Origin: a virus
Virus record (IMG/VR): IMGVR_UViG_3300027969_000044
Location: 32,001 to 96,000 of that record
Reading direction: 5' to 3' (one strand)
Length of the DNA: 64,000 nt
Part shown: in pieces, positions 1-64,000 of the stretch
Position numbering within the stretch: position 1 is the stretch's first letter
How the letters are laid out: the number at the start of each line of letters is the position of its first letter
Notes under the pieces: model-generated
The model's database searches: none
Seen by the model: the letters and a program-made list of their open reading frames with translations, nothing else
Told to the model about the DNA's origin: nothing
Program-made: the position numbers and the translations under genes

Positions 1-1
1 T

Positions 2-511
2 ACTACATTAAGTATTGGCAATGCTGGCGGAACCGCAACAGTTAACGGTGGCTTAACAGCAACTGGCACACTAACTGGTAACGGAACGGTTACATTAAAT
101 CCAGCAAACGCCAGTGTAAGTTTACAACCAACCGGTACTGGATCTGTTACAATTAATCCGGCAGCTATTGGAAGTATTAATAATATAAACATTGGTGCTA
201 CTACCGCAGGAACTGGTCGCTTTACAAGTTTAACTGTCGGATATAGAGCTGTAACGGGTGCTAGTGCAACTATTGCTGCCGCAGATGCTATTGTTGGTGT
301 TAACTATGGTGGCGCAGTAGCATTAACACTACCAGCAGTGGCCGCAGGAAAGTATATTATAATCAAAGACGAAAGTGGTGCCGCTGTCACAAACAACATT
401 ACTATTACACCAGCGTCGGGTACTATCGACGGTGGAAGCAACATAGTGTTGAACGTGAGCTATGGTTCTTACGCACTGTACAGCAACGGTACAAACTGGT
501 TCGTGGTATAA
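2..511 (+). CDS. Tail fibre-like structural protein, 5'-truncated by the window edge
   Basis: Frame 2 is open from base 2 to TAA at 509-511; T/G/N-rich beta-type sequence ending ...TLPAVAAGKYIIIKDESG...YSNGTNWFVV, typical of fibre C-terminal domains. Not in the ORF track because it lacks a start. Confidence 0.7.
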   Translation, partial: TTLSIGNAGGTATVNGGLTATGTLTGNGTVTLNPANASVSLQPTGTGSVTINPAAIGSINNINIGATTAGTGRFTSLTVGYRAVTGASATIAAADAIVGVNYGGAVALTLPAVAAGKYIIIKDESGAAVTNNITITPASGTIDGGSNIVLNVSYGSYALYSNGTNWFVV

Positions 512-521
512 GGAGAACTGA

Positions 522-1385
522 ATGTCACACTCACCAAAAGCATTTGCAATCGCTAACATTACTAATGAAAGTAAGGCTACTATGTTTAGTAGTCCTACAT
601 TTACTGGTACAGTAACTGGGGTTTCAAAATCTCACGTAGGACTAGGTAACGTTGAAAACACAGCATTAAGTACTTGGGCAGGTTCAAGTAACATTACTAC
701 CTTAGGAACGGTAACTGTAGGTAGTGCTCCAGCAAGTGATGTATATTCTTGGGCTAAACAAACATCTAAACCATCATACACAGCAAGCGAAGTAGGATTA
801 GGTAACGTTGAAAACACAACATTAAGTACATGGGCAGGTTCAAGTAACATTACCACAGTTGGCACACTAACAGGTGGTAGCGCAAGTAAAACATTTGTTG
901 GGTTAGGTAACGTTGAAAACACAACATTAAGTACATGGGCAGGTTCAAGTAACATTACCACTGTTGGTACATTAGGTAGCGTACAGATTACAAGTCTAGG
1001 TATTGGTACATCGGCGTCGGGTACAACAGGAGAAATCCGTGCTACCAATAACATCACAGGTTACTATACTTCAGATCGTTCACTAAAAGAGAACATCCGC
1101 AACATCACAGGCGCACTAGATAAAGTTCGAGCACTTAACGGAGTCATGTTTGATTGGAAACAGAGCTATATTGAAGAACGTGGTGGCGAAGATGGTTATT
1201 TTGTTCGCAAGGCAGATACTGGCGTTATTGCTCAAGAAGTTGAAGCAGTACTACCAGAAGTAGTCGGTACTAGAGAAAACGGTACTAAAGCAGTTGCCTA
1301 CGAAAAATTAGCAGGCTTATTGATCGAATCAATCAAAGAACTAGATCTTAAAGTTGAAGAAATTAAACGTCACTTGGGGATTTAA
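522..1385 (+). CDS. Tail fibre protein with C-terminal intramolecular chaperone (peptidase S74-like)
   Basis: SD AAGGAG; VGLGNVENT repeats; C-terminal SDRSLKENI...GVIAQEVEAVLPEVV...V.YEKL coiled-coil signature. Confidence 0.85.
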   Translation: MSHSPKAFAIANITNESKATMFSSPTFTGTVTGVSKSHVGLGNVENTALSTWAGSSNITTLGTVTVGSAPASDVYSWAKQTSKPSYTASEVGLGNVENTTLSTWAGSSNITTVGTLTGGSASKTFVGLGNVENTTLSTWAGSSNITTVGTLGSVQITSLGIGTSASGTTGEIRATNNITGYYTSDRSLKENIRNITGALDKVRALNGVMFDWKQSYIEERGGEDGYFVRKADTGVIAQEVEAVLPEVVGTRENGTKAVAYEKLAGLLIESIKELDLKVEEIKRHLGI

Positions 1386-1975
1386 ATGGCTTACAGTCCA
1401 GCGGCACATAATACAGCAACAGCAGGTCGAGCAGGATTTGTAAGACTAGGGTCAGGACTTGGCGGACAGTCGGACGGTACTATTGTTTCTAACGCAACAC
1501 TATTGGGATTAACAAAAAGCTCAGTTGGTTTAGGGAACGTAGAAAACACAGCACTATCTACATGGGCCGGTAATACAAGTATAACGTCACTTGGGACTGT
1601 TACAGTGGGTAGTGCTCCAGCTAGTGATGTATATTCTTGGGCCAAACAATCAACTAAGCCATCATACACAAAATCAGAAGTAGGATTAGGTAGCGTTGAT
1701 AATACTGCTGACTCTGCTAAATCAGTAAGCTATGCTACTACCGCTCGACGATTAGCACGTAGTGACTCTGCGGTTGATACATATAACGTTCAAAGTTGGT
1801 GGGACGGAACTTACTGGTACTTAAAAGGGTACAATGATAGTACATATCACGCAGGTGTTAGAGTATTATATGCCGACTCAGCAGGTAGTGCTCCGGCAAG
1901 TGATGTATATTCTTGGGCCAAAGCCGCAACTAAACCAAGTTACACTAGCAGTGAAGTAGGATTAGGTAACGTTGG
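637..1975 (+). repeat. Dispersed coding repeats shared by the two S74 fibre genes
   Basis: Near-identical DNA blocks: 'ggtaacgttgaaaacaca..attaagtac.tgggcaggttcaagtaacattac' three times in gene 1 plus a variant in gene 2; 'ggtagtgctcc.gc.agtgatgtatattcttgggc' at ~720, ~1608 and ~1884. Confidence 0.85.
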
Positions 1976-2333
1976 TAACTATACTGTAAATCAAAATGTA
2001 GGTACTGGTAATGATGTAACTTTTAATAATGTTACAGCGGCCGCTTTTTACTATAGTTCAGACGAAACATTAAAAACAAATATCAATAACTTAACTAACT
2101 ACTGGGAGATTTTAGATAAACTTCGTCCTGTTAGTTTTGATTGGATTTTAAATGGCAAAAAAGATTTAGGATTACTAGCTCAAGATGTTCAGGGAGTATT
2201 GCCAGAATCAGTTAAAGTTGCTGACGACGGTACGTTGGCAATCAGTTCATCTGGAATTATTGCCAACTTAGTTGCCGCTGTTAAGGATCTTAAATCACAG
2301 GTTGATGAACTAACAAAACAACTGAAGGGGTAA
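1386..2333 (+). CDS. Tail fibre protein with C-terminal S74 chaperone (paralogue of upstream gene)
   Basis: Same VGLGNV / SAPASDVYSWAK repeats; SSDETLKTNI...LRPVSFDW...GLLAQDV...LPE. Confidence 0.85.
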   Translation: MAYSPAAHNTATAGRAGFVRLGSGLGGQSDGTIVSNATLLGLTKSSVGLGNVENTALSTWAGNTSITSLGTVTVGSAPASDVYSWAKQSTKPSYTKSEVGLGSVDNTADSAKSVSYATTARRLARSDSAVDTYNVQSWWDGTYWYLKGYNDSTYHAGVRVLYADSAGSAPASDVYSWAKAATKPSYTSSEVGLGNVGNYTVNQNVGTGNDVTFNNVTAAAFYYSSDETLKTNINNLTNYWEILDKLRPVSFDWILNGKKDLGLLAQDVQGVLPESVKVADDGTLAISSSGIIANLVAAVKDLKSQVDELTKQLKG

Positions 2334-2336
2334 GGC

Positions 2337-2939
2337 ATGGCAAGGTTAAACAATACGGTAGCCGATTCAGTACGTAGTTGGGGACCAGGATACAATGACG
2401 GTCCTGACTATTATGCCGCGCCCACTTGGTACCACAATAGAGGAATGAAGATTACCAACAATACCGGTAAAGATCTATTCCTTCCAGACAACTCCGAAGC
2501 CGAACGAAATGCTGTATACCGAGCCGGCCCTGGATCTAGGGAAACAGGCAACTGGGTTGATATAGTCCCATATCTACGAAGAGATCAAGTAGCTGTGGGA
2601 AATTATTGTTGGAGCGGTCCTAATTTTGACTTTAATGCGGATCCCCAACCAACTCCTCCTGCGTGTCCTAGTGGATACACTGACGGTGGCATTCGCGCAA
2701 CTAATGCAGCTATGCCCGATTACGGTAATGGGCCAAAAACATATCGACCGCCCTATGACGGTACTGTACCTCCATCACAATGGGTAGCAACCTATGGAGA
2801 ACAATTAGATGTTCAATTCGCAGGAGCGACCAGGAACGCTATCTATATGTGCCAGAGCCTTGCTCAAGGTTATTTTTGGAATTGTAGTTCATCATATCCT
2901 TATCAATGGATTGTAGTTAGAATTTGTGTAAAGTCTTAA
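2337..2939 (+). CDS. Hypothetical protein, possible fibre-tip adhesin or accessory protein
   Basis: Trp/Tyr/Pro/Cys-rich ORF directly after the fibre genes; function inferred from position only. Confidence 0.5.
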   Translation: MARLNNTVADSVRSWGPGYNDGPDYYAAPTWYHNRGMKITNNTGKDLFLPDNSEAERNAVYRAGPGSRETGNWVDIVPYLRRDQVAVGNYCWSGPNFDFNADPQPTPPACPSGYTDGGIRATNAAMPDYGNGPKTYRPPYDGTVPPSQWVATYGEQLDVQFAGATRNAIYMCQSLAQGYFWNCSSSYPYQWIVVRICVKS

Positions 2940-2940
2940 T

Positions 2941-3285
2941 ATGACAGAAATAGAATTAGATAATCTTGCTAAAGAACTAGACTCGGTAGGAGGAGAATTT
3001 CTTTCATTAGTAGTACTATGGAATAGAGAATGTAGTCACTGTACCCCATTTTTAGAAATGATCGGTGGAATTGAATCAAACTTTTCTAAATACAAATTAT
3101 ATACGGTTCATGTCGAAGACGTTCCGTTATTTGCGCCTCCGGCTATTCCGTCAGTATCTGTTTTTTACAACGGAGTAAGATTTTTTGAAGGACTAGGAGT
3201 TCCGGATCAACAGACGTTTGTAAAAGGCTTAGAATTTTGGCAATCCGAATGGGAAAAGAATATAAGGAAAAATCATGGCAATTGA
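2941..3285 (+). CDS. Thioredoxin-like protein
   Basis: WNRECSHC (CxxC) motif and AIPSV (cis-Pro-like) motif; 114 aa. Confidence 0.7.
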   Translation: MTEIELDNLAKELDSVGGEFLSLVVLWNRECSHCTPFLEMIGGIESNFSKYKLYTVHVEDVPLFAPPAIPSVSVFYNGVRFFEGLGVPDQQTFVKGLEFWQSEWEKNIRKNHGN

Positions 3286-3487
3286 AATTGTTAACTCAGC
3301 AATAGGTACATCGTTTTCGCATGAAAAAGAAGGATCTATTAATCCTGGAATTGTTAAGGTAATTGTATATAAAGAAAACGATACTGAAAGTATCGTGACC
3401 TTGCCAGACCCCGATATGAATAATTTTATACCACTTGACCAAGTAACTGATGACAAATTAATTGAATGGATCGAAGCCCATAAATAA
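3275..3487 (+). CDS. Hypothetical protein
   Basis: Compact ORF in the operon; FIPLDQVTDDKLIEWIE resembles small fibre-associated proteins. Confidence 0.55.
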   Translation: MAIEIVNSAIGTSFSHEKEGSINPGIVKVIVYKENDTESIVTLPDPDMNNFIPLDQVTDDKLIEWIEAHK

Positions 3488-3490
3488 AAT

Positions 3491-5113
3491 ATGAGTGAGT
3501 TAAAACCGTACTATGTTGTTAGCGACCATCCAGATCTAACCGATGCTATTATCGCAGATCTGCAATCTTCTGAAGGCTCAGCAACAGTACCAAGTCGCGT
3601 TGTAGAAATAACTGACATGATGATGGGCAGTGAGCATACTGTCGAAGCCTTGCTTACAGATGAAGAAGCGGCTCTGTTAAACAATGATCCACGTATTCGT
3701 ATCGTTGAGCAAGATCCTATTGAATACAAAAATGTAAGAAAAGGAACGAGTGGTGTTAGAACAGGTAGCTACAGTAACTCATATTCAAACCTTGCTACAC
3801 ATAAAAATTACGGATTGATTCGCAGTACCAGTACCAGTAATGATTTTGCTACTTCCTATACAATAACTAAACCATTTAATTTTAATTTAGATGGAACAGG
3901 TGTTGACATTATTGTATTTGACACAGGTGTTGAACCATATCATCCAGAGTTTTCAAAAAACGCAGACGGGACAGGCGGTACAAGAGTCATTGACCACGAT
4001 TGGACACAGTACGGATATCTTACATCAGTAACTGGGGGGTTTTTAGGAGACTGTGACGGACACGGAACTAATTGTGCTTCAATTGCCGCAGGTAACACCA
4101 ATGGATGGGCATCTGGATCAAAAATATACAGTATGAGAACGGTTCCGGGTGATAGCTCACCATATAGAAGTATTGCCGATAATCGCAGTTTAGGATTAAT
4201 TCCCGAACTAAGCTGTTGGTATACTGTTAGAGCATTTCACAACGCAAAACCAATAGACCCTGCCACAGGATATAAGCGTCCAACAATAGTTACAGGTAGT
4301 TATGGCTATTCTGAATCATACGGTAATGGATTACAAACAGTAACTTACAGAGGAACAACAGTAGCGTTAACTACAACAACTGGTGCTGGCGCAACAAATT
4401 ATGGAACGCTCGGTCGAGCAGAGTACGGTGATGGCAGTTTTGGTTATAGATATACAACTGTTGAAACAGAAATACAGAATTGCATTAACGCAGGTGTTAT
4501 TGTAATATGCTCCGCAGGAAACAATGCTCATAAGATCGATGTTGTGGGTGGATTAGATTATAACAACTACGTTACAATGTCTGATGCTCCGGGATCACCT
4601 CGTCCATACCATAGAGGGCAAACTCCTGCGTCATGTCCGGGAGTTATCTGCGTTGGAGCATCAGACAACTACTACACAAGCTATGATAACAAGGCATATT
4701 TTAGTTCTACTGGTCCCAGGGTAGACTTGTATGCTCCGGGTGTACTAATCATGGGAGGATTTGATAATCGTACGTATCTTAGTGCCGCAGTTGTTGATCC
4801 TCGGTCAGGGTCAAGTACAAGTACTAGTGAAACATACTACCTAAATAAAATAAGTGGGACAAGTCAAGCAACTCCGCAAGTTACGGGTGTTGTAGCTTGT
4901 TTATTGCAGGCTCGCCCTTGGATGACAGCTACGCAGGTATTAAATTGGTTAAAAAGTGTTAGTCTAAAAAATCAGCTAAATGAAAGTGCTTTTGTAGGTG
5001 GATCAATTCCTAGTGTAGGAACATACACAAACTTGGCCAGCATACAGGGTGGAAATAATTACATCCTATATCAAGCATTCAACCTACCTGACCCACTAAC
5101 AATACGCGGATAA
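3491..5113 (+). CDS. Subtilisin-family (S8) serine protease with N-terminal prodomain
   Basis: Catalytic motifs VFDTG, DGHGTNCASIAAG, SAGN and ISGTSQATP. Confidence 0.92.
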   Translation: MSELKPYYVVSDHPDLTDAIIADLQSSEGSATVPSRVVEITDMMMGSEHTVEALLTDEEAALLNNDPRIRIVEQDPIEYKNVRKGTSGVRTGSYSNSYSNLATHKNYGLIRSTSTSNDFATSYTITKPFNFNLDGTGVDIIVFDTGVEPYHPEFSKNADGTGGTRVIDHDWTQYGYLTSVTGGFLGDCDGHGTNCASIAAGNTNGWASGSKIYSMRTVPGDSSPYRSIADNRSLGLIPELSCWYTVRAFHNAKPIDPATGYKRPTIVTGSYGYSESYGNGLQTVTYRGTTVALTTTTGAGATNYGTLGRAEYGDGSFGYRYTTVETEIQNCINAGVIVICSAGNNAHKIDVVGGLDYNNYVTMSDAPGSPRPYHRGQTPASCPGVICVGASDNYYTSYDNKAYFSSTGPRVDLYAPGVLIMGGFDNRTYLSAAVVDPRSGSSTSTSETYYLNKISGTSQATPQVTGVVACLLQARPWMTATQVLNWLKSVSLKNQLNESAFVGGSIPSVGTYTNLASIQGGNNYILYQAFNLPDPLTIRG

Positions 5114-5116
5114 ATA
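5110..5116 (+). promoter_or_regulatory. Putative late promoter (A)TAAATA, T4 gp55-like (representative copy)
   Basis: TAAATA recurs before genes at 3481, 5111, 9736, 12457, 14791, 18271, 18707, 24041, 26274, 43987 and 47199 (+), and at 49792-49797 and 59137-59142 (-). Confidence 0.65.
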
Positions 5117-5121
5117 TTAAC

Positions 5122-5631
5122 ATGACAAGTACAGTAACAGATACAATTAGCGGATTAGATTTAACCTACCCGGTCGCAGGGCAGGATAATGACACACAGG
5201 GGTTTAGAGATAACTTTACAATTATTAACCAAGCGTTTACCGCAACTTCATTAGAAATTACAAGTCTACAGTTCCAATTAAACAACGCCGTTACAACCAG
5301 TACAGCATTTGCCACAACTATTGCTACCACCGTAACTAATACTGTTCTATCTAATATTACTGCCACTGTTAGAACTATTGTTGCTAACTCATTAACAAAC
5401 TATTATACAACAGCATCAGTTAAGGCGTTAATACAAACTGCGCTAGTTGATGTTATTTCAACTTCTTCAAGATATACTATTGCCGCGCCAACTACATCTA
5501 AAGGTGGATTCGGTGATACAAAAGGTATGATATTTGCCACTACCGCAACTATCTACGTATGTCATAAGTCTTGGATAAATGACGGAACAGACATCTGGGC
5601 AAAAGTAACCGCAACAACAAGTCCGTGGTAA
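5122..5631 (+). CDS. Probable virion structural protein
   Basis: Thr-rich; YPVAGQDNDTQGFRDNF N-terminus; fibre-like C-terminus; preceded by TAAATA. Confidence 0.55.
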   Translation: MTSTVTDTISGLDLTYPVAGQDNDTQGFRDNFTIINQAFTATSLEITSLQFQLNNAVTTSTAFATTIATTVTNTVLSNITATVRTIVANSLTNYYTTASVKALIQTALVDVISTSSRYTIAAPTTSKGGFGDTKGMIFATTATIYVCHKSWINDGTDIWAKVTATTSPW

Positions 5632-5632
5632 T

Positions 5633-5875
5633 ATGTTCAACCCATTACTTGAAAACGTTCAGGATCTAAAAGATTTGGAATTAGAATCCAAAATAAACGA
5701 AGTTGGTCGCAAGTATCAAATTGCTTCCAGAACAATGAGCGGATCTATTCTAATACAGTTAGCAGTATGTCTAGAAGCATACAGAAATGAATTGAGCAGA
5801 CGTCAAAGTGAAAAACTTAAAGATCTGGCGCAGAAATCCAATAAGAACTTAGACGGCTTGATTAAAGTAAATTAA
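5633..5875 (+). CDS. Hypothetical protein
   Basis: Helical 80-aa ORF, tightly packed in the operon. Confidence 0.6.
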   Translation: MFNPLLENVQDLKDLELESKINEVGRKYQIASRTMSGSILIQLAVCLEAYRNELSRRQSEKLKDLAQKSNKNLDGLIKVN

Positions 5876-5886
5876 TCTGCTATAAT
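5858..5886 (+). promoter_or_regulatory. Sigma70-type promoter TTGATT-N17-TATAAT
   Basis: -35 at 5858-5863, -10 at 5881-5886; ATG follows 6 nt later. Confidence 0.7.
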
Positions 5887-5892
5887 GTTTGT

Positions 5893-6423
5893 ATGACACT
5901 CGACGAATACAATCAAGCTGTACTTAACGGAGAAGATTTAGTCCAAGCACTATACTCTGGTAAAATACAAGAACTGGTTGACATCAATGTTAAAGACGAA
6001 GAACTTGTTAACCAATTTAACAATGCAATCAATGCCAATGGCGATCGTTTTTCTAAACTATCAGTTTACCAAAAGCCCAACGTAGACGTGGCAACATTTG
6101 ATGCCAACAATCAAAACAACTGGTTCATGCCCCTAGAATATCAAGAGTTCGATATTGAAACTTGGCTAGCGGAACAATGTAACACTAATAGAAAAATGGA
6201 TAGAGTACAGGGCGAACTTGTACTTTTCCGCCAACTTAATATGATCCCACTGCTAAGATACATTAAATACTTAGTAGACACAATGCGTGAAAACAATGTA
6301 GTATGGGGAGTAGGCAGAGGAAGCTCTGTAGCAAGTTACGTACTGTACTTAATTGGTGTTCACAAAATTGACAGTATTAAATATGAGCTCGATATAAACG
6401 AGTTCTTAAAACAGGAGAATTAA
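5893..6423 (+). CDS. Stand-alone fragment of DNA polymerase III alpha (DnaE/PolC-like)
   Basis: RVQGELVLF...YLVDTMRENNVVWGVGRGSSVASYVLYLIGVHKIDSIKYEL matches the PolIII-alpha GRGS segment; only 176 aa. Confidence 0.75.
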   Translation: MTLDEYNQAVLNGEDLVQALYSGKIQELVDINVKDEELVNQFNNAINANGDRFSKLSVYQKPNVDVATFDANNQNNWFMPLEYQEFDIETWLAEQCNTNRKMDRVQGELVLFRQLNMIPLLRYIKYLVDTMRENNVVWGVGRGSSVASYVLYLIGVHKIDSIKYELDINEFLKQEN

Positions 6424-6424
6424 T

Positions 6425-6646
6425 ATGACAACACGTAGATACAAAACAATGCAAGGCAGAGAAATTGATATGGATCAATTACTAGCCAAAAACGAACTTA
6501 TGCCAGCGGTAGGAAACGTTCGTATGAATGCTCGTGGTGACGAATTAGGCCCAGGTGGCAAGATTGTTAAGAAGCGCGAAGACCAAGTTGCGGCCTATTA
6601 CGAAAATAACCCAACAGCTATCCAGGCAGCTAAGAAAGGCGAATAA
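6425..6646 (+). CDS. Hypothetical protein
   Basis: SD AGGAG; 73-aa ORF. Confidence 0.65.
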   Translation: MTTRRYKTMQGREIDMDQLLAKNELMPAVGNVRMNARGDELGPGGKIVKKREDQVAAYYENNPTAIQAAKKGE

Positions 6647-6996
6647 TGGGAATTAAAAGAGCAGTCCAAGGAACCATCGTTCCTTTACATGATAAAATCC
6701 TTGTGTCGGACATGAACTTTGGAGAAGAAACTACTAAAAGTGGTATTATCCTAAAAGGTGATGACGGACAACGTACAGGTATTCGTCCACGTTGGGCCCG
6801 TGTTTGGGCAGTTGGTCCAGAACAAAAAGAAGTCACAGAAGGCGAGTGGATTCTCATTGAACATGGTCGATGGACTCGTAAATTTGAACTTGAGATAGAT
6901 GATGGGGTTAAGGTTGCGCTACATGGTGTAGACAATAAGGCAATCTTACTAATCTCAGACGAAAGACCATCAGACGTTGTTAGAATGGGCGATTAA
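6646..6996 (+). CDS. groES: GroES-like co-chaperonin
   Basis: PLHDKILV...ETTKSGIIL...VWAVGP...V.EGEWIL pattern. Confidence 0.85.
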   Translation: MGIKRAVQGTIVPLHDKILVSDMNFGEETTKSGIILKGDDGQRTGIRPRWARVWAVGPEQKEVTEGEWILIEHGRWTRKFELEIDDGVKVALHGVDNKAILLISDERPSDVVRMGD

Positions 6997-7001
6997 TTAA
7001 A

Positions 7002-7038
7002 AACAGGGCTTGACATGCCCTGTTCTTTCCTCTATACT
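7002..7038 (+). promoter_or_regulatory. Hairpin (AACAGGGC/GCCCTGTT) with the -35 box in its loop; sigma70 promoter TTGACA-N17-TATACT
   Basis: -35 at 7010-7015, -10 at 7033-7038; inverted repeat 7002-7009 / 7017-7024. Confidence 0.75.
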
Positions 7039-7044
7039 ATATGA

Positions 7045-7506
7045 ATGATATTCAATAAAGTTAAGGAACTAAAAGACAAAGGTTTAAAGATTGGCATTAC
7101 CTTTAGTCAGTTCGACATGTTACACGCTGGACATATTGCTATGTTAAGCGAAGCCAAAAATCACTGCGACTACCTAATTGCTGGTTTACAAAATAACGCC
7201 AAGTGGGATCGCCCGGAAAAGAACGAACCAATCCAAAGTATTGTAGAAAGACAAATACAACTTAGTGCTACTCGCTTTGTTGACGAAATTGTTGTGTACA
7301 ATACAGAAAAGGATCTGGAAGACATTCTATTGACATTACCCGTAGATGTGCGTATACTAGGAGTTGAGTATAAAGATAAAGACTTTACAGGTAAAAACAT
7401 TTGTAATAGCAGAGGAATTGAAATTGTCTATAACGGACGAGATCATTCATTTAGTTCATCTAGTCTACGCAAACGTGTGGCAGAAGCAGAAAGCAAAAAG
7501 AAATGA
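7045..7506 (+). CDS. HxGH cytidylyltransferase (TagD/glycerol-3-phosphate cytidylyltransferase-like)
   Basis: FDMLHAGH, ER..QL and SSSSLR motifs. Confidence 0.85.
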   Translation: MIFNKVKELKDKGLKIGITFSQFDMLHAGHIAMLSEAKNHCDYLIAGLQNNAKWDRPEKNEPIQSIVERQIQLSATRFVDEIVVYNTEKDLEDILLTLPVDVRILGVEYKDKDFTGKNICNSRGIEIVYNGRDHSFSSSSLRKRVAEAESKKK

Positions 7507-7901
7507 GCAAGTACGGTACAGCATACGCAACACTTCCAAAGTCGGCTATGATAGGGACAACTAGGGGACTTGCTATTAATAAACGACAACGATCAAAGCT
7601 ATCCCAATACGCAGAAGATAAACCCATGAAAAGAACATTAAAACAGAAACTTAGAGATTGGATTTTTAATGATCCGGAGCAAGAAGCTAATTACGTGTCA
7701 ATTGACGAAGGTCCGGATTTAGATAGCCGCACATCTACTAGAATTACAGTACATCAAGCAGTCGGTGGAACTATTATTCAAACTCGAAGATACGATGAGA
7801 GAAAAGATAATAATGTAGAAAATTTATACATTATTCACAAAGAGTCTGACCTTGGACAAGAACTTGCTAAAATTATTACACTGGAAGGATTGCGCTCATG
7901 A
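7503..7901 (+). CDS. Hypothetical protein
   Basis: ATGA overlaps at both ends. Confidence 0.65.
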   Translation: MSKYGTAYATLPKSAMIGTTRGLAINKRQRSKLSQYAEDKPMKRTLKQKLRDWIFNDPEQEANYVSIDEGPDLDSRTSTRITVHQAVGGTIIQTRRYDERKDNNVENLYIIHKESDLGQELAKIITLEGLRS

Positions 7902-8824
7902 AAGAACTATGGACAGAGAAATATCGCCCAGCAACTATCGATGGATATGTTTTTAGGGACGACTCTCAAAAGAAGCAGATTAAGGGCTGGATCAAAGAAG
8001 GATCTATCCCGCACCTGCTACTAAGTGGTAGCCCGGGTATCGGTAAGACAACACTTGCTAAAGTCCTGTTAAACGAAATTGGTATTGAGGAATTTGATAT
8101 TCTTGAAGTTAACGCATCACGCGAAACTGGTATTGACTTTATTCGAGATAAGATTGTTCCGTTTATTCAAATGATGCCATTTGGTCCATTTAAAGTTGTA
8201 CTGTTAGACGAAGCAGATCGACTTAGTCAACACGCACAAGACTCATTAAAGGGCATTATTGAAGAGTATTCTAAGTTTGCTCGATTTATTCTAACCTGTA
8301 ACAGTCCTAATCGTATTGTTCCTGCGTTACACAGTCGTTGCCAGCAGATGCACTTTGCGTCAATTGACCAAACAGAGTATACAGCCCGTGCCGCAACTAT
8401 TCTAGTTGAAGAAGGCATTGAATTTGATCTCGACACACTTGACACTTATGTTAAAGCAGTTTATCCAGACTTGCGTAAGTGTATTAACCTGTTACAACAA
8501 AATTGTGTAGACGGAAAGTTGATTAATCCCAAAGCTGAAGATAGCGGCATTAGTGATTACAAGATTGAAATGGTCGAGTTGTTTAAGGCAAGAAAGATTA
8601 AAGAAGCTCGAGCAATGTTGTGTGCCAAAGCCCGCCCAGATGAAATGGAAGGTATCTTTACTTGGATGTATCACAATATTGAACTGTTTGGTGACGATGA
8701 AGAAACACAAGACTCTGCTATTATCATTATTAAGCAAGGACTTGTTGACAATGCGTTAATTGCTGATCCAGAAATTAACCTGTCTGCTACACTAGCCAAG
8801 CTAGGCAGACTACAAGCACAATAA
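7898..8824 (+). CDS. Clamp loader AAA+ subunit (RFC small subunit / T4 gp44-like)
   Basis: LWTEKYRP, GSPGIGKT, LDEAD and SRC motifs. Confidence 0.93.
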   Translation: MKELWTEKYRPATIDGYVFRDDSQKKQIKGWIKEGSIPHLLLSGSPGIGKTTLAKVLLNEIGIEEFDILEVNASRETGIDFIRDKIVPFIQMMPFGPFKVVLLDEADRLSQHAQDSLKGIIEEYSKFARFILTCNSPNRIVPALHSRCQQMHFASIDQTEYTARAATILVEEGIEFDLDTLDTYVKAVYPDLRKCINLLQQNCVDGKLINPKAEDSGISDYKIEMVELFKARKIKEARAMLCAKARPDEMEGIFTWMYHNIELFGDDEETQDSAIIIIKQGLVDNALIADPEINLSATLAKLGRLQAQ

Positions 8825-8826
8825 CA

Positions 8827-8869
8827 AAAACCGCATAGTACGAGGCAGGTCGATTTACTATGCGGTTTT
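8827..8869. terminator. Bidirectional intrinsic terminator between convergent clamp loader and phoH genes
   Basis: AAAACCGCATAGTA ... TACTATGCGGTTTT inverted repeat. Confidence 0.8.
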
Positions 8870-8899
8870 CTCTTGACTGTTTATTGGGGTTATAAAAGT

Positions 8900-9649
8900 T
8901 TAGTCGTTATCCAACTCCTTGTAAAGTTTTAACACTTCCCTAACAACCGGATGTCTTTCTACATCTTTCGGTTCAAACGTTGCCATAGCTATCATACGAT
9001 AATCACCCCCTTGGCCGTATAATGAGCAAAATTCTAACAATCCGTTTTCTTTCGGTCTGTCTGCTTGATTTAAATCTCCTGTGACTACCATTCGACTGTT
9101 GTCGCCGATACGTGTCAATAACATTTTCATCTGACTTGGTGTAGCATTTTGCATTTCGTCAGCAATGATAAACGCATTTTTAAATGTACGTCCACGCATA
9201 TATGCCAACGGTGATATTTCAATCACGCCATCTTCAAGCATCTCTTGGATTTCTTTAGGATGGTAATACTCCTCGAATACATCAAAAATAGGACGAGTCC
9301 ATGGGGCCATCTTAGCGTTTAAATCGCCAGGAAGGAATCCATGTTCTTCATCAACACTAACTGCTGGCCTTGTTACAATGATCTTACTAACCACCCCCTC
9401 TTTGAATAGTTTGATGGCCCATTGAACCGCAAGCATAGTCTTACCCGTACCGGCAGGGCCGATAGCAAATGTAATGTATTTCTTGGGGTTTTTCAACAGC
9501 TCTACATAAGTTTCCTGCGCTAGATTGCGCGGAACAATGTTAACCTGTTGCTTTTTACGCAGATATTGATTGATTTGAATCAAGTTTGATGTATTATCGT
9601 TACGGTTAGAGCCCATAACAACTCTCTCTTTACGTTTTGCTCTAGACAA
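8900..9649 (-). CDS. phoH: PhoH-family ATPase
   Basis: GPAGTGKT, TRPAV, GFLPG, YMRGRTF, DEMQN, TGD..QAD and RHPVV motifs; start moved to TTG 9649, downstream of SD AGGAGG. Confidence 0.93.
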   Translation of the reverse strand: MSRAKRKERVVMGSNRNDNTSNLIQINQYLRKKQQVNIVPRNLAQETYVELLKNPKKYITFAIGPAGTGKTMLAVQWAIKLFKEGVVSKIIVTRPAVSVDEEHGFLPGDLNAKMAPWTRPIFDVFEEYYHPKEIQEMLEDGVIEISPLAYMRGRTFKNAFIIADEMQNATPSQMKMLLTRIGDNSRMVVTGDLNQADRPKENGLLEFCSLYGQGGDYRMIAMATFEPKDVERHPVVREVLKLYKELDND

Positions 9650-9763
9650 ATTATGCCTCCTTGAGTGAGCGACCTGCAAAAGTAATTATCACCATTGTCT
9701 AAAAACCGTAAGATATCGCTCTTTTTTAGATAGCATAAATATTGATATAACAGAGAACTGCTC

Positions 9764-10342
9764 ATGCACGATATAGTAGATATTATTAAAAATATACAAA
9801 CTTTAACCGCTAGTGATCACTCGTTTAAAATTCTTAAAGATTTTGAAAGAGTACTAGACGAGTTAGACATATATGTTTACAAGAACTGGGAAGACGGTGA
9901 ATTGCTTGCTGGCCCCAATGTAAACAGATATTCCGTAGAATGTAAATTCTTATGGCCAGAAGAGAACATGCCTGACCCAGAAGGCGGTGCTAGATTACTA
10001 GACTACGGGTGTAAAGTAACATACCAAAAAGAACATCTACTTGTTCCACGTAAAGTACACAAGCCTAGCGACTTCCGTCCTGGCACAAAGAAAGGAAAGA
10101 TTGACGCACATCCTGTATGGATTGTAGGTATTACTATGCCTAAGAAACTATTACAAGATATGTTCCAAGGATATACCGATCAAGAACATCGTAAGATGGC
10201 AGAATACATGAAACAAGATCAGATACAAGGTGAGATTCAAGCAGAAGCTGGTGCTTCTCAAGAAGTTCCACCAGAGACCGGAGTATCAGCAACAGGAGGA
10301 GGTCCAGATGCAGGACAAGCCGCAACAGCGCCAACTATGTGA
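9764..10342 (+). CDS. Hypothetical protein (probably late)
   Basis: 192-aa ORF preceded by TAAATA at 9736-9741. Confidence 0.7.
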   Translation: MHDIVDIIKNIQTLTASDHSFKILKDFERVLDELDIYVYKNWEDGELLAGPNVNRYSVECKFLWPEENMPDPEGGARLLDYGCKVTYQKEHLLVPRKVHKPSDFRPGTKKGKIDAHPVWIVGITMPKKLLQDMFQGYTDQEHRKMAEYMKQDQIQGEIQAEAGASQEVPPETGVSATGGGPDAGQAATAPTM

Positions 10343-11066
10343 AGGCCTTAGGGCTAACGACTTGAAAGGCTTTGTTCGTGAAGTCTTTACACTTGATCAG
10401 TATCGTTCAAAGATGGGCGAGGATCAGGATGTAATCGTTGTTGGATTTACAGTTAACGAAAAAGCGCCAGCCGCTGACCTAATGGAGTTTATTGAAAAAG
10501 GATATCCTTTTGTTTTAGACGCAGACATTAGTTCCGGAGAAGAACGAGATGGCAAGTATCAAGTGTTTGTTGAGATTGAAAGAAACAAACAATTTCCAAG
10601 TAAGTTAAAAGACCTATTAAGTGGAGTTAGTCGTTTGACAGACAACTACGATTGGCGTTTCCGTTACTACAAGGATGTCACAGGACATCACTTTAGTGAA
10701 GATGCTATTTTAGAAAATGTTCCTTTAGATCTTAAAGACTACGAAACTAAGATGCTGGAAATCAAAACTAACGTAGTAGCAGAGTTTTTTAATCAAGGTG
10801 CTACTAGTATTATGGTAGATAGTGACGACACAATTATTGCACAAAAAGCATATTCGGGTCCAATTGCTATGGAACTGTTAGCATTAGGCGATTACGAAGA
10901 AGTTAAAGATAGTTTACCAGGTGGACTTATGTTAGATGAGTCAAGTCAAAGTCAAGTTGCATTTTTAGAAAAGTATCTTGGCAATTATGAGATTAATAAA
11001 ATCAATGGAAAGTTTTTAATACGCAACGGGGACCGAGGAATGATCGTGAAAAAGGACAGGTGGTAA
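10308..11066 (+). CDS. Hypothetical protein
   Basis: ATG at 10308 has a strong SD (AGGAGGAGG); N-terminal ..QLCEG resembles an L-x-E propeptide. Confidence 0.7.
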   Translation: MQDKPQQRQLCEGLRANDLKGFVREVFTLDQYRSKMGEDQDVIVVGFTVNEKAPAADLMEFIEKGYPFVLDADISSGEERDGKYQVFVEIERNKQFPSKLKDLLSGVSRLTDNYDWRFRYYKDVTGHHFSEDAILENVPLDLKDYETKMLEIKTNVVAEFFNQGATSIMVDSDDTIIAQKAYSGPIAMELLALGDYEEVKDSLPGGLMLDESSQSQVAFLEKYLGNYEINKINGKFLIRNGDRGMIVKKDRW

Positions 11067-11067
11067 T

Positions 11068-11532
11068 ATGTGGATGCTGAGTTTTATTCCGGATAGTTTT
11101 TTACTATACGTTATACACGCAGTATTAGTTACAGGGATAGTAGGGACTCTGCTATCCTTTTTCTTCCTTAATAGAATACTACGTTGGTTCCCACACCTAG
11201 CTCCATTCCATCTATTGGCACAAATTGTTAGTATTGCGTTACTGGCAAGTGGGTTATATTTTAGTGGTGGCTACCATACAGAAATGGAATGGCGAGACCG
11301 TGTTGCCAAGTTAGAACAACAAATTAAAGAAATGGAAGGCAAGAGCGAAGAGATTAATAAAAAACTCGATGCTGAAAGAAAGAAGAAACAAAAAGTTCGT
11401 ACAGAATATTACAACACAGTTAAAACTGAAATTAAAGAAGTTGAAAAAGTAATTGACGGAAAGTGCGAATTAGATCCTAAAGTTAACGAACTACATAATA
11501 AAGCCGCAAAGAATCCAGAGGGCAAGAAATGA
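11068..11532 (+). CDS. Probable inner-membrane spanin (Rz-like)
   Basis: N-terminal TM helices followed by a coiled coil with Cys; overlaps a lipoprotein gene; near the endolysin. Confidence 0.7.
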   Translation: MWMLSFIPDSFLLYVIHAVLVTGIVGTLLSFFFLNRILRWFPHLAPFHLLAQIVSIALLASGLYFSGGYHTEMEWRDRVAKLEQQIKEMEGKSEEINKKLDAERKKKQKVRTEYYNTVKTEIKEVEKVIDGKCELDPKVNELHNKAAKNPEGKK

Positions 11533-11795
11533 AAAGACTAGCATTTCTATTACCAATTCTTTTGACCGGGTGTTTATCAACACCTCCTAAGATTCCAAAC
11601 TTTCCTAATGTTCCACCTGAGCTATTAAAGGCGTGTCCTGATTTGAGACAAGTTGAACCAGGCACAACAAAGCTAAGTGAGATACTTGAAGTAGTAGCAG
11701 ATAATTACGGACAGTACTATGAGTGCAAAGCAACTGTTGATGACTGGGCACAATGGTACAACAGTCAAAAGAAACTATGGGATAGTTACAAATGA
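11529..11795 (+). CDS. Probable outer-membrane lipoprotein spanin (Rz1-like)
   Basis: Lipobox LLTGC, Pro-rich stretch, ACP..L and YYEC motifs. Confidence 0.75.
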   Translation: MKRLAFLLPILLTGCLSTPPKIPNFPNVPPELLKACPDLRQVEPGTTKLSEILEVVADNYGQYYECKATVDDWAQWYNSQKKLWDSYK

Positions 11796-12202
11796 AAAAT
11801 ATATTAATAGCAAGTGTTATATTACTGAGCGGGTGTGCTACTGTTGATACACTAGTTGAATCATTTTTAATGAAATACGATTCTAGCGAATATCAACAAA
11901 TAGCAGATATAAGAACTACCGCGGGACTAGCAAAAAATAGTTGTGATAATTTTGATGCTTCCAAACAACAAGCAGAAGTTATTTCTAAAAAAACAACAGG
12001 ATTTAAAAATCATACGCAGTATTTGCCGCACAACAATAAGGTAATTAACTCTGCTATAGATTTAGACAAAATGTCGCAGGGCTTAAAAGATCAATACGCA
12101 AAGAATGATAAAGTTAGTGCAGCATTCTGTAAAATCAAATTCGAAACTATAGAAAAATCTGCTGAAACTATACAAAAAGTCGTAGGGAATAAACCAAGAT
12201 GA
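11792..12202 (+). CDS. Lipoprotein of unknown function
   Basis: Signal peptide with lipobox LLSGC. Confidence 0.7.
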   Translation: MKNILIASVILLSGCATVDTLVESFLMKYDSSEYQQIADIRTTAGLAKNSCDNFDASKQQAEVISKKTTGFKNHTQYLPHNNKVINSAIDLDKMSQGLKDQYAKNDKVSAAFCKIKFETIEKSAETIQKVVGNKPR

Positions 12203-12453
12203 GCATAGAATACCACCAAAGTCTATTAGCAAGTATTAGCAGTAACAATCCTGATGTAAATGCCGCAGCCGCACAAGTTAATCAATTAACTGAAATGTGC
12301 GCTACTGGACAAATTAGCAAAGAAGAATACACAGAATTAGTCGAAGACGTTCAACGTCAAATTAATATACAAGCAAACATGGCTGAATTAGAAGCTATGG
12401 AAAAATTAAATACCGCAATGAACGGTCTTATAAGCATTGCCAAAGCGGTATAA
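12199..12453 (+). CDS. Hypothetical protein
   Basis: Helical 84-aa ORF within the lysis block. Confidence 0.6.
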   Translation: MSIEYHQSLLASISSNNPDVNAAAAQVNQLTEMCATGQISKEEYTELVEDVQRQINIQANMAELEAMEKLNTAMNGLISIAKAV

Positions 12454-12483
12454 AAATAAATATATACTTAACAGGACATTAAC

Positions 12484-13110
12484 ATGGCAGACGAATTTAT
12501 TTTAACACAGAGTCAATTAGGACAGATGGTTCCAGGAAACCCTCATATTGATCATTGGTACGATGCACTAGCACAATGCTTACCAGAGTACGATATTAAC
12601 ACACCCCCTAGAGTTGCAGCCTTTGTGGCACAATGCGCCCACGAAAGCGGCGGGTTTAAAGCAATCAAAGAAAATTTAAACTATCGCGCTGTAACATTAC
12701 GCAAGGTATTTCCTAAGTATTTTCCTAACGACGAGCTTGCTAATGCCTACGCACAAAAGCCGGAGATGATTGCCAATCGTGTTTACGGTGGACGTATGGG
12801 CAACGGTGACGAACATTCAGGTGACGGTTTTCGTTACTGTGGTCGAGGGCTTATTCAATTAACGGGAAAACAAAACTATCAAAATTTTGCTGACAGTTTA
12901 GAAATGTCAGTAGAAGATGTTCCTGAATATCTAGCAACATTTGAAGGAGCAGTCCAATCAGCTTGCTGGTTCTGGGAAAGCAATAATCTTAACCAATGGG
13001 CTGATAAGAGCGATATTGTAACATTAACAAAGCGTATCAATGGTGGCACCATTGGACTTGAAGATCGTATTAAACATTACAATCACGCATTACATATATT
13101 AGGAGCATAA
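12484..13110 (+). CDS. Endolysin, glycoside hydrolase family 19
   Basis: AAFVAQCAHESGGF, ENLNY, GRGLIQLTGKQNY, SACWFW and TKRINGG motifs. Confidence 0.92.
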   Translation: MADEFILTQSQLGQMVPGNPHIDHWYDALAQCLPEYDINTPPRVAAFVAQCAHESGGFKAIKENLNYRAVTLRKVFPKYFPNDELANAYAQKPEMIANRVYGGRMGNGDEHSGDGFRYCGRGLIQLTGKQNYQNFADSLEMSVEDVPEYLATFEGAVQSACWFWESNNLNQWADKSDIVTLTKRINGGTIGLEDRIKHYNHALHILGA

Positions 13111-13111
13111 C

Positions 13112-13654
13112 ATGGCAGACGGAGCAGTATCAAGCGAGAGCGAAAAGAAAAAAGAAGATTGGATGAACAGTAAATGGCGTCCAATGATGGGCTGGATGTA
13201 TATGGTAATATGTACCATGGACATGGTGATATTTCCAATATTATGGAGTCTATTACAGGCCGTTACACACACAGCAATTACTCAATGGAATCCATTAACA
13301 CTGCAAGGTGCTGGTTTATTCCACATCGCAATGGGTGCGGTACTTGGTATTGCGGCTTTTGGTCGTACACAAGAAAAACTTAACGGAGCAAATAATGGCG
13401 GAGCACAAACACCAGCACCAGCAACCACTAGCGCACCGACAACAGGATTTGGTGCTTCACCTGGGGGCTTCGGTTCTCCAGCCGCAACAACAACACCAAG
13501 TAGCTTTGGCGGAGGCGGGTTTGGAAGCACACCTCCAGTACCAACAGGCTTTAGTAGCGGTACAGGCTTTGGAGCGGGAGCGGCTCCAACGGGAGTAACT
13601 TCAGGGTTTGGAGGTAAGGCAGCGCCTCCTCCACAAGTAGATCCAGTATTATAA
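13112..13654 (+). CDS. Probable holin-like membrane protein with a Gly/Phe low-complexity tail
   Basis: W...WRPMMGW.Y motif, two TM segments, GRTQEK; next to the endolysin. Confidence 0.65.
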   Translation: MADGAVSSESEKKKEDWMNSKWRPMMGWMYMVICTMDMVIFPILWSLLQAVTHTAITQWNPLTLQGAGLFHIAMGAVLGIAAFGRTQEKLNGANNGGAQTPAPATTSAPTTGFGASPGGFGSPAATTTPSSFGGGGFGSTPPVPTGFSSGTGFGAGAAPTGVTSGFGGKAAPPPQVDPVL

Positions 13655-13666
13655 GGAAATAACATT

Positions 13667-13885
13667 ATGAAATTATTATTATCATTAGTAGCAAGTTTAG
13701 CACTTTTGGGCACAACACCTGTATTTGCCGAAGCTGTAGTAAAAGAAGTCTGCCACGATAAAGTTGGCAAGGACGGAAAACCAGTTAAAGACAAAAAAGG
13801 CGACATAGTACAAGAGTGTAAGAAAATCAAAACACACAAGAAATTAGAAGGAACTGAGGTTCCAGAAGATAAGAAAAAGAAGTAA
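13667..13885 (+). CDS. Small exported Lys-rich protein
   Basis: Signal peptide (PVFA|E) and two Cys residues. Confidence 0.65.
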   Translation: MKLLLSLVASLALLGTTPVFAEAVVKEVCHDKVGKDGKPVKDKKGDIVQECKKIKTHKKLEGTEVPEDKKKK

Positions 13886-13892
13886 TCATTAC

Positions 13893-13948
13893 TTGACTTG
13901 TTAGGCAGTCGGTAGTATAATTAACATATTACCACTGCCTATATTTTT
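13893..13948 (+). promoter_or_regulatory. Sigma70 promoter TTGACT-N17-TATAAT overlapping a terminator-like hairpin
   Basis: -35 at 13893-13898, -10 at 13916-13921; arms TAGGCAGT(C)GGTAGTAT / ATATTACCACTGCCTA followed by a T-rich run. Confidence 0.75.
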
Positions 13949-13950
13949 GG

Positions 13951-14793
13951 ATGACAGATTATTACCACGCCCTTGGTGTTCAAAAGGGAGCTTCAGATGA
14001 TGAGATTAAAAAGGCTTATCGCAAACTGGCGATGAAGCACCATCCTGACCGCGGTGGCGATGCATCTGAATTTCAAAAGATACAAGAAGCATACGCCACA
14101 CTTAGTGATCCACACAAAAGAACAGAGTATGATAACCCCACTCCACAGTTTGGCGGCGGATCGGGGTTCCCTCCCGGATTCGAAGAAATGTTTCGAAACG
14201 GACAATTTGGAGATATGTTTGGAGGAGGTAACCCATTCTTTGGAGCAGGCTTTGGACGACAACCTCGACAATCAAAGAATAGAGACATAAGCCTCGAAAC
14301 ACAAGTTACATTAGAAGATGCCTTTTCCGGCAAGACAATTATGGCGAACATAAATTTGCCTAGCGGAAGAGAGCAAGTACTAGAAATTAAAATACCCCCC
14401 GGAATTAGCACAGGTCAACGCCTAAGACTACAAGGAATGGGCGATGATTCAAATCCGCATTTAAACAAAGGTGACATATACATTACCATTCATGTAGCAA
14501 GACACAGTACATATGAAAGAGAAGGCGATGATTTAATTACAGAAATTACTATTTCGGTCTGGGATGCTATGTTAGGAACCGATACAACTATTAAAACTCT
14601 CGACAACAGACAATTACAAGTAGGAATTCCAGCAGGAACGCAACCGGGTAGTACATTACGATTAGCAGGATACGGAATGTCAAACATACAAGATAGTCGG
14701 TTTAAAGGAAATATTTTATTAAACATTAATGTTAATGTACCTACTAATTTAACTGAAGAACAAAAAAATCTAGTTAAACAACTTAAGGCGTAA
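13951..14793 (+). CDS. DnaJ-family co-chaperone without zinc finger (CbpA-like)
   Basis: J-domain with HPD, G/F-rich linker and C-terminal substrate-binding domains. Confidence 0.92.
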
Positions 14794-14801
14794 ATATCGA
14801 T

Positions 14802-15305
14802 ATGCTAGAAATTAAAAAATTCCCCGACCCAATTTTAAAAGAACGTCTACAAGACTTTGATTTTGAAAATCCAGTAATGGATCCTGTAGAACTTGAACGC
14901 GAAATGTTAGCAACTATGTTTGCCAACAACGGTATCGGTCTTGCAGCAAATCAAGTTGGGATTAATGCCCGCGTGTTTGTAATGGGTTCTAAAGAAAACT
15001 TTTTAATGGCTAAAGCGTACTTTAATCCAAAGGTGCTTGCCAATACAGATACACTACAAGAACTGGAGGAAGGATGTTTGAGTTTTTCCAATATTTTTGT
15101 TAAAATAAAAAGACCAGATGCTATTAAGGTTGAATATCAAAATTCAAAAGGTGAAACTGAAACTTCAGAATTTAGTGGGTGGGACTGTAGAGTGTTTCTA
15201 CACGAATTTGATCATTTGGAAGGTATTACTTTCCAGGATCGAACTAGCCAACTTAAATGGGCATTAGCAATTAAGAAATCAAAACCTAAAAGGAAAGTAA
15301 AATAA
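14802..15305 (+). CDS. def: Peptide deformylase
   Basis: GIGLAANQ, EGCLS and HEFDH motifs. Confidence 0.95.
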   Translation: MLEIKKFPDPILKERLQDFDFENPVMDPVELEREMLATMFANNGIGLAANQVGINARVFVMGSKENFLMAKAYFNPKVLANTDTLQELEEGCLSFSNIFVKIKRPDAIKVEYQNSKGETETSEFSGWDCRVFLHEFDHLEGITFQDRTSQLKWALAIKKSKPKRKVK

Positions 15306-15306
15306 T

Positions 15307-17595
15307 ATGATATTGGAACCAAACAGCGATCTTGAACAGATTTTTGAAAGAGCAGTTAATCTTGCCATTAAGAATCAGCACGAGTATATAACACTTGAGC
15401 ATTTCTTACACAGCATGGTCGTTGATCAAAAGTTTGGAGCATTGCTCAAGGACTTTGGAGCAGAGGTAGCTGACCTAAAAGCTAACCTAGAAAACTTCAT
15501 CGATAAAGAACTAGACGATATCAAGGTAGTTGCTAAAGATCAAAAGCCAAAGAAAACAAACACAGTTGAGCGTATGCTTAATCGTGCGTTTACACAGGTA
15601 TTGTTTAGCGGACGTAATGTAATTGATCCAGTTGATTGCTTTATTAGCCTGTTTGCCGAAAAGAAGAGTTTTGCCAACTACTTTTTACGTAAAGCTAAAG
15701 TAGACAAAGATGCGTTTATTAAATGGATTAATGAAGAAAATTCTAAAGACGAAGAAGAAGGCAGCGAAGGCGGCCGTGGTGGTGGTAGAGACTTAGATCG
15801 TTTGATTGGAAAGTATTGTGTTAACCTAACACAAAAAGTAAAGAACAAACAAATTGATCCTGTTATTGGCCGCGAAAAAGAGATCGAAGAAATTCAACTG
15901 GTACTTGCTCGCCGTACAAAGTCAAACGTTATGATGATCGGTGATCCGGGTGTAGGTAAGACTGCTATTGCTGAAGGTCTAGCACGTAAGATCTTTGAAG
16001 GTAGCGTTCCTAAATTTATTTTAAATCACACAGTTTATAGTCTAGACATCAGTGCTATGATCGCAGGTAGCAAATATCGCGGTGACTTTGAAGAACGTTT
16101 GAAAGGTGTTATTAAAGCACTTGAAAATAAGAAAGACGCTATTTTGTTTATCGACGAAGCACACATGATGAATGGTGCTGGATCAGCAGGTAGTGGTTCT
16201 AATGACATGTCTAATATGCTTAAACCAGCATTGGGCAAAGGTACTATTAAAGTTGTAGCAAGTACAACATGGGAAGAGTTCCGTAAACACTTTGAAAAAG
16301 ATCGTGCGTTGATGCGTCGATTCCAGCGTGTAGTTGTTAACGAACCTAACGAAGCTACCGCCATTAAGATCATCAAAGGTCTTAAAAAGTATTACGAAAA
16401 ACATCACGGTGTTAAGATTACAAATCAGGCCATTATTGATAGTGTTAAGTATTCTATCAAATACATGACTGATAAGAAGTTGCCAGATAAGGCAATTGAC
16501 TTAATTGACTGTGCGTGTGCTCGCTTTAAGGTTAGAGATCAGGAAGCAGGTATTGTTGATCACGACGAAATCTTGTTTGAAGTTAGTAAGATCGCAAACT
16601 TGCCTTTAGATCAAATTGCATCTAAAGAAAACAAGAATCTTGTTAACCTTGAAAAGAATATGCGTGGTAAGGTGTTTGGTCAAGAGAAAGCAATTGAAAT
16701 TCTGCTTGATAAAATCTTTATCGCACAAGCAGGGTTAAAGAGTATTAACAAACCAGTTGGTAACTTCTTGTTTGTTGGTCCAACTGGTGTTGGTAAAACT
16801 GAAACTGCTAAACAATTAGCAAGTAATATGAGTGTAGAACTTGTTCGCTTTGATATGAGCGAATTCCAAGAACAACATTCTGTTGCCAAGTTTATTGGTG
16901 CTCCTCCGGGATATGTGGGCTTTGAAGACAACGCAGGTCAGTTGATCACTAAACTACAAGAACATCCTAACTGTATCTTGTTACTTGACGAGATTGAAAA
17001 AGCTCACCCAAGTGTAGCAAACGTTCTACTACAACTTATGGATAACGGTTATGTTACTGGTTCAAATGGAAAAGTAGCAGACGGTCGTAATTGTATTTTG
17101 ATTATGACCAGTAACCTAGGTGCCGCTGATGCTGAAAAGAACGCGGTAGGATTTGGCAGTTTAGAACGTGATGATGACAGCAAAGATGCTATTAACACAT
17201 TCTTTAAACCCGAGTTTCGGAACCGTTTAGACGGCATTATCAAGTTTGGCAAGTTGGATCAAACTACTATGGTTAAGATTGTTAAGAAGTTTATTGACGA
17301 ACTTAATTCATTGTTAAAAGATCGCCATGTTCATGTTAAGCCCGATGCTGACGCAGTTGAGCTATTGATCAAGAAAGGCTTTAACAGTAAAATGGGCGCT
17401 CGTCCACTAGCACGTACTATTGACGACTTAATCAAGAAGCCGTTAAGTAAGCAGATTCTTTTTGGCAACTTACAAAATGGCGGATTAGTAGAAATACTAG
17501 TTAAAGGCGATGACCTTATGCTAAATTACATCGAAACATTACCAGTTGTTGATGTGAAAGCCGAAGAGATACAAATTGAAGACGCTGGAAACTAA
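15307..17595 (+). CDS. clpA: ClpA-type AAA+ unfoldase
   Basis: Clp N-domain, two Walker A motifs ([16 protein letters not shown]), no long ClpB M-domain, VGF ClpP-docking loop. Confidence 0.9.
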
Positions 17596-18265
17596 AAAAC
17601 TCTTTTATAGAAAGTATCCATACAAAGTAGCTTGCCGAATCCAAGGCGGCTACTATGTAGCCAGGTACGGCCAAGATGCTGTACTCAAGGCCATGGAATG
17701 GAATAAAAAGTACGCAAATAACACATACGACTATCGCGTAGGTGGTGGGACAAAACTTAACTATGACGATTTAGATAAATTTGCTAACCTATCTAGAAAA
17801 TATCTAGTTAGAGATGACATTAGGGTCCGGGCAGAAGGTAGACATTTTAATTTGTTTAGTATGGACAAAGATACACACGAACAAATTATTAAAGATCTAG
17901 GAAACTGGGTAATGGAAGTCACTGAGCCAAAAAATGATAAAGACTTAGAGTATTTGCTGGCCAATAAATCAGTCAAAGTTATTGTAGATCAGTTTCCTTA
18001 CGAACACTACAAATATAAAATTGTCTTAAAAAGTACCATGAAAGCCGACCAAAGAGTTCGGTTTAACGGATGGCTTAACAAGTATACTGAGAAGGACATA
18101 CTTGTTAGTAGCATTACTACGCAACGATGGATGGATGATAAGAAGCAGTGGGCGCAAAATCCGTTCATTTATGTATCTGATGATGGAGTACGTACACTTG
18201 TAGAGTTATACTTAGGTGCTAACAAGAGCAGGACTGAAGAATTCGTATTGCGTTCTACTATATAA
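17576..18265 (+). CDS. Hypothetical protein
   Basis: 229-aa ORF with internal repeat-like segments YPYKV / FPYEHYKYKI; start codon uncertain. Confidence 0.65.
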   Translation: MKTLETKKLFYRKYPYKVACRIQGGYYVARYGQDAVLKAMEWNKKYANNTYDYRVGGGTKLNYDDLDKFANLSRKYLVRDDIRVRAEGRHFNLFSMDKDTHEQIIKDLGNWVMEVTEPKNDKDLEYLLANKSVKVIVDQFPYEHYKYKIVLKSTMKADQRVRFNGWLNKYTEKDILVSSITTQRWMDDKKQWAQNPFIYVSDDGVRTLVELYLGANKSRTEEFVLRSTI

Positions 18266-18282
18266 TGGCATAAATACATGTT

Positions 18283-18693
18283 ATGCCAGCATTAGCCAAA
18301 TCATTCTTATTTCCAAATCTTACTAACCCTGTTAGTACCAGCACCAGCATTAACTATCCTGGTGCTACTACCACTAGTACTTTTACTCGTGTAAGCGATA
18401 AGCAACCAGGTAACGGATACTATGGTGCTAGCAACGGTGTACATACCATAGCATATACTGTACAGCATAACTTTATTGGTACATGTACCGCTCAAGCAAC
18501 ACTGGCTACTGACCCTATTGATATAAACTCAACAAATACCGACTGGTTTGACGTTGTAGATTCACAAATAGAGTACAATTTGCCTGGATATACCACTACA
18601 AACTACGTAAATTTCTCAGGAAACTTTGTGTGGGTACGTGCTAAAGTAGATATCGACCTAGGCGGTATCCAGTTTATCAACTATAACCACTAA
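18283..18693 (+). CDS. Probable virion protein
   Basis: Beta-rich; ends NFSGNFVWVRAK; TAAATA 6 nt before the ATG. Confidence 0.6.
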   Translation: MPALAKSFLFPNLTNPVSTSTSINYPGATTTSTFTRVSDKQPGNGYYGASNGVHTIAYTVQHNFIGTCTAQATLATDPIDINSTNTDWFDVVDSQIEYNLPGYTTTNYVNFSGNFVWVRAKVDIDLGGIQFINYNH

Positions 18694-18764
18694 GCCATTT
18701 TTGTCATAAATACTCTATTATTACAGAGTTAGACTCTGTTCATGACATTAAGGTACGGTTATAT

Positions 18765-19154
18765 ATGAAACTTCTCGAATTCTTCGGAAAACCTATAGAA
18801 ATACACCAGGATAAAAACGATTCCCGTAAACCGGGAGAAGATCCTAAGTTAAATCGCGAAGAAGAAGATCAGCTTGCTAACGATATATTAGAGTATATCC
18901 TTAACAACGACGAGCTACACAAAAAGCAGTTTTTACCCGTAGCAAGAAAACTCCACAAAAACCCAACAACACATCACAAGCCTGATGTATGGCTACCTTT
19001 AGTAAACAAAGGATGTATGGAGTTTTACAAAGAACGAGATATGAGTGGCGATCCAATGGATCTATTCAATAAAGAATTTAGGTCTGACTTATGTAAGAAA
19101 TTTTCAGACCATAACAAACACATCCTCATGGGTGAATACAATCTCGGAAGATAA
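18765..19154 (+). CDS. Candidate capsid-internal protein
   Basis: N-terminus MKLLEFF; TAAATA at 18707-18712 upstream. Confidence 0.55.
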   Translation: MKLLEFFGKPIEIHQDKNDSRKPGEDPKLNREEEDQLANDILEYILNNDELHKKQFLPVARKLHKNPTTHHKPDVWLPLVNKGCMEFYKERDMSGDPMDLFNKEFRSDLCKKFSDHNKHILMGEYNLGR

Positions 19155-19157
19155 CCC

Positions 19158-22100
19158 ATGCTATTAAATGAATTTTTTAAAAGATCATTAACCGAGGGCG
19201 GAAATCTTGCCATTGGTCAAGATCAAGCGCAAAGCATTGATTTAAAAGTACACAACAGAGCTTTTATAGTTCCTATACTTACAAAACTATTATACGGAAT
19301 TAACGATGGGTTTGCCGCAGTTAATCAAAAGCCATTGTGGAATCCCGCCCTATTACAAAAGGGAGAATTCCTAAGCGGCTCTAGTTTACATTTCTTCAAC
19401 ACAAAGATTCCCGACGAGCAATTTGAAAAAGTTAAACCTAAAGTAGGCGACATTGACACACAAGTTGATAAGTTAATGGAGAAAGAACTAGAAGGATGGT
19501 TAAACTCTGTTAAGGGTAAACTTATTGGCGGAGGTAAGTTAATTGGCTTTGAGAGAGGCAACGAGCAATACAGTAGTCTATGGGAATTACAAGACCCTCC
19601 TATTAAAATACAAATTGACTTAGAGTTTGTTGCGTTTGACAAAGAAGAACCAACAGCATGGAGTAAATTTAGTCACTCAAGTGATTGGGAAGATATACAA
19701 GCAGGTGTCAAAGGTGTATTCCACAAATGGTTGATACAGTCATTTACAGATCTAACTACTCGTGATTTCTTATTGCGTAAACTAGTAGGTCGCGGCAAAG
19801 CCCGTGTTGAGCAAGATGTACCTGCCAATGACAACTTATTATCCTTTGCTGTTAGCAGTAAAGAAGGTGGCGGACTACGTCCTAAGTACGAGCCAGTGAC
19901 AGACGAAGCTGGACAGCCGTTAATTGTAGACGGGCTACCTGTTATGCGAGCATTGCCTCCTGCGGGATACGAACAAGACATTGGTAAGATATTTGCTCTA
20001 ATCTTTGGAGACAGAATTGATCCTAAGAAAGCAAAACAACTAAGCACTAAGTTTTGGTCATTTACTGGCTTGCTAGATGTAATGACACAGGTGTTAAGTC
20101 CTGAAGAACAACAACAAGTTGTACAGGCATTTATACATAAACTGTATGACAAGGGCGCACAAGGTCTTTATAAAAATGATCCAGAACGTGATGCCGAAGA
20201 AAAAGATGCCGCTATGGCCAAGATGCTTGAAGTATTAAAAATAGCGCCTCCTCCAGAACTAGCACAGATGAAGCAGTCATATCAAGCAAATTACAGAATG
20301 ACTACAAATGAAAGCCTGCGTGAAGCTGAAGAACCAGCACCAGTTAAGGCACAGCTACGCAAAGGTATGCCACACTTACACGATCTAAAGGCTCCTGATT
20401 TTTTAGACCTATTAGATGAGATTCACGACGGCAACGGTAACTTCAAGTTACAAAACGTTCCATTAAATGTCAAAGTAGACGGCTTTGGTGGACGATTTGG
20501 TAAAGATGCTAACGGTAAACCATTCATGGGTACTAGCCGAACAGAGCCACGTTACGAAGCCAGCTTTGTCAAGTATCATCAACAAAAGGGCACAACAGAT
20601 CCAGAGATCTTAGGTCGTGCTCAAATGTTTGACGACTTGTTTAAAGAAATGATGAACGCTATTAAACTAGTCGATGGCAAACTAGGCCCAGACTTTTTAA
20701 TCAACAAACAAGTAACTTGTGAAGTATTGTTCTTACCATTTGCTACACAAACTGACGAAGGTCGTTTAAAGTTTGTGGGCATTGAATACGATCAACTACC
20801 ACAAGGTGTACAACTGGCACTAGTTCCATTTCATGCTGTAGAAGCAGATAGTGGAGAGCCTGTTGAAGATCCAGAATTTATTGATAGCTTACTTGAAGTA
20901 GGTAATCAAGGTAGTGTTATGTTTATTAACAATAGACTAGCACAGAAAGAAGGACTTGACGTTACAGAAATTATCAATGTATTAGATAACATTGAAGAAC
21001 TAAAACAAATTGTATCTGATACAGCAGGCAAGCGTGACCGCGCTAGTCTACAGTTAAAGAAAGAAGTAGAAGAAAAACTACAACCTATTAAAGATCAATT
21101 AGAGCAAGCAATTATTAAAGATCCTAACATTATTGGAAAAGATATGTTAGGTAAAGACTATGAAGGCATTGTTATTAACAGTCGTCTCGGTCCTATCAAA
21201 ATTACCAGTCAAGAACAGCGTGATGTTATCAGTGCCAAGTTAGATGCTAAGAAAAATGCTCGCACAGAACGTCCCCGTGATAATCAAAACAAGACAGCAG
21301 TAGTTGCCATTGGTAGCTTTGTTGGACACAAGGGTCATCAAGAACTTTGGCAGTATACACAACAAGAAGCCCAAACACTGGGCGGCGATCCGTATTTGTT
21401 CATCGGTAATGCCGAAGGCAAAGACGATCCTATTCCTGTTCCCGACAAACTTAAAACATGGCACATGTTGTATCCGCAGTTTGCCAAAAACATCAGCGCG
21501 GTTACGCACGAAGGTGGAAGCATTATGCAGAAGATTAAACACGAGTTGATTAATCCTTTACCAGGCAAGCCTCCACGTTACGACAATATTGTTATTATGG
21601 TTGGCGAAGATCGTAAAGACTTACCGTTAGGTAAAGCTCTAATGAAAGCTGTTAATAAGTTTCCAGGATACGAGCACGTTAAAGTAGACTTAAAAGTTAC
21701 TCCACGTGGTCAAGGAGTAAGCGGCACTGCTCTTAGAAATATTCTAAAGACAGGCAACCCTAACCAACAATACACATTCTGGAATGACACATTTAACGGT
21801 GGCAAGTTTGGATCACAACAATTAACTCCAGAATGGATTAAACACCTAATGGATGTAACCAAGAAAGGTATGGGCATTACTACCCCTTCAGTTACAGCAC
21901 CAATTAAGAAACAGGAACAACCAACTATGGCTAAACCTCAACAACCAGTACAGCAACAGCAACCAGAGCAAGAGCCGTTAGCTGAAAGTATCCGTAGAGA
22001 AATTATGATTACTCGAGCAGAGATTGCTTGGCAGAAAGAATTGTCGGAAGCAAGGATGAGTGCTGCCGTTAAACTTCAACGAGCCTTTGATAGAGAGCGT

Positions 22101-23633
22101 TCTAAGAGTGACGCTAGTCGTCAACGTGCTGACGCGGCCAAGGCAGCGTTTGAGAAAGAGTGGAAAGCTAAACAAGAAAAAGAAAAGCAAGGTGTGGCAG
22201 AAGATTTAGAAACAGGACATGTGCAAATGCTTTTACATAAAGCATTACAGGCACGCAGAGAAGGCAAACCATTGCAAAGTGTAATGCGTAAAGAAGAAAT
22301 TGCATTATTATCTATGTTGCAAGGAAGTGGAAAACTACAAGGTATGGTTAAAAATAAAAGTGTAGGCGAGGCGCCAATTGAAATGGATCCTGCAGAACCA
22401 ATGAATCCTACAATCTACGGACATCAAGGAGTTAACTCTGCCGAATTAAAAACTCGCATGATGCGAGCTCAAGGACAATTAGCAGACCTGGCAAAGAGAG
22501 CACAAAACGCTAGCCCAATTGAATGGGAAATAATTACACGTAATTTTAAAGAGTTGTCAATGAACATTGAACAGATTCGTCACGCACTAGAAGAACTAGC
22601 TAAAGTTCGCAAGCGTGGTGGGATTCGATCTAGAGGCATTGATAAAAATATTGGTGAGCAAGGTGTGGCGGAAGGCTTATTAGACCCTTCTAAAAGAACT
22701 CAGCTTATTCGTTTCCTAGCAAAGAAAATGGATTGGGAAGTTAACTATCTCGAACTTGCTACTGATCATGAACTTATCAAATGGTACAAAAAAGTACAAG
22801 CCGGTCAAGATCCAATGAAGGAAGATTCGGTAAATGAATTAGTTGGTTATAAAAGCGATAAAAATTATCTAGCGGTAGGTACCCATAAACGATACGATGT
22901 ATATGTGGGTAAAAAGAAGTTTAATAATTTATACTTTATTGCAATTGCAGAAAATCCAAGAACATTAGATGCTAAATTTAAAGCCAAGGGCAATACTCCA
23001 CAAGAGGCAGTAAATAATTTAAAATTAGAAATTGATAAAGAAATTGATGTTGCTACCAAAGTTAGTGGTGCGGCTATATTAGATTTTAATGTAGATTTTG
23101 TAAAAGAAATATTAGAAATGAGTATTGATACGTTTTACGCTAAAATTATTTCAGGTCCTAAATTAGTAATAGCAGGTAGAGAAATGATGGAATACCCTGA
23201 TATTATGAAAAGTGAAGGGTTTAAACCTAGTACCATTAGAACTTACAAAGGCGGAGAAGGTACTACTAAACTACCCGGAGTACCATTAAGCGCCGGAGCG
23301 GCTGCGGCTGCAAGTCTTATTGCCAACGGTAGATATGTATTAGGCGCAGAAACTACAGATAAAGACGGTAACAGAGTATTCAATTTAGAATTTGATAGCG
23401 TTGTTCAAGCATCAAACGATAAAATGAGATTAAGAGCACCTGCGGTTACTGTAGGAACTAATAGATCACAAGGTGTTGCGGAGGCCGGTAAGATTAAGGG
23501 CGCTGACGGTAAAGCCTGTTGGAAAGGTTATAAGTACGCAGGTACTAAGAACGGTAAAGACAAGTGTGTTCCAGTTAGCGAAGATGCGGAACAACTAATG
23601 GCAGGTTTTATTAAGTTGTTGGAATCAAAGTAA
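19158..23633 (+). CDS. Large multidomain protein: Pol-beta-like NTase + ligase-like KxDG domain + HxGH nucleotidyltransferase + modular C-terminal cargo; candidate internal head polyprotein
   Basis: LSGS...GDID...QIDL; NVKVDG...EGIV...IKI; GHKGH...VGEDR...SGTALR; QGVAE three times; CWKGY...CVP terminal module. Confidence 0.7.
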   Translation: MLLNEFFKRSLTEGGNLAIGQDQAQSIDLKVHNRAFIVPILTKLLYGINDGFAAVNQKPLWNPALLQKGEFLSGSSLHFFNTKIPDEQFEKVKPKVGDIDTQVDKLMEKELEGWLNSVKGKLIGGGKLIGFERGNEQYSSLWELQDPPIKIQIDLEFVAFDKEEPTAWSKFSHSSDWEDIQAGVKGVFHKWLIQSFTDLTTRDFLLRKLVGRGKARVEQDVPANDNLLSFAVSSKEGGGLRPKYEPVTDEAGQPLIVDGLPVMRALPPAGYEQDIGKIFALIFGDRIDPKKAKQLSTKFWSFTGLLDVMTQVLSPEEQQQVVQAFIHKLYDKGAQGLYKNDPERDAEEKDAAMAKMLEVLKIAPPPELAQMKQSYQANYRMTTNESLREAEEPAPVKAQLRKGMPHLHDLKAPDFLDLLDEIHDGNGNFKLQNVPLNVKVDGFGGRFGKDANGKPFMGTSRTEPRYEASFVKYHQQKGTTDPEILGRAQMFDDLFKEMMNAIKLVDGKLGPDFLINKQVTCEVLFLPFATQTDEGRLKFVGIEYDQLPQGVQLALVPFHAVEADSGEPVEDPEFIDSLLEVGNQGSVMFINNRLAQKEGLDVTEIINVLDNIEELKQIVSDTAGKRDRASLQLKKEVEEKLQPIKDQLEQAIIKDPNIIGKDMLGKDYEGIVINSRLGPIKITSQEQRDVISAKLDAKKNARTERPRDNQNKTAVVAIGSFVGHKGHQELWQYTQQEAQTLGGDPYLFIGNAEGKDDPIPVPDKLKTWHMLYPQFAKNISAVTHEGGSIMQKIKHELINPLPGKPPRYDNIVIMVGEDRKDLPLGKALMKAVNKFPGYEHVKVDLKVTPRGQGVSGTALRNILKTGNPNQQYTFWNDTFNGGKFGSQQLTPEWIKHLMDVTKKGMGITTPSVTAPIKKQEQPTMAKPQQPVQQQQPEQEPLAESIRREIMITRAEIAWQKELSEARMSAAVKLQRAFDRERSKSDASRQRADAAKAAFEKEWKAKQEKEKQGVAEDLETGHVQMLLHKALQARREGKPLQSVMRKEEIALLSMLQGSGKLQGMVKNKSVGEAPIEMDPAEPMNPTIYGHQGVNSAELKTRMMRAQGQLADLAKRAQNASPIEWEIITRNFKELSMNIEQIRHALEELAKVRKRGGIRSRGIDKNIGEQGVAEGLLDPSKRTQLIRFLAKKMDWEVNYLELATDHELIKWYKKVQAGQDPMKEDSVNELVGYKSDKNYLAVGTHKRYDVYVGKKKFNNLYFIAIAENPRTLDAKFKAKGNTPQEAVNNLKLEIDKEIDVATKVSGAAILDFNVDFVKEILEMSIDTFYAKIISGPKLVIAGREMMEYPDIMKSEGFKPSTIRTYKGGEGTTKLPGVPLSAGAAAAASLIANGRYVLGAETTDKDGNRVFNLEFDSVVQASNDKMRLRAPAVTVGTNRSQGVAEAGKIKGADGKACWKGYKYAGTKNGKDKCVPVSEDAEQLMAGFIKLLESK

Positions 23634-24040
23634 TGCTATTAACACAGCTATTTGAATCAGCAACTAATGACGCAACCCTAATGGATATGTTGCCTACGTT
23701 CTTACCTTTAGCTTTAGAAATTTTAGAATTACGCAACGTGCCTAATATTAAATTAGAAAAGTTTATTGACGACGAAGTACAACCTACATTTGGTAAATTT
23801 GTCAGTGATGAGAACATAATTTACTTAGGAATTGCCAACAGACACCCTGTAGATATTTTACGTACACTGGCACACGAAATGGTACATTATAAACAAAACA
23901 TAGAGCACGATCTAGATAGCGAATCAGGTCGCACAGGAAGTCCTCAAGAAAATCAAGCACATGAAATTGCCGGAGTTATTATGCGAGAGTTTAATAAAGC
24001 AAATCCAGAATTCCTAAAAGCTAGGCCATTAGAGTTTTAA
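23633..24040 (+). CDS. Small HExxH zinc metallopeptidase-like protein
   Basis: LRTLAHEMVHYKQ followed by ENQA; N-terminus MLLTQLFE. Confidence 0.75.
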   Translation: MLLTQLFESATNDATLMDMLPTFLPLALEILELRNVPNIKLEKFIDDEVQPTFGKFVSDENIIYLGIANRHPVDILRTLAHEMVHYKQNIEHDLDSESGRTGSPQENQAHEIAGVIMREFNKANPEFLKARPLEF

Positions 24041-24051
24041 TAAATACCCAT

Positions 24052-24435
24052 ATGAGAGCAAACGAATTTATTTCTGAAAATCGCAAAGCAGGCAAAGTAA
24101 AGAAACGTGCCGCGGCTGTACAGCAAGGCATTAGAAAGTCTCGCGATGTTGGCGGATATGATCGTGTAAATCACATGAATCGTTTGTGGATGGCAACTGC
24201 TATGGCAGACGGCCAAAGTAAAAAAGGTGTAGATATGGATAGTTACAGTTGGATGGAAAAATACAACACACAACATCCATATACACAAGAAGAATACAAT
24301 ATGTTCAGGCAAGCAGAAAATACTGTCCCAACGGATAGTAAAGAAGTTACACCATGGACAAAGAGTGTAGAGCCAGAAGATACTTATAAAGTAAGTCCGT
24401 CCTCTACATGGAATGTTAAGAAGAAAAAGAAATGA
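24052..24435 (+). CDS. Candidate capsid-internal protein
   Basis: N-terminus MRANEFISE; basic; TAAATA 5 nt before the ATG. Confidence 0.65.
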   Translation: MRANEFISENRKAGKVKKRAAAVQQGIRKSRDVGGYDRVNHMNRLWMATAMADGQSKKGVDMDSYSWMEKYNTQHPYTQEEYNMFRQAENTVPTDSKEVTPWTKSVEPEDTYKVSPSSTWNVKKKKK

Positions 24436-24608
24436 AGATTAGAGAATTATTAGAAGCGGCAAGTAGCGGAGCAACTGGCTCCGGTTCTATTGCGACCGTA
24501 ACTAATCCTGGTGGGAAACCAGCTAGTCAAGTAGGATCTCTGTTTGGTGGTACTTACGGAGAATCTAAAAAAACTAAACCTAAAAAATTTATTAAGAGAC
24601 CGCAATGA
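24432..24608 (+). CDS. Small candidate capsid-internal protein (58 aa, below the ORF-track cutoff)
   Basis: MKIRELLEAASSGATGSGSIATV...KKFIKRPQ*; ATGA overlaps with both neighbours. Confidence 0.7.
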   Translation: MKIRELLEAASSGATGSGSIATVTNPGGKPASQVGSLFGGTYGESKKTKPKKFIKRPQ

Positions 24609-25645
24609 CTAAAAAAATAAAAGAAATTAGTACAGGTGACTATTACTCTAAAGCACACAAGGGGAAAATTTCTGCAGCATCTAAAATGATGTTTGCTGAT
24701 CCTGCTAAGCCAGAAGTACAAAAAGCAATGCGTGACTTTAAGAATAGAGACGCAGGAATGAAACGTGTTTCAGCAAGAAATCAAAAAGCCAGACAGACAA
24801 CTGCTGATAAGAACCGTCAGGGTGCCCTTGCAGCCGATAAAGAAAATCTTCCAGCGTTAATGGCACAGTTTCAAAAGCTAAGAGGTCAGTATGATCCTAA
24901 TTTTGAATACAGTGACGATCACAGTTTTTGGTCAAAGCAAAAAGATATCCAGCAACAATTAAGTGCGTTACAAAAACGTATTAACGATGCTGGTGGAAAA
25001 GTATCAGAGGGAACTAATCCCGAGTATGACGACGAAGCAGGTATGTCTGATAATAATCTAGAAACACTGAGAAGAACAATCGACGGCATAGATGGTTTGA
25101 TTAAGCCCGGTGATAATTTACCAGAATGGTGTCAGGAAAAAATTGCTGTTGCCAAATCTATGTTAGTAGCAGTATGGGACTACATGCAGTCCGAACAGGA
25201 AAGAGGCGCAATGGAAGGTGTTGGCGATTTAGGATATGACGCACAATCTTTAATAATGAAACTGCGACGAGATGTTGAAGAAAAAAGATTACAACCAACT
25301 CCGCAAGCAGTATTAGCGGCCGCATCAGAATTAGCAGGAGATATGAAATTTGCTCCTCAACTACTAGTTCAACAAGTCTTGGGCAAGGGTGTAGCAGAAG
25401 GCGGTGTTAAAGAATGGAAAAAGGGAGTCAAGGCTCCGGTTAAACCACGTAACTTTGTAGCCAAAAATGCGTCAACTGGCGGTGCTGGCGCACATAAAGA
25501 TAAAAAGAAAGATGCTAAACAAGGAAAAGCCAAGCATAAAAAAACTCCAGAGTTAGCCGAAACAGCAACATATGATCGTAGATTAAATGTATTATTAGAA
25601 GCGAAAATGCTAACTAGCCAAATTAGAGATTATAGAAAGAAATAA
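24605..25645 (+). CDS. Modular candidate capsid-internal protein
   Basis: Segments separated by IKE, VSE, AME, KGVAE, LAE and LLE; contains an LPEWCQEKI...DYM module. Confidence 0.65.
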   Translation: MTKKIKEISTGDYYSKAHKGKISAASKMMFADPAKPEVQKAMRDFKNRDAGMKRVSARNQKARQTTADKNRQGALAADKENLPALMAQFQKLRGQYDPNFEYSDDHSFWSKQKDIQQQLSALQKRINDAGGKVSEGTNPEYDDEAGMSDNNLETLRRTIDGIDGLIKPGDNLPEWCQEKIAVAKSMLVAVWDYMQSEQERGAMEGVGDLGYDAQSLIMKLRRDVEEKRLQPTPQAVLAAASELAGDMKFAPQLLVQQVLGKGVAEGGVKEWKKGVKAPVKPRNFVAKNASTGGAGAHKDKKKDAKQGKAKHKKTPELAETATYDRRLNVLLEAKMLTSQIRDYRKK

Positions 25646-25657
25646 ATCATAAAAGAC

Positions 25658-25707
25658 TTGACTTCTCCTGTGTACATCTATATACTATAGAACACAGGAG
25701 ATTTTTT
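25658..25707 (+). promoter_or_regulatory. Sigma70 promoter TTGACT-N17-TATACT inside a terminator hairpin that also covers the SD
   Basis: -35 at 25658-25663, -10 at 25681-25686; arms TCTCCTGTGT (25664-25673) / ACACAGGAGA (25692-25701), then T6 and ATG. Confidence 0.8.
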
Positions 25708-25977
25708 ATGAGCAAAGCATTTGGCGCCCCAGAACAAGCAAAGATTAAACAGATTGTTTCAGAGGGCATGACAGTTATGCAAGAAATTCAAGACCTAACA
25801 GAAGGCTTGAACGAAACAATTAAAGCTGTCGCAGAAGAACTAGAAGTTAAACCTAGCGTGATCAAAAAAGCGATTAAAATTGCGCTTAAAGATCAATGGG
25901 ATCAAGTATTCCGCGAGTTTGACGATTTGGAAACTATTGTTGATATTAGTGGTCATAGCTTCCGCAAGGAAGATTAA
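25708..25977 (+). CDS. Small dsDNA-binding protein (T4 DsbA / GapR-like)
   Basis: Coiled coil followed by IKAVAEELEVKPSVIKKAIK, typical of this fold; 89 aa. Confidence 0.55.
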   Translation: MSKAFGAPEQAKIKQIVSEGMTVMQEIQDLTEGLNETIKAVAEELEVKPSVIKKAIKIALKDQWDQVFREFDDLETIVDISGHSFRKED

Positions 25978-26273
25978 TGTTAGGAACAATCTTTGAACCA
26001 ACTATACAGTGGATAAAAGATGATTGGAGTTCTAATAAGCCTCGCTTTATTATTGAGCTCCTTGCTTGGGCTGTGTCTATTGGCTGTAGTATCACAATGG
26101 CAGTCACAGTCCCTAATCCTCCTCTTCTCGTATTATATCCTATCTGGATTAGTGGCTGTGCTATGTATGCTTGGGCTTCATGGACTAGGAAGAGCTTCGG
26201 TATGCTGGCTAATTACATCTTGCTAACAACCATTGACACAATCGGACTCATGAGAATGTTGTTCTGGCAATAA
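25977..26273 (+). CDS. Small membrane protein
   Basis: About three hydrophobic segments. Confidence 0.7.
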   Translation: MLGTIFEPTIQWIKDDWSSNKPRFIIELLAWAVSIGCSITMAVTVPNPPLLVLYPIWISGCAMYAWASWTRKSFGMLANYILLTTIDTIGLMRMLFWQ

Positions 26274-26288
26274 TAAATAATATTGAGA

Positions 26289-26347
26289 AAGGTTCAGTCA
26301 GCCACAAATGACTAAGATAGAAGGTTGCCGGCCATAAGCGGTAGGAG
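26289..26347 (+). promoter_or_regulatory. Tandem RNA hairpins in the DNA polymerase leader (candidate translational operator)
   Basis: AGTCA-GCCACAAA-TGACT and TGCCG-GCCATAAG-CGGTA, each preceded by AAGGT(T), 30 nt apart; the second abuts SD AGGAG. Confidence 0.6.
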
Positions 26348-26352
26348 AGATT

Positions 26353-29022
26353 ATGAGTTATGTAGATGCGATCTGGAATCGCGACGACAACGTTATTCGC
26401 GTCGTTGAACGCGATCCAAAAAAGGGTAGAATCTTTACAGACTATCCAGCAAAGTATATTTTTTACTATCCCGATCAAAGGGGCAAGTACAAATCAATTT
26501 ACGGTGAAAACCTATCAAAAGTTCAATGTAAAGACTTTAAAGAATTTGCTAAAGAACAAAGAATCCATAGTGGACATAAGTTATACGAAAGTGATATTAA
26601 TCCAATCTTTCGTGTACTAGAAGAAAACTATCTAGGACAAGACTCCCCAAATTTAAATGTAGCGTTCTTCGACATTGAAGTAGACTTTGATCCAGAACGT
26701 GGCTACGCATCACCTGAAGATGCGTTTATGCCAATTACTGCAATCAGTGTCTACCTACAGTGGATGGAAACAATGATTACTCTGGCTATTCCTCCAAAGA
26801 CTATGACTATGGAGCAGGCCAAGGAAGCTGTTAAAGAGTTTTCAAATACTATACTGTATGAAAATGAAGGAGAGATGCTTGATGAGTTTCTCAACTTAAT
26901 TCAGGACGCAGATGTTATTAGTGGTTGGAATAGCGAAGGATTCGACGTTCCGTATACCGTTAATCGTGTTACTAAAGTCCTAAGCAAAGAGGACACACGT
27001 AGATTCTGTCTGTGGGACAAGTTTCCCAAGAAACGTGAATATGAAAAATATGGTAAAGATGCTGTAACATATGACTTCCACGGTCGTGTACACTTGGACA
27101 GTTTAGAATTGTATCGCAAGTATACATATGAAGAGCGCCATACCTATAGACTAGATGCTATCGGTGAAATGGAAATTGGCGAAAGCAAAACTGTCTACGA
27201 AGGTACATTAGATCAACTGTACAACAATGACTTTCGAAAGTTTATCGAATACAACAGACAAGATACTTTCTTGTTAGACAAACTAGATAAGAAGCTAAAG
27301 TTTATTTCTCTTGCCAGTACCGTCGCTCACGAAAACACAGTATTGTTACAAACAACAATGGGTGCGGTAGCTGTAACTGAACAGGCTATTATTAACGAAG
27401 CCCATCACAGGGGACTCATTGTTCCTAGTCGTCCAAAACGTGATGAAACTAAAGACGCACAGGCCGCAGGTGCTTACGTTGCGTATCCAAAGAAAGGCAT
27501 TCATGATTGGATTGGTTCGTTAGACATTAACTCACTATACCCATCTGTCATTCGTGCGTTGAACATGGGTCCGGAAACTATCATTGGGCAGTTGCGTCAA
27601 GATTACACGCAAACAGAAATTGATGCTAAGATAGCTAAAGGTTCTAGTTTTGCCGCGGCATGGGAAGGTAAGTTTGCGTCTAACGAATATGAATTTGTTA
27701 TGGCAAAGGACAAAGCCAACGAAATCATTATTGACTGGGAAGATGGAAACACCAATGTATTAACTGGTGCTCAAGTATACGATCTAATATATGAAAGCAA
27801 TCAACCGTGGATGCTCAGTGCCAACGGTACAATCTTTACGCATGAACATGAAGGTATTATTCCTGGACTACTAGCACGTTGGTACAAAGAACGTAAAGAT
27901 ATGCAGAAGAAATTAAAGGAAGCTATTAATGCTGGAAACAAAATTGAAGAAGAATACTGGGATAAACGTCAGCTCGTTAAAAAGATTAATCTTAACAGCC
28001 TGTACGGTGCTATTCTCAACGTTGGTTGTCGTTTCTTTGACAATCGTATTGGTCAATCAACCACACTTACTGGGCGAGCCATTGCTCGCCACATGGCCTC
28101 AAAAATAAATGAAGTCGTTACTGGCGAATACAATCATTTAGGTAAAGCTATTATCTATGGTGATACTGACTCTGCTTATTTTAGTGCGTATGCTAGCCTT
28201 AAGAAAGACATTGACAAAGGTTCCATTCCTTGGGACAAAGAAACTGTTATTCAAATTTACGATCAAATCGCAGATGAAGTTAACGGAACATTTCCACAGT
28301 TTATGTTAGATGCGTTTCACTCTCCAAAGTCTCGTGGAGAAGTTATCAAAGCAGGTCGAGAACTTGTTGCGATCAAAGGCCTATTCATTACCAAGAAACG
28401 CTATGCTGTTCTTTATTTTGATAAAGAAGGCAAGAGAAGTGACATAGAAGGAAAGCCGGGCAAGATCAAAGCCATGGGCTTAGATTTGAAACGCAGTGAT
28501 ACTCCAGAATTTATGCAAAAGTTTTTAGAAGAACTTCTAACTAAGGTACTTAACGGTAGCAAGGAAGAAGAGATTCTAGACCGAATTGGCGAATTTAGAA
28601 CTGAGTTCAAAGCTAGACCCGGTTGGGAGAAAGGTAGTCCGAAAAGGGCTAACAATATTACAGAGTACGAGGCCAAAGAAAAGAAAGCTGGCAAAACAAA
28701 TATGCCAGGCCACGTTCGGGCCAGTATTAACTGGAATACACTAAAACGTATGAACGGAGACAAATACTCTGTAAACATCGTTGACGGTATGAAGGTTATT
28801 GTATGTAAGCTAAAAGCCAATCCACTAGGGTATACATCAGTTGCGTACCCAGTTGACGAATTACGCTTACCAAAGTGGTTCCAAGAATTGCCGTTTGATC
28901 ACGGGGAAATGGAAACTACTATTATTAATAACAAACTGGAAAACCTTATTGGAGTTCTGGAATGGGATTTAGAATCGACTACACAAGATAACACCTTTGG
29001 TAGTCTGTTTAGTTTTGATTAA
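26353..29022 (+). CDS. Family B DNA polymerase with 3'-5' exonuclease
   Basis: DIEVD, WNSEGFDVPY, YNRQD, DINSLYPS, KINLNSLYG, YGDTDS and KKRY motifs. Confidence 0.97.
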   Translation: MSYVDAIWNRDDNVIRVVERDPKKGRIFTDYPAKYIFYYPDQRGKYKSIYGENLSKVQCKDFKEFAKEQRIHSGHKLYESDINPIFRVLEENYLGQDSPNLNVAFFDIEVDFDPERGYASPEDAFMPITAISVYLQWMETMITLAIPPKTMTMEQAKEAVKEFSNTILYENEGEMLDEFLNLIQDADVISGWNSEGFDVPYTVNRVTKVLSKEDTRRFCLWDKFPKKREYEKYGKDAVTYDFHGRVHLDSLELYRKYTYEERHTYRLDAIGEMEIGESKTVYEGTLDQLYNNDFRKFIEYNRQDTFLLDKLDKKLKFISLASTVAHENTVLLQTTMGAVAVTEQAIINEAHHRGLIVPSRPKRDETKDAQAAGAYVAYPKKGIHDWIGSLDINSLYPSVIRALNMGPETIIGQLRQDYTQTEIDAKIAKGSSFAAAWEGKFASNEYEFVMAKDKANEIIIDWEDGNTNVLTGAQVYDLIYESNQPWMLSANGTIFTHEHEGIIPGLLARWYKERKDMQKKLKEAINAGNKIEEEYWDKRQLVKKINLNSLYGAILNVGCRFFDNRIGQSTTLTGRAIARHMASKINEVVTGEYNHLGKAIIYGDTDSAYFSAYASLKKDIDKGSIPWDKETVIQIYDQIADEVNGTFPQFMLDAFHSPKSRGEVIKAGRELVAIKGLFITKKRYAVLYFDKEGKRSDIEGKPGKIKAMGLDLKRSDTPEFMQKFLEELLTKVLNGSKEEEILDRIGEFRTEFKARPGWEKGSPKRANNITEYEAKEKKAGKTNMPGHVRASINWNTLKRMNGDKYSVNIVDGMKVIVCKLKANPLGYTSVAYPVDELRLPKWFQELPFDHGEMETTIINNKLENLIGVLEWDLESTTQDNTFGSLFSFD

Positions 29023-29029
29023 AAAATAT

Positions 29030-29058
29030 TTGACTTTGCTCAAACACCTAACTATAAT
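29030..29058 (+). promoter_or_regulatory. Sigma70 promoter TTGACT-N17-TATAAT
   Basis: Near-consensus hexamers with 17-nt spacing upstream of 29077. Confidence 0.8.
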
Positions 29059-29076
29059 ATACAAAAGGACTATATC

Positions 29077-29811
29077 ATGAAAGACATTTTACAAGACATC
29101 GTATCACATACGCACAACCTAGGTTTTCTTAACATTGTTAAGGTAACTGGTACAGAAGACAAGACATTAGTAGATTCAATGGCAGATGACCGTTCGGTTA
29201 TTATGTACGCTGAAACTGCTAATCCGTACCCAGATATGATCGGCGTGTTTGGTATGCCACAATTGAACAAGTTAAAATACTTGATCGACGGCAACGAATA
29301 CAAAGACGGTGCTAAGATTGAAGTTGTTAAGCAAGATCGTAACGGTGAAGAACTTCCAGTAGGTATTCACTTTGAAAACAAAGACGGTGACTTTAAGAAC
29401 GACTACCGCTTTATGAACACAGAAATTATCAACGAAAAGTTGAAGACTGTTAAGTTCCGCGGTGTCAAGTGGGATGTAACTGTACAGCCTAGCGTACAAG
29501 CTATCCAACGTTTTGCTTTCCAAGCAGGTGCTAACACAGAGCACACAACATTCTTGGCTAAGACAGATGGTACAAATTTAAAGTTTACATTTGGTGATCA
29601 AAGTAGTCACGGTGGTGAGTTTGTATTTGCCACTGATGTAGTTGGTAAGATTACAAAGGGCTGGACATGGCCAGTTAGTAGCGTTTTAAGCATCCTTAAG
29701 ATTGCCGATGCTAACAATGCTAGTATTAGCTTTAGTAACGAAGGCGCAATGCAAATCGAACTAGACAGCGGTTTGGCAATTTACAAGTATATTATTCCAG
29801 CACAGGCATGA
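29077..29811 (+). CDS. Probable sliding clamp (gp45/PCNA-like)
   Basis: 244 aa, clamp-like alternating beta/alpha pattern and C-terminal YKYIIPA; next to PolB, with a clamp loader in the window. Confidence 0.55.
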   Translation: MKDILQDIVSHTHNLGFLNIVKVTGTEDKTLVDSMADDRSVIMYAETANPYPDMIGVFGMPQLNKLKYLIDGNEYKDGAKIEVVKQDRNGEELPVGIHFENKDGDFKNDYRFMNTEIINEKLKTVKFRGVKWDVTVQPSVQAIQRFAFQAGANTEHTTFLAKTDGTNLKFTFGDQSSHGGEFVFATDVVGKITKGWTWPVSSVLSILKIADANNASISFSNEGAMQIELDSGLAIYKYIIPAQA

Positions 29812-30176
29812 TAAACGGAATAACCCAACACGGAAAGTATATGTATATACATGGGGGCCATGCTGGTGGTCCTTATGTTAATATGAGTAATCCGTCTGCC
29901 GGTATGGTTCGATTTGACGGTGCTAACCTACAGGCATATGACGGCAATACTTGGATGACCATTGCCGGTTCAACGGCATCTGTTGGGATGAGTCCTGTTG
30001 CCGAGGAAGCAATTGACTGGGTCCGCCAGCAGATGGAAAAAGAAAAACAATTTTTTGACTTGGCAAAGACTTCTAAATCTGTTAGTATTGCATTAGAAAA
30101 CCTAAATAAAGCCAAAGCAGAACTAGAATTAATAGCCATCTTGGCGAAAGAGCACAATGAAGAAACCACCACTTAA
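29808..30176 (+). CDS. Hypothetical protein
   Basis: Overlapping start and stop with neighbours. Confidence 0.65.
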   Translation: MINGITQHGKYMYIHGGHAGGPYVNMSNPSAGMVRFDGANLQAYDGNTWMTIAGSTASVGMSPVAEEAIDWVRQQMEKEKQFFDLAKTSKSVSIALENLNKAKAELELIAILAKEHNEETTT

Positions 30177-31836
30177 CTTAACCCCACTACAGAAAGACTA
30201 CGCAGTATATCTACCTGCGATTAGTTCGTTCTACAGTACATATATTGCTAAACAACGTTTAGAAGAATTTGTTTCTAAAGATCGTATTCCTAAAGGATTT
30301 GATCGTGGCATCGAAGGCATGAATTTTTTAAATGAAGAAGAAGGATACTTTACATACAGATACGGCCTGTACTCTGCGGGTCACGCACAATTAGACTTAA
30401 ACAAAAGTATGGTACAGGAGTCTATGATCCAACAACGTGATCGCAGTAAGACTATGATCTTAGGCGACTCGGGCGGATACCAGATCGGTAAAGGTGTTCT
30501 TAAATTTGATTGGTTAGACTTTGAAGGTAAGAGTGCTAACAAGACTCGTCAAAATATTCTAGAGTGGTTAGAACTAACTGCTGATTGGTCAATGATGCTG
30601 GACGTTCCTACTTGGGCGTGTGATCACATTCATAGTCCAAAGACCGGACTAAAAACATTTGAAGACTGTTTAGAAAAAACACGTTTTAATAACGACTACT
30701 TCCTACAAAATAGATTAGGTCAAACTAAATGGCTTAATGTACTACAAGGTGGTGACTGGGATACTGCTGAAAAGTGGTACAACGGTGTTAAAGAATTTAG
30801 CGATCCAACTGGTCCATACGCAGGCAAAGAAGCCGAAGGATGGGCAATGGGGGGTGCTAATATGTGTAAGATGGATATTACGTTAAAGCGTCTAATGACA
30901 CTACGTGAAGACAACTTACTAAAAGGAAAAGACTGGATGCACTTTTTGGGTACTGCTCAACTAGACTGGTCTTGTTATCTAACTTTAATTCAACGTCAAA
31001 TTAGGAAGCATATCAATGAAAACTTTACCATCTCTTTTGATTGCGCCTCACCGTTTATCGCAACAGCGCACGGACTTGTCTACACAAACGCACAACACAC
31101 GAACAAAAGGTGGAGTGTTATTATGGACAAAGCCCCAGATAACAAATCATTGTCAGGACGTTCAGACATTCCATTCCCATTCGCAAGCGAAACAGGAAGT
31201 AGATTAACAATGGAAGATATTGCGTACTATGATATTGGTACACGCAAGACCGATGCCGAGTTAGGTACTAAGAAAGATAAAAACGGCAATGACGTTCAGA
31301 TTGAATTTGATCACTTGAAAAAAGAGCATTACAATATTGTCCCAAGACTTAACAAATTAGACAAGATTCCAAACAAAACATCTTGGGACAGTTTTGCCTA
31401 CGCTCTAATGATGGGCCATAACGTAGAATGCCATATTGTTGCTGTACAACGTGCTCAACAATTAATGGACATTGAGACTGTACGATTTAAACCTAATTGG
31501 AGAAGTTGGGGTATCGAGGGTAAGAAGGAAAAAGAATTTAGTGATTGGGTTCCCCGTAGAATCTTGTACTTTGCTACATTCATTGAAGAACTATTTGAAA
31601 CTAAGACAAAATCTGAAGCTTTTGAGTTAATCGATAGTGCTACTGTATTCTTACGTAGTTTAGAAGGTGCTCGTTTACAAGGCGGTCCTGCTCAAAACGA
31701 ATTTAATAATTTGTTTACAATTGAAGACAAGTCTATAGTAAGACTTGCGCCAGATGGCACGCCACTTTTCGATCAACAAGATGATCCAAGTTTACGTATA
31801 CTAGAGGAAAACATCCAAGATGCGAATGAGCCTTGA
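30157..31836 (+). CDS. dpdA: TGT-fold guanine transglycosylase, probably DNA-acting (DpdA-like)
   Basis: GDSGGYQ, MLDVP, NVLQG, GWAMGG, HFLG and SFD motifs in TGT order; clustered with folE and queE. Confidence 0.75.
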   Translation: MKKPPLNLTPLQKDYAVYLPAISSFYSTYIAKQRLEEFVSKDRIPKGFDRGIEGMNFLNEEEGYFTYRYGLYSAGHAQLDLNKSMVQESMIQQRDRSKTMILGDSGGYQIGKGVLKFDWLDFEGKSANKTRQNILEWLELTADWSMMLDVPTWACDHIHSPKTGLKTFEDCLEKTRFNNDYFLQNRLGQTKWLNVLQGGDWDTAEKWYNGVKEFSDPTGPYAGKEAEGWAMGGANMCKMDITLKRLMTLREDNLLKGKDWMHFLGTAQLDWSCYLTLIQRQIRKHINENFTISFDCASPFIATAHGLVYTNAQHTNKRWSVIMDKAPDNKSLSGRSDIPFPFASETGSRLTMEDIAYYDIGTRKTDAELGTKKDKNGNDVQIEFDHLKKEHYNIVPRLNKLDKIPNKTSWDSFAYALMMGHNVECHIVAVQRAQQLMDIETVRFKPNWRSWGIEGKKEKEFSDWVPRRILYFATFIEELFETKTKSEAFELIDSATVFLRSLEGARLQGGPAQNEFNNLFTIEDKSIVRLAPDGTPLFDQQDDPSLRILEENIQDANEP

Positions 31837-32020
31837 TAAAATGGAAAAACACATTGAAATCTTAAAAGAGATTAGAAATGTGCTTGACAGAGACATAGCA
31901 GAGAAGTTAAAATATAGTAGTGCTAGTCAAGACGAGATTGATCAAATGAAAGCTCGTCTACTAGAAATGGACAGACAAATCGAACAAGAATTAAAGAGTA
32001 TTGGAAACAGATATGAATAG
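31820..32020 (+). CDS. Small coiled-coil hypothetical protein
   Basis: 66-aa ORF overlapping its neighbours. Confidence 0.55.
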   Translation: MRMSLDKMEKHIEILKEIRNVLDRDIAEKLKYSSASQDEIDQMKARLLEMDRQIEQELKSIGNRYE

Positions 32021-32537
32021 AGATTACATAACTGGTAAAGCTGAAGCAGTTGAGTTTTTTACTGGAATTGAAATTGAACACACTCCTGCTTACGGAATGG
32101 AAACATTGTTTGTAACAGGTGTACACAGTCCCGATACTATCCTAGCAATGGCTGAAGAAAATAATGTTAAACATATTTATTTTGGAGCTAACCAAAGTTT
32201 TAGAACCGGTGGTGTTAACGATGCCGTAACTTGGGGACTTTGGGAAAAGATGATCTTTCCATGTCTTAAAAAAGGATACTGGTGTACATTAGACTTTGAT
32301 GTTAAAGAAGTTGAGGGACTAGTTGAGGGCGGATTTTGTGAGCACCGAAAATTCATTCCTATGATTTCGGTAAAAATTCCCTACTTGACACAACTCAATT
32401 ATAATGCTACAATTAAGATTGACGACAAGGGGTTTGAAGCAACTAACCCCGGTGTGTGGACTCATCAACTTCATGATCTTATGAAGCGTGAGAAATTTAC
32501 TGACTGGGATCAGTATAAGGACGATGAAATTTTATGA
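32013..32537 (+). CDS. Hypothetical protein in the modification cluster
   Basis: Globular enzyme-like ORF (EIEHTPAYG..TLFV, HIYFGANQSF, KIDD..F.ATNPGVW); ATG 32013 chosen as start. Confidence 0.7.
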   Translation: MNRDYITGKAEAVEFFTGIEIEHTPAYGMETLFVTGVHSPDTILAMAEENNVKHIYFGANQSFRTGGVNDAVTWGLWEKMIFPCLKKGYWCTLDFDVKEVEGLVEGGFCEHRKFIPMISVKIPYLTQLNYNATIKIDDKGFEATNPGVWTHQLHDLMKREKFTDWDQYKDDEIL

Positions 32538-32956
32538 GTTCAGTCATTAACAATTATGCTCCGGAATGCTCTTATCCCGGTTGTACTAATAAAGTTGGTT
32601 ATCATAAAAAGTACAATAAACAAGATGGATCTCCCGGCGCAAAATGGAAGAGTTGTTGCGAGTTTCACAGAAAGGCTCAAAAACCCGCTATGGATAAATT
32701 TAAAATGAAATCTGGATGTGCTAATGTTGACGCTCATCACGGATTTAAATGTACCTCAAATATTACTAGCCCCGGACAATTAGATATTAATCACATTGAC
32801 GGTAATAGATATAACAACTCCCCAGAAAATCGAGAAGTGTTATGTAAGGTGTGCCATCAACAAGTTACAATTGATAACGAACACTACTTAAATAGATACT
32901 CGCACATAAATCCTAATTTTAATAAACATTTTGAAGAAATAAAGCATGAACAATGA
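32534..32956 (+). CDS. HNH endonuclease (free-standing, possibly homing)
   Basis: LDINHIDGNRYNNSPENREVLCKVCH motif plus N-terminal Cys pairs. Confidence 0.85.
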   Translation: MSSVINNYAPECSYPGCTNKVGYHKKYNKQDGSPGAKWKSCCEFHRKAQKPAMDKFKMKSGCANVDAHHGFKCTSNITSPGQLDINHIDGNRYNNSPENREVLCKVCHQQVTIDNEHYLNRYSHINPNFNKHFEEIKHEQ

Positions 32957-33347
32957 ACTATCTATGATTTGGGTTACCTTCCGTAAAGAAGGCATTCACC
33001 TGTACCCTGCCGCGGCAACTGATCCAAAGTTAGCTACAGGCGACGAATACGATGTCAGTTTCCTTGGAACTCCGCATCGTCATATTTTCCATTTTAAAGT
33101 TTCTATCCAGGTCTTCCAAGATGACCGCGATATTGAATTTATCCAGTTTAAGCGTTGGCTTGAAAAGTGCTACAGCGATGGCACATTAGAGCTCAACCAC
33201 AAATCCTGTGAGATGATTGCTCGTGATCTTAACGACATTATCAAAGCAAGATACCCCGGTCGCAAGACCATCATTGACGTAAGTGAAGACGGCGAGAATG
33301 GCGCCACACTTACATTCCTTAATCATATTTCTACAATGGAATCTTAA
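32946..33347 (+). CDS. dpdL: QueD-like T-fold protein with LxxxHRHxF motif (DpdL-like, putative CDG decarboxylase)
   Basis: LGTPHRHIF at 33063-33089 instead of the QueD CxxxHGH motif; SCEMIA and VSEDGEN T-fold acidic motifs. The DpdL motif is from recall and needs confirming by alignment. Confidence 0.6.
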   Translation: MNNELSMIWVTFRKEGIHLYPAAATDPKLATGDEYDVSFLGTPHRHIFHFKVSIQVFQDDRDIEFIQFKRWLEKCYSDGTLELNHKSCEMIARDLNDIIKARYPGRKTIIDVSEDGENGATLTFLNHISTMES

Positions 33348-33348
33348 A

Positions 33349-33594
33349 ATGGCAGTCCCTGCTTATATCCAAAAAACCCTCCGTATGAAACCCGAAGTCG
33401 AAAAGATTTTTGACGACCTCGAAGCATGGCACGACTACTGTCGTTTTAATATGCTTAACTTCAATCAGGCGGATTTGTATCGCTCACATGATTGGCGTAA
33501 TTCTCAACGTGCTAACGGCACATATGAGCGCAAGCCATACCTGGGCAAAAAGCCACGTTACGAAGGTCGTCCTGAATACAGGAACAATCGTTAA
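33349..33594 (+). CDS. Hypothetical protein
   Basis: ATG 33349 immediately after the upstream stop; IFDDLEAWHDYCR segment. Confidence 0.65.
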   Translation: MAVPAYIQKTLRMKPEVEKIFDDLEAWHDYCRFNMLNFNQADLYRSHDWRNSQRANGTYERKPYLGKKPRYEGRPEYRNNR

Positions 33595-34692
33595 ATGAAA
33601 GTATTCCTCGTTGATCTCGAGGCAGTAGAGACTAGGTACACTGGTCAATGGAAGACTCATGTACCTGCTCTACTTAGAAAGAGAGGTTTTAATGTTCAAG
33701 TTATATCGGGTCCTAGCGATATTCCTAGCGCCACTACTCCTGGTGCCTTTCTCAATTTTGGGGGCACTAATATCTATAAGGCAAACCAAGTGGAACAGCT
33801 TGGAAGACTTTTTTGTTCAGGATCCGTCAAGGCTGGCGATCATTTTATTTTTACTGACGCTTGGCATCCGGGCATTATAAACTTAAAGTACATGAGTGAG
33901 TTGTTAGGTATTCCTATTACAACACACGGTCTTTGGCATGCCGGCAGTTATGATCCACAAGATTTCTTAGGACGTTTAGTTGGTAATAAGCCCTGGGTAA
34001 GGCACGCCGAAAAGAGTTTCTTCCACGCATTTGATCATAACTACTTTGCTACGCAATTCCATATTAAACTGTTCTATACTAATCTATTAAACGATTATCC
34101 TACAGAGAATCCGTGGTTTAGTGAACACCTTGATGAAATTCTAAAAGGTGAAGATCCTAGATTTGTGCGTACTGGTTGGCCTATGGAGTATATGCCAGAT
34201 ATGTTTACTATGTATAAGAACATGCCCAAGCGTGATCTTATACTGTTCCCTCATCGCATAGCGCCAGAGAAACAGGTTGAAATATTCCGTGACTTAGCTA
34301 CACATTTGCCGCAATATGAATTTGTTGTCTGTCAGGATCAACAGCTAACCAAGAACGAATATCATAATTTACTAGGCGAATCTAAACTAGTGTTTAGTGC
34401 TAACTTACAAGAAACATTAGGCATCAGTTGGTACGAAGGCGCATTAGTTGATGCTATTCCAATGGTTCCAGATCGTCTAAGCTATTCAGAAATGGCTTAT
34501 GATACATTTAAGTATCCTAGCGAGTGGACTGAAAGTTGGAATCATTATGTAGCAAATCGTAAAGAAATTTGTAATAAGATTATCCAGTATATGGAAAACT
34601 ATGACAAGTTCCTTCCTCAGTTACAAAAGCAGGCACAAGACCTAACTAAGTTATTCTTTAGTGCTAATAACCTTATACAAAATATAAAATGA
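33595..34692 (+). CDS. GT-B glycosyltransferase
   Basis: FPHRIAPEKQ and ETLGISWYEG (GT4-like E-x7-E) motifs in the C-terminal Rossmann domain. Confidence 0.8.
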   Translation: MKVFLVDLEAVETRYTGQWKTHVPALLRKRGFNVQVISGPSDIPSATTPGAFLNFGGTNIYKANQVEQLGRLFCSGSVKAGDHFIFTDAWHPGIINLKYMSELLGIPITTHGLWHAGSYDPQDFLGRLVGNKPWVRHAEKSFFHAFDHNYFATQFHIKLFYTNLLNDYPTENPWFSEHLDEILKGEDPRFVRTGWPMEYMPDMFTMYKNMPKRDLILFPHRIAPEKQVEIFRDLATHLPQYEFVVCQDQQLTKNEYHNLLGESKLVFSANLQETLGISWYEGALVDAIPMVPDRLSYSEMAYDTFKYPSEWTESWNHYVANRKEICNKIIQYMENYDKFLPQLQKQAQDLTKLFFSANNLIQNIK

Positions 34693-35501
34693 ATGATTCT
34701 TTTTACCCTCGAATAGGCATTGTTGGTTTAGGATTTGTAGGCGAAGCAATTCGTTCTTCTACTGAATTTGTACCAGACAACGTAGTATGCGTAGACTCAG
34801 ATGTACGTAAAGGATATGTTGGAACTTACGCAGACTTAATGACGTGTGAAGGCATCTTTATATGTGTGCCAAGTCCGATGGGTCCGGACGGGAAGTGCGA
34901 TACAAGCATTTTAGAAAATGTTTTAGAAAAGCTAAAAGACTTTCGAGGTGTTATTATTTCTAAAGTAACAGCACCTCCAGACATTTACCAACGCCTTAAC
35001 AAACAATATCCCAATCTAGTTCATGCTCCTGAATTTTTAACGGCGGCCAATGCCAGTAGAGATTATGCCAATGCTAAATGGTGTATCATTGGCGGCGATG
35101 TCCGTGCTTATAGAAACGAAGCCGAACGCATTATTAAGATGACACAACCTGGACTAGAAACTGTTAAATTTTGTAGTATTGGAGACGCCGCTCTAGCCAA
35201 ATATGCTATTAATAATTTCTTAGCTACCAAAGTGGTTTTTATGAATGAGCTGTATCAACTGGCTAATAAGACAGGATTAAATTATGATGTAGTGGCTAAT
35301 TTAATTAAACAAGATATACGCATCGGCGATAGTCATATGCGTGTTCCAGGAACAGACGGATCATTAGGATTTGGCGGATACTGCTTTCCTAAAGATACCG
35401 AAGCACTATTAAATTATGCAAAGCAATACGGTATTGACCTAAATGTAATATCATCAGCAGTACAGAAAAATTTGCTGTTGAGGTTGACTGAACCTAAATA
35501 A
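34689..35501 (+). CDS. UDP-glucose/GDP-mannose dehydrogenase-like protein lacking the C-terminal domain
   Basis: GLGFVG, ICVPSP, PEFL, KY..N.FLATKV.F.NE and GFGGYCFPKD motifs; 270 aa. Confidence 0.88.
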   Translation: MNDSFYPRIGIVGLGFVGEAIRSSTEFVPDNVVCVDSDVRKGYVGTYADLMTCEGIFICVPSPMGPDGKCDTSILENVLEKLKDFRGVIISKVTAPPDIYQRLNKQYPNLVHAPEFLTAANASRDYANAKWCIIGGDVRAYRNEAERIIKMTQPGLETVKFCSIGDAALAKYAINNFLATKVVFMNELYQLANKTGLNYDVVANLIKQDIRIGDSHMRVPGTDGSLGFGGYCFPKDTEALLNYAKQYGIDLNVISSAVQKNLLLRLTEPK

Positions 35502-35512
35502 TAGTATAAAAT
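35484..35512 (+). promoter_or_regulatory. Sigma70-type promoter TTGACT-N17-TAAAAT for folE
   Basis: -35 at 35484-35489, -10 at 35507-35512; a TAAATA also lies at 35495-35500. Confidence 0.65.
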
Positions 35513-35520
35513 AAACAAAT

Positions 35521-35546
35521 GGCAATCCACTGCCTTAACATCGGAG
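35521..35546 (+). ncRNA. Candidate miniature pseudoknot cis-regulator in the folE leader
   Basis: GGCA-ATCCAC-TGCC-TTAACATC-GGAG; loop TCC is complementary to GGA of the SD. Confidence 0.4.
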
Positions 35547-35556
35547 AATAAAAACA

Positions 35557-36321
35557 ATGACAGAATCATTAACATACAAAAATACACTTGCTGGCGCTGA
35601 ACAGCAAGATGATGACAACAAAGAATATAAAGAAGCATACTTGGGCGATCACATTCGCTTTAAAATGAAGCGTGAAGGCAAACGCTTTTGGGCGGGCGAT
35701 AACATTAGCGATTATTTGTACGAAGGCGATATAGAAAAACTAATCGACGAAGCAACACCAGCATTTGAAAAAGTGTTAGACTGTTTGCTGATTGATCGTG
35801 AAAACGATCCTAATAGTAAAGGTACAGCAAGACGTCTTGCTAAAATGTACTTTAATGAAATAATGGCAGGAAGATATGAACCAGGACCAGATGCAACAGC
35901 GTTTCCAAATGATTCGGCGGACCGTTACGAAGGTATGTTGGTTGTTCGCAGTGAGCTTCGCAGTATGTGTAGCCATCATCACCAACCCGTTAGTGGCGTT
36001 GCTTATATTGGTATTATTGCGGCTCAGAAACTCATCGGACTTAGCAAGTATACGAGGATCGCTCAGTGGTGTGCCCGTCGAGGTACTCTCCAGGAGGAAC
36101 TTTGTAATGACATTGCTAGGGAAATCAGCAGAGCAACAGAGTCAGAAAACGTAGCAGTCTATGTTCAAGCAGTACATGGGTGTTGCGAGAATCGTGGCAT
36201 TATGGCACATTCATCATTGACTCAGACTACAGTACTAAAAGGAACATTCAAAGATGATCCTCATACAAAGAAAGAGTTCTTTGACAACATTAAACTCCAA
36301 CAAGAGTTTGCTCCTCGATGA
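35557..36321 (+). CDS. folE: GTP cyclohydrolase I
   Basis: SMCSHH, GLSK..R, LQE and HGCCENRG motifs. Confidence 0.95.
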   Translation: MTESLTYKNTLAGAEQQDDDNKEYKEAYLGDHIRFKMKREGKRFWAGDNISDYLYEGDIEKLIDEATPAFEKVLDCLLIDRENDPNSKGTARRLAKMYFNEIMAGRYEPGPDATAFPNDSADRYEGMLVVRSELRSMCSHHHQPVSGVAYIGIIAAQKLIGLSKYTRIAQWCARRGTLQEELCNDIAREISRATESENVAVYVQAVHGCCENRGIMAHSSLTQTTVLKGTFKDDPHTKKEFFDNIKLQQEFAPR

Positions 36322-36431
36322 GATACATTACAAATAAATTTGAAAGTATCCGTTTACCAGTAGAAGCAGGGTTATTAGAATGGTTACAGGAAAACTACCC
36401 TGCTTCTAAATATTATATAAAGGAAATATAA
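36318..36431 (+). CDS. Small hypothetical protein (37 aa)
   Basis: MRYITNKFESIRLPVEAGLLEWLQENYPASKYYIKEI*; ATGA overlap with folE; fills the gap exactly. Confidence 0.55.
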   Translation: MRYITNKFESIRLPVEAGLLEWLQENYPASKYYIKEI

Positions 36432-36432
36432 A

Positions 36433-36624
36433 ATGACAAAACTAGCTAAACTGGCAAAAGTAAATGAGAATATCAGTGTCAATCGTTACGACAACGGTTG
36501 GATGGTAGAAATTGGTGGACGTGATGGTGAGAGTGATTGGAAAAATTGTAAAATTCTTTGTAACACAGAAGAAGAGATGATTTCTGTAATCAAAGAATGG
36601 AACACTAAAGATTTGGACAACTAA
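36433..36624 (+). CDS. Hypothetical protein
   Basis: SD AAGGA; 63 aa. Confidence 0.65.
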   Translation: MTKLAKLAKVNENISVNRYDNGWMVEIGGRDGESDWKNCKILCNTEEEMISVIKEWNTKDLDN

Positions 36625-36625
36625 T

Positions 36626-36841
36626 ATGAATTCCGTAGACATGGCTAACAACCTAATTTTTAGAGCCAAACACTTAGAAGAATTTACTGTAACTACGGAT
36701 GTTCCCGAAGACTTTCGTTTTAATGGAGTTATTCCATTTGACATGACCATCGAAGATAGTGTAATATATGCTAAAGTGTTCGCTGTCGATTTTAATGAGG
36801 CAGTTGAACGTTTGAATAACTTTTTAGAAAGTTGCAAATGA
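36626..36841 (+). CDS. Hypothetical protein
   Basis: 71 aa, tightly packed. Confidence 0.6.
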   Translation: MNSVDMANNLIFRAKHLEEFTVTTDVPEDFRFNGVIPFDMTIEDSVIYAKVFAVDFNEAVERLNNFLESCK

Positions 36842-37308
36842 AATGGTTTTTAAACTGGCTTGATAGCATTGGAAGGAAGCGTGTTATTATGGATCGTCTT
36901 TGTAACGAACCATATTTAGAACGCTATTACTTGTTCTTGAAAGATAGGAACAAGTTCCCATTTAATGTGTTCCTACACAAATTTTTAAAAGGTGATCCAG
37001 ATGATGTACACGACCATCCGTGGCCCTATGCTACACTAATTTTAAAAGGCGGTTATTATGAATGGATTCCACAATTTAATACAGACGGTACAAAAAGTTG
37101 CGAGATTCGTAAGTGGCGTGGACCCGGCCATTTTAGGATTTGTAGCCCTAACAGTTATCATCGTGTTGAACTAAAATCAGGTGTTACAGCTTGGACATTG
37201 TTTATGCCAGGTCCACATAAACGAGACTGGGGTTTCCTAGTTAATAATAAATGGATCCAAAATGAAACTTATTTGAAAGAACGTTATGAAGCAAGTAATA
37301 AGCAATAA
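36838..37308 (+). CDS. Cupin-fold protein
   Basis: HDHPW...ILKGGYYE...HRVEL...WTLF metal-binding cupin pattern. Confidence 0.75.
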   Translation: MKWFLNWLDSIGRKRVIMDRLCNEPYLERYYLFLKDRNKFPFNVFLHKFLKGDPDDVHDHPWPYATLILKGGYYEWIPQFNTDGTKSCEIRKWRGPGHFRICSPNSYHRVELKSGVTAWTLFMPGPHKRDWGFLVNNKWIQNETYLKERYEASNKQ

Positions 37309-37846
37309 AGAGTACAAAGGCCTTATCAATAAAATCTGTCGCGATATCGCAAATAGCGAGTGGCGTCCTGATTACATTGCTGGTATTAGTCGCGGCGGGT
37401 TGCCGGCGGCTGTAATGATCAGTCATTATTTAGACGTACCTATGTACACGCTAAACGTAAGTTTGCGTGATCATGCGTTTGGTCCAGAAAGTAATTTGTG
37501 GATGGCTGAAGATGCCTACGGTTACATTAACTACGAAGGTGAAATTCCTGCCCCCAAAGGTCGTATTACTAGTGATCCTGTCCTACGTAAGAAGATTCTT
37601 ATTGTAGACGACATTAACGATACCGGGGCTACTATTAACTGGATCTTAAATGATTGGCCAAGTGGGTGTTTACCAACTGATCCCGCATGGGAAGACATCT
37701 GGAACAATAGTGTTCGATTTGCCACAGTAGTAGATAATCAAAGTAGCAAGGCAAACGTACCCATGGACTATGTCGGTATGGAAATTAACAAAGCAGAAAA
37801 GAATGTTTGGATTGAATTTCCATACGAAGAATGGTGGACAAAATGA
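37286..37846 (+). CDS. Type I phosphoribosyltransferase (purine PRT-like)
   Basis: GISRGG, ILIVDDINDTGAT (PRPP-binding loop) and WIEFPYE motifs. Confidence 0.9.
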   Translation: MKQVISNKEYKGLINKICRDIANSEWRPDYIAGISRGGLPAAVMISHYLDVPMYTLNVSLRDHAFGPESNLWMAEDAYGYINYEGEIPAPKGRITSDPVLRKKILIVDDINDTGATINWILNDWPSGCLPTDPAWEDIWNNSVRFATVVDNQSSKANVPMDYVGMEINKAEKNVWIEFPYEEWWTK

Positions 37847-38124
37847 CTCCGCAAATAAAAGAAGCAATGGACATTCTTCAAGAAGAGTGTGCCGAGGTTA
37901 TACAAGCGGTAAGTAAAATTAGTCGCTTTGGTTTAGATAATTATAAACCAAATAAGCCTAAAACTAATCGAGAACATCTCGAAGAAGAACTAGGTGATAT
38001 GTTAGCTATGATCGACATCTTACAAGAAATGGATGTCGTGTCATATACTAACATTGAAAAAGCACAAGCGGCCAAAATTGAAAAACTTAAACAATGGTCA
38101 AATATCTATGAGCAATCTACCTAA
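37843..38124 (+). CDS. MazG-like nucleotide pyrophosphohydrolase
   Basis: QEECAEVIQA...LEEELGDML motif. Confidence 0.85.
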   Translation: MTPQIKEAMDILQEECAEVIQAVSKISRFGLDNYKPNKPKTNREHLEEELGDMLAMIDILQEMDVVSYTNIEKAQAAKIEKLKQWSNIYEQST

Positions 38125-38305
38125 AGATGGAAGCAGATGGTCTGGAAGTGATAATAGTGTGTTTCACGTATTACATACTATTGTAATAGAAGGTCAAATC
38201 TGGGTTCATTATATTAAAGAAACAACAAAAGAAACTAATGAAGCACGAGAATATAGTTGTTATCTCGAAAGTTTCTTACAAAGATTTAGAGCACTACCAG
38301 AATGA
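38108..38305 (+). CDS. Hypothetical protein
   Basis: MSNLPKDGSRW...ESFLQRF; small beta-rich ORF. Confidence 0.6.
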   Translation: MSNLPKDGSRWSGSDNSVFHVLHTIVIEGQIWVHYIKETTKETNEAREYSCYLESFLQRFRALPE

Positions 38306-38670
38306 CACAACTAAAAGGCCTAGTACCAAAAGGTTGGGGATCAGAATTTATCTGGGCCACAAACGACAAATACTGCGGCAAGTTTATGAACTTTAACGCA
38401 GGTGCTAAGTTTAGTATGCACTTTCATCGAGACAAAGAAGAAACTTGGTATGTACAAAGCGGCAAATTTATTGTTCGTTGGATTGATACTGCCACTGCCG
38501 AACTACACGAAGAAGAAATACGTGACGGATCAGTTTGGCATAATTCCCCATGTATGCCTCATCAACTCATTTGTTTAGAAGCTGGTACAGTTATCGAAGT
38601 ATCTACTCCAGATAGCGTTGAAGACAATTATCGTGTAATGCCTGGTGACAGTCAAAATGCCAAGATATAG
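38302..38670 (+). CDS. Cupin protein (sugar isomerase / PMI type II C-terminal-like)
   Basis: KGWGSE, SMHFH..KEETW, PHQL and EVST motifs. Confidence 0.8.
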   Translation: MTQLKGLVPKGWGSEFIWATNDKYCGKFMNFNAGAKFSMHFHRDKEETWYVQSGKFIVRWIDTATAELHEEEIRDGSVWHNSPCMPHQLICLEAGTVIEVSTPDSVEDNYRVMPGDSQNAKI

Positions 38671-38872
38671 AAAAGACTCAGACGGTAATGGTCCCTCTTA
38701 TAAGAAAGGCGACCGAGTATGGGTTGCCTCTTTAAAAATGGAAGCTACTGTAATTGAACAGGTGCTTCATTGGGACTATCCTGAATCATTTTACGGCAAT
38801 GTCAAATTAAAGTATGACGACGGTGTTGAAGGAATTAGTAATTGTTGGCAATTGTCAAGGGTAGTTAGATGA
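38657..38872 (+). CDS. Small SH3/KOW-like hypothetical protein
   Basis: YKKGDRVWV pattern. Confidence 0.55.
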   Translation: MPRYRKDSDGNGPSYKKGDRVWVASLKMEATVIEQVLHWDYPESFYGNVKLKYDDGVEGISNCWQLSRVVR

Positions 38873-39270
38873 AAACTGTAATTGTTAACGGAACATTTGA
38901 TATACTTCACCCTGGACATATCAGAATGTTAAACACAGCACGTAGTTTAGGTGACTATCTCATTGTGTGTATTGATACTGACCGTCGTGTTAAAGAACTT
39001 AAAGGCGATCAGCGTCCAATTAATGATCAAAACTTTCGAAGAGTAATGCTACAAAATCTCAAGGCTGTAGACATAGTAGAATTCTTTGACAGTCGAGAAC
39101 AATTAATAGATTTAATTAAATTGTACAAGCCAGATATTATGGTTAAAGGTAGTGACTGGAAAGGTAAGAGTATAACTGCTCAAGAACACGTTAAGGAAAT
39201 CTTTTGGTATGATAGATTCGATGAATACTCAACAACAAAAATCATTCAAGATATTATTAATCGGGGATAA
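38869..39270 (+). CDS. HldE/RfaE domain II-like sugar-1-phosphate nucleotidyltransferase
   Basis: NGTFDILHPGH, LKG..RPIN, PDI.VKGSDW and STTKII motifs. Confidence 0.88.
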   Translation: MKTVIVNGTFDILHPGHIRMLNTARSLGDYLIVCIDTDRRVKELKGDQRPINDQNFRRVMLQNLKAVDIVEFFDSREQLIDLIKLYKPDIMVKGSDWKGKSITAQEHVKEIFWYDRFDEYSTTKIIQDIINRG

Positions 39271-39982
39271 TTGTAATGACATTTATACATATGGTTATGT
39301 AAACCGTATTAGCCCCGAAGCCCCGGTGCCTATCTTTGAACCGCACTATACCATTCACAAAGATGGCATGGCTGGCAACGTGTGTAAGAACTTAGAAGCA
39401 TTGGGATGTAATGTTGATTTCCTAAGAGATAAAGACAAAGTCAGTGAGAAGAACAGACTAATTGATCATCGTACCAAACAACAATTACTACGTATAGACA
39501 GAGATAGTGAAAGTAAGCCCATTATATTTGAAACAGCAATACCGCCAGTATATGATGCTATAGTTGTTAGTGACTACGGCAAAGGCACAGTGACTTATGA
39601 GTTGATTGAAGAATTAGTTAAGACTCAAACAATTCCTATTTTTATTGACACAAAGAAGCACGACCTGGCACGTATGAACGGTTGTTATATTAAAGTAAAT
39701 GCTCTAGAAAGAAGTCGTGCTGTTAGTTTGCCCGACGCTAAATGGTTAATTGTTACACACGGCGGAGATGGCGCTTCGTGGGATGGATGGGTATTACCTG
39801 CTGAAATTGCAGGTGATGTTGTTGATGTATGTGGAGCCGGTGACACGTTCTTATCGGCTTTAGTTTATGAATTTTTACAAACAAACAATATTCGTAGCGC
39901 AATAAAATTTGCAAACAAGGCAGCGGCAGTAACAGTTCAACATACAGGTGTATACGCACCAAGACTAGAGGAAATAAAATGA
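39209..39982 (+). CDS. HldE/RfaE domain I-like PfkB sugar kinase
   Basis: RISPEAPVP, GMAGNV, SDYGKG and DVCGAGDTF motifs. Confidence 0.9.
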   Translation: MIDSMNTQQQKSFKILLIGDNCNDIYTYGYVNRISPEAPVPIFEPHYTIHKDGMAGNVCKNLEALGCNVDFLRDKDKVSEKNRLIDHRTKQQLLRIDRDSESKPIIFETAIPPVYDAIVVSDYGKGTVTYELIEELVKTQTIPIFIDTKKHDLARMNGCYIKVNALERSRAVSLPDAKWLIVTHGGDGASWDGWVLPAEIAGDVVDVCGAGDTFLSALVYEFLQTNNIRSAIKFANKAAAVTVQHTGVYAPRLEEIK

Positions 39983-40374
39983 CTAAAATATTTGAAGGAC
40001 CGGAACATATCGAGGATAGTGAAGCACCTTGGGATGACACAATGCGTGACGATTTTCATGTAACAGTTTTTTATGACAAGTATCCAGTAACAAACGGACA
40101 TCTATTGTTCGTGCCTAAATATAATACAGTAGGAGTATTGAATGAAGCTTTTCAAGATGCTTTTAGAGAAGGTAAGAAACAAGTCGACAACGGAAACTGG
40201 GACGGTTTCAACATTGGCTTTAACTATGGCGAAGCTGCAGGTCAAACTGTCAACTGGCCTCACATCCATCTTATTCCCCGTCATAAAGGCGATGTCGAAG
40301 ACCCAATTGGCGGCGTTAGAAACACAATCCCAGGCAAAGGCAACTATCGCTCGGCACACTATAAGCAAGATTAA
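39979..40374 (+). CDS. HIT-family hydrolase
   Basis: YPVTNGHLLFVPK and AGQTVNWPHIHLIPR (the first triad His is replaced by W). Confidence 0.88.
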   Translation: MTKIFEGPEHIEDSEAPWDDTMRDDFHVTVFYDKYPVTNGHLLFVPKYNTVGVLNEAFQDAFREGKKQVDNGNWDGFNIGFNYGEAAGQTVNWPHIHLIPRHKGDVEDPIGGVRNTIPGKGNYRSAHYKQD

Positions 40375-40816
40375 ACCAGTCCAGTTTCAATGGAGTGGAA
40401 CTCCAACAGTTGGAATTATAGCTCAGACTATTGGACCATTAACTCCATCTTCGTGGAGCACATATAATATTCCTCCTCCAACTGTCCATTCTGGGCAGTT
40501 TGTTCCTAACAACTCTATCCAATTTAATAATTCTAACAGTAAGCCGGTATTAACTATTACACACGATGGCGAGGTTGTTTGGGATGGAAAGCCCAGTGAA
40601 GCCGCAGAAGCATTAAAGCGAACTTTCCAATTTACAGTAGAAGATATGAAGGGCGTTACCAAAGCCGCACGTAGACGCTACTATTGGAGAGCAGTAGACA
40701 ACCTTGCTAAAAAATCTAAAACAATGTCGGCAGAACAATTTGTTGACTTTGTTCAAAAGCAAGCGTATAATAGAGAATGTAAGGTACTAATTGATACATT
40801 GAAAGGAACATTATGA
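40292..40816 (+). CDS. Hypothetical protein overlapping the 3' end of the HIT gene
   Basis: The nearest in-frame ATG is 40292, giving an 83-nt overlap; start uncertain. Confidence 0.55.
   Translation: MSKTQLAALETQSQAKATIARHTISKIKPVQFQWSGTPTVGIIAQTIGPLTPSSWSTYNIPPPTVHSGQFVPNNSIQFNNSNSKPVLTITHDGEVVWDGKPSEAAEALKRTFQFTVEDMKGVTKAARRRYYWRAVDNLAKKSKTMSAEQFVDFVQKQAYNRECKVLIDTLKGTL
40743..40771 (+). promoter_or_regulatory. Intragenic sigma70 promoter TTGACT-N17-TATAAT driving the queE region
   Basis: Same hexamers and spacing as the other promoters in the window. Confidence 0.7.
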
Positions 40817-41016
40817 AACAATTTACAGTTAAAGAAACCGAAGGTTTTCGTCTTCGTGTTAAAAGTTGGAAATGCGTTAACCCAGCAGATTTAAATTCTA
40901 TTGAGTTTATTCAAGAAACATTGACAGATGGAAAAGTAAGTGGCAGTTCTGTTTATAACTTTTTCATGACAGATGTAGAAGTCAAAGAACTAGCCGCAGG
41001 ACTTGTAAATGAGTAA
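40813..41016 (+). CDS. Hypothetical protein
   Basis: SD AAGGA; 67 aa. Confidence 0.65.
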   Translation: MKQFTVKETEGFRLRVKSWKCVNPADLNSIEFIQETLTDGKVSGSSVYNFFMTDVEVKELAAGLVNE

Positions 41017-41860
41017 GATTAAAATAGCAGAACTATTTTATAGCATTCAAGGTGAAGGACGCTTTATGGGCGTCCCATCTGTGTTTCTGCGTACATTTGG
41101 CTGTAACTTTACTTGTCAAGGTTTTGGCATGCCGCTTGGTGAACTAAGCAAAGAAGCAGAATTTGTTGACCCTACAAAATATAAAACATATAATGAACTT
41201 CCGCTCGTTAGTACTGGTTGCGATAGTTATGCTTCTTGGGATCCACGTTTTAAAGACCTTAGTCCTATGCTCACTACAGACGCAATCGCAGACAGAATTA
41301 TGGAGATATTGCCCTTCAATGAATGGCAGGACGAGCATCTAGTTATTACAGGCGGTGAGCCGTTACTAGGTTGGCAAAAAGCATATCCAGCATTGTTAGA
41401 TAATCCTAAAATGAAAGGGTTAAAAGAAATTACGTTTGAAACAAATGGTTCAATGCGTTTGACTAAAGATTTTAGACAATATCTACTAAACTGGTCATTA
41501 GGTAATAAAGAAAGAGGACGCAACGCCCTTACATTTAGTGTAAGCGCAAAACTTCCGTGTTCTGGAGAACCGTGGAAAGATGCTATTAAGCCAGAAGTAG
41601 TTTGTGCTTACGAAGAAGTTGGGTACACCTATTTGAAGTTTGTAGTTTCTACAGAACAAGATATTGAAGATGCGCTAAAAGCTACAGACGAATTTCGAAA
41701 AGGCGGGTTTAAAGGCCCTGTTTATCTAATGCCAGTTGGCGGAGTTGAGTCAGTATATGCTTTAAATAATAAAGCAGTAGCAGTGGCCGCAATGAAACAC
41801 GGACTTAGATATAGTGATAGATTACAGGTGCCGTTATTTAAAAACGAGTGGGGAACTTGA
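41009..41860 (+). CDS. queE: 7-carboxy-7-deazaguanine synthase (radical SAM)
   Basis: ELFYSIQGEG...G.PSVFLR..GCN..C, CDS, ITGGEPLL, ETNG, VSAKL and RLQV motifs. Confidence 0.9.
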   Translation: MSKIKIAELFYSIQGEGRFMGVPSVFLRTFGCNFTCQGFGMPLGELSKEAEFVDPTKYKTYNELPLVSTGCDSYASWDPRFKDLSPMLTTDAIADRIMEILPFNEWQDEHLVITGGEPLLGWQKAYPALLDNPKMKGLKEITFETNGSMRLTKDFRQYLLNWSLGNKERGRNALTFSVSAKLPCSGEPWKDAIKPEVVCAYEEVGYTYLKFVVSTEQDIEDALKATDEFRKGGFKGPVYLMPVGGVESVYALNNKAVAVAAMKHGLRYSDRLQVPLFKNEWGT

Positions 41861-42285
41861 TGAAAAATTGGTTAAAGAAAATAACAGGACTTGACAAGTT
41901 AGAAAAAGAACGATCTGACGCATTGGCTAGAGCGGCAGAAGCACTTGTTAAAGAAAAAGAAGCAGTAGAATCAGCTCGCCTTGCTAAACTTAATCCAAAA
42001 GAACTTGCTAATGAAAAAGCAGAGCCGTATATAGCAGTACTTGAAACAAAAGTAAACGTAGATAATCCACGTAACGGATTTTTTGAACTTGACTGGAATG
42101 AGCACTTTGTTACTCAACTAAAAAATGCCGGGTACTCCGGAGAAACAGATGAAGAAATTGTAGATCAATGGTTCCAGGATCTCTGCCGTAATGTTGGAGC
42201 TGAAGCGGGTGTTAGCATGGATCGTAGAGGTAGTGGTTATATAAACGTAAACAAGATAGACGGAAATAGATCGGAAATTGGTTAA
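41860..42285 (+). CDS. Hypothetical protein
   Basis: GFFELDWN...IVDQWF segment; ATG 41860 overlaps the queE stop. Confidence 0.7.
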   Translation: MKNWLKKITGLDKLEKERSDALARAAEALVKEKEAVESARLAKLNPKELANEKAEPYIAVLETKVNVDNPRNGFFELDWNEHFVTQLKNAGYSGETDEEIVDQWFQDLCRNVGAEAGVSMDRRGSGYINVNKIDGNRSEIG

Positions 42286-43271
42286 TGACTTACATTTTAG
42301 TAGATACAGCAAATTTGTTCTTTCGTGCTAGGCACGTAGTACGTGGAGATCTTGAAGAAAAGATCGGCATGTGTCTACATGTTACATTTAATAGTGTACG
42401 CAAGGCGTGGCGTGACTTTGGAGGCACACACGTTATCTTCTGTTTGGAGGGACGTAGCTGGCGTAAGAACTTTTACAAGCCGTATAAGGCGCAACGAGCA
42501 GACGCACGTTCAAAACACACAGTAAAAGAAGCAGAAGAAGAAAAGCTCTTTTGGGAAACGTTTGATAAGTTTAAAGAGTATATTCATGCTCAAACTAATT
42601 GTACTGTTCTACAACATCCAGAATTAGAAGCTGATGATTTAATTGCGGGTTTTATCCAAAGTCATCCAAATGACAATCATGTTGTGATTTCAACAGACGG
42701 AGATTTTGCACAACTTATTGCTCCAAACGTAAAACAGTATAACGGTGTAATGGGTATTACAACTACGCATGAGGGATACTTTGATGACAAAAATAAACCT
42801 GTCACTGATAAGAAAACTAAACAAGTTAAGCCCGCGCCGGATCCGGCCTGGTTGCTATTTGAGAAGTGTATGCGTGGAGACACCTCCGACAACATCTTTA
42901 GTGCTTATCCGGGAGTACGTGAGAAAGGGACAAAGAATAAAGTTGGTCTCCGTGAGGCCTTTGCAGACAGAGATTCCAAAGGATATTCTTGGAACAATCT
43001 CATGTTGCAACGTTGGACTGACCACGAAGGTGTCGAGCATCGTGTACTAGATGATTACAACCGTAATGTTAAATTATGTGACTTAAAAGCACAGCCAGAA
43101 GATATTCGAGCAAAGATGACTGAATGTATTCAGGCAGAATTTGCTAAACACAAAGAAGTAAAACAAGTTGGCATTCGTTTAATGAAGTTTGCTAACTCTT
43201 ACGAACTACAAAAAGTAGTTGAGCAGGCAGAAAGTTATGCTGAACCTTTGAACGCGAGATATCATGTATGA
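42285..43271 (+). CDS. 5'-3' exonuclease / flap endonuclease (T4 RNase H-like)
   Basis: LVD..N, YKAQR, EADD, STDGD..QL and GDTSDNI motifs. Confidence 0.92.
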   Translation: MTYILVDTANLFFRARHVVRGDLEEKIGMCLHVTFNSVRKAWRDFGGTHVIFCLEGRSWRKNFYKPYKAQRADARSKHTVKEAEEEKLFWETFDKFKEYIHAQTNCTVLQHPELEADDLIAGFIQSHPNDNHVVISTDGDFAQLIAPNVKQYNGVMGITTTHEGYFDDKNKPVTDKKTKQVKPAPDPAWLLFEKCMRGDTSDNIFSAYPGVREKGTKNKVGLREAFADRDSKGYSWNNLMLQRWTDHEGVEHRVLDDYNRNVKLCDLKAQPEDIRAKMTECIQAEFAKHKEVKQVGIRLMKFANSYELQKVVEQAESYAEPLNARYHV

Positions 43272-43753
43272 AGGAAATTATGACCAAAGTTAAAGTATTG
43301 ATTCCAAACAAAAGTTGGTTAATAGAGAATGGCGGAGAAAAGATAGGAACACTGAGTAAAGAAAAATCAGGATATTCTATTTTACAAAATGGACAAAAGT
43401 ATGAAATTGGCAATGCCAATAATGTTCGAGAGCAATTGGGCATCAACATCACAGAAGAACTTGTAAAGACTAAAAAGGTAGCAGTTCCAAAAGAACTTAC
43501 AAATAGTGTTTATGAATTTCCGTGTTCAAGCAAACCATTTAGTCCATTGTACAATGTTCGTAAAAAATTGCCAATATATGCTAAAAGTACAAAAAGTAAA
43601 AGTCAGTATTGTGCCGGATACTATGTAATTCAATTCCGAAAAGGTTGGGTTAAATCGTTCTGTCCTAAACTTATTACACTAGAACGATATCCGTTTAAAG
43701 GCCCGTTTAGAACAGAACAAGAAATGCGTCAACAACTCAACTTACTTAAATGA
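43268..43753 (+). CDS. Hypothetical protein
   Basis: 161-aa ORF in the operon. Confidence 0.7.
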   Translation: MKEIMTKVKVLIPNKSWLIENGGEKIGTLSKEKSGYSILQNGQKYEIGNANNVREQLGINITEELVKTKKVAVPKELTNSVYEFPCSSKPFSPLYNVRKKLPIYAKSTKSKSQYCAGYYVIQFRKGWVKSFCPKLITLERYPFKGPFRTEQEMRQQLNLLK

Positions 43754-43980
43754 AACCAATTAACACGGTTCCAATTGAAATGTTCTTGGAAAAGGCCAGG
43801 ATTGCTATCAAATCCGGCCAAAAACAAATGAATATTGACATAAAAGACGTTATTGCTATCAATGATAGCATTGCCATTGTTATGACACGTCTGGCGGGAA
43901 AATTAGACGAGCAGATGTATAATGCTCCTAAGCAGGATGATGTTCTCGAAGTAAGAATGGATGGTGGCGGTTTTAAGTAA
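43750..43980 (+). CDS. Hypothetical protein
   Basis: 76 aa; ends MDGGGF. Confidence 0.65.
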   Translation: MKPINTVPIEMFLEKARIAIKSGQKQMNIDIKDVIAINDSIAIVMTRLAGKLDEQMYNAPKQDDVLEVRMDGGGFK

Positions 43981-44021
43981 ACTTAATAAATATATGCGTA
44001 TATATTTCGGAGTACGCATAA

Positions 44022-44309
44022 ATGAGCCGCCCAAAACCAAATGTTTTATTAGAACTAACAAACAAAAAAACTTTTAAAGTTGAACAAGTTTTAGAAGCTG
44101 AGGCCATTTGGGCTGTGTTTCATAAAGGTAAACCTGTCAATCTTAAAACTAATAGTGTTATTGCACAGGATTTAGGTCCTAAGTATAAAAAGGTAAGTTT
44201 TTCAAATGCTGGTCACGCACATAACCTAGCAGAAAAATTAAACAAGATGTTTAACACATCAGATTTTTCGGTATTCAAACTAACAAATGGTGAAGAAATT
44301 AAAGAGTGA
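44022..44309 (+). CDS. Hypothetical protein
   Basis: MSRPKP...; preceded by TAAATA (43987-43992) and a hairpin TATGCGTA/TACGCATA with GGAG in its loop. Confidence 0.7.
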   Translation: MSRPKPNVLLELTNKKTFKVEQVLEAEAIWAVFHKGKPVNLKTNSVIAQDLGPKYKKVSFSNAGHAHNLAEKLNKMFNTSDFSVFKLTNGEEIKE

Positions 44310-44706
44310 TAAGAGACAAATAATTACTCAAGGAATGATTGAGAAGTTAGGTCTTGATCCGAAAAAAATTAAACAGTATCATGCCGCATGGTGGGTCAAC
44401 CCGAGAAGTAAGACAACCGGCGGCTTTCGTTTGACCGAGTTTGGATACAAATCATTTAAGGCGTTAGATATTGAAGAATTCAAAGTTACGTTGGATCAAA
44501 AGATAGAATGGACCAGTAAAATGGTATTACAACTAGACCATTTTGTAGATGTTCCATTTTATTTGGATACTGATGCTATATACGTATTTGATAGTAACAT
44601 GGCTATCCAATTGATACTATTCTCTGGCAATCTTCAAAAATTTGGACAAGCTCGTGCTCGTAGTGTAGCATTAAAACAACAAGAAAAAATAGAAAAAAAC
44701 ACTTGA
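44287..44706 (+). CDS. Hypothetical protein
   Basis: GGFRLTEFG winged-helix-like segment. Confidence 0.65.
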   Translation: MVKKLKSDKRQIITQGMIEKLGLDPKKIKQYHAAWWVNPRSKTTGGFRLTEFGYKSFKALDIEEFKVTLDQKIEWTSKMVLQLDHFVDVPFYLDTDAIYVFDSNMAIQLILFSGNLQKFGQARARSVALKQQEKIEKNT

Positions 44707-44731
44707 CATTTTACCAAGACCGCTGTATAAT
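44703..44731 (+). promoter_or_regulatory. Consensus sigma70 promoter TTGACA-N17-TATAAT
   Basis: Exact consensus hexamers with 17-nt spacing. Confidence 0.9.
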
Positions 44732-44784
44732 AAACACATACAGACGCAAACTGTAGCAAATTTTTAATTTTTGAAAGGTCTAAA

Positions 44785-45867
44785 ATGGCAGAGCAAATTT
44801 CCGCAAATCGTAGCGTTACTCCTAATGAAGCAAAACGTAGCCTACGTAAGTGTTTGAAGATTAAGCGTCCGGTCTTCATCTGGGGTGCCCCAGGTATTGG
44901 CAAATCCGATATTGTTAAACAACTTGGCGATGAATCCAATCGTGAAGTGATTGACGTGCGTTTATCACTTTGGGAACCTACCGACATTAAAGGTATTCCT
45001 TATTACAATTCCGACAAGGGCACAATGACTTGGGCTCCTCCATCAGAGCTCCCTACAGATCCAGAATCTACCGCAATTTTGTTCCTAGACGAACTTAACT
45101 CTGCGGCTCCTGCTACACAGGCCGCGGCCTATCAACTTATTCTAAACCGTCGTGTAGGTACTTACATCCTGCCAAAGGGCGTTAGCATTGTTGCCGCCGG
45201 TAACCGAGATAGCGACAAGGGTGTAACTTATCGTATGCCTGCTCCGTTGGCTAATCGCTTCCTTCACTTGGAATTAAAAACTAGTTTTGATGACTGGCTC
45301 CAGTGGGCTACTAACAATACCGTAAATGAACAGGTTGTTGGTTATTTGGGCTTTGCCAAACAAGACCTTTACGACTTTGACCCACGTAGCGGTAGCCGTT
45401 CTTTTGCTACTCCTCGCTCTTGGTCCTTTGTTAGCGAGTTGTTGGAAGATGACGACTTGGATGAAAACACGCTAACTGATTTGGTTGCTGGTGCTGTTGG
45501 CGAAGGTCTTGCTGTTAAGTTTATGGCACACCGTAAGGTTGCCAAGCAAATGCCAAATCCAATGGATATTCTAAAAGGTACCGTAGACAAGATTACAATT
45601 AAAGAAATCTCTGCTATGTATTCTTTGACTATTAGTATGTGCTACGAACTCCGTGATGCCGCAGAAAAGACTCCTAAAGAGTTTGATAAAATGGCAGATA
45701 ACTTCTTTAAATTCATTATGGATAACTTTCCAACTGAATTGGTTGTTATGGGTGCTAAGATTGCGCTTACACAATACGACTTGCCGTTTGATCCTCACGC
45801 AATGGACAATTTTGACAAGTTCCATAAGGTGTACGGCAAATACATCCATGCCGCTAACGCAAACTAA
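44785..45867 (+). CDS. MoxR-like AAA+ ATPase
   Basis: GAPGIGKS, LFLDELN, AAGN, PLANRF and TPRSW motifs. Confidence 0.9.
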   Translation: MAEQISANRSVTPNEAKRSLRKCLKIKRPVFIWGAPGIGKSDIVKQLGDESNREVIDVRLSLWEPTDIKGIPYYNSDKGTMTWAPPSELPTDPESTAILFLDELNSAAPATQAAAYQLILNRRVGTYILPKGVSIVAAGNRDSDKGVTYRMPAPLANRFLHLELKTSFDDWLQWATNNTVNEQVVGYLGFAKQDLYDFDPRSGSRSFATPRSWSFVSELLEDDDLDENTLTDLVAGAVGEGLAVKFMAHRKVAKQMPNPMDILKGTVDKITIKEISAMYSLTISMCYELRDAAEKTPKEFDKMADNFFKFIMDNFPTELVVMGAKIALTQYDLPFDPHAMDNFDKFHKVYGKYIHAANAN

Positions 45868-45872
45868 AATGG

Positions 45873-45913
45873 TAAAATGGGCTCTTGCCCATTTTATGTT
45901 TTCAGCGTATAAT
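45873..45913 (+). promoter_or_regulatory. Hairpin TAAAATGGGC/GCCCATTTTA overlapping promoter TTGCCC-N17-TATAAT
   Basis: Inverted repeat 45873-45896; -35 at 45885-45890; -10 at 45908-45913. Confidence 0.65.
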
Positions 45914-45939
45914 TATATGTATAGTAACAAGGAGCTCAA

Positions 45940-47205
45940 ATGTCTAGTGTAATGAAAGCAGAAAAGCAAGGCAAAGTTCTTGCTAAAGAATATACAGACG
46001 CAGAAAAAGCAAAGGCCGTTGACACACTGATTACAGCCCGTGTCCGTTTGCTGTTGCGTCATCCCTTTTTTGGTAACATGGCAACCCGCCTGCGCCTAGT
46101 AGACGGCAGTGACTGGTGTAGTACTCTTGCTACAGACGGTCGTACATTTTACTACAATGTTGGCTTTGTCAATAAATGTGATGCTACAGAAATGGAATTT
46201 GGCTTCGCACACGAAGTTCTACACAACGTATTTGATCACATGGGTCGTCGTCAAAGTCGCGATCCCCAGTTGTCTAATATTGCCGCAGACTATGCCGCTA
46301 ATCAAATTCTTGTAGATGAGAAAATTGGAGCAGTGCCTAAGTTTATTAAAATCTTCCAAGATCATAAGTACCGCGGTAAAAGCTACGAAGAAATTTACGA
46401 AGAGTTAGAAGCTAAGGCTATTAAAATTGATTTCTCCAAACTTGGAGAATTGCTAGACGAGCACTTGGACGGTGAAGGAGAAGACGGACAAGACGGACAA
46501 GACGGTGAAGAAATTGACGGTAGCGGTAAAGGCAAAGGACGTCCTAAACTTTCTGAAGAAGAAAAGAAAAAGATTAAAGACGAAATTAAAGAGGCAATGA
46601 TCTCTGCGATGCAGAATACCGAGGCAGGTCGTATGCCCGCAGGTATTGCTCGTTTAGTTAAGGACTTTACTGAGCCTAAAATGGACTGGCGTGAAATGTT
46701 GCGTATGAATATTCAAAGCATTTTCAAAAGCAATTTTAGTTTTAACCGTCCTAATCGTAAGTCACAACATTGCGGAGCAATTTTGCCCGGAATGATGAAC
46801 GATGAAACAATTGATGTAAGTGTCTGTATTGACATGTCAGGTAGTATTTCTGACAAAATGGCTAAAGACTTCTTGTCAGAAGTTAAAGGCATTATGGAAG
46901 AATATGTAGACTTCAAATTAGACTTGTGGTGCTTTGACACAGAAGTATACGAGTACAAGCGTTTTACTGGTGACACAGCCGATGAAATTAACGACTACGA
47001 ATGTAAAGGTGGTGGCGGTACTGATTTTGATGCTAACTATCGCTTTATGAAAGACGAACTAATTGAGCCTAAAAAACTCATTATGTTTACTGATGGATAT
47101 CCTTGCGGTAGTTGGGGTGATGAAGATTACTGCGATACGCTGTTTATTATCCATGGTAACGAAACCATAAAGCCGCCATTCGGCCAAGTAGCATATTATA
47201 AATAA
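45940..47205 (+). CDS. Metallopeptidase-like (HExxH) plus VWA domain protein, MoxR partner
   Basis: ATDG, AHEVLH, DMSGS (MIDAS), GGGTDF and FTDG motifs. Confidence 0.88.
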   Translation: MSSVMKAEKQGKVLAKEYTDAEKAKAVDTLITARVRLLLRHPFFGNMATRLRLVDGSDWCSTLATDGRTFYYNVGFVNKCDATEMEFGFAHEVLHNVFDHMGRRQSRDPQLSNIAADYAANQILVDEKIGAVPKFIKIFQDHKYRGKSYEEIYEELEAKAIKIDFSKLGELLDEHLDGEGEDGQDGQDGEEIDGSGKGKGRPKLSEEEKKKIKDEIKEAMISAMQNTEAGRMPAGIARLVKDFTEPKMDWREMLRMNIQSIFKSNFSFNRPNRKSQHCGAILPGMMNDETIDVSVCIDMSGSISDKMAKDFLSEVKGIMEEYVDFKLDLWCFDTEVYEYKRFTGDTADEINDYECKGGGGTDFDANYRFMKDELIEPKKLIMFTDGYPCGSWGDEDYCDTLFIIHGNETIKPPFGQVAYYK

Positions 47206-47219
47206 AGTACGTATATAAA

Positions 47220-47504
47220 ATGGCGTTAGTTAGAAATAAGGTAAACCCGTTAAATGTGTTAGGTGTAAGAAAGCTAAAACATTTACCGCCCAATTTTGCC
47301 AAGATTACTCTTTCGTTTGAATATATACATAAGATTAAAGATATTGATAGATGGATTTACGCTAACCTAGATAGTAGGTATTGTATCCGAAATATCCAAA
47401 CAGTTGGTAATGACAATAAACTTGTTATGGTAACTGAAGTAGGTATGGAAGACGCAAAAGAGTTAACCTTTCTATCGCTATCTTGTCCATATCTGAACAA
47501 CTAA
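47220..47504 (+). CDS. Hypothetical protein
   Basis: 94 aa; TATAAATA at 47197-47204 upstream. Confidence 0.65.
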   Translation: MALVRNKVNPLNVLGVRKLKHLPPNFAKITLSFEYIHKIKDIDRWIYANLDSRYCIRNIQTVGNDNKLVMVTEVGMEDAKELTFLSLSCPYLNN

Positions 47505-47514
47505 GGAGAAATTG

Positions 47515-47748
47515 ATGTCAGAAGCAGAACAACAAGTAGATCAAACCGCAGAAGAGCAAGCACCCGCTCAACCGGATCTTACTATTACAGATTTACAAAA
47601 TCTAAGAGCAATCATCGACGTAGCATCTACACGTGGCGCATTCAAAGCCGCAGAAATGGCCGCTGTCGGGACTGTCTTTAATAAGTTGGATGCGTTTTTG
47701 AATGCCGTAGCACCAGCACAGCAAGCACAAACACCTCCAGCACAATAA
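47515..47748 (+). CDS. Hypothetical protein
   Basis: SD AAGGAG; LTITDL...IIDVASTRGAFKA.E segment. Confidence 0.7.
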   Translation: MSEAEQQVDQTAEEQAPAQPDLTITDLQNLRAIIDVASTRGAFKAAEMAAVGTVFNKLDAFLNAVAPAQQAQTPPAQ

Positions 47749-47758
47749 GGAGAATGTC

Positions 47759-48385
47759 ATGAAACATATCGGCAAAATGAAAAACAATGGCGCAAAAATT
47801 GCTATTGTTTTCCGCACATTACCAGGCGATGTCCACAGCGCCTTAGTTGTAGCATCAAATGGACTACCTGACATGTACCACGATTCTTTTATGTCAGTAT
47901 TAGAACATTCAAGTGGTCAGTCAGCAAATGAATTAGCGGACATTTTGGCCGTTCGCAAGTTTCCAGATGGTAACAATATTCTTGAATGGCTCCACGGTGG
48001 CGGCCACTTAAAGAAAGTTTCTACTAAGGCAGTTGTAATGACTCCTGATAGTAAAACTATGGTACCACTTGACGAGTTGAATAGAATTATTGCTGAGCAA
48101 AAAGGTTTGTCTAGCGTAGAAGATCTAAATCCTGCTCCAGTCGGAGAAGCAATAGCATCTCAGAAAGAACAAGCCGCTGGCGCTTATTCTGGAAAAGAAG
48201 TTAAGGAACCCGAAGTTACAGAAGAGTCTAAGTCAAACGCAAGCGCCGCTGGTTTTGAACTAACTCCATCTGAAATGAGATCACGTGCTGATGCGTTGTT
48301 TAAAGAAGCACAACGTTTACGTAAAGAAGCCGATGCTGTTGATCCACCAAAGAAGAAAGCAAAAGCTGAAGAAGCTGAAGCATAA
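47759..48385 (+). CDS. Hypothetical protein
   Basis: SD AAGGAG; 208 aa. Confidence 0.75.
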   Translation: MKHIGKMKNNGAKIAIVFRTLPGDVHSALVVASNGLPDMYHDSFMSVLEHSSGQSANELADILAVRKFPDGNNILEWLHGGGHLKKVSTKAVVMTPDSKTMVPLDELNRIIAEQKGLSSVEDLNPAPVGEAIASQKEQAAGAYSGKEVKEPEVTEESKSNASAAGFELTPSEMRSRADALFKEAQRLRKEADAVDPPKKKAKAEEAEA

Positions 48386-48413
48386 AAAAAGCACCCCTGG
48401 GGTGCTTTTTTTT
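48384..48413. terminator. Bidirectional intrinsic terminator at the strand switch
   Basis: A7-GCACCC-CTG-GGGTGC-T8. Confidence 0.9.
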
Positions 48414-48416
48414 GAC

Positions 48417-49775
48417 TTAGTTTAAGTCTACCCAAGCAGTACCATTGTACCCTTGGAATTTAGTTCCGGTTAATATTAATGTTCCAGACGCAGGGGTGCC
48501 TACGTATGCGGCATCACGTAATGTGGTATTAGCATATACAGGAACTGCTAATCCTGTTAAAGAAACACTATCAGCAACAACGTTGGTAGCATATATAGTA
48601 TCAAATTTCTGAGTAGGTGTTCCGATTGTAGGATTTAATAGTCCGTTTGATTGATCCGGCAATAATGTTCTAACTGTAGCTGTAGTAACTGACGCAGAAT
48701 ATGAAGTGATATTACGAACATAAGCATTATTAAAACGGTACGGGTCGTTTCCTGGAGTGCCTGTTTTTCCTAAATTTGTTAGGTAATTAATGTTAGCAGA
48801 TCTAGTAGAAGGAAGAACATTAACTTCTCCGGCGGCGTCGCCAACTTGAAAGTTAACTACATCAATTAAGCCGCCGCCTGAACCTACGTTAACACGTACT
48901 GCTAACTTACCACCTGGAATCAAATTAGCAAGAGATGTACTATTATCGTCTTCTGATTTTAATCGAGTTGTATAAGATCCGCTTGAAGCTTGAATATCAA
49001 GCCCTTCTTTATTGTCAATGTATAATTTACTAGATAAGCGTGGTGTCGATTTAAAGACAAACTGATCTGAAGAATAACTGTTAAACAACTTAGAGTTAGC
49101 AGATGTTCCCCATAATGAAATTGTCGGAACACCTGTTGCGCTACTATCTTCAGTTGGACTTATACCTGTATCTTTATTAGAACCTGCTAGTGTAATACCC
49201 TTTTTAACATAGAAAAACTCTGCCTTAACTGATTCAGTTGACGCTACAGTAAATGCCTCTGGACTTGTAATGGCTACTGTATATTTTGTGCCGTTTGTTT
49301 TTTGTATGTTATGCTGTAATACTCTGTGTAAAGCACCATTAATGTCATATAAACTAGCAACTTCCATTAAGTTATTAGCATTTTCTCCGCTAATTTGCGG
49401 GCCAATAACTATGTAATTTGTACCATCAAAGTATTTTAACTTGGAAACAGATTCGTCATACCATAAATCTGTTTTAACAGAACTAGTAGGCTGAGTAATT
49501 CCGCTTTCGATATTAGCAAGAGGCTTGTAAGTAGAACCAATATAAACTTTTAACTTTCCATTAGTACTATCATACCATAGTTGTCCTGTTAAACTTTTAG
49601 TTGGTTGTAATTTACCGGAAAAGTTTTCAAGCAATTTAACAAGGTCTTGATTTACGATTGCTCCGTATCCGGAATAGTTTTTTCCAACAAATACAAGATC
49701 CGTAGTAGAGTCGAGTGACCCGTCTTCTACTGTGGTCAACTTGTTGCCGTTTGTTTTGTATAATGTATAACTCAT
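48417..49775 (-). CDS. Baseplate/tail fibre protein (paralogue family)
   Basis: Shared N-terminal domain DG..D..T.L...GKN...YG...N.....LLENF...GQLWYD. Confidence 0.75.
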   Translation of the reverse strand: MSYTLYKTNGNKLTTVEDGSLDSTTDLVFVGKNYSGYGAIVNQDLVKLLENFSGKLQPTKSLTGQLWYDSTNGKLKVYIGSTYKPLANIESGITQPTSSVKTDLWYDESVSKLKYFDGTNYIVIGPQISGENANNLMEVASLYDINGALHRVLQHNIQKTNGTKYTVAITSPEAFTVASTESVKAEFFYVKKGITLAGSNKDTGISPTEDSSATGVPTISLWGTSANSKLFNSYSSDQFVFKSTPRLSSKLYIDNKEGLDIQASSGSYTTRLKSEDDNSTSLANLIPGGKLAVRVNVGSGGGLIDVVNFQVGDAAGEVNVLPSTRSANINYLTNLGKTGTPGNDPYRFNNAYVRNITSYSASVTTATVRTLLPDQSNGLLNPTIGTPTQKFDTIYATNVVADSVSLTGLAVPVYANTTLRDAAYVGTPASGTLILTGTKFQGYNGTAWVDLN

Positions 49776-49797
49776 ATTTGTCTCTGCTCTTTATTTA

Positions 49798-51261
49798 TTA
49801 ACCGTAATTTCCACTAGTAAAAGACTCCGGAATAGGAGCACCGCCACTAACAAGTTTCCAAACTCCGTTAGCTTTAGTCCAAGAATTCCGTATTTCTTTC
49901 CACTGTGTTCCTACTTTTATATAGTTGCTTGTAATTTGTTTCCAGCTTCCGCCGACTTTAACTTTACCAGAACCTAATTCTGAAAATGTAACGGAGCAGT
50001 ATCCATTAGAACCGTTGAACGGGCCACCTCCCCATCTACCAATTTTACTAAAAGAATATAAGGGATTTATATAATTTGATCCACCATATGCGCCACTACT
50101 TGGAGCATCATCGTAATATATAAATCCTCCGGCAGCACCTCCTACATAACCACCTCCACCTCCGGGAGTACCGCCAATGTCATATCCATTAGACCCGTCT
50201 TGGCCAGCACCATACGTATAGATATCCGGATTTGATCCGGAGCCTGCCTCGCCGGCATCATATCCTGCTCCGCCGGCAGCACCGTGGCCACCTTCTGCGC
50301 CGCCACCGCCGCCGCCTCCGGCAATTACAACAAGGGTGCCGTTTAAAAAAACTGCACTACCACCGCCGCCGCCGCCGGCGCCCGGATATATGTAATTACC
50401 GTCAGGGTATGTATTACCTCCATTGCCACCTCTCAACCAGTATGTATTAGCAGGAGGTTGTGGCTGAAGCCGTGTATGCCAAATAACTGTACCAACTGCT
50501 GCCGCGGCTTTTAATTGGGGAGTTAATCCTGTATCTGGGTCAACTTCAAAATAACCATAATAATAACCCCAGTCGAAGCCGCCACCGTAGTCCACAACCG
50601 GGTCAGTTCCTCGAGCAATCTCAACAGCAAACCCTGCTGGGCCTCCCCAATTAGATACTGCCATTGTAATAAGATGATTTCCCTGTGTAAGGGACATGTC
50701 CGCATATGTACCGTAGACACTTTGAAAGTCACTTGTATTGATAATATTACTACCATCAACATACAAATTCATCCAGTTATCGCATTCTGCTCGAATACGA
50801 TATGTTCCGGTTTCAGGAACATAAAATGTTCTAGTAACTGTAGATGTTGCGTTAACAGGATTTACTCCGTCCGGGTTTACCCAAACAGCATAATCATTCA
50901 TAAACTGAGACCATGCCCAACTTAAGGTAACTGGCCAAACTTGTCCTGAACCTATGCCGGATGTAAAATCACCGATCTTCGGTCCTCTACCTCCAGGGCC
51001 GCCGTAAAAATTATACCCACCTCGTTGGCCACCTTCACCTAGATATACTTCTAATGTGTCTCCGGCTTTTACAGGAATACTACCTTTAAGGATAGCACCA
51101 TATCCTCCACCGCCGCCCCCTGCGTAATAGGCCTGGCCACCTTGGCCACCGCCAGCACCTGCTAATTCAATATCAACGGTAGGGGTATATCCATTAGGTA
51201 TTGTCAAGGTATAGTACCCTGCCGACCAACCTAGAGTTTTAACAACTTGGCGTGTTGACAT
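49798..51261 (-). CDS. Glycine-rich putative receptor-binding/adhesin protein with PA14-like insert
   Basis: Poly-Gly motifs; F...ETGTYRIRAECDN...LYVDG...L.QG.H.I PA14-like pattern; C-terminal KV...WK repeats. Confidence 0.65.
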   Translation of the reverse strand: MSTRQVVKTLGWSAGYYTLTIPNGYTPTVDIELAGAGGGQGGQAYYAGGGGGGYGAILKGSIPVKAGDTLEVYLGEGGQRGGYNFYGGPGGRGPKIGDFTSGIGSGQVWPVTLSWAWSQFMNDYAVWVNPDGVNPVNATSTVTRTFYVPETGTYRIRAECDNWMNLYVDGSNIINTSDFQSVYGTYADMSLTQGNHLITMAVSNWGGPAGFAVEIARGTDPVVDYGGGFDWGYYYGYFEVDPDTGLTPQLKAAAAVGTVIWHTRLQPQPPANTYWLRGGNGGNTYPDGNYIYPGAGGGGGGSAVFLNGTLVVIAGGGGGGGAEGGHGAAGGAGYDAGEAGSGSNPDIYTYGAGQDGSNGYDIGGTPGGGGGYVGGAAGGFIYYDDAPSSGAYGGSNYINPLYSFSKIGRWGGGPFNGSNGYCSVTFSELGSGKVKVGGSWKQITSNYIKVGTQWKEIRNSWTKANGVWKLVSGGAPIPESFTSGNYG

Positions 51262-53394
51262 TTATGCTTCCCTCTGGAACCAGAAATCGCCGTCAACTCC
51301 TTGATCGTTTGTCGGAGCACTTGTACTAATAAATTTATTAGAACCATTCCATAAAACAGAATTATCTGCTACTCCGTGTAATGCGTTACATCCAATATCA
51401 CCATTAACATCCAAGGCGTACCTAGGAGATTGTGTTTTAACACCGACACCCCCTACAGCATTTAGATATAGACTATCTTGTATTGCGCCACTCGGATCAT
51501 TAGCAACTCCAATTTCTAATACAGTTTTTTCTCCAGATACAGCATAATAGCTCATCCATGCTGTATCTCCGCTGCCGCCGCCGGGATCATTAGGGAATCT
51601 AATACCATTGCTTGCGCCAGCAGATGGATAGAATTTTACTGCCGATGCTGAAGTAGCGGAAACATCAGTAGTAGATACCGTTGTAGCATATACGTCGCCT
51701 GTTAAAGTACCAGTTACATTACCTGTTACTCTTCCAGTAAACACAGCGTCTGTGCCGGCGCCGTTATCAAGAATTCTAGTACCATTAGACGCAATTATGT
51801 CGCCTGTTAAGTTACCCACTACGTTACCAACAACAGGTCCTGTATGTGTTCCGGCTGTGTTGCCTACAAGATTACCTGTTACGTTACCTGTTACAGCACC
51901 TACAACAGGTCCTGTATGTGTACCGACTGTATTACCTGTTACATTCCCCGAAATATTACCTGTAATATTACCTACAACAGGTCCTGTATGTGTACCGGCT
52001 GTGTTGCCTACAAGATTACCTGTTACGTTACCCACTACAGGTCCTGTATGTGTACCAGATGTATTACCTGTAATGTTACCGGTAACATCTCCAGTAACTG
52101 CTCCCCTTAGAGGACCTAAAAATTCTGTTGCTTTAATCTGTCCTGTACCTGTACGTTTAGCAATAGTATTAATTGTGGCATTTTCATCTGGTAAGAAAGT
52201 ATTTCCGTTCCCGTCAATTAATGCTGTAGCTTGCCATGTACTTCCACTACCTAATAGCCATTGTCCTTGAATTGTTCCTACAGCAGGTACGCTTCCAGAT
52301 GTTAAAAAAATTGTACTAAGATATCGTGAAGTTAATTTACTGTTTGTAGTTAATCTCCAATCACCCTCTAGTGTTCCTATATTAGTTTCGTTACCTGATG
52401 ATACTTGATATGTAAAAAAGTTTTTCCACCTTGAAGCAGTTGACCCTAAGATAACATTGTTATCGTTAAATGGTCTTACTTTACTATTTGTACCAACAAC
52501 AATATCGCCTAAGAATTCTAATTCTTTTAAGGCAGATCCTGATGTAACAGCATTAGTGTATACAGCATCAAACGGTTGTAAATTACTACCAACTGTAGTA
52601 TTAACACTATACGGAACTAGACTAGTTCCGTTTACAATAACATTGTTGACTCCAGAATTTAAAACTAAGTTGCCATTTGAATCAGATGCAACAGAGCTGT
52701 TAGATCCTAGTTTAATACCGCTTGAAAAATTCCATTGAGTATTAATTGTTTCAGCATTAGTACGACTAGGAATATCAAGTCCTCTAATTGACGCACCGTC
52801 TTTTAAAGTTAATCCCCTAACTAAGCTAGTAAATCCTGAAGCAAATTCTGCCTCATTACCACCTATAGAAAATGCATCTTTTGAATATATGCCCAGTACA
52901 TCGTTGTCAACTGAGATGTTGATTACAGCATGAGCAGTATCATTAATGTCTTTAATACTTTTAGAAACTAATTTAGTAACACCAAATCCGGTTGTAACTT
53001 CTGGGCCAACTAAAATAAATTCCTCAGCAGTTGCTGAAGTTTTAACCCATATTTGTTTATTAGCAGAATCAAACCAAAAATCACCTAACTTTAAATTAGT
53101 AGGCTGTGTTGCTGATGTTTGAGAAACTGCTAACCCTCTCCATATGGTCCCGTCATAAACTTTTAAACTATTTGCGCTTTTATCAAACCAAGTTTGCCCG
53201 ATCATTTTATGTTCTGGGGCAGTAGTACTGGCAAAATTTTCTAGTAGATAAAGAAAGTTTTCATTTTGCCTAGTTCCATAACTTGTAACATTCTTACCAA
53301 TAAGAAACAGACTAGTTGATACCTGATCGTCTACTGATCCATCGGCAATAGTTACTAGACTTGTTCCATCATAGGTCTTTAAACTGTATGGCAT
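51262..53394 (-). CDS. Tail fibre protein (paralogue family) with GNxTG repeats
   Basis: Shared N-terminal domain; GNTxGTHTGPVVGxxTG repeats; ends GDFWFQ. Confidence 0.8.
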   Translation of the reverse strand: MPYSLKTYDGTSLVTIADGSVDDQVSTSLFLIGKNVTSYGTRQNENFLYLLENFASTTAPEHKMIGQTWFDKSANSLKVYDGTIWRGLAVSQTSATQPTNLKLGDFWFDSANKQIWVKTSATAEEFILVGPEVTTGFGVTKLVSKSIKDINDTAHAVINISVDNDVLGIYSKDAFSIGGNEAEFASGFTSLVRGLTLKDGASIRGLDIPSRTNAETINTQWNFSSGIKLGSNSSVASDSNGNLVLNSGVNNVIVNGTSLVPYSVNTTVGSNLQPFDAVYTNAVTSGSALKELEFLGDIVVGTNSKVRPFNDNNVILGSTASRWKNFFTYQVSSGNETNIGTLEGDWRLTTNSKLTSRYLSTIFLTSGSVPAVGTIQGQWLLGSGSTWQATALIDGNGNTFLPDENATINTIAKRTGTGQIKATEFLGPLRGAVTGDVTGNITGNTSGTHTGPVVGNVTGNLVGNTAGTHTGPVVGNITGNISGNVTGNTVGTHTGPVVGAVTGNVTGNLVGNTAGTHTGPVVGNVVGNLTGDIIASNGTRILDNGAGTDAVFTGRVTGNVTGTLTGDVYATTVSTTDVSATSASAVKFYPSAGASNGIRFPNDPGGGSGDTAWMSYYAVSGEKTVLEIGVANDPSGAIQDSLYLNAVGGVGVKTQSPRYALDVNGDIGCNALHGVADNSVLWNGSNKFISTSAPTNDQGVDGDFWFQREA
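51805..52100 (-). repeat. Coding tandem repeat with ~60-bp unit
   Basis: 'caggtcctgtatgtgt' recurs at ~51833, ~51906, ~51977 and ~52037 (spacings of roughly 60-72 bp). Confidence 0.85.
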
Positions 53395-53420
53395 AATTAA
53401 TTCTTTCCTTTATATTAAGT

Positions 53421-55670
53421 TCACAGGTCTTTAATATAGACCCAACCTTTAAATCCCGGTACCATTGTAAACGTTATTACTCCGGCATTGCTAGGTATTC
53501 CATTTGGACCATAGCTAGTAACAAGTGTGTTTGTACTTAAAATTTCAGTTACAATCTGTCCCTGAGAATAGCCGTTACCGCTTATTACGGCTCCTGCTCC
53601 AATTCCTGCTGTGCTGTCAATGACTAAAGAGGTGCCTGTATGAATAACATATTGAGCAGTCTCTGTAACATTAATCGATCCGTCATTTGAAATAACTTGG
53701 AACAATTTACTGGTATAATTACATGTCGGTAACGGACCAGTGACTGTTACTAGGCCAGCAACGTCAGTTACTATAGTAGTTGCTGTATTAAATGATGTTG
53801 TAATACTTGTAACTGTATTTGTGCTTGTTACAGTATACGAATAAGGAATTTTATTTTCGCTTAGGTCTAATATAAATGTAGCACTAGACGCAACGTATGT
53901 AGAACATAAAACTGCGGCTCGTGTTCCTGGAGGCTGAGCATAGTATTTTACATCGCCGCCGTCTACTGGCAATAGAATATCTAAATAATTTTTAACTGAC
54001 GCATTGACATTAGTAAATCCAGTTACATCCATAGACAATGCATGTGTCTTACGACCATAATCGCCCAGAGCACTTGCTAGAGCGTTATCTACATATCGTT
54101 TATTAACTGCACGTTTATTTTCAACATCGTTTTGATCAGTAATGTATCCAAGATTTGGTTCAGCAACATTAAACAGACCGCTATTATTAAAACTGATATA
54201 CTTATTGTATCCGCCAAGACTGCCCGGCTCGATATAAAGCGGTCCAGTTGATTTAATTGTGCCAGTTGTTAGTATTAACTGACTTGCAGCGTGTGTACTA
54301 TCGGACCAAGATATATCACCAATAGTTAACAAATCTAAACCAGATATGCCGGGACTACCAATAGTTCTCAAATACGGAGCGTATAAGACAGCATTACCTA
54401 ATGCGCCGTCTGTTCCTAATACTTTGTTATCGCCTAAATAAATGTCTGCGCCAACTTTTAATCCGTCGTTAGTGGTCCATCTGCCCGATGCTAGTGTTCC
54501 TTGATATAACAAGTAATGGTTTGTACTTCCGGGGTTATCAATTAAAATACCCGAGCCGTTAATACCAGAATCAGTTGCCGGTTGCCCTGTTCCAATTAAA
54601 ATTTGTTTTCCGTTTGCTCTAATTACATCAACTTCAATGTAATTTGTTGATCCCTTAACATTTAAATCTCCGTAGATATCAACGTCTTTATGTATCTCAA
54701 CTTTATTAGAAGCCACGGTTGCTGTAAATAACCCAAGTCCATTGTTAACACTATCAATCATGATAGCATTCTTTTGAGTTTGAGTTACGCCGGTCTGTGT
54801 AGTGTATCGAATAAATGTTTTTGCGCCGGCATCAGTGTTTAATAAAATTGTATCATTTGAAGGAGAGTAAATTCTAAATACTGTACCAGTACCGCCAGTT
54901 ACTAACCCAGGGCCAATACCAAGACCTTCAGGATTGTATATTTCCACGGATCCGTAAGTATATTCCATTTGATAATCAGAACTTGTTGTAAGATACTTTT
55001 TAAATACCTGATCAGCAGAGAATCCAGATAAACTATCAGCACTTGTAGCAGTTCCGTAGAATTTTGTTCCACTAATTGTTGACGCTAGTGTAAATCCTTT
55101 TCTAATTGTACTTGTAGAAGAAATATGTAACGGATTTGATGCTATGTTTAAAGGAATTTCAATATCGCTTGCCCAACCAATTAATACACCATTTGTATAA
55201 AAATTAATAATGGGGCGTAGCGTATTGGTAGAACTTTCTACTACAGTTTCTACAATCGCTCCAGTCTTTCCGTCAAAGTCACTATAAGGTTTAGCTAGAT
55301 CAACTAATGAAACTCCGTTATAATACCATAACTTTTGGGCAGAAGTATCAAACCAAAATTCTCCACCAATTAGTGTAGATGGCTGTGTTGCACTGATAAC
55401 TGGACTGCCTACCGGTTTCCATAAATTATTAGAATAAACTTTCAATTGCCCTTGAGCGGTGTCATACCATAACTGTCCAGATAGTGGACTAGGCGGAGCA
55501 GTTCGTTTGGCAAAATTTTCTAATAGGTGAACAAAATTATTATTAATTGATTCACCGTAGGCATTAGAATTCTTACCGACTAATGTTAAACTTGTTGAAA
55601 TACTATCAGCAGACTGATCTGCTAATAGTGCTAACACTCTACCGTTACTATATTTGATTGTATATGCCAT
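53421..55670 (-). CDS. Baseplate/tail fibre protein (paralogue family)
   Basis: Shared N-terminal domain; AVNKRYVD fibre motif. Confidence 0.78.
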   Translation of the reverse strand: MAYTIKYSNGRVLALLADQSADSISTSLTLVGKNSNAYGESINNNFVHLLENFAKRTAPPSPLSGQLWYDTAQGQLKVYSNNLWKPVGSPVISATQPSTLIGGEFWFDTSAQKLWYYNGVSLVDLAKPYSDFDGKTGAIVETVVESSTNTLRPIINFYTNGVLIGWASDIEIPLNIASNPLHISSTSTIRKGFTLASTISGTKFYGTATSADSLSGFSADQVFKKYLTTSSDYQMEYTYGSVEIYNPEGLGIGPGLVTGGTGTVFRIYSPSNDTILLNTDAGAKTFIRYTTQTGVTQTQKNAIMIDSVNNGLGLFTATVASNKVEIHKDVDIYGDLNVKGSTNYIEVDVIRANGKQILIGTGQPATDSGINGSGILIDNPGSTNHYLLYQGTLASGRWTTNDGLKVGADIYLGDNKVLGTDGALGNAVLYAPYLRTIGSPGISGLDLLTIGDISWSDSTHAASQLILTTGTIKSTGPLYIEPGSLGGYNKYISFNNSGLFNVAEPNLGYITDQNDVENKRAVNKRYVDNALASALGDYGRKTHALSMDVTGFTNVNASVKNYLDILLPVDGGDVKYYAQPPGTRAAVLCSTYVASSATFILDLSENKIPYSYTVTSTNTVTSITTSFNTATTIVTDVAGLVTVTGPLPTCNYTSKLFQVISNDGSINVTETAQYVIHTGTSLVIDSTAGIGAGAVISGNGYSQGQIVTEILSTNTLVTSYGPNGIPSNAGVITFTMVPGFKGWVYIKDL

Positions 55671-55674
55671 AGTC

Positions 55675-58470
55675 TTATGTCTTTATAATGTAATTCAATG
55701 CGTGAAAATGTAACGCGGTATTTGATGCCGCATTAGTTGAAGTGCTATAAGCAAATCCTGTGCTACCACTAGCATTTATTTGACCAGTTATAGGTCCTGT
55801 AGATCCTAACGCATATGATTGAGCATACTCAGCGTGTACATTTGAAGTCCTGCCTACCCCAGAATTACTTGGTGCTGCCGGTACTAATGCCGCTTGACCG
55901 TTAACTGTTTCAGCATTGGTCATGTTGTCATATCCCATAATAACTCTAGATCTTAAATCTGGAAGTCTAAACTGACTTGTAACTGAGCCCTTTCCGTATA
56001 CGTATTTGATAGCATTGAATAAGTTTGGAAAATATCCTGCGTCAACTAATGATCCGTCACATAACAACCAACCTTGCGGTGTATTGTCTACAGGGCCTGC
56101 ATAAGGCATAACAGCACCAGTTGGAACTTTGTATTCTGCTAGATCTTTTAATAGGTCATTTTTAGTTGTTTTTCTCAAGGCACCAGTAGCAGTTTGAGAC
56201 ATTAAGAATGTATCATTATCAGCTACTGTGGTTGCTGAAGCCTGACCAGCTACTGCGGAATTTGTAAGACTAGCTGTGAATGTTTTTAACCCTGCTTCAC
56301 CTGCGTAAACAAAACCTGCGGCAGATACTTGACCGGTAATACTCCAAGTTGAACTGTTTGTTAATCTTGTAGCTCCACCAGTTAAATTTCCAACAAAAGT
56401 GTTTTCTAATTTTGTACCACCTTGATATGTTACGCCAGTAACGCTTCTACTTGCGTTTAAAGATATAGGTGTGTTCAATTGAACATTAGCTTGAGAATCA
56501 GATACCGCAATAGTATTGATATCATAAACTCTTAAAATATAATAAATTACATTACTTCCTAATCCTAGAGCATTTGGGCCTCCCGCATTATATGTTACAC
56601 CATTAGGACCAGGAATATTAATACTTGATCCCAACGCTAATATAGTGCCATTATATGATGCGCTAATAGTAATCTTTGGAAGAGCAGGGTCAATAGATTT
56701 AATATAGTAAGTTGTACCCGAAACTAATCCGCCGAGTACACTACCTATGGCAGCGGTGTAGCTACCAGATCCTGCTGTTAATGTTAACGATGACGATCCC
56801 GGAGTAGCAGACACCGTTACACAATTGCCTGTTTGAATACTTTGAATATAATATGTCTGTCCGCCAACTAGCCCACCGATACTATTACTCGGAACAATAC
56901 TCATTCCAATGGCAAATCCAGTAGTATCGCCAAGTTGAACATAATTTGGTCTACCAGCATCTGTTGATGCAAAAGTTTGAATTAATGTTGTGCTTGAAGA
57001 ACTAAATGTAAATTTAATAGGCATTCCAACCGATAACCCAACTTTAGAACTTAAAGAGATTGTGTTAACAGCCGGGGGAGTTGTTTGAGTTACTATTCCA
57101 GTAACCGAAGTATGACTAAAAATAATAGGATCGCCTGAAGATAGCCCTCCTGCGTTGCTAATAGTTAATCTACCTGATGAATCTGTTCCTGTTACTGACC
57201 CTGGTACAATTGGAGGTCCGGCAAATACCTTGGAATATACTATCCCAAAAGGATTAGTTTCAGAACCAATGTTTGGGGCGTTATTACCTGTCCCAACGGG
57301 TAAAATTCCCGGAGTACTAATTGGCCAATCCTGTGTTCCAATATACATTGTATTAACAAATGTGCTTGTACTAAATGTACTAGACCCAGATGATACAATG
57401 TTTTTAAAGTAAGAAATACCTTTAGTTACATTAAGGGCAACAGTCGAAGAAGTAATAGTTAAAGAGTTTGCTACTTTAACACTTCCATTTACATCTAATT
57501 CTGCTTTAGGATTCTCGGTTGATTTTAAATTAATACCAACACCAGACGACGCTCCGTCAATTGTTAGTACGTTAACAGGAAGACTTCCGTTACTTTCTAA
57601 TGTAGTTGTTTGGAATACAAACTTACCACCCGGAATAGGATTTTGTAAATTGGCCTGATATCCGTTATCAGCCATGTTCATAATCCACGGAGTAGTTGTT
57701 CCGTTACTAGATGCCTTGCCTACTGCTAGTTCCTTAATATACAATCTAGCATTAATTGTACTATCGCCAGTAGTCTTTACTAAACTATCTCCAGTAATTG
57801 TTGTACCGTCTGCTAAATTTAAAGCGTCTGCTGTAGTAGCTGTAGCATTTAATTTTCCGTTATAGGTTGAACTAAGGTTGACTCCAGGATGAAGGCCGTC
57901 AGCAAATCCACTTATAGGAGGTTGAGGATAAAATGTATCACTGGCAATAATTTCTACAACATTGTCATCAATGTAATTTTTAATAACCCTGTGTGTTCCT
58001 CCAAGATTATCTTTAATTTCGTCAGCATAGCTACCAGTTTTAAGAACATTACTATATGTCGGGCCTACTAAGGTCCAACCGCTTAATGTTCTAATGTACA
58101 ATTGAGCGTTAGCTGTGTTAACCCAAATGTCGCCGCGTTCGGGAGTTTCAGGAGGACTGTCTTGTTGCCAAACACCATTAATAGGTTTCCATACGGTACT
58201 GTCAAATACTTTTAATTTTTTTCCAGTAAGTGTATCGTTAGAACTATCATACCACAACTGGCCTTCGGTAGGATGAAGTGGAGGAGATATGTTGGCAAAA
58301 TTTTCTAATAGGTATAAAAAGTCTTGGTTAACAGAAATACCAAAACTTGGAGCACCCTTACCAATAAAGGTTAAACTTGTATCAGTGTCATTAGTTTTGC
58401 CGTCACGAACAATAATTGCTTCGCTAAGTTTGGCAACATTATATTTGTAAAGGGTGATATAATCGGCCAT
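55675..58470 (-). CDS. Tail fibre protein with C-terminal tail-collar domain
   Basis: Shared N-terminal domain; PTGAVMPYAG..P.GWLLCDGS...FRLPDLR collar motif; ends LNYIIK. Confidence 0.85.
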   Translation of the reverse strand: MADYITLYKYNVAKLSEAIIVRDGKTNDTDTSLTFIGKGAPSFGISVNQDFLYLLENFANISPPLHPTEGQLWYDSSNDTLTGKKLKVFDSTVWKPINGVWQQDSPPETPERGDIWVNTANAQLYIRTLSGWTLVGPTYSNVLKTGSYADEIKDNLGGTHRVIKNYIDDNVVEIIASDTFYPQPPISGFADGLHPGVNLSSTYNGKLNATATTADALNLADGTTITGDSLVKTTGDSTINARLYIKELAVGKASSNGTTTPWIMNMADNGYQANLQNPIPGGKFVFQTTTLESNGSLPVNVLTIDGASSGVGINLKSTENPKAELDVNGSVKVANSLTITSSTVALNVTKGISYFKNIVSSGSSTFSTSTFVNTMYIGTQDWPISTPGILPVGTGNNAPNIGSETNPFGIVYSKVFAGPPIVPGSVTGTDSSGRLTISNAGGLSSGDPIIFSHTSVTGIVTQTTPPAVNTISLSSKVGLSVGMPIKFTFSSSSTTLIQTFASTDAGRPNYVQLGDTTGFAIGMSIVPSNSIGGLVGGQTYYIQSIQTGNCVTVSATPGSSSLTLTAGSGSYTAAIGSVLGGLVSGTTYYIKSIDPALPKITISASYNGTILALGSSINIPGPNGVTYNAGGPNALGLGSNVIYYILRVYDINTIAVSDSQANVQLNTPISLNASRSVTGVTYQGGTKLENTFVGNLTGGATRLTNSSTWSITGQVSAAGFVYAGEAGLKTFTASLTNSAVAGQASATTVADNDTFLMSQTATGALRKTTKNDLLKDLAEYKVPTGAVMPYAGPVDNTPQGWLLCDGSLVDAGYFPNLFNAIKYVYGKGSVTSQFRLPDLRSRVIMGYDNMTNAETVNGQAALVPAAPSNSGVGRTSNVHAEYAQSYALGSTGPITGQINASGSTGFAYSTSTNAASNTALHFHALNYIIKT

Positions 58471-58471
58471 C

Positions 58472-59131
58472 TTATGCTCCTACTCCGCTAATACTTTGAA
58501 TACGGATTGTGTAGTCAATTTGAATTAAACGATTTAATGATTTTTGAACAGGGTGAAAGATAACATGAGTTAATAACGGCCCCGAGTTTGCTCCATCAGT
58601 ACTATAAGCCTTCAAACCCAATTCATCAAAAATAAAATCATTTGATAAGTTTGTACCTGTATCAAACGCCAATTGTCCGCTTGGTTCACCGAAATCTAAC
58701 AGACAACTAACTAATAGGTCACTATAAGTGGCTCCCGATACATGACGTGCTTCCATGAAGTTTCGTGTCGGATCCAGGTCTAAAACACTGGATGCATCGA
58801 CGTTTTTGTAGTAAGTTTGATTATAAAGTTGACTATTTTGCCCCAGGGTGTTAGGAGTTAGATAAGTGATAATCCCAGTGGGATCAATACGACTTCCACC
58901 GTTTCCAAAAACCATTTCAGTAATAAAGCCACTGCCAAGATTACCAATACTTCTTACCAAAGCAAGGCTAAAGTTTTCATAATGAATAGCATTACGCTTG
59001 TCGACATAGACGTGCTTAGTTTCGGGATCAAAAATCTTGATGTGACCCTGTAGTTTTACGGCTCCGGATTCATTTAAATCCGAGCTAGGTTGAGGTTGTT
59101 GTACTGGCATTTTGTTCTCATCATTAGTCAT
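58472..59131 (-). CDS. Conserved-looking virion/baseplate protein
   Basis: Start reassigned to ATG 59131 (TAAATA 5 nt upstream, no overlap with the upstream gene); FDELGL...LLTHVIF.PVQKS..R...I.YT.RI resembles fibre-attachment domains. Confidence 0.65.
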   Translation of the reverse strand: MTNDENKMPVQQPQPSSDLNESGAVKLQGHIKIFDPETKHVYVDKRNAIHYENFSLALVRSIGNLGSGFITEMVFGNGGSRIDPTGIITYLTPNTLGQNSQLYNQTYYKNVDASSVLDLDPTRNFMEARHVSGATYSDLLVSCLLDFGEPSGQLAFDTGTNLSNDFIFDELGLKAYSTDGANSGPLLTHVIFHPVQKSLNRLIQIDYTIRIQSISGVGA

Positions 59132-59153
59132 AGTGCTATTTATTCTTATAAAA

Positions 59154-60761
59154 TTAGGCGATCTGTGTTCTTCCATTTACTGTAAACCAATTAGTACCAT
59201 TAAAGAAACAAGGTTGTGCTCCGCCAGACGCATCAGTTACATAAACCATTGCTCCTCGCTGTGTAATGCCGCCAAGTGCCGATAATTGTGCTGTAGTTGC
59301 GTTAGTTAATACAAACGGGGCGTTAGTTGTAATTTGCCCAGCGGCTTTAAGTGCTAGATCGTTTCCACTTTGTACTGTAGTAATTCCAACAGTACTTACA
59401 GTTAGTGTACTTACATACAATGTCTGTACTGTATACGTGTTTCCGGTAATGACCATTGCGCCGGTTGCGCCACTAGAGCCGGCTGCTCCGGTTGCTCCTG
59501 CCGGGCCAGTAGATCCTTGAACACCTGTTGCTCCTTGAGGAGAAACATCACCAATATTAATTGTACCTACCATTGCTGAATGGAACTGACAAATATAATA
59601 TAGGGTACTAGGAGCATTATACGGAACTGCAAAAGTTATAGTTCCAGACTGGGCTCCGTTGTTAGTTACACCAGAACTATAAGCATCGCCAGTTCCAGTA
59701 GATTGGGCAGTTTTGATCCAAAATGGATGTCCTGATGCGTTTACACTAAACGTATAAGTAAATCCGCGTAGTAAGAATAACGTTGGATCATTGGATCCAT
59801 CAATAACATAGGCCGAAGATCCGCTGTTTGTCACTGTATACACTCTTGCGCCACTTAGTCCTTGAACTCCGGTAGCACCAGTAGCACCTACTCCAGATGG
59901 GCCAGTTGCCCCTTGAACGCCAGTTGCGCCAGTTGCGCCATTAAGTCCAGCCGAGCCCGATGCGCCGGTGGCACCTACTCCAGATGGGCCAGTTGCTCCC
60001 ATAATACCTTCAGGTCCTCCTGCGCCAGTTGCTCCTGTTGGTCCAGACGCACCTGTTGCTCCTGCGCCAGTAGCACCCGTGTTGCCCTGGGGACCTGTTG
60101 CTCCGGCAGCACCTGTTGCGCCCTGACCTGCAAATAGTCCGTCTAATCCAGTAGCACCTTGAGATCCGGTTACACCAGTAGAACCTCGTATTCCGGTAGA
60201 ACCAGTATTTCCAATAGGACCTTGTGTTCCAGTAGCCCCTGTTGCTCCCTGTAATCCTGATTGTCCTTGAGGACCAGTGGACCCAGTTGCTCCCTGTGCC
60301 GCATATAATCCATCTAATCCAGTTGCTCCTTGAGAACCACTTGGTCCTGTAGCACCAGTTGATCCTCTGCCAGTAGCGCCAGTAGCACCTGCTTGTCCTT
60401 GAACACCAGTAGAACCCCTGGCACCTAACCCAGTAGCACCTTGCGGGCCAGTTGCGCCTGTTGCTCCGTCTGGTCCTGTGCCCCCAACAGCAACAGCAGT
60501 ACCCGGAGTCCCTTGTGGTCCTTGTGGTCCTGTAGACCCGGTTGCGCCATCATTTCCTGTGGAACCTTTAACTCCTGTAGCACCTGGATTACCCACAGGC
60601 CCTGTTAAACCAGTTGATCCTGTCGGTCCTTTAAGTTGACTAGCCAGTGTATTCTTTAGTGTACCGATGCTTAATTTATAGTTTGTGCCGCCGTCTAAAA
60701 TAGGCATAACAGCCGCATTTGACGGGTTAGTGCTTGTTGTTAAATCTGATATTCTTGCCAT
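59154..60761 (-). CDS. Collagen-like fibre protein with an embedded cupredoxin-like domain
   Basis: Long G-x-y (GATG/GPQG) tract; HPFWI...[13 protein letters not shown]. Confidence 0.8.
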
Positions 60762-60762
60762 A

Positions 60763-63700
60763 TTATTCGCCTACAAAAGGTTCTCCGCTTTCGGTATCGA
60801 TGGTGTCACCGAGTTCTGTAACTAGCACAGGTTGTGAATCTGTATTTTGTCCGTATAGATATTTATCTGGCAATCTAGCAGGGCTTGCTCGTAGGAACCT
60901 AACTTGTTCAGTAGTCTGATCAACTAGCGACTTGTCGCTACTAATATCATACCAAATCTCAGTTCCTCTATAAACAACCCTAACTATTGATTCCATTTGC
61001 TTTGAAACGCCAGTGTTGTCAATAAAAGTAGGATCTAGTGGAACAAATAATTCTAAGAAATATCGATCATTGTAACGTTTAATTCTATATTCATCACTGA
61101 CAATTGGGTCTCCGAACACGCCCTGACTTGTTACTTCTCCACTGTCGTATGTCAACGTACCTTGTTTACGCATTTCTGATAACGAATGTTTCAACATACG
61201 ACCTTGGTAATATACACTGGCCTGACGAGACAAGTCGTTTTCGCTACCGCTAAACGGAATACCTGTTAGTTCCCAAATTGATGTACCGGTAGTAGAAATC
61301 TGTGTTGACGTTGTAACTTGACGCTTTCCCGGAATAAGTTTTGTAGTAACTACAGTACGGGGTACATTTAAAACATACGCATCTGAAACATTTTGCCATA
61401 ACAATTTAACTGCGCTTCCAGGCACAAATGTATATCCCGGATTGATCGTAGCTGTCACGTTTATATACCAAACAGTCGAAGTTGTACCTTGTGAGTTCTT
61501 AACAAATCGAGGGCCAAACAATGGAATCCCAAACGCTGTCTCGTATTCTTTTTTGTATCCGTTATAAAGAGCATTAACATCAAATACAACAGGACCTGCT
61601 ACTAACGATATTGTACCAGATGTTCGATTTGCTACCTGAGTCTGAAGTCTTGTAAACCAAGAAGTATTGGCTCTTGGTTTATTACCAATACTGTCTTCCG
61701 AAATAGCTAACCATTTTACCTCACCTGCTGTAGGATTGTTTCCTGCCCATAGATAGTTTGTATCGGAGTTAAAAGATAAAAATGTTGTATAGTTAACTGC
61801 ATTAACTAAATCAAATGTATAGTCTAATATTGCTCCTTGATCAATATAACTTCTTGTAACTACAGATGTGAATGTAGTTGTAGAAACTGTAACTGAAGAA
61901 TCTGGGATTTCAGGACTTGATACAACGTCAAAACTTGATGTAGTGCTTGTAACAGTTGTTGAAATATTGATAGTTTTAGGCGTATCTTTAATTCTAATAG
62001 TTTGATTAATACCTTGATCAAGTACTGAAGATCCGGCAACGTGTTGATCTTTAATGCCTGTTCCCAATGCTCCGCGTTTTAATTGTGTTAAACGATTGCC
62101 TATCATTTGATAGAACTCAATTCGTTCGCCGTCAACTAATATCACTCCTGGTATGCGATTAACTAAATCAGGAGGTGTTAGTTTATCAGCATCTAGTACA
62201 CTGATGCTTTCATCACTAGGATTTAGATCGGCTATTAGTTCAGTTACGTTTGCTCCGCTTAATCGTTTGTAATGTGTACGACCAAAATTATCGTAGAACA
62301 TTCTAAATCCAATTAGGTCGTGACTACCGTAGTCAAACGATGTTATAACTACGTCGTCAGTTTCTGCTAGAGAAACATTTAAACGTACTGTCATGCGATC
62401 TGAATCAAGTTTATAATCTTCTTCATTAATTAACGGACGTCCGTTTAGTTCTACCCAAACATAATCAGTATTAAGAGCCGCTCTACTTAACAGATAACGT
62501 CCACTAGAGTTTCCACTAAATCTTTCTTTTCTAATTCCCAATCCGTCATGATTATTGTATGTTGTAACTCGCAATGTGTCATTACCAGTTTGTTCAACAT
62601 TACGCATTAATGTCAAGTATGTTCCGTTAGCAGTTTCGTTAATCTCGTATTCGTGGCCAGCAAGGATAACAATAGCAATAGCATCGCCGTTTACTATTTT
62701 TCCAGCTTTAAAAGAAATTGTTCCTTTAATTTCTCTAAACTGATAATCTTTGCCTACAAATCTCTTGACTCCGTTTACATAAACTTCAACATCGTTAGCA
62801 CTAACAGTACCATAGTCAATTCCTCGAATAACTGGATATGTCTTTTGATTGTTAGCAACAACATAATAAACAATATCAGGCGGTAACAATCTTCTACCAT
62901 CGTATGTAACAATCGCTTGATTGTGTAGTGGTGCTAGTTTACCCGGAGCAGGCTCTAGTTTAAATATACGTTCCTTGTTACTTAGGTTAGCAAAAACTTG
63001 TTCATTAACTTCATTGAAAGCCTTAACTGGTGCGGCAAAGAACCACACTTGTAATACATCTCCAATAGATAATTCATTAGGTAATTCAATAACTATACGA
63101 CCTCTATTTTTAGAAGTTTTCTTAATATAGTTTGTAATACTAACGCCATTCAAAGTAACATATTCACTTTGAATAGTAGTGTATTCAGATTCAAATTCAA
63201 ACTCTGTAAAAGATAATTCTCTTCCAGTAATTGTAACAGAACTTGATTCTAACATTCTTGTTCCGCCAACGCCCACACTAGTAATTGATAATACTTGCGG
63301 AGTTGATGTAGATATTGTTTGTACTAACCCTTGAGGTTTGAACGGGTCAAAACTTCCCTTGCCGGCGTACTTCCAATCACCGCCATTCTTAGTACTATAG
63401 AATACGTGGCTAGTGTTGTTAGCAATCTGCGATGGACTTACAATGACCCCTGCTCCAGGATTACCGATTGTTCCGGCATTGGCAATACCAAATACTGAAC
63501 CAATGTCTGATCCTGTTCCAGGGCCAGTGAACAACGTTTCATAAATTGTTTCAACATATTGATTAGTTCCGTCACTGTATAAGGTACATTCATAATCGTA
63601 CGCAGGAATTGTAGGAGTGTCATTTCGTTTTACATAATGACTACCTTGGAATCTCATACGCCAATATTTAAAATTACCAATAGTACCGGTAGCTCTAAAG

Positions 63701-63999
63701 ATACCCGGTTCTTCACCAGTTTCTAAAGGTTGGCCGTTTACGCCGTATCCCTGCCATAAGTCAGTATACTCGGCATAGATTGCTGGAAACGGAAGAACTC
63801 CAACAGCCACAGGTGTATACAATCCTGTGCCGCCACCAAATGTCAAGTAGCCGTTTGTTCCTACGTATAGTTCTGTAAACTTTGTTCCAAACATATTCCA
63901 TTCAAAGCCAATTGGGTATGGCCCTTGATAGAAGTCGTCAACGTTACCGCCAGTGTCCTGTATGATATTTTCAAAGTTACCTTCTCTACGAGGACCAAT
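60763..63999 (-). CDS. Very large virion (baseplate-like) protein, 5'-truncated by the window edge
   Basis: The frame remains open upstream of ATG 63894 to the window end; repeated V.vNG...DY and GD.i.i beta modules; nidogen-like FG..F..LYVGTNG.LTF segment. Confidence 0.75.
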
Positions 64000-64000
64000 A

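Follow-up and report, generated by a model that had tools for sequence, protein, structure and literature searches.

A variable locus encoding proteins with T4-type capsid-targeting-like leaders and a predicted head-cleaved polyprotein in a Rak2/GAP32-like freshwater jumbo phage

Results

Gene content of the locus

The window comprises 64,000 nucleotides (positions 32,001 to 96,000 of the IMG/VR record IMGVR_UViG_3300027969_000044) and belongs to an uncultured freshwater jumbo phage, which is Rak2/GAP32-like and a member of the T4 superfamily. The six ORFs that the initial annotation had placed here, together with the N-termini it read for them, were all recovered on the plus strand (Table 1). 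The genes were found to be spaced by 0-11 nt or to overlap (ATGA). The surroundings of the block contained replication and chaperone genes and the head module lies elsewhere, which counts against a cargo reading. The 136-aa gene directly upstream contained CATAAATAC 12 nt ahead of its ATG and was found to match phrog_13657 (2.4e-12) and the 'virion structural protein' family phrog_14467 (4e-6); it is conserved in the relatives as the left boundary of the variable region. In the equivalent locus of about 30 related metagenomic phages the gene content varied greatly, and the cargo locus differed among phages with DNA polymerases 80-87% identical. The block is probably the main variable cargo locus of the phage.

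Table 1. Features of the block and its flanks (window coordinates; arrows mark predicted cut positions)
Feature	Coordinates	Strand	Properties
136-aa gene	18283..18693	+	directly 5' of the block; without leader
TAAATA box 1	18707..18712	+	context CATAAATACTCTAT; 58 nt before the first ATG; candidate T4-type late promoter
ORF1	18765..19154	+	129 aa, 15.4 kDa; leader MKLLEFF; conserved first block gene
ORF2	19158..23633	+	1491 aa, 166.5 kDa; N-terminus MLLNEFFKRSLTE; predicted cargo polyprotein
ORF2 leader	19158..19196	+	residues 1-13, MLLNEFFKRSLTE; ends L-T-E ahead of invariant GGN
Domain A	19197..20324	+	~residues 14-389; Pol-beta-superfamily nucleotidyltransferase; ends S-L-R-E↓A
Domain B	20343..21239	+	~residues 396-694; ATP-dependent RNA-ligase-like; K-V-D-G at 439-442
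Domain C	21270..21872	+	~residues 705-905; HxGH nucleotidylyltransferase, NMNAT-like; GHKGH at 723, SGTALR at 855
QGVAE junction 1	22188..22202	+	residues 1011-1015
S-V-G-E↓ junction	22359..22370	+	residues 1068-1071; next module begins APIEMDPAEP
QGVAE junction 2	22659..22673	+	residues 1168-1172
QGVAE junction 3	23469..23483	+	residues 1438-1442; precedes small Cys-containing C-terminal module
ORF3	23633..24040	+	135 aa, pI 4.8; leader MLLTQLFE↓S; HEMVH; small Zn-metallopeptidase-like
TAAATA box 2	24041..24046	+	11 nt before the ORF4 ATG
ORF4	24052..24435	+	127 aa, pI 9.7; leader MRANEFISE↓N; most conserved single-module cargo
ORF5	24432..24608	+	58 aa, pI 10.3; leader MKIRELLE↓AASSGATGSGSIATV
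ORF6	24605..25645	+	346 aa, pI 9.6; MTKKIKEI, no leader; KGVAE junction 25385-25399
Sigma-70-like promoter	25658..25686	+	TTGACT-17-TATACT; directly after the block

Head genes and cut sites of the phage

The genome was found to contain a T4-type portal (PF07230, 3e-110) and a prohead protease (PF03420, 5.7e-26) that is 36% identical to T4 gp21 and keeps the ..HP.. and GVSSRG motifs of gp21-type proteases. The gp23-type capsid protein is about 70% identical to its counterparts in GAP32, CBB and Serratia BF, and contained an LAE↓AA site at residue 41 (..YLAE↓AATSGATSSGNIATL), a predicted cut of the (L/I/V)-x-E motif. In the relative 121Q the capsid protein goes from 42.2 to 37 kDa (PMC5646251), and the bubblegram pattern is consistent with an inner body. 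The density of [LIV]xE was found to be highest genome-wide in the protein at the scaffold position (60 per 1000 residues, the background being 11), followed by the prohead protease (38 per 1000 residues).

The capsid-targeting-like leader

A position matrix covering residues 2-9, trained exclusively on the corresponding locus in related phages, was applied to all 137 ORFs of the 166-kb genome piece. This genome-wide motif scan upheld the leader: a score of at least 6 bits was reached by 7 of 137 ORFs against about 0.6 expected. They were five block genes, a 280-aa ORF adjoining the baseplate hub, and an 84-aa ORF right after the portal gene, that is, 3' of it at the gp67 position inside the head module. 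ORF4 scored highest in the scan (16.1 bits) and ORF1 reached 13.0 bits, whereas ORF6 stayed at background (0.5 bits); the leader-like N-termini claimed for six genes therefore stand for five and fall for ORF6.

The block leaders were found to share the consensus M-[KRL]-x-x-[EQ]-[FL]-[FIL]-x-E, and those of the relatives (MRAKEFIxE, MKIxELLE, MLLNEFF) end in (L/I/V)-x-E, the T4 protease motif. Similar leaders are present in T4 (NC_000866), namely MKTYQEFIAE↓A in ipII/ipIII and MAKINELLRE↓S in gp24, followed by MELITELFDE in alt, MLKEQLIAE in gp22 and the gp23 site ..FLTE↓AE. When the proteins of about 30 relatives were compared without their first 20 residues, those with the leader fell into at least 15 BLAST-unrelated clusters. 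Synonymous positions of the leader codons are free to vary and conservation is lacking in the DNA upstream; selection therefore acts at the level of the peptide. The same module can stand behind a leader in one protein and behind GVAE in another, as in MRANEFLTE↓KWSQKYKSSINC, which matches GVAE↓EWSQKYKSSINC, and in MKIAELIAE↓DWNKV.., which matches GVAE↓DWQKV... The ORF1-type leaders (MLLNEFFG..) contained no Glu at position 8-9 and are possibly cut after E5.

ORF1 and ORF3 to ORF6

The ORF1 family was found to contain 17 members in the relatives, 16 of them with the leader, and ORF1 had no match in Pfam, PHROG or NCBIfam. ORF3 matched phrog_87 'metallo-protease' (3.9e-7), all its Pfam matches being under the cut-off; some of its 367 homologues are labelled ImmA/M78 peptidase by JGI, and the leader was present in 107 of 120 homologues together with conserved HE(L/M)VH. 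The metallopeptidase guessed earlier thus corresponds to one HExxH protein. The small basic proteins guessed beside it are found in ORF4 and ORF5. The ORF4 family contained 30 members in the relatives and 87 representative clusters, and its module also occurs C-terminally in longer proteins, where the entire leader including the Met is retained internally.

The part of ORF5 after the predicted cut copies the mature N-terminus of the capsid protein, with 13 of 21 positions identical (hand count). Of the block proteins, 10 (54-734 aa) had this capsid N-arm motif behind the leader, as did 0 of 452 controls. ORF6 is coupled to ORF5 through an ATGA overlap, and is not a simple frameshift fusion because the frame is closed upstream. 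Its modules also occur in leader-bearing proteins; GVAE is present at residue 262, and a natural in-frame deletion of 177 nt ends at the KGVAE junction.

ORF2, a predicted 1491-aa cargo polyprotein

ORF2 is arranged as leader, Pol-beta-type nucleotidyltransferase, RNA-ligase-like domain and NMNAT-like domain, followed by several small modules. The nucleotidyltransferases proposed in the initial annotation are accordingly three domains of this one protein (Pol-beta-like, RNA-ligase-like and HxGH/NMNAT-like). Residues 1-8 had a pLDDT below 50 in the model. Most of the 120 domain A matches listed contained a leader of 7-26 residues with the final Glu directly before invariant GGN, such as MITFKQFLLE↓GGN and MIKTYQQFLLE↓GGN, and leaderless homologues of Vibrio, Stenotrophomonas, Xanthomonas and Flavobacterium phages begin with MGGN, at the predicted cut.

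Domain A was found to contain invariant G74-S75, D98, D100, D154 and E156 (45 sequences) and was modelled with a pLDDT of 91.9. Its best 50 structural neighbours were nearly all Pol-beta-fold nucleotidyltransferases, at Z scores that are moderate only (TUT7 8.2, Trf4 7.6, GLD-2 7.5, OAS2 7.3, Pol mu 7.2). Homologues that consist of B+C alone start just past the domain A end. The KxDG motif of domain B was conserved in full-length homologues, and its neighbours were NgrRnl (Z 10.5), T. brucei REL1 (9.7), an archaeal RNA ligase (8.7), T4 Rnl2 (8.4-8.6) and T4 Rnl1 (7.7), to which Foldseek added Trl1 ligase. Domain C matched phrog_3041 'cytidyltransferase' (1.3e-9), followed by PPAT, FAD synthetase and NMNAT in Foldseek (1e-5, probability 1.0) and by NadM (Z 12.0) and NadD (Z 11.6) in VIA.

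The three enzymes are neighbouring separate genes in Stenotrophomonas and Xanthomonas phages, and related sets are present in Vibrio and Flavobacterium phages. The leaderless homologues of cultured phages, encoded beside genes for replication, are probably normal enzymes of the cytoplasm; these enzymes would therefore work without a capsid. A domain A homologue, gene 1-56 of Campylobacter phage vB_CcoM-IBB_35 (tblastn 4e-11, 24% identical), was found to contain the N-terminus MKLSELMFILE↓GGN, and its product was found in purified virions by ESI-MS/MS with 17% coverage (PMC3322345 supplement).

Module junctions

The module borders of ORF2 (SLRE↓A, SVGE↓A and three QGVAE↓) are predicted to be protease sites of the leader type. 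A module whose start is similar, by inspection, to that of the one behind S-V-G-E stands alone behind a leader in relative L009, as MRAERVIE↓APISMDPAEP. At the QGVAE sites conservation was found at codon level: of 87 sites, 70 had GTG (background use 9%) and 77 had GCG (background use 8%), and the exact 12-mer occurred 62 times forward and 0 times reverse. A lake-metagenome contig skips 22186-22656 in frame (471 nt, from junction 1 to junction 2), the two sides of the joint having 13 nt in common; lake-metagenome contigs diverge at exactly 22659 and 22673 (loose ends), and in a contig of this kind the 84 nt past 23483 are swapped for 213 other letters. By its sequence pattern QGVAE is a DNA-level cassette, at which modules appear to be gained, lost and swapped in frame.

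Comparison with known systems

IPI, IPII, IPIII and Alt of T4 carry a capsid-targeting sequence and are processed by the prohead protease gp21 (PMC3012670; PMC12373910; Mullaney & Black 1996, Repoila et al. 1994, as cited therein). The block resembles this system in having a short leader at the N-terminus, equal in pattern and ending in (L/I)-x-E, as the sole element common to otherwise unrelated proteins, a gp21-type protease encoded in the genome, genes in a fast-changing locus, and a cargo in which small basic proteins are accompanied by one or more large enzymes (in T4, Alt). Unlike in T4, the genome is that of a Rak2-like freshwater jumbo phage of about 360 kb and not of a T-even phage, many more cargo families are present in the block lineage, cargo additionally occurs as polyproteins whose internal junctions are of the cut type, and the enzymes are RNA-ligase, nucleotidyltransferase and NMNAT-like instead of restriction inhibitors and an ADP-ribosyltransferase; for the block, packaging, cutting and ejection are predicted from sequence.

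phiKZ and SPN3US are likewise giant phages with a large in-head protein mass, in which propeptides are cut after Glu and the proteins are ejected, whereas they lie outside the Rak2 group of the block phage. Their cut motif is S/A/G-x-E. To our knowledge, neither a short common N-terminal tag nor a QGVAE-type cassette junction with module swapping has been described for them. The processing of their ejection proteins and of those in the inner body by a T4-gp21-like protease has been reported (PMC5694885, PMC7411985, PMC10052503). The Dar anti-restriction proteins of P1 (DarA, DarB, Hdf and others) are packed in the head and ejected (PMC9024508, PMC12810830); they are alike in being head-packaged and DNA-protecting, with packaging that requires head assembly as well as N-terminal portions of the cargo, and differ in head lineage, in a set loading order and in having no T4-type tag or protease-site junctions.

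T4 Pnkp and Rnl1 repair tRNA against the PrrC anticodon nuclease, and RNA-repair sets of ligase and nucleotidyltransferase are present in phages (PMC9503650). ORF2 similarly contains an RNA-ligase-fold domain with KxDG beside a template-independent-type nucleotidyltransferase, whereas its enzymes are fused and, by prediction, capsid-tagged; no kinase-phosphatase domain was found. T4-type variable regions undergo modular shuffling through short conserved cassettes, PeSLs (PMC2839356, PMC4122927), and in the ip loci of T-even phages CTS-coding DNA is cited as an exchange cassette (Repoila et al. 1994). QGVAE is likewise a short conserved DNA element that flanks variable units and marks exchange points among related phages; it differs in lying inside reading frames, always in one frame, and in encoding a protease-type site, so that protein modules and not whole genes are exchanged.

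Proposed mechanism and alternative explanations

By analogy with T4, the leader would carry the cargo into the scaffolding core of the prohead, where the gp21-type protease would cut after the Glu of (L/I/V)-x-E and the ORF2 polyprotein would probably be cut into separate pieces. The mature pieces would remain beside the DNA in the head and probably accompany it into the cell, and would thus be present before any phage gene expression; the enzyme set fits a repair of RNA (tRNA) ends or some other countermeasure against host defence. Since the products start with a T4-style head tag, they are probably packaged into virions, processed by the head protease and delivered together with the DNA. The earlier proposal of a cargo operon with T4-type leaders cut after hydrophobic-x-Glu is strongly supported by the comparisons and by the one published virion proteome of a homologue. 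Packaging of the leader-bearing proteins, as a prediction, is well supported in silico; the targeting, cleavage, ejection and function of the cargo we infer, and injection into the host with an anti-defence role is suggested by analogy. Taken as a whole, a variable cargo locus with T4-type leaders, a polyprotein cut in the head and delivery with the DNA is considered likely.

The leader proteins could instead be head-internal assembly parts (core, scaffold or inner body) that are cut and then degraded or left behind without being effectors. The T4 assembly proteins gp22, gp24, gp67 and gp68 have like N-termini, the 84-aa leader ORF occupies the gp67 position, ORF5 copies the capsid N-arm, 121Q has an inner-body-like bubblegram, and small basic proteins could merely neutralise DNA. 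Assembly parts would, however, be expected to be conserved, whereas the locus differs at 80-87% DNA polymerase identity, and the cargo contains folded enzymes with intact catalytic motifs that occur as free enzymes in other phages. Effectors therefore fit better than scaffolds, and the assembly explanation is judged unlikely.

It is quite improbable that the leader and QGVAE are recombination or expression cassettes only, with neither targeting nor cleavage, and that the proteins work cytoplasmically during infection. The codon-level conservation and one-way orientation of QGVAE, natural deletions and swaps that break exactly there, and homologues that function elsewhere without a leader would agree with it. 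Yet the lack of DNA-level conservation in the leader rules it out as a crossover cassette; it agrees with the T4 CTS and with the cut site in the capsid protein of this phage, fused forms retain it internally, a homologue is present in virions, and the cassette and cleavage roles of QGVAE are mutually compatible. We give hardly any credence to the leader being a tag for another machine, either a degron for the phage's own ClpA/ClpP protease or a mark for a modifying enzyme, with no capsid address. A conserved gene just upstream of the locus encodes a ClpA-like ATPase (15307-17595), a ClpP-like ORF is present elsewhere in the genome (from N-terminal sequence only), and the homologue in Campylobacter phages follows a radical-SAM gene; against this, no modifying enzyme was seen within the locus of the relatives, and the tag ends in the prohead-protease motif, equals the module junctions, copies the capsid maturation site and also heads a gene within the head module.

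Promoter-like elements

The TAAATA boxes noted earlier ahead of the first and fourth genes were both found (Table 1). The sequence ..TAAATAC(T/C)CTA.. precedes the first block gene in 9 relatives, and some relatives contained TAAATA ahead of their MRAKEFI gene. Genome-wide TAAATA was depleted: about 134 copies would be expected on each strand, and 65 + 25 were counted. For 32 copies a gene, in many cases a structural one, follows within 70 nt, and several copies overlap stop codons. Within 80 nt it was found for 38 of 208 block genes in the relatives and 87 of 447 control genes, a similar share, and TAAATA as a T4-type late promoter is only suggestive. The sigma-70-like site after the block, with 10 of 12 matches and the joint best score in the region, is a putative promoter that would mark the opening of the next unit, an 89-aa regulator-like gene followed by the DNA polymerase.

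Internal-protein-like block and the head module of the phage

As read from its sequence, the block of six ORFs works like the internal-protein system of T4, in which a short N-terminal capsid-targeting sequence (CTS; PMC3012670, PMC12373910) is present, and every defining feature of that system that can be read from sequence was found. The likeness lies in a gp21-type protease encoded in one genome with portal, scaffold and gp23 capsid proteins of the T4 type, and in a leader that is the sole element common to otherwise unrelated proteins of a variable locus. In contrast to the T4 internal proteins, the block belongs to another group of phages, has a broader range of cargo families, includes a polyprotein and contains a junction cassette fixed at the DNA level. 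Packaging and processing of the block proteins are likely, and their injection with an anti-defence or RNA-repair role is, by analogy with T4, plausible at about even chances.

The window covers bases 32001-96000 of the source record (166 kb, IMG/VR), whose completeness of 46% points to a full genome near 360 kb, and the metagenome runs containing the stretch carried the labels freshwater and lake. The T4-type head module was found outside the window, within the same genome, and contained the portal (Pfam PF07230, 3e-110) followed by an 84-aa ORF, an acidic 338-aa ORF, the gp21-type prohead protease (PF03420, 5.7e-26), a 366-aa protein in the scaffold position and the gp23 capsid protein (PF07068, 4.9e-97). 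The protease, encoded at genome 131816-132448, was found to be 36% identical to T4 gp21 with the ..HP.. and GVSSRG motifs retained. The capsid protein was ~70% identical to its counterparts in GAP32, CBB, Serratia BF, Vibrio 2.275.O and Sinorhizobium Phosso, and the phage is therefore placed as a Rak2-like jumbo phage. Four giant ORFs were present amid the tail and fibre genes.

Positions of the features discussed (window coordinates unless marked as genome or locus coordinates)
Feature	Coordinates	Strand	Context
Protein-handling gene set	13951-17595		upstream of the block
First TAAATA box	18707-18712		58 nt before the ATG of the first block gene
Inverted repeat at the TAAATA box	18707-18745		right after the first box
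QGVAE junction 1	22188-22202	+	ORF2
QGVAE junction 2	22659-22673	+	ORF2
QGVAE junction 3	23469-23483	+	ORF2
Second TAAATA box	24041-24046		11 nt before the ATG of the fourth block gene
ORF5	24432-24608	+	
KGVAE junction	25385-25399	+	ORF6
Sigma-70-like promoter	25658-25686		directly after the last block gene
84-aa ORF	genome 130336-130590 (L002:12337-12591)		after the portal, T4 gene 67 position
Capsid gene	genome 133586-134761 (L002:15587-16762)		
Giant ORF, 4855 aa	genome 92763-107330		
Giant ORF, 3183 aa	genome 143328-152879		
Giant ORF, 3042 aa	genome 11888-21016		
Giant ORF, 2667 aa	genome 154681-162684		
ClpP-like ORF	genome 6135-6728 (L003)		elsewhere in the genome
Small ORF after the portal	L086:5966-6193		cultured Escherichia phage BF17
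Gene 1-56	IBB_35 39251-40417		Campylobacter phage vB_CcoM-IBB_35

N-terminal leader

Eighty loci of relatives were fetched via the DNA polymerase, which is 80-99% identical, and in about 30 of these loci the upstream sequence is long enough to include the block locus. The locus was found between a conserved ~140-aa gene (MPALS..) and an 89-aa gene before the polymerase, with gene number and content differing widely, and most of its genes begin with MRAKEFIxE, MKIxELLE, MLLNEFFG or MKLYEFF. A leader matrix of residues 2-9, trained on the relatives only, was used to score all 137 ORFs of the genome piece. This genome-wide scan of N-termini, which the initial annotation had proposed, gave seven ORFs at or above the threshold of 6 bits against 0.6 expected, namely five block genes, the 84-aa ORF after the portal and a 280-aa ORF beside the baseplate hub. 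Capsid-targeting-like N-termini had been assigned to all six block genes; the matrix and the comparison with T4 bear this out for five, and the claim is withdrawn for ORF6, which scored 0.5 bits.

The leader was about 8-13 residues long, resembled MKTYQEFIAE and ended in (L/I/V)-x-Glu in five of the six ORFs, and ORF1-type leaders, whose cut may lie after E5, were found without Glu at position 8-9. The cut motif of gp21 is (L/I/V)-x-E. The N-termini in T4 (read from NC_000866) were MKTYQEFIAE in ipII and ipIII, MKTFKEF in ipI, MAKINELLRE in gp24, MELITELFDE in alt and MLKEQLIAE in gp22. The T4 cut positions, marked here by a slash as are the predicted ones below, are MKTYQEFIAE/A in ipII and ipIII, MAKINELLRE/S in gp24 and ..FLTE/AE in gp23. 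The block leaders MRANEFISE/N, MKIRELLE/A, MLLTQLFE/S and ..RSLTE/G were found to follow the same pattern as the T4 leaders.

When the first 20 residues were removed, the block proteins fell into 34 BLAST clusters, and the leader was present on at least 15 unrelated ones. The leader codons were free to vary at synonymous sites and the upstream DNA was not conserved, so selection acts on the leader peptide and not on the DNA.

The 84-aa ORF after the portal was found to carry the leader MLLNEFIYF. A similar start, MLKDIFE, was present on the small ORF after the portal in BF17, and the leader tag is therefore old in the Rak2-like group. That small ORF was the only one with a leader-like start in the cultured Rak2-like phages BF17 and Phosso, and no equivalent block was found upstream of the polymerase in these two phages, where the gene order differs. 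When 50,697 phage records were searched for DNA nearly identical to the block, no match was obtained, nor did a tblastn search of ORF4 give one, so the collection contains no close relative of the clade in culture. The literature search turned up no description of a CTS for Rak2-like phages.

Glu as the probable leader boundary

The prohead protease likely removes the leader, as several indirect lines of sequence evidence place a boundary at its Glu. Domain A, the Pol-beta-type nucleotidyltransferase part of ORF2, has 383 homologues, and most of the 120 listed were found to contain a leader of 7-26 residues with Glu immediately before an invariant GGN, as in MITFKQFLLE/GGN, MIKTYQQFLLE/GGN and MRAKEFLKEA..LLE/GGN. 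The leaderless homologues of Vibrio phiKT1024, Stenotrophomonas Ps15, Xanthomonas X1 and Flavobacterium immuto begin with MGGN, that is, at the predicted cut. Modules were also found to be equivalent from the Glu onwards, since MRANEFLTE/KWSQKYKSSINC in one protein corresponds to GVAE/EWSQKYKSSINC in another, and MKIAELIAE/DWNKV.. to GVAE/DWQKV... The phage's own capsid protein contained a predicted site, YLAE/AATSG.., at residue 41. These three observations together give indirect support for leader removal.

The capsid protein of the relative 121Q drops from 42.2 to 37 kDa (PMC5646251), which fits the loss of about 41 residues. The density of [LIV]xE motifs was 60 per 1000 residues in the scaffold-position protein, the highest in the genome, followed by 38 in the protease, against a background of 11, as would be expected if both proteins are chopped up as in T4.

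Virion evidence

A domain A homologue was found in gene 1-56 of Campylobacter phage vB_CcoM-IBB_35 (44.4 kDa; tblastn 4e-11; 24% identical), with the N-terminus MKLSELMFILE/GGN. Its product was among the 38 proteins detected in purified virions by ESI-MS/MS, with 17% coverage (PMC3322345, supplementary table), and at least one leader-bearing family member is thus a virion protein. The main text of the CP21 paper does not list the domain A homologue. The bubblegram pattern of 121Q, of the Rak2 group, is consistent with an inner body (PMC5646251). In the Campylobacter phages CPt10 and IBB_35 (L088, L092), the leader-bearing domain A homologue was present directly after a radical-SAM gene.

QGVAE junction

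The later module borders of ORF2 were found to contain the pentapeptide QGVAE, and ORF6 a KGVAE. The block proteins (55.5k residues) contained 34 copies of GVAE, compared with two in 92k control residues and none in the remaining 50k residues of the genome. Among 87 distinct in-frame sites, GTG was used at 70 and GCG at 77, against a background of 9% of Val and 8% of Ala codons in these genes, and the 12-mer GGTGTGGCGGAA was present in 62 forward copies where 0.02 would be expected, with no copy in reverse. Unlike the leader, the junction (CAA GGT GTG GCG GAA) is fixed as DNA, with unrelated flanks and on the coding strand only, in the window and the relatives L005-L084. No paper on a QGVAE phage motif was found in the literature search.

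Natural breakpoints were found at the junctions in lake-metagenome contigs. In one contig the 471 nt between junctions 1 and 2 were skipped precisely and in frame, the joint having 13 shared letters; in another, 213 other letters were present in place of 84 nt behind junction 3; and in a third, 177 nt were missing, ending at the ORF6 junction. Further lake-metagenome contigs diverged exactly at 22659 and 22673. The junction is thus a crossover point for the gain, loss and exchange of modules. The V-A-E/ ending agrees with the protease motif, and the junction is probably a cut site as well. The frozen codons could reflect gene conversion, a pause site or a nuclease target.

Enzyme domains of ORF2

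ORF2 (166.5 kDa) was found to contain a leader at residues 1-13 followed by domain A to about residue 389, ending in SLRE/A. The residues G74, S75, D98, D100, D154 and E156 of domain A were invariant in 45 sequences and correspond to the GS, the DxD and the third carboxylate. Its model (pLDDT 91.9) had Pol-beta folds as nearly all of the top 50 structural neighbours listed, with a moderate best Z of 8.2 and with transferases of the terminal uridylyl and poly(A) type, OAS and Pol mu at the top. By motif and model, domain A is a predicted nucleotidyltransferase of the Pol-beta superfamily.

Domain B, the RNA-ligase-like part (about residues 396-694), was found to contain KVDG (motif I, KxDG) at 439-442, retained in the full-length homologues. 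No sequence-profile match was found for domain B; its model (pLDDT 88) matched NgrRnl with Z 10.5 (194 aligned residues), REL1 with Z 9.7 and T4 Rnl2 with Z 8.4-8.6, and is that of an ATP-dependent RNA-ligase/covalent nucleotidyltransferase fold. Domain C (about residues 705-905) contained GHKGH at 723 and, as second motif of the SxTxxR type, SGTALR at 855, and G328, H329, G331 and H332 of its (H/T)xGH motif were invariant (alignment numbering). The fold was of the NMNAT/PPAT/FAD-synthetase type (NadM Z 12.0, Foldseek 1e-5). The profile scores were below the curated cut-offs (Pfam FAD_syn 16.4 bits against 27, NCBIfam FAD synthetase 21.5 against 241), so the superfamily placement holds and no specific substrate is assigned. 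Sequence searches of domains B and C against the PDB gave chance-level matches only, and the fold comparison was needed. Behind domain C, a low-complexity stretch rich in charged residues leads into four or five small modules, for which no Pfam, PHROG or NCBIfam match was found.

The same enzymes were found as separate adjacent genes in identical order in Stenotrophomonas Ps15 (L089) and Xanthomonas X1 (L085), and they therefore form a functional set, which has become fused and tagged in this lineage. In Flavobacterium immuto (L093), an NTase-like domain and HExxH motifs were present in one 907-aa protein annotated as NMNAT. Leaderless NTase-like, KxDG ligase-like and NMNAT-like versions were adjacent or fused beside replication genes in these three phages and in Vibrio phiKT1024 (L004), the immuto version having HExxH as well. 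This leaderless set is undescribed and could be studied in culturable systems. Phage RNA repair classically combines a ligase with a template-independent transferase (PMC9503650), and by that analogy we infer that the ORF2 enzymes may act in RNA repair.

Other ORFs of the block

ORF1 was conserved in the relatives, and no Pfam, PHROG or NCBIfam match was found for ORF1, ORF4 and most of ORF6. ORF3 was small and acidic and contained the HExxH motif as HEMVH, with HE(L/M)VH kept in the homologues. It matched phrog_87 'metallo-protease' (3.9e-7), its Pfam peptidase matches all being below cut-off, and only JGI labels give the name ImmA, a zinc metallopeptidase of the M78 type. Of its 367 homologues 120 were listed, and the leader was present on 107 of these.

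ORF4 (pI 9.7) and ORF5 (pI 10.3) were found to be small basic proteins. The Atlas look-up of ORF4 gave low-score leads only. The ORF4 module was also found fused behind other modules (P0183, P0366, P0363, P0370, P0160) with the complete leader, Met included, kept in frame as ..KYANRIIRE-MRAKEFVxE/, and the KYANRIIRE stretch was conserved. To judge from this arrangement, the fused module would be freed either by internal initiation or by internal cutting.

ORF5 begins with MKIRELLE/AASSGATGSGSIATV, which closely repeats the predicted cut site of the capsid protein together with its mature N-arm, with 13 of 21 positions shared by hand count. Ten block proteins, 54-734 aa in length, were found to contain this capsid-arm motif (SATSGATGSGSIAT-like) behind the leader, whereas it was absent from all 452 control ORFs, and the motif may serve as a second signal by which cargo is anchored to the capsid. 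ORF6 was found without a leader and is coupled to ORF5 by an ATGA overlap. A single gene split into ORF5 and ORF6 by a frameshift in an A-run was ruled out, as stops close the ORF6 frame upstream of its ATG.

Proposed loading of injected proteins

The features of the block can be combined into a plug-and-play loading of injected proteins. A T4-type leader would address a chain of modules to the prohead, where a fixed 15-18-nt cassette (..CAA GGT GTG GCG GAA GG.., QGVAE/G) would serve as the cut site of the head protease. The same cassette would also let co-infecting phages exchange effector modules by crossing over in frame, and a pre-loaded trio of RNA-ligase, terminal-transferase and NMNAT-like enzymes would, within seconds of the start of infection, begin to repair tRNA/RNA (or NAD-related) damage caused by the host. 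Taken as a whole, with leader-addressed modules, dual-role cassette and RNA-repair trio, this reading is tentative, and we consider it somewhat likelier to fail than to hold.

Each of the three T4 internal proteins specifically inhibits restriction enzymes (PMC12373910), so a head-cargo leader seen in a sequence can serve directly as a label for counter-defence proteins that act early. The leader described here extends this label to giant freshwater phages, where it marks dozens of protein families without known function. The junction cassette suggests a route by which phages reshuffle injected proteins in frame. The cassette may also provide short signals for targeting and cutting that can be transferred to foreign proteins in order to load them into large capsids. 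To our knowledge, RNA-ligase-like, terminal-transferase-like and NMNAT-like enzymes and a small metallopeptidase-like protein have never been reported as virion cargo.

Layout and promoters of the block

The six plus-strand ORFs were found with exactly the coordinates and starts of the initial annotation, separated by gaps of 3 and 11 nt and elsewhere joined by overlapping stop and start codons. After the last block gene comes a good sigma-70-like promoter, TTGACT-17-TATACT, and then the regulator-like gene of 89 aa and the DNA polymerase, so the block has the appearance of a separate unit.

The TAAATA boxes reported before the first and fourth genes were present; the one ahead of the first gene was kept in 9 relatives, and TAAATA also stands ahead of many structural genes of this genome. 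Genome-wide it was rarer, at about half of the base-composition prediction, and the block genes of relatives overall showed no enrichment over controls. TAAATA was therefore downgraded as firm evidence of late promoters, several copies overlapping stop codons, and the boxes are suggestive as late promoters of the block. About ten genes contained TAAATA 8-12 nt before the ATG with no Shine-Dalgarno between (e.g. window 3481, 5111, 14791, 18271, 24041). This spacing could give late mRNAs with very short or absent 5′ leaders, and some of these copies simply contain the stop codon of the upstream gene. A short conserved inverted repeat (..CTCTAT..(A/G)GAGT..) was found right after the TAAATA box, and at the equivalent place in L028, L029, L040, L045, L057, L072 and L075; in the transcript it would fold into a 5′-terminal hairpin. 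Four short contigs from the block were found in a lake metatranscriptome run and were not counted as evidence of expression, as DNA may be present in such libraries.

The block was located between chaperone/protease genes and replication genes, not inside the head module. The conserved protein-handling set upstream of it contained DnaJ-like, peptide-deformylase-like and ClpA-like genes, the last encoding a two-AAA ATPase with a Clp_N domain and being the only member checked against Pfam. A ClpP-like ORF was present elsewhere in the genome.

Follow-up and report, generated by a model that had tools for sequence, protein, structure and literature searches.

A conserved joint of about 20 nucleotides bounds exchanged modules in putative cargo polyproteins of an uncultured giant T4-related phage

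Why does one short peptide recur between otherwise unrelated segments of two phage proteins, and why does the DNA encoding it vary so little? The question is posed by a 64,000-nucleotide stretch (the window) of an IMG/VR record that is 166,311 bp long, is estimated to be about 46% complete and has as its source an uncultured giant T4-related phage. Phages inject proteins that disarm host defences, and to our knowledge little is understood of how such cargo diversifies so rapidly, except at the T-even internal-protein locus, reportedly treated by Repoila et al. in 1994. We consider it reasonably probable that the locus encodes a cargo-cassette polyprotein, in which modules cut apart by a protease are linked by a joint of about 20 nt that serves as their point of exchange.

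A modular polyprotein and its genomic setting

In the 1491-aa polyprotein ORF (P0001; 19158-23633, + strand), a leader and a conserved enzyme core are followed by seven modules, which make up a hypervariable tail. The leader (19158-19196, +; MLLNEFFKRSLTE) is CTS-like, ends in hydrophobic-x-Glu and is kept in orthologues, for example as MILREFFKRTLLE and MNLREIFNKQMIAE, each followed by GGN. The core (aa 14-943; 19197-21986, +) ends in EPLAE and bears three nucleotidyltransferase-type signatures, with GDIDTQVD, KVDG and HKGH legible in the translation and matches to the PHROGs phrog_19290, phrog_12709 and phrog_3041 (cytidyltransferase). More than 729 homologues, ranging from 958 to 1989 aa, match the first 60-68% of P0001 only, and a tblastn search of 50,697 phage records matched aa 8-694 alone, with no tail module found in cultured relatives.

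Behind the core lie M1 (aa 944-1015; 21987-22202, +), which is basic and helical and ends in joint 1; M2 (aa 1016-1071), ending SVGE; M3 (aa 1072-1172), starting APIEMD and ending NIGE-QGVAE; M4 (aa 1173-1227; 22674-22838, +), ending SVNE; M5 (aa 1228-1442; 22839-23483, +), an AT-rich domain of 215 aa predicted to fold independently; and, at the tail end, M6, running from CWKGY to CVPVSE, together with the C-terminal 16 aa, M7 (23484-23630, +). M2 and M3 form a cassette block (22203-22673, +) that three near-identical relatives lack. The AT-richness that the first-pass annotation had noted by eye is real (GC 0.29-0.31 over 22750-23199 vs 0.38-0.47 in the flanks) and occupies the first half of M5. 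In the AF2 model of M5 the pLDDT is 88.8, and 38 over the last six residues, SQGVAE. This model found nothing convincing in the PDB (Foldseek E of at least 0.03); its best VIA Z was 6.3, spanning one 60-residue subdomain, and its viral structure matches were weak and confined to uncharacterised rhizobiophage proteins. Pfam gave no match for any of M1-M7, and the ESM Atlas no usable match for M3.

That these segments are cassette-like is borne out by their separate recurrence in many other proteins (hundreds), at varied positions. M3 is present in 82 other proteins and, of its 65 occurrences with upstream sequence available, 64 come directly after [LIVM]-x-E, compared with a background of 1.7% per position; homologues of M5 run into the hundreds, again at variable positions. 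The 205 inter-joint segments represent 160 families, and many modules are peptides of 40-100 aa. Lysozyme, LysM, VanY, GNAT, ParB_N, deaminase and GH19 domains occur in the tails of relatives, and the Pfam matches of 60 polyprotein ORFs comprised GNAT, ParB_N, deaminase, LysM, GH19 and NTP_transf_2, with no nuclease or integrase domain other than ParB_N.

The cluster around the 1491-aa ORF adjoins genes for ClpB, DnaJ, peptide deformylase and DNA polymerase and lies outside the head module, in which portal and scaffold-like ORFs are adjacent. The record encodes a gp23-like capsid protein (PF07068, E 9e-81) and a gp21-family Peptidase_S77 (PF03420, E 4.6e-27), the latter at 131888-132319 of G000, the same record as the joints, in an ORF at 131816-132448. 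Of five further large records with joints, three match S77 as well, whereas one 99%-complete record that carries five joints gave no match. Alignment of the capsid protein to mature T4 gp23* leaves three candidate cut sites (LLE-18, CLE-33 and LAE-41), and the capsid protein is therefore unusable for calibrating the protease.

The joint as a nucleotide sequence

QGVAE had been reported three times in the 1491-aa protein and KGVAE once in the 346-aa one, and all four 15-mers were recovered at the positions given for them (22188-22202, 22659-22673, 23469-23483 and 25385-25399), all on the + strand and all in frame. They are the sole occurrences of GVAE in a six-frame translation of the entire record, and the pattern MARGGNGTNGCNGAR matches four times in the window against 0.07 expected, a count reached in none of 100 shuffles. 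Joint 1 (QGVAE; 22186-22205, +; AGCAAGGTGTGGCAGAAGAT) is identical to the consensus at 17 of 20 positions and joint 2 (QGVAE; 22657-22676, +; AGCAAGGTGTGGCGGAAGGC) at 20 of 20, this being the metagenome-wide consensus; joint 3 (QGVAE; 23469-23483, +) forms the C-terminal end of M5, and the KGVAE joint (25385-25399, +) lies in the 346-aa ORF (P0002). The other hydrophobic-x-E sites listed by the first-pass annotation are likewise present, as LAE-943, LSE-964, VGE-1071, VNE-1227 and VSE-1475, with AME in the 346-aa ORF. The similar 15-nt DNA that it pointed out falls short as to length, the conserved element being about 20 nt: the full joint is NAG-CAA-GGT-GTG-GCG-GAA-GGC, read x-Q-G-V-A-E-G, and the positions flanking it hold no information content.

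At least 120 contig stretches of IMG/VR contain the exact 15-mer, which, in ORFs of at least 100 aa, is in frame as QGVAE in 102 of 110 copies, with up to four per ORF. Five large records each hold one to six copies of the 12-mer, and none of the reversed control. Among the 120 homologues listed, GVAE is absent from the conserved core throughout, the most N-terminal instance lying at about aa 920. In bacterial genomes the 20-mer gave six matches, of which the single plausible one is on a contig of 39% GC that resembles phage DNA and was binned with a Bacteroidetes MAG. Full-text searches of a literature library found no paper describing the joint, and QGVAE as a search term returned alpha-synuclein papers only.

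A test had been proposed of whether synonymous positions of the motif are more conserved than codon usage predicts, and they are, by far. In 23 joints from five phages picked by protein homology alone, instances that are phylogenetically non-independent, Val is GTG in 17 (tail-codon background 10%, p 9e-13), Ala is GCG in 20 (8%, p 5e-20) and Gly is GGT in 21 (41%); at other V-x-E sites, Val is GTG in 2 of 24. Selection of the IMG/VR loci used the exact 15-mer, a pattern that does not include the P6 and P1' codons: P1' Gly is GGC in 76 of 96 (background 31%, p 8e-22), and P6 is AAG, GAG or CAG (Lys, Glu or Gln, with the rare -AG ending in common) in 97 of 164. At P5 the residues Q, K and E all have NAA codons. 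Synonymous sites are otherwise saturated between the five phages, four-fold sites in the conserved core being only 36-49% identical, and at one orthologous joint, the M5 end, the Val codon drifts between GTT, GTG and GTA. Judged by this codon choice, the joint is constrained as a nucleotide sequence, which makes it more than a by-product of the peptide motif.

Conservation might instead serve the mRNA, as a ribosome pause or SD-like AGGUG that would give each module time to fold ahead of the next, or as a site where an RNA-binding protein binds or cleaves, with the indels a side effect of the repeats. The joint does hold AGGUG, complementary to the 16S anti-SD, and sets the rare codons GTG, GCG and NAG at domain boundaries. 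However, its top conserved synonymous position, GCG, lies outside the SD-like core, the common codons CAA, GGT and GAA stand beside the rare ones, other V-x-E boundaries show no such bias, and no start codon follows at initiation distance 3' of the joint. As this account would also leave the joint-bounded cassettes in unrelated contigs unexplained, we regard it as highly unlikely. Because the two Gly codons differ (GGT vs GGC) and common codons sit beside rare ones, it appears to be specific bases that are kept, and not rarity; rare-codon pausing as the sole cause is ruled out by the same two features. With regard to a guide or antisense RNA, no opposite-strand copy of the joint with five or fewer mismatches was found in the available half genome.

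Gain, loss and exchange of cassettes at the joint

Relatives were taken from a protein collection by homology to the 1491-aa protein, a search of IMG/VR with peptide patterns having given no close ones. In these relatives the presence and absence of modules breaks exactly at the (Q/K)GVAE-coding DNA, as the first-pass annotation had conjectured, by way of a 471-nt indel, a tail swap and a deletion in P0002. Three independent assemblies of 94-99% DNA identity (L004, L005 and L006) are without exactly 471 nt between joints 1 and 2; window positions 22204-22656 are missing, the flanking alignments overlap inside the joint, and the breakpoints are joint 1 on the left and joint 2 on the right. Directly 3' of joint 3, L004 and L006 have a different sequence in place of positions 23484-23561, and L006 also lacks 25212-25388 (59 aa of P0002), with its right break at the KGVAE joint. 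Between contigs more widely, 55 of 262 internal homology ends (at least 85% nucleotide identity) fall within 3 nt of the GVAE-coding 12-mer, an excess of about 35-fold over the chance expectation of 1.6 (maximum 6 in 200 randomisations). Some ten single cassettes of 167-518 nt are 85-97% identical between contigs, their homology stopping at joints on both sides. As read from these alignments, cassettes are gained, lost, duplicated and exchanged at the joint, always in frame.

Two trivial origins were considered and rejected. A sequencing or assembly artefact, such as an adapter or a chimera, is ruled out in that the joint is specific to strand and frame (102 of 110 copies in frame), varies at synonymous sites, occurs in K and E variants and is shorter than assembler k-mers, the same deletion moreover being found in three independent assemblies. 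A Chi-like genome-wide hotspot is ruled out as well, no 7- or 8-mer of the joint being over-represented in the 166-kb record relative to a third-order Markov expectation.

A subset of the module boundaries consists of this universal joint of about 20 nt, always in the same frame, and exchange most probably proceeds by short-homology recombination from joint to joint, in the course of co-infection or replication. We propose that cassettes with intact consensus joints spread best, so that joint DNA stays uniform, and that the joint, as both site of exchange and boundary, doubles as a recombination handle and a protease or linker site. Against this mechanism stands the length of the joint, as homologous recombination is not efficient over so short a stretch as 20 nt.

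Alternatively, a dedicated phage enzyme (an endonuclease, homing nuclease or recombinase) could target the joint and mobilise the cassettes, QGVAE being incidental. The 20-nt element is conserved in its synonymous positions, and in P5 and P6 whether the residue is K, E or Q, which is of the size and kind expected of a protein recognition site, the breakpoints are precise, and, as is generally known, T4-like phages commonly carry free-standing homing endonucleases. Nevertheless, no recombinase or endonuclease was found that could be linked to the joint, nor any candidate inside the cassettes by Pfam on the 60 polyprotein ORFs; the phage's own genome would hold several targets; and the joint is without an inverted repeat or other recombinase-site architecture. 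Short-homology recombination gives the same patterns with no extra parts, and we consider the dedicated enzyme unlikely. Somewhat more conceivable, although we would advance it only tentatively, is a dedicated in-frame cassette-exchange system, whose joint is a recombination site, possibly read by a phage enzyme, and encodes the capsid protease site in the same sequence. It is an equally speculative suggestion that such a system would be integron-like at the level of protein domains, any module being pluggable into any joint-bearing gene and the injected proteins being diversified in this way.

Putative packaging and relation to known systems

Leaders like that of P0001 are common around it. 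The 129-aa ORF (18765-19154, +) has the CTS-like leader MKLLEFFGKPIE, its orthologues starting MLLNEFFGK; the 135-aa ORF (23633-24040, +) starts MLLTQLFE; and the 127-aa ORF (24052-24435, +) has the CTS-like leader MRANEFISE, with MRATEFINE, MRAKEFVIE and MRARDFIVE in orthologues. These are followed by P0002 (24605-25645, +). In all, T4-CTS-like leaders stand on six neighbouring genes (for example MLLNEFF, MRANEFISE and MKLLEFF), an 84-aa ORF adjoining the portal gene starts MLLNEFIYFNE, like the P0001 leader, and 148 module-bearing proteins give the position-specific consensus M-[KR]-[LI]-x-[ED]-[LIF]-[FL]-x-E. Stand-alone M5-domain proteins carry a CTS-like leader of their own, in one case MRARDFITE followed by YRQGVAE. 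The leaders presumably resemble that of T4 IPIII (compare PMC9026906). The 135-aa ORF also contains HEMVH, a metallopeptidase-like HExxH motif, and matches phrog_87 ('metallo-protease', E 3.9e-7), its Pfam metallopeptidase matches being faint and below cut-off; in L069 and L012 its domain forms a C-terminal fusion with polyproteins, and at this position L007-L010 lack it.

Both T4 gp21 and the proteases of giant phages cut behind Glu, and for loading a CTS of 10 residues is enough (PMC9026906, PMC5694885, PMC10052503). In our reading each cargo protein here starts with a short T4-style leader ending hydrophobic-x-Glu, the large ORF consists of the triple-nucleotidyltransferase core followed by small, unrelated, independently folding modules bounded by hydrophobic-x-Glu, and the phage's own gp21-type (S77) protease most likely cuts these sites inside the prohead. 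P0001 and its neighbours would thus form a capsid-loaded cargo cluster, and cutting at module boundaries would yield from one precursor many small proteins travelling with the DNA. This reading is well motivated by the S77 gene, the T4-like leaders, the hydrophobic-x-Glu at nearly every module start and the joint that appears disordered in the model. As a generic hydrophobic-x-Glu would suffice for a gp21-type enzyme, the protease leaves the invariant Q-G and the nucleotide conservation unexplained.

These proteins could also be ordinary cytoplasmic multi-domain enzymes, neither packaged nor cut, with QGVAE a flexible linker inherited along with shuffled domains. The cluster does lie among replication and chaperone genes, virion association is here a prediction, and disorder at the joint would fit any linker. 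We find this quite unlikely, given the T4-CTS-like leaders on the six neighbours and on stand-alone module proteins, one of them common to a head-module ORF, and given the invariant P1 Glu and the hydrophobic P3 before module starts (the 64 of 65 cases above). Many modules of 40-100 aa would, moreover, be hard to account for as domains of a single enzyme, and relatives carry cell-wall hydrolase modules.

If the cargo-cassette account is correct, a widespread uncultured giant-phage lineage keeps its cargo as cassettes (160 unrelated segment families in our sample), and the 15-20-mer or (Q/K)GVAE would be a simple tag by which candidates for packaged effectors and for anti-defence proteins could be mined from metagenomes. 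The joint would equally offer a clear case of selection on synonymous sites of a coding linker, and the locus a naturally evolved scheme for the multiplexed delivery of proteins in phage capsids, one that extends the engineered T4 CTS packaging system.

Among known systems, IPI, IPII, IPIII and Alt of T4 are CTS-targeted, gp21-processed and injected, and the IP locus is hypervariable (PMC9026906, PMC3012670). The present locus resembles them in its short N-terminal leader ending hydrophobic-x-Glu, in sharing a genome with a gp21-family protease, portal and gp23-like capsid, and in setting diverse cargo behind a conserved targeting signal, with cargo genes polymorphic between close relatives. 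In T4 each gene encodes one cargo, which is cut once, whereas an ORF here has up to seven or more modules, with internal predicted cut sites and a nucleotide-conserved joint linking the cassettes. The phages phiKZ, 201phi2-1 and SPN3US likewise pair a gp21-related protease with a large mass of packaged ejection proteins; the protease recognises a three-residue motif ending in Glu (A-X-E in SPN3US), sometimes at several sites per precursor, the cleavages identified in SPN3US all remove N-terminal propeptides, protease self-cleavage excepted, and neither cassette arrays nor a conserved DNA joint are mentioned in the accessible portions of these reports (PMC5694885, PMC10052503). As to integrons, the joint is without an attC-like inverted repeat, and no integrase occurs in the Pfam matches of the 60 polyprotein ORFs.

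Polymorphic toxins offer VENN in CdiA, PxxxxDPxGL in Rhs and orphan cassettes (Poole et al. 2011, PMC3150448). As there, a short peptide motif sharply bounds swappable modules, DNA homology starts and stops at the motif-coding sequence, and deletions fuse new modules in frame. CdiA and Rhs, however, are bacterial, with one variable C-terminal toxin per protein, an immunity gene and orphan arrays outside the expressed gene, whereas the present system belongs to a phage, has many joints in a single expressed ORF and shows no immunity partners. The cassettes abut inside one ORF with no interposed genes, and in the absence of immunity genes between them the likeness is one of analogy and not of membership.

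Polyvalent proteins, as described in the accessible text of Iyer et al. (2017, PMC5512222), combine two to 15 unrelated effector-type domains in phages with a portal-terminase system, among them GNAT, ParB-like, lysozyme, nucleotidyltransferase and metallopeptidase domains, and the prediction is that they are packaged and injected and then set free by proteolysis. P0001 is similarly a large protein of many unrelated effector-type domains, with three nucleotidyltransferase-type regions and seven tail modules. That text ascribes processing to an embedded zincin-like MPTase and reports no inter-domain junction conserved in peptide or DNA (PMC5512222), whereas the modules here have explicit hydrophobic-x-Glu boundaries and a universal 20-nt joint. 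No peptidase domain was found inside P0001; the HExxH ORF of 135 aa stands separately behind it, and in L069 and L012 the corresponding domain is part of the polyprotein. The system is a variant on themes known from T4 internal proteins, polyvalent proteins and VENN-type toxin junctions.

Joints and modules of the polyprotein tail

QGVAE occurs three times in the 1491-aa protein P0001 (19158-23633, + strand; joints 1-3 at 22188-22202, 22659-22673 and 23469-23483) and, as KGVAE, once in the 346-aa protein P0002 (24605-25645, + strand; joint at 25385-25399), with all four 15-mers in frame and exactly where the first-pass annotation had placed them. The other hydrophobic-x-Glu sites that it listed are present in the translation, and the stretch that it judged AT-rich by eye has a GC content of 0.29-0.31 (22750-23199). 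A degenerate pattern for the joint has four matches in the window against 0.07 expected, and the six-frame translation of the whole record contains no GVAE beyond these four.

P0001 has more than 729 homologues, ranging from 958 to 1989 aa, in which only the first 60-68% is common. Three nucleotidyltransferase-type signatures lie within the conserved part, aa 14-943. Between the window and the related contig L004 this core (19158-21986) is 99% identical as protein and only 80% identical at four-fold sites, a difference indicating that the triple-nucleotidyltransferase core is under strong purifying selection. Among the matches listed, 60 of 120 homologues hold 99 copies of (Q/K)GVAE-type motifs, none of them in the conserved core and the most N-terminal lying near aa 920. 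Splitting the P0001 tail at hydrophobic-x-Glu sites gives M1 (aa 944-1015, ending at joint 1), M2 (1016-1071, ending in SVGE), M3 (1072-1172, beginning at APIEMD), M4 (1173-1227, ending in SVNE), M5 (1228-1442, ending at joint 3), M6 (1443-1475, ending in VPVSE) and M7 (1476-1491, the C-terminus). M3 already ends in NIGE, so QGVAE forms a separate five-residue spacer after a first site. M6 (23484-23582) and the tails of L004 and L006 share a small Cys-containing motif, CW[KP]GY..G.K...G..V.NCVP[VI].E, which turns up repeatedly at the C-termini of a great many tails as well as in stand-alone proteins. The 39-aa phrog_1359 matches a basic stretch of P0002 at aa 282-314.

Gain, loss and spread of modules

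Three contigs of independent assemblies (L004, L005 and L006; 94-99% DNA identity to the window) all lack 22204-22656, and the alignments on either side share 18 nt within the joint; exactly M2 and M3 (157 aa) are therefore present or absent between two copies of QGVAE, the break point at which the first-pass annotation had proposed to look. In L004 and L006 longer, different segments take the place of 23484-23561, the stretch that immediately follows the third QGVAE, and homology to the window returns before the common C-terminal 24 residues. The 346-aa ORF of L006 lacks 59 residues, with its right break at KGVAE. All loci fetched together give 262 internal ends of nucleotide homology (at least 85%), of which 55 fall within 3 nt of a GVAE-coding 12-mer, against 1.6 expected and a maximum of 6 under random placement. 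Some ten individual cassettes (167-518 nt) are 85-97% identical between contigs, with homology stopping at joints on both sides, and one joint-bounded cassette is duplicated within an array. These indels, swaps and homology ends support the suggestion that similar DNA at the junctions lets modules be gained or swapped in frame, and we regard the comparative evidence for cassette exchange at the joint as strong.

The modules also occur in other proteins, as had been proposed for inspection. A profile-free scan of 1.8 billion representatives returned 690 proteins matching the P0001 tail, with M3 and M5 placed N-terminally, internally or C-terminally in proteins 100-1470 aa long; among cultured phages the tail had no match. 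Among 65 proteins whose upstream sequences are unrelated, 64 have [LIVM]-x-E directly before M3 (background 1.7% per position), the P1 Glu being invariant. Short stand-alone M5 proteins have leaders such as MRATEFVAE and MKAKEFIIE, and one reads MRARDFITE-YRQGVAE. The exact 15-mer CAAGGTGTGGCGGAA is found in at least 120 IMG/VR contig stretches; in 80 loci among the matches listed, 102 of 110 copies encode QGVAE in frame within open frames of at least 100 aa, with up to four per ORF. The 205 segments between joints (median 91 aa) represent 160 families, and 60 joint-bearing ORFs include the Pfam domains DUF6321, GNAT, ParB_N, dCMP deaminase, LysM, GH19, GP88 and NTP_transf_2. Five large records hold one to six copies of the 12-mer each (reversed control, 0), and the 20-mer is essentially absent from bacterial genomes. 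The 524,565-bp record behind locus L090, labeled 100% complete, contains two joint pairs of identical 381-nt spacing 347,553 bp apart, and on the basis of this repeat it probably represents a genome of about 348 kb concatenated roughly 1.5-fold.

Conservation of the joint as DNA

Synonymous positions in the joint depart far from background. In joint-bearing phages GTG makes up 4-18% of Val codons and GCG 6-13% of Ala codons, yet among 23 joints of five phages selected by protein homology alone, P3 Val is GTG in 17 (background in the same tails 10%, p = 9e-13), P2 Ala is GCG in 20 (8%, p = 5e-20) and P4 Gly is GGT in 21 (41%, p = 8e-7), whereas other V-x-E sites of these tails use GTG in 2 of 24 cases. 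P5 residues (Q, K, E) have NAA codons throughout. Outside the searched 15-mer, P1' Gly is GGC in 76 of 96 (31%, p = 8e-22), and P6 is AAG, GAG or CAG in 97 of 164; these Lys, Glu and Gln codons have the rare -AG ending in common, while the genomes prefer AAA, GAA and CAA. The element proposed as 15 nt is therefore conserved as DNA but longer, an approximately 20-nt joint (NAG-CAA-GGT-GTG-GCG-GAA-GGC) conserved as bases, with no sequence information in the flanking positions. Joint 2 of the window matches this consensus at 20 of 20 positions. Between the phages, four-fold sites in the genes' conserved core are only 36-49% identical, which we read as close to saturation.

A protease accounts for hydrophobic-x-Glu but not for the fixed bases of the joint. 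The simplest account is that the joint provides homology for in-frame recombination; cassettes with consensus joints on both flanks would be those that spread, and their spread would keep the joint sequence uniform. The fixed bases may alternatively reflect recognition by a dedicated enzyme or an RNA-level role. Within the 166,311-bp record a Chi-like signal and an antisense partner were rejected; an artefact was likewise rejected, as was simple rare-codon pausing on the codon data, common and rare codons both being fixed.

Phage context, proposed capsid loading and known systems

The source record (166,311 bp, GC 39%, estimated as about 46% complete) has a T4-type head module with genes for a portal, a prohead protease of the Peptidase_S77 family (gp21-like), a scaffold-like protein and a gp23-like capsid protein, and its family-B DNA polymerase is nearest to that of Sinorhizobium phage Phosso (50% identity), then to 350-kb 121Q/Rak2-like phages (45%); head module and polymerase affinities together mark it, on sequence grounds, as a piece of an uncultured giant T4-related phage. 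The gene order (holin-like, DnaJ, peptide deformylase, ClpB, three small ORFs, the 1491-aa ORF, small ORFs, a second variable ORF, DNA polymerase) is kept in related metagenomic contigs. DnaJ, peptide deformylase and a full-length ClpB-type double AAA+ chaperone (13951-17595) lie directly upstream of the cargo cluster, in an order conserved in every relative fetched, and the proximity of this chaperone set to large, presumably packaged polyproteins may not be coincidental. In one relative a 1426-aa collagen-repeat ORF (PF01391; L008, 1314-5594) is inserted just upstream of the cluster. The only nucleotide similarity to cultured phages within the region is at 25745-25891 (89-aa ORF, 25708-25977), which shares 74% identity across 147 nt with Pseudomonas jumbo phage PA5oct and its relatives; in those phages the counterparts are annotated "structural protein" or "DsbA double-stranded DNA binding".

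P0001, the ORFs at 18765 and 24052 and an 84-aa ORF beside the portal begin M-x-x-x-E/Q-F/L-hydrophobic, with hydrophobic-x-Glu within 8-13 residues; the HExxH ORF at 23633 fits more loosely, and these starts are retained in orthologues. The leaders match the capsid-targeting sequence (CTS) of T4: 10 residues of it are enough for loading, and processing depends on residues 8 and 10 (PMC9026906). The proteases of T4 (gp21), phiKZ and SPN3US cut after Glu at a three-residue motif (PMC5694885, PMC10052503), and an S77 protease is present in three of the five large joint-bearing records. In a confident AlphaFold model of M5 (pLDDT 88.8 overall) SQGVAE is disordered (pLDDT 38). Together, leaders, Glu-cutting proteases and this disorder favor a reading in which the cargo is loaded into the capsid and cut by the prohead protease, which we infer as the best available. 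The 135-aa ORF 3' of the polyprotein (23633-24040; HEMVH motif, start MLLTQLFE, PHROG "metallo-protease" match) is a candidate protease, either in place of the prohead enzyme or in addition to it. More distant relatives do not keep it at that position, and elsewhere it is itself a terminal cassette, the HExxH domain forming the C-terminus of joint-bearing polyproteins in loci L069 and L012; it could be a packaged metallopeptidase cassette. A 280-aa ORF at 123818 of the record (window coordinate about 91818) has the CTS-like leader MKIAELITE|SQ, suggesting that other parts of the genome hold further capsid-targeted cargo genes.

Comparison between loci backs cassette exchange well, and packaging and cleavage are the putative biochemical half of the system. 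We found no description of such a joint in a full-text literature search or in the accessible portions of papers on the three systems compared here. The arrangement resembles T4 internal proteins in its targeting leader, putative gp21-type cuts and variable cargo, and polyvalent proteins in placing many effector domains in one, here presumably injected, polypeptide (PMC5512222). It also resembles the VENN (CdiA) and DPxGL (Rhs) toxin junctions, where homology between loci both starts and stops at motif-coding DNA (PMC3150448). Unlike all three, it combines many cassettes inside one expressed ORF with a universal joint of 20 nt that is conserved as nucleotide sequence.

Follow-up and report, generated by a model that had tools for sequence, protein, structure and literature searches.

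The proteins known to be carried in phage heads include inhibitors (IPI*), ADP-ribosyltransferases, RNA polymerases and lytic enzymes. The head cargo of T4 consists of diverse proteins that lie behind a conserved leader (PMC3012670, PMC8442874), the T4 capsid-targeting sequence (CTS) being MKTYQEFIAE (PMC8442874). PolX-like, RNA-ligase-like and HxGH enzymes were not found as T4-type head cargo in the literature searched. A survey of polyvalent proteins found Pol-beta domains only in conjugative elements and in minimal form, and 2H phosphoesterase domains were never associated with RNA ligases (PMC5512222). The RlaP enzymes, which belong to the Pol-beta group, add one or two nucleotides to damaged RNA 3' ends and are partnered with RNA ligases (PMC12776372), a pairing that is frequent in jumbo phages (PMC7824862).

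The window analysed here is the whole stretch of 64 kb (64,000 nucleotides) taken from the 166-kb IMG/VR virus record IMGVR_UViG_3300027969_000044. Translation of a single ORF on its plus strand (19158-23633) gives a product of 1491 aa containing three nucleotidyltransferase domains, D1, D2 and D3. The original prediction had described one polypeptide at 19158-21880; its start is correct, but the ORF continues to 23633 and position 21880 marks only the end of D3, so the implied length of about 907 aa is corrected to 1491 aa. Megablast of the gene against phage records gave no match, and no tRNA genes were found in the 64-kb window. The ORF and its neighbours are laid out as follows.

18765..19154, plus strand: upstream gene encoding 129 aa, with a similar leader (MKLLEFFGKPIE)
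19158..19196, plus strand: N-terminal leader, aa 1-13 (MLLNEFFKRSLTE), capsid-targeting-like, with an L-T-E end before GGN
19197..20324, plus strand: D1, aa 14-389, Pol-beta-superfamily nucleotidyltransferase with PolX-like palm and thumb and a C-terminal helical bundle
20316..20324, plus strand: L-R-E, aa 387-389, predicted head-protease cut site in the D1/D2 linker
20325..21272, plus strand: D2, aa 390-705, lysine-nucleotidylating domain of the ligase/capping type, RNA-ligase-like, without an OB domain
21273..21872, plus strand: D3, aa 706-905, nucleotidyltransferase with an HxGH (HIGH) motif; no cut site between it and D2
21873..22202, plus strand: aa 906-1015, comprising a Q/P-rich linker and a charged stretch of helix, closed by the first QGVAE (22188-22202)
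22203..22673, plus strand: C-terminal module, aa 1016-1172, ending in the second QGVAE (22659-22673)
22674..23483, plus strand: C-terminal module, aa 1173-1442, ending in the third QGVAE (23469-23483)
23484..23633, plus strand: C-terminal tail, aa 1443-1491, and stop codon, with a CWKGY...C.PV motif and phrog_4359 at aa 1446-1472
23633..24040, plus strand: downstream small HExxH metallopeptidase (phrog_87 metallo-protease), leader MLLTQLFE

The motifs on which the original prediction was built lie where it quoted them in the translation: LSGS, GDID and QIDL at residues 72, 97 and 152 of D1, KVDG, EGIV and IKI at 439, 669 and 680 of D2, and HKGH, GEDR and SGTALR at 724, 816 and 855 of D3. These matches are not due to chance, because the motif residues are invariant across homologues. 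In 43 full-length sequences (55-80% identity), G74, S75, D98, D100, D154, K439, D441, G442, E669, G670, K681, H724, H727, S855 and R860 do not vary, and the catalytic residues are thus conserved as had been expected. The claim of three structurally unrelated nucleotidyltransferase folds is likewise upheld, for D1 and D2 by fold together with invariant catalytic residues and for D3 by sequence. AlphaFold2 models of D1 and D2 (pLDDT 92 and 90, respectively), compared by Foldseek and VIA, recovered the expected folds. Profiles of the whole core, of D1 and of D2 found nothing meaningful among PDB sequences, so these families are recognisable solely by fold and motifs.

On balance, and with slightly more confidence than doubt, we propose that the gene encodes a fill-and-seal repair cargo of an uncultured giant T4-like phage, which is packaged in the head, cut by a protease and injected. 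In this scheme the 13-residue T4-CTS-like leader would carry the precursor into the prohead, where a gp21-type head protease would cleave at the leader, in the D1/D2 linker and at the QGVAE joints, in each case after [LIV]-x-E. Cleavage would release the PolX-like D1, a two-domain D2-D3 enzyme and small C-terminal modules, which would remain in the head and reach the cell along with the DNA. There D1 would add missing nucleotides at a 3'-OH end and D2 would seal the break through a Lys439-NMP intermediate, the two together reversing nuclease damage to RNA (e.g. tRNA) or to the incoming genome ahead of phage gene expression. D3 is proposed to move a nucleotidyl group from an NTP onto a small phosphorylated compound serving D2.

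An alpha/beta palm fold is common to Pol beta, TUTases, PAP, OAS and CD-NTases, and PolX DNA polymerases combine palm and thumb with fingers and 8-kDa helix-hairpin-helix DNA-binding domains. Judged by its model, D1 has a Pol-beta-superfamily fold that comes closest to the palm and thumb of PolX. Nearly all of its best 50 VIA matches belong to this superfamily (Z 8.5-5.3), with Pol mu at Z 8.5 (162-167 residues, rmsd 3.2-3.6) and TUT7, Trf4, GLD-2, Pol beta and Pol lambda at Z 7-8, values of 7-8.5 being middling by the tool's own scale. African swine fever virus (ASFV) PolX is matched over palm and thumb (Z 6.7, 164 residues). Foldseek E-values for D1 are weak, at 0.007 or above. The hG[GS]...DxD...third carboxylate pattern of the superfamily is represented by G74-S75, D98-x-D100 and D154, all of which are invariant in 34 stand-alone D1 proteins as well as in the 43 full-length sequences. 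No part of D1 aligned with the PolX fingers or 8-kDa region in the structural comparison, and there was no Pfam hit. A PHROG search matched D1 to phrog_19290. The RlaP profile (PF10127) found no match in the 1491-aa protein at E <= 1, in 33 homologues at E <= 0.05, or in the entire 166-kb record, searched in six frames at E <= 0.1. Kinship of D1 with the DUF6267 domain, which is fused to D2 in the protein P0286, was considered and rejected, as hhalign showed no relation.

The model of D2 shows a nucleotidyltransferase of the ligase type, with nick-sealing RNA ligases as its nearest matches. Its best 50 Foldseek matches are all ATP-dependent RNA or DNA ligases (probability 0.66-1.0), and its best VIA match is the Naegleria RNA ligase (NgrRnl, Rnl5; Z 11.2, rmsd 3.3, 190 residues), with REL1 at Z 9.8 and T4 Rnl2 at Z 9.6. 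Motifs I (KxDG, with lysine K439), III (E), IIIa (aromatic), IV (EG) and V (K) are all present. When 45 stand-alone D2 relatives were compared at 22-33% identity, the only invariant residues were K439, D441, G442, G448, E522, Y544, E669, G670 and K681; eight of these nine are ligase-motif residues, the ninth being G448. D2 itself has no Pfam or NCBIfam hit, its relatives give only sub-threshold hits (e.g. P0343, E 1.2e-3), and the PF09414 (RNA_ligase) profile is absent from the whole 166-kb record. Since this record is about 46% complete, the absence of RlaP, RNA_ligase and NAPRTase profile matches is weak evidence. Homology of D2 to a Vibrio phage ligase-cytidylyltransferase fusion was not supported (hhalign probability 0.5%).

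The full D1-D2-D3 core occurs in more than 700 protein clusters. Of 80 IMG/VR loci, 70 preserve its order and 74 have D1 either fused to D2 or as its neighbour. D1 and D2 are also neighbours in Xanthomonas phage X1, where nearby genes encode a D1-like protein, a 334-aa protein, a D2-like protein and a phrog_3041 cytidylyltransferase. Other architectures found were D1+D2, D2+D3 and D3-like+D2, and D1 and D2 also stand alone. The kept order, these partial fusions and the X1 gene group speak for a functional link between the three enzymes. The sources searched hold no functional annotation for the three families, clusters being named only 'hypothetical protein'. Two of the three are invisible to Pfam and are therefore missed in routine annotation.

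We infer the repair function of the cargo by analogy, and favour it because D1 resembles PolX and the nearest matches of D2 are nick-sealing RNA ligases, a pairing that parallels that of RlaP with RNA ligase. One point against the scheme is that no end-healing kinase or phosphatase is fused to D1-D2-D3; most anticodon nucleases leave breaks that require one or the other. The strongest alternative is the same explanation in all but its substrate: D1 and D2 would act on phage DNA rather than RNA, an injected gap-filler and ligase mending nicks, gaps or restriction breaks or joining genome ends. PolX and ligase serve as base-excision repair enzymes in African swine fever virus, and the best and longest matches of D1 are to Pol mu, lambda and beta, TdT and ASFV PolX (160-185 residues, rmsd 3.2-4.4). 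D2 also matches DNA ligases (Z about 8.5), including that of ASFV (Z about 8.4), but its scores are higher for RNA ligases (9.6-11.2), and it has no OB domain, with which DNA ligases clamp a nick. With no match between D1 and the PolX fingers or 8-kDa domains either, we consider DNA an unlikely primary substrate.

Delivery of the putative repair enzymes by the phage head is suggested by several signals in the protein. The leader is similar to the T4 CTS, and many stand-alone D2 proteins start with MKTFKQFLSE, MISFKQFIEE or the like, which are close to that sequence. An [LIVM]xE motif stands just before GGN in 42/42 aligned full-length homologues; among IMG/VR three-domain ORFs with GGN within the first 40 residues, [LIV]xE precedes it in 62/62 (L in 41, V in 11, I in 10). 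The LRE at residue 387, which the original prediction had placed between D1 and D2, turns out to be one case of a general feature: the D1/D2 linker carries [LIVM]xE in all 59 distinct IMG/VR three-domain homologues (and, by eye, in 42/42 of alignment A1), whereas the D2/D3 linker does so in none of the 59. The same 166-kb record contains a gp21-type protease gene (Peptidase_S77, 91 bits, E 4.6e-27, G000:C1:131888-132319). We infer head targeting and cleavage from these sequence signals. The product of the large ORF is probably a precursor that the leader likely directs into the phage head, and the leader, the [LIVM]xE motif in the D1/D2 but not the D2/D3 linker and the gp21-type protease make D1 alone and D2-D3 together the likely mature products. 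Rather than the single trifunctional polypeptide first supposed, the linker motifs thus point most readily to a precursor cut into D1 and a two-domain D2-D3 enzyme, and the contrast between 59/59 and 0/59 yields a clear, testable prediction of these products. At locus L051 a natural gene split falls at the D1/D2 junction, in line with the predicted cut; that its separate D2-D3 gene is without a leader of its own counts against the scheme.

The remainder of the protein is modular. The linker at aa 906-1015 gave only low-complexity matches against PDB, and neither C-terminal module (aa 1016-1172 and aa 1173-1442) has a PHROG match. The CWKGY tail is in the consensus of close homologues but in just 8 of 59 IMG/VR homologues, and the C-termini of some homologues carry lysozyme, LysM or VanY modules. 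The large ORF and the downstream metallopeptidase gene share an overlap of stop and start codon. Homologues of the upstream gene are fused ahead of D1 at three loci (L052, L087 and L088; E 3e-17 to 3e-19) and homologues of the metallopeptidase at two others (L043, E 1e-41; L089, E 2e-36), where the joints read I-S-E/GGN and I-M-E/GGN, respectively. That neighbouring genes share the leader, and that their modules are elsewhere fused to D1 through [LIVM]xE/GGN, argues for packaging. The premise that the protein is packaged and injected is given strong, though indirect, backing by the T4-CTS-like leader, the conserved [LIV]xE sites, the gp21-type protease and the peptidoglycan-hydrolase modules of homologues.

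These same observations bear on a reading in which nothing is packaged, the N-terminus and [LIV]xE motifs serve otherwise, and an uncut multi-enzyme protein acts in the cytoplasm during infection. The large ORF does sit in metabolic surroundings, with genes for replication and metabolism around it (Lon-like protease, deformylase, PolB), and lies outside the structural block. In Xanthomonas phage X1 the three enzymes are separate, leaderless neighbouring genes near a primase/helicase gene, and the D1 proteins of X1 and of locus L085 start directly with MGGN, so injection need not be a condition of the enzymes' usefulness. Against such a reading stand a cut-site motif that is universal in one linker and missing from the other, stand-alone D2 leaders nearly identical to the T4 CTS, a gp21-type protease in the genome and peptidoglycan-hydrolase modules in homologues, and we judge it quite unlikely.

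Packaged enzymes might also act on the host and not on nucleic acid ends. As takeover effectors, D1 would nucleotidylate host proteins or make or mimic nucleotide signals (in the manner of an AMPylator, a MenT-type or a cGAS-like enzyme), and D2 would adenylate a target other than nucleic acid. The structural matches of D1 do extend to OAS, cGAS-like receptors, CD-NTases, MenT and aminoglycoside nucleotidyltransferases (Z 5.3-7.1), the protein-modifying enzyme Alt is among T4 head cargo, and the Pol-beta enzymes of polyvalent proteins are predicted to modify proteins (PMC5512222). Against this, it is with polymerases that D1 aligns over the greatest length at low rmsd, D2 retains the full polynucleotide-ligase motif set, and the pairing of the two mirrors known repair pairs; nucleotidylation of host proteins is possible, but we consider an effector role improbable.

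D3 is, by its sequence motifs, a cytidylyltransferase-like HxGH nucleotidyltransferase. It has the N-terminal motif G-S-F-V-G-H724-K-G-H727 and the C-terminal motif S855-x-T857-x-x-R860, of the ISxT type (SxTxxR). H724, H727 and R860 are invariant in alignments A1 (full-length homologues), A4 and A6; S855 is invariant in A1 and A4, and T857 in A1 and nearly so in A4 and A6. D3 matches the phrog_3041 cytidyltransferase (E 1.3e-9), a PHROG to which the Pfam-positive X1 enzyme also belongs, and phage cytidylyltransferases (hhalign 61%, E 8e-5, 124 columns). In hhalign the full-length profile found nothing in the X1 334-aa protein or in the X1 cytidylyltransferase taken as a single sequence, and we link D3 to the X1 enzyme through their common PHROG and a subsequent comparison of profiles. 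The scores of D3 lie nearest to RibF-type FMN adenylyltransferases but below thresholds, with NCBIfam RibF at E 1.4e-4 over 160 residues and PDB RibF at E 5.6e-4, both below the curated cut-off; Pfam FAD_syn matches 25 of 33 members. Pfam PF01467 (CTP_transf_like) gave no hit to D3 at E <= 0.1, NMNAT models gave no match at threshold, and a search for stand-alone D3 yielded nothing beyond fragments and D2-D3 proteins of this family.

Cofactor restoration, in which injected D3 would be an NMN or FMN adenylyltransferase that rebuilds NAD+ or FAD in the face of defences depleting NAD, with the other domains serving the same metabolic end, is equally improbable, and NAD restoration by D3 is without specific support: the HxGH and SxTxxR motifs do belong to the superfamily holding NMNAT and FMNAT, the cytidylyltransferase domain of a Vibrio phage ligase fusion matches an NMNAT PHROG (E 2.8e-7) and phage NAD salvage by HIGH-superfamily enzymes has been described (PMC9503650), but D3 matches neither NMNAT models nor CTP_transf_like at threshold, no NadV/NAPRTase gene was found in the partial record, and neither the presence of a PolX-like D1 nor the fact that D3 is obligatorily fused to a ligase-like domain is explained.

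A packaged fill-and-seal repair cargo is the reading we favour for this gene. Its generalisation is more tentative, and we offer with considerable doubt the view that the heads of giant T4-like phages are preloaded with a PolX-like end-filler and an RNA-ligase/HxGH sealer, cut from a modular precursor and injected with the genome against host nucleases (for cleaved tRNA or broken phage DNA), as a new pre-packaged class of counter-defence built on two previously unrecognised enzyme families. If true, a packaged polymerase-ligase pair would add repair-on-arrival to the types of phage head cargo and would explain the tolerance of some large phages to nucleases acting before phage gene expression. 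D1, D2 and D3 each define a large family conserved at its catalytic residues, and D2, which is RNA-ligase-like but divergent and has its partner domain built in, may interest biochemistry or biotechnology.

Among characterised ligases, Rnl5, T4 Rnl2 (gp24.1) and REL1 share the fold of D2 (Z 11.2, 9.6 and 9.8, respectively; rmsd 3.3-3.5 over 183-196 residues) and have motifs I, III, IIIa, IV and V in common with it, although sequence identity is 10-12% and there is no profile-level match. D2 differs from them in that its motifs IIIa and IV are set apart by a long helical insert, and has neither the N-terminal OB domain of Rnl5 nor the C-terminal domain of Rnl2. A D2-D3-like order, with KxDG...EG followed by an HxGH-type domain, is found in the phrog_27149 fusions of T4-like Vibrio and Campylobacter phages, which also encode a stand-alone D1; unlike the large ORF, these fusions have no leader.

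The RlaP pairs of bacteria and jumbo phages resemble D1-D2 in the physical linkage of a Pol-beta-superfamily enzyme with one of the RNA-ligase type, for which the order of action is proposed to be restoration of 3' nucleotides and then sealing. They differ in that D1 has no RlaP model match and is structurally nearest to PolX, and in that D2 has no Pfam RNA-ligase match at threshold. Here a third, HxGH enzyme is fused as well. The RlaP pairs are cytoplasmic and not head cargo. Polyvalent proteins of phages and conjugative elements (Iyer et al. 2017, PMC5512222) combine many unrelated enzymatic domains in one injected polypeptide that is processed into units, as is proposed for the large ORF product, and the zincin-like metallopeptidase and lysozyme modules of some homologues add to the likeness. 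Polyvalent proteins use an in-built peptidase, whereas the large ORF product is predicted to be cut at [LIV]xE joints by the head protease.

The closest parallel for the proposed route into the cell is offered by the internal proteins and Alt of T4, which share with this locus a short MKTYQEFIAE-type leader, cleavage (here predicted) after [LI]-x-E and a gp21-type protease. As with T4 internal-protein cargo, the genes adjoining the large ORF have its type of leader. The cargo of T4 is made up of small single proteins (IPI-III) or an ADP-ribosyltransferase, whereas here it would be a modular chain of 1491 aa with predicted cut sites inside it.

The three enzyme domains lie at the start of a single ORF of 1491 aa (window 19158-23633, + strand). 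The original prediction ended the gene at 21880, which is the end of the third domain; the gene itself runs on to 23633. The motifs it quoted are all present at the residues named, and the domains are as follows:

aa 14-389: D1, Pol-beta-like, matching phrog_19290 (function not annotated)
aa 390-705: D2, RNA-ligase-like, ligase-type fold in the predicted model
aa ~706-905: D3, putative HxGH nucleotidyltransferase, sequence evidence only

The source record is a 166-kb IMG/VR virus, ~46% complete. Its B-family DNA polymerase shares 50% identity with that of Sinorhizobium phage Phosso and 45% with those of 121Q/Rak2-like giant myoviruses, identities by which we assign the virus to the uncultured giant T4-like phages. 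A search of 5.8 billion proteins, with 8000 candidates scored, placed more than 700 clusters in the ORF family at E < 0.001, and no functional name is attached to any of these cluster records. The clusters have the first ~910 residues in common (54-80% identity) and beyond them diverge wholly in length and content, some ending in LysM, phage lysozyme or VanY domains. The catalytic residues, on whose conservation in homologues the original prediction depended, are invariant in 43 aligned members: G74, S75, D98, D100 and D154 in D1; K439, D441, G442, E669, G670 and K681 in D2; and H724, H727, S855 and R860 in D3.

D1 and D2 are families unrecognised by curated libraries: a Pfam search of D1 gave no match, nor did Pfam and NCBIfam searches of D2. 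An AlphaFold2 model of D1, built from 34 stand-alone relatives, has a pLDDT of 92. Its Foldseek matches in the PDB, weak in E-value (0.007 or higher), are mostly Pol beta, lambda and mu, poly(A) polymerase, MenT, ANT(2'') and alarmone synthetases. The 50 rows of an all-against-representatives structural search are nearly all Pol-beta-superfamily enzymes, with moderate scores (Z 8.2-5.3, Z 7-8 being middling by the tool's own warning). When Foldseek's top 1000 were re-aligned, DNA polymerase mu was best, again with a moderate score (Z 8.5, rmsd 3.2-3.6, 162-167 residues, model residues 16-298), followed by Pol lambda, Pol beta and TUT7. Given the homogeneous match list, the palm-plus-thumb coverage and the invariant GS...DxD...D catalytic set, we accept a Pol-beta-superfamily fold for the modelled D1. 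No fingers or 8-kDa domain was seen in D1, and it is not a member of the Pfam RlaP profile.

The D2 model (pLDDT 90) has a ligase-type fold, and its best 50 Foldseek matches (probability 0.66-1.0) are without exception ATP-dependent RNA or DNA ligases. The adenylyltransferase domain of Naegleria RNA ligase (Rnl5) aligns with Z 11.2 (rmsd 3.3, 190 residues), ahead of REL1 (Z 9.8), T4 Rnl2 (Z 9.6) and DNA ligases (Z about 8.5). D2 has no OB domain. Only 212 relatives came out of a full HMMER scan of 1.84 billion representatives, and many of these are stand-alone proteins ~300 aa long. Nine residues alone are invariant across 45 of these relatives (22-33% identity): K439, D441, G442, G448, E522, Y544, E669, G670 and K681. 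Eight of them (all but G448) constitute ligase motifs I, III, IIIa, IV and V, and on these and the model we assign D2 to the lysine-nucleotidylating ligase superfamily as a divergent, RNA-ligase-like member. One metagenomic protein (P0286, 650 aa) carries D2 fused to Pfam DUF6267 (E 4.7e-35); hhalign shows no relation between this DUF6267 and D1.

D3 is very probably an HxGH nucleotidyltransferase, judging from profile matches. It matches phrog_3041 'cytidyltransferase' (E 1.3e-9) and, under the curated cut-off, the NCBIfam RibF model (160 residues, E 1.4e-4), and Pfam FAD_syn matches it in 25 of 33 members. A D3-only profile finds solved RibF structures (E 5.6e-4) and aligns with a small set of phage cytidylyltransferases (124 columns, 61% probability, E 8e-5), the latter with HxGH, GxDR and SxT in register. 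H724, H727 and R860 are invariant across all alignments made, and S855 in both full-length alignments. Language-model neighbours, a lead only, are phage CTP_transf_like clusters. Fold prediction by domain, originally suggested as a check, recovers the expected folds for D1 and D2; of the three nucleotidyltransferase folds claimed, these two hold by model and motifs, and D3 very probably holds by its sequence. By Pfam, two small genes at window 7045-7506 and 38869-39270 code for CTP_transf_like enzymes of canonical type (38 and 68 bits), so that with D3 the window would hold three HxGH nucleotidyltransferases.

D1, D2 and D3 belong together. Among 80 IMG/VR loci containing D1, 70 encode D1-D2-D3 in one ORF, in an order that never varies; two encode D1-D2, one D1 and then a separate D2-D3 gene, one three ORFs in succession, and six D1 alone. 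D2-D3 forms without D1 were found as well, and one protein (P0380) has the reversed order, D3-like (Pfam CTP_transf_like, 24.4 bits) then D2. In Xanthomonas phage X1 (200 kb), four leaderless genes adjoin one another: a D1-like gene beginning MGGN (phrog_19290, E 9e-21), a D2-like gene (D2 profile, E 1.2e-48), a Pfam-positive cytidylyltransferase (phrog_3041, as for D3) and, between the first two, a 334-aa protein without family match (L002:5023-6027), a candidate fourth partner in the system. The cultured T4-like Vibrio phage phiKT1024 (L003:7492-8946) and Campylobacter phage CPt10 (L008:475-1986), which have stand-alone D1, encode a ~490-aa fusion (phrog_27149) of N-terminal ligase-like motifs (KTDG or KYDG ... 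EG) and C-terminal Pfam CTP_transf_like; homology of this fusion to D2 was sought and not detected.

The ORF product is probably a precursor, on the pattern of its leader and linkers. Its N-terminus, MLLNEFFKRSLTE followed by GGN, keeps to a conserved pattern, with [LIVM]xE directly before GGN in 42/42 aligned homologues and in all 62 of the IMG/VR three-domain ORFs whose first 40 residues include GGN (first residue L 41, V 11, I 10). MKTFKQFLSE, MISFKQFIEE or MKTYDEF... opens many of the stand-alone D2 proteins, and these starts closely resemble the T4 capsid-targeting sequence MKTYQEFIAE (PMC8442874), which is removed inside the head (PMC8442874, PMC3012670). The same virus record has a gp21-type head protease gene (Peptidase_S77, E 4.6e-27). 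The LRE noted originally between D1 and D2 (aa 387-389) proved to be one case of a general pattern: [LIVM]xE occurs in the D1-D2 linker of 59/59 distinct IMG/VR three-domain proteins, and in the D2-D3 linker of none of the 59. The D1-D2 site is also seen by eye in the 42 aligned homologues and in two-domain proteins. In one homologue (P0120) the D1-D2 linker contains an extra ~45-aa module flanked by two [LIV]xE sites (SLEE..., ...SVNE).

Module boundaries are supported by a locus (L051) in which D1 and D2-D3 are distinct genes, split at the D1-D2 junction, and by QGVAE at aa 1011, 1168 and 1438, which fits a V-A-E cut pattern. Processing is predicted to leave, as mature products, D1 (aa 14-389), a D2-D3 piece that keeps its linker (aa 390-1015), two modules and a short tail. 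The trio originally described as one polypeptide is accordingly one ORF, whose probable precursor is predicted to be cut into D1 and D2-D3. The tail (window 23484-23630, aa 1443-1491) bears CWKGY...C.PV, kept at the extreme end of close homologues although their middle modules differ, and found in only 8 of 59 IMG/VR homologues.

The surroundings of the ORF include:

14802-17595: peptide deformylase (phrog_2890), then directly a Lon-like ATP-dependent protease of 762 aa (phrog_4871, E 3.5e-242), both a few genes ahead of the putative cargo cluster
18765-19154: 129-aa flanking gene, leader similar to the ORF's
23633-24040: small HExxH metallopeptidase just downstream, leader similar to the ORF's
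3480, 5110, 9735, 12456, 18270, 18706 and 24040, + strand: ATAAATA, 11-59 nt before ORF starts

The leaders of both flanking genes support the module boundaries, as do their homologues fused N-terminally to D1 in other phages via [LIVM]xE/GGN. Metallopeptidase homologues precede D1 in L043:5614-8871 and L089:5614-9879 (46-50% identity, E 2e-36 to 1e-41), with joints I-S-E/GGN or I-M-E/GGN; the same module is therefore a gene of its own here and a polyprotein segment elsewhere. Homologues of the upstream gene are fused in three loci (L052, L087, L088; E 3e-17 to 3e-19). The ATAAATA sites, mostly CATAAATA, resemble the T4 late promoter TATAAATA; 7 of 10 + strand occurrences lie <60 nt from an ORF start, including those 59 nt upstream of the leader-bearing cluster's first gene and 12 nt upstream of gene 24052, which at most hints at late expression.

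D1 and D2 have recognisable folds, D3 very probably has one too, and all three have intact catalytic residues, a fixed order and a conserved leader and cut-site pattern. On these sequence signals we propose that the precursor enters the prohead and is cut by the head protease, and that the pieces are injected. By analogy, D1 would add to a 3'-OH end and D2 would seal through a Lys439-NMP intermediate, together mending breaks left by host nucleases. The leaning of modelled D2 to RNA ligases would suit an RNA substrate; the best structural matches of modelled D1, DNA polymerases, would suit DNA. It is a guess that D3, always fused to D2, makes an adenylylated cofactor.

Two related kinds are already known, namely head cargo that bears a targeting leader and injected polyvalent proteins. 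A 2017 survey of polyvalent proteins recorded Pol-beta domains in minimal form only and in conjugative elements only, and 2H phosphoesterase domains never with RNA ligases (PMC5512222). Against this background, PolX-like and RNA-ligase/HxGH enzymes as putative head-protease-processed cargo appear to be a new variation. The closest described logic is that of RlaP with an RNA ligase: RlaP extends damaged RNA 3' ends by one or two nucleotides (PMC12776372), and its distribution in jumbo phages follows that of RNA ligases (PMC7824862).
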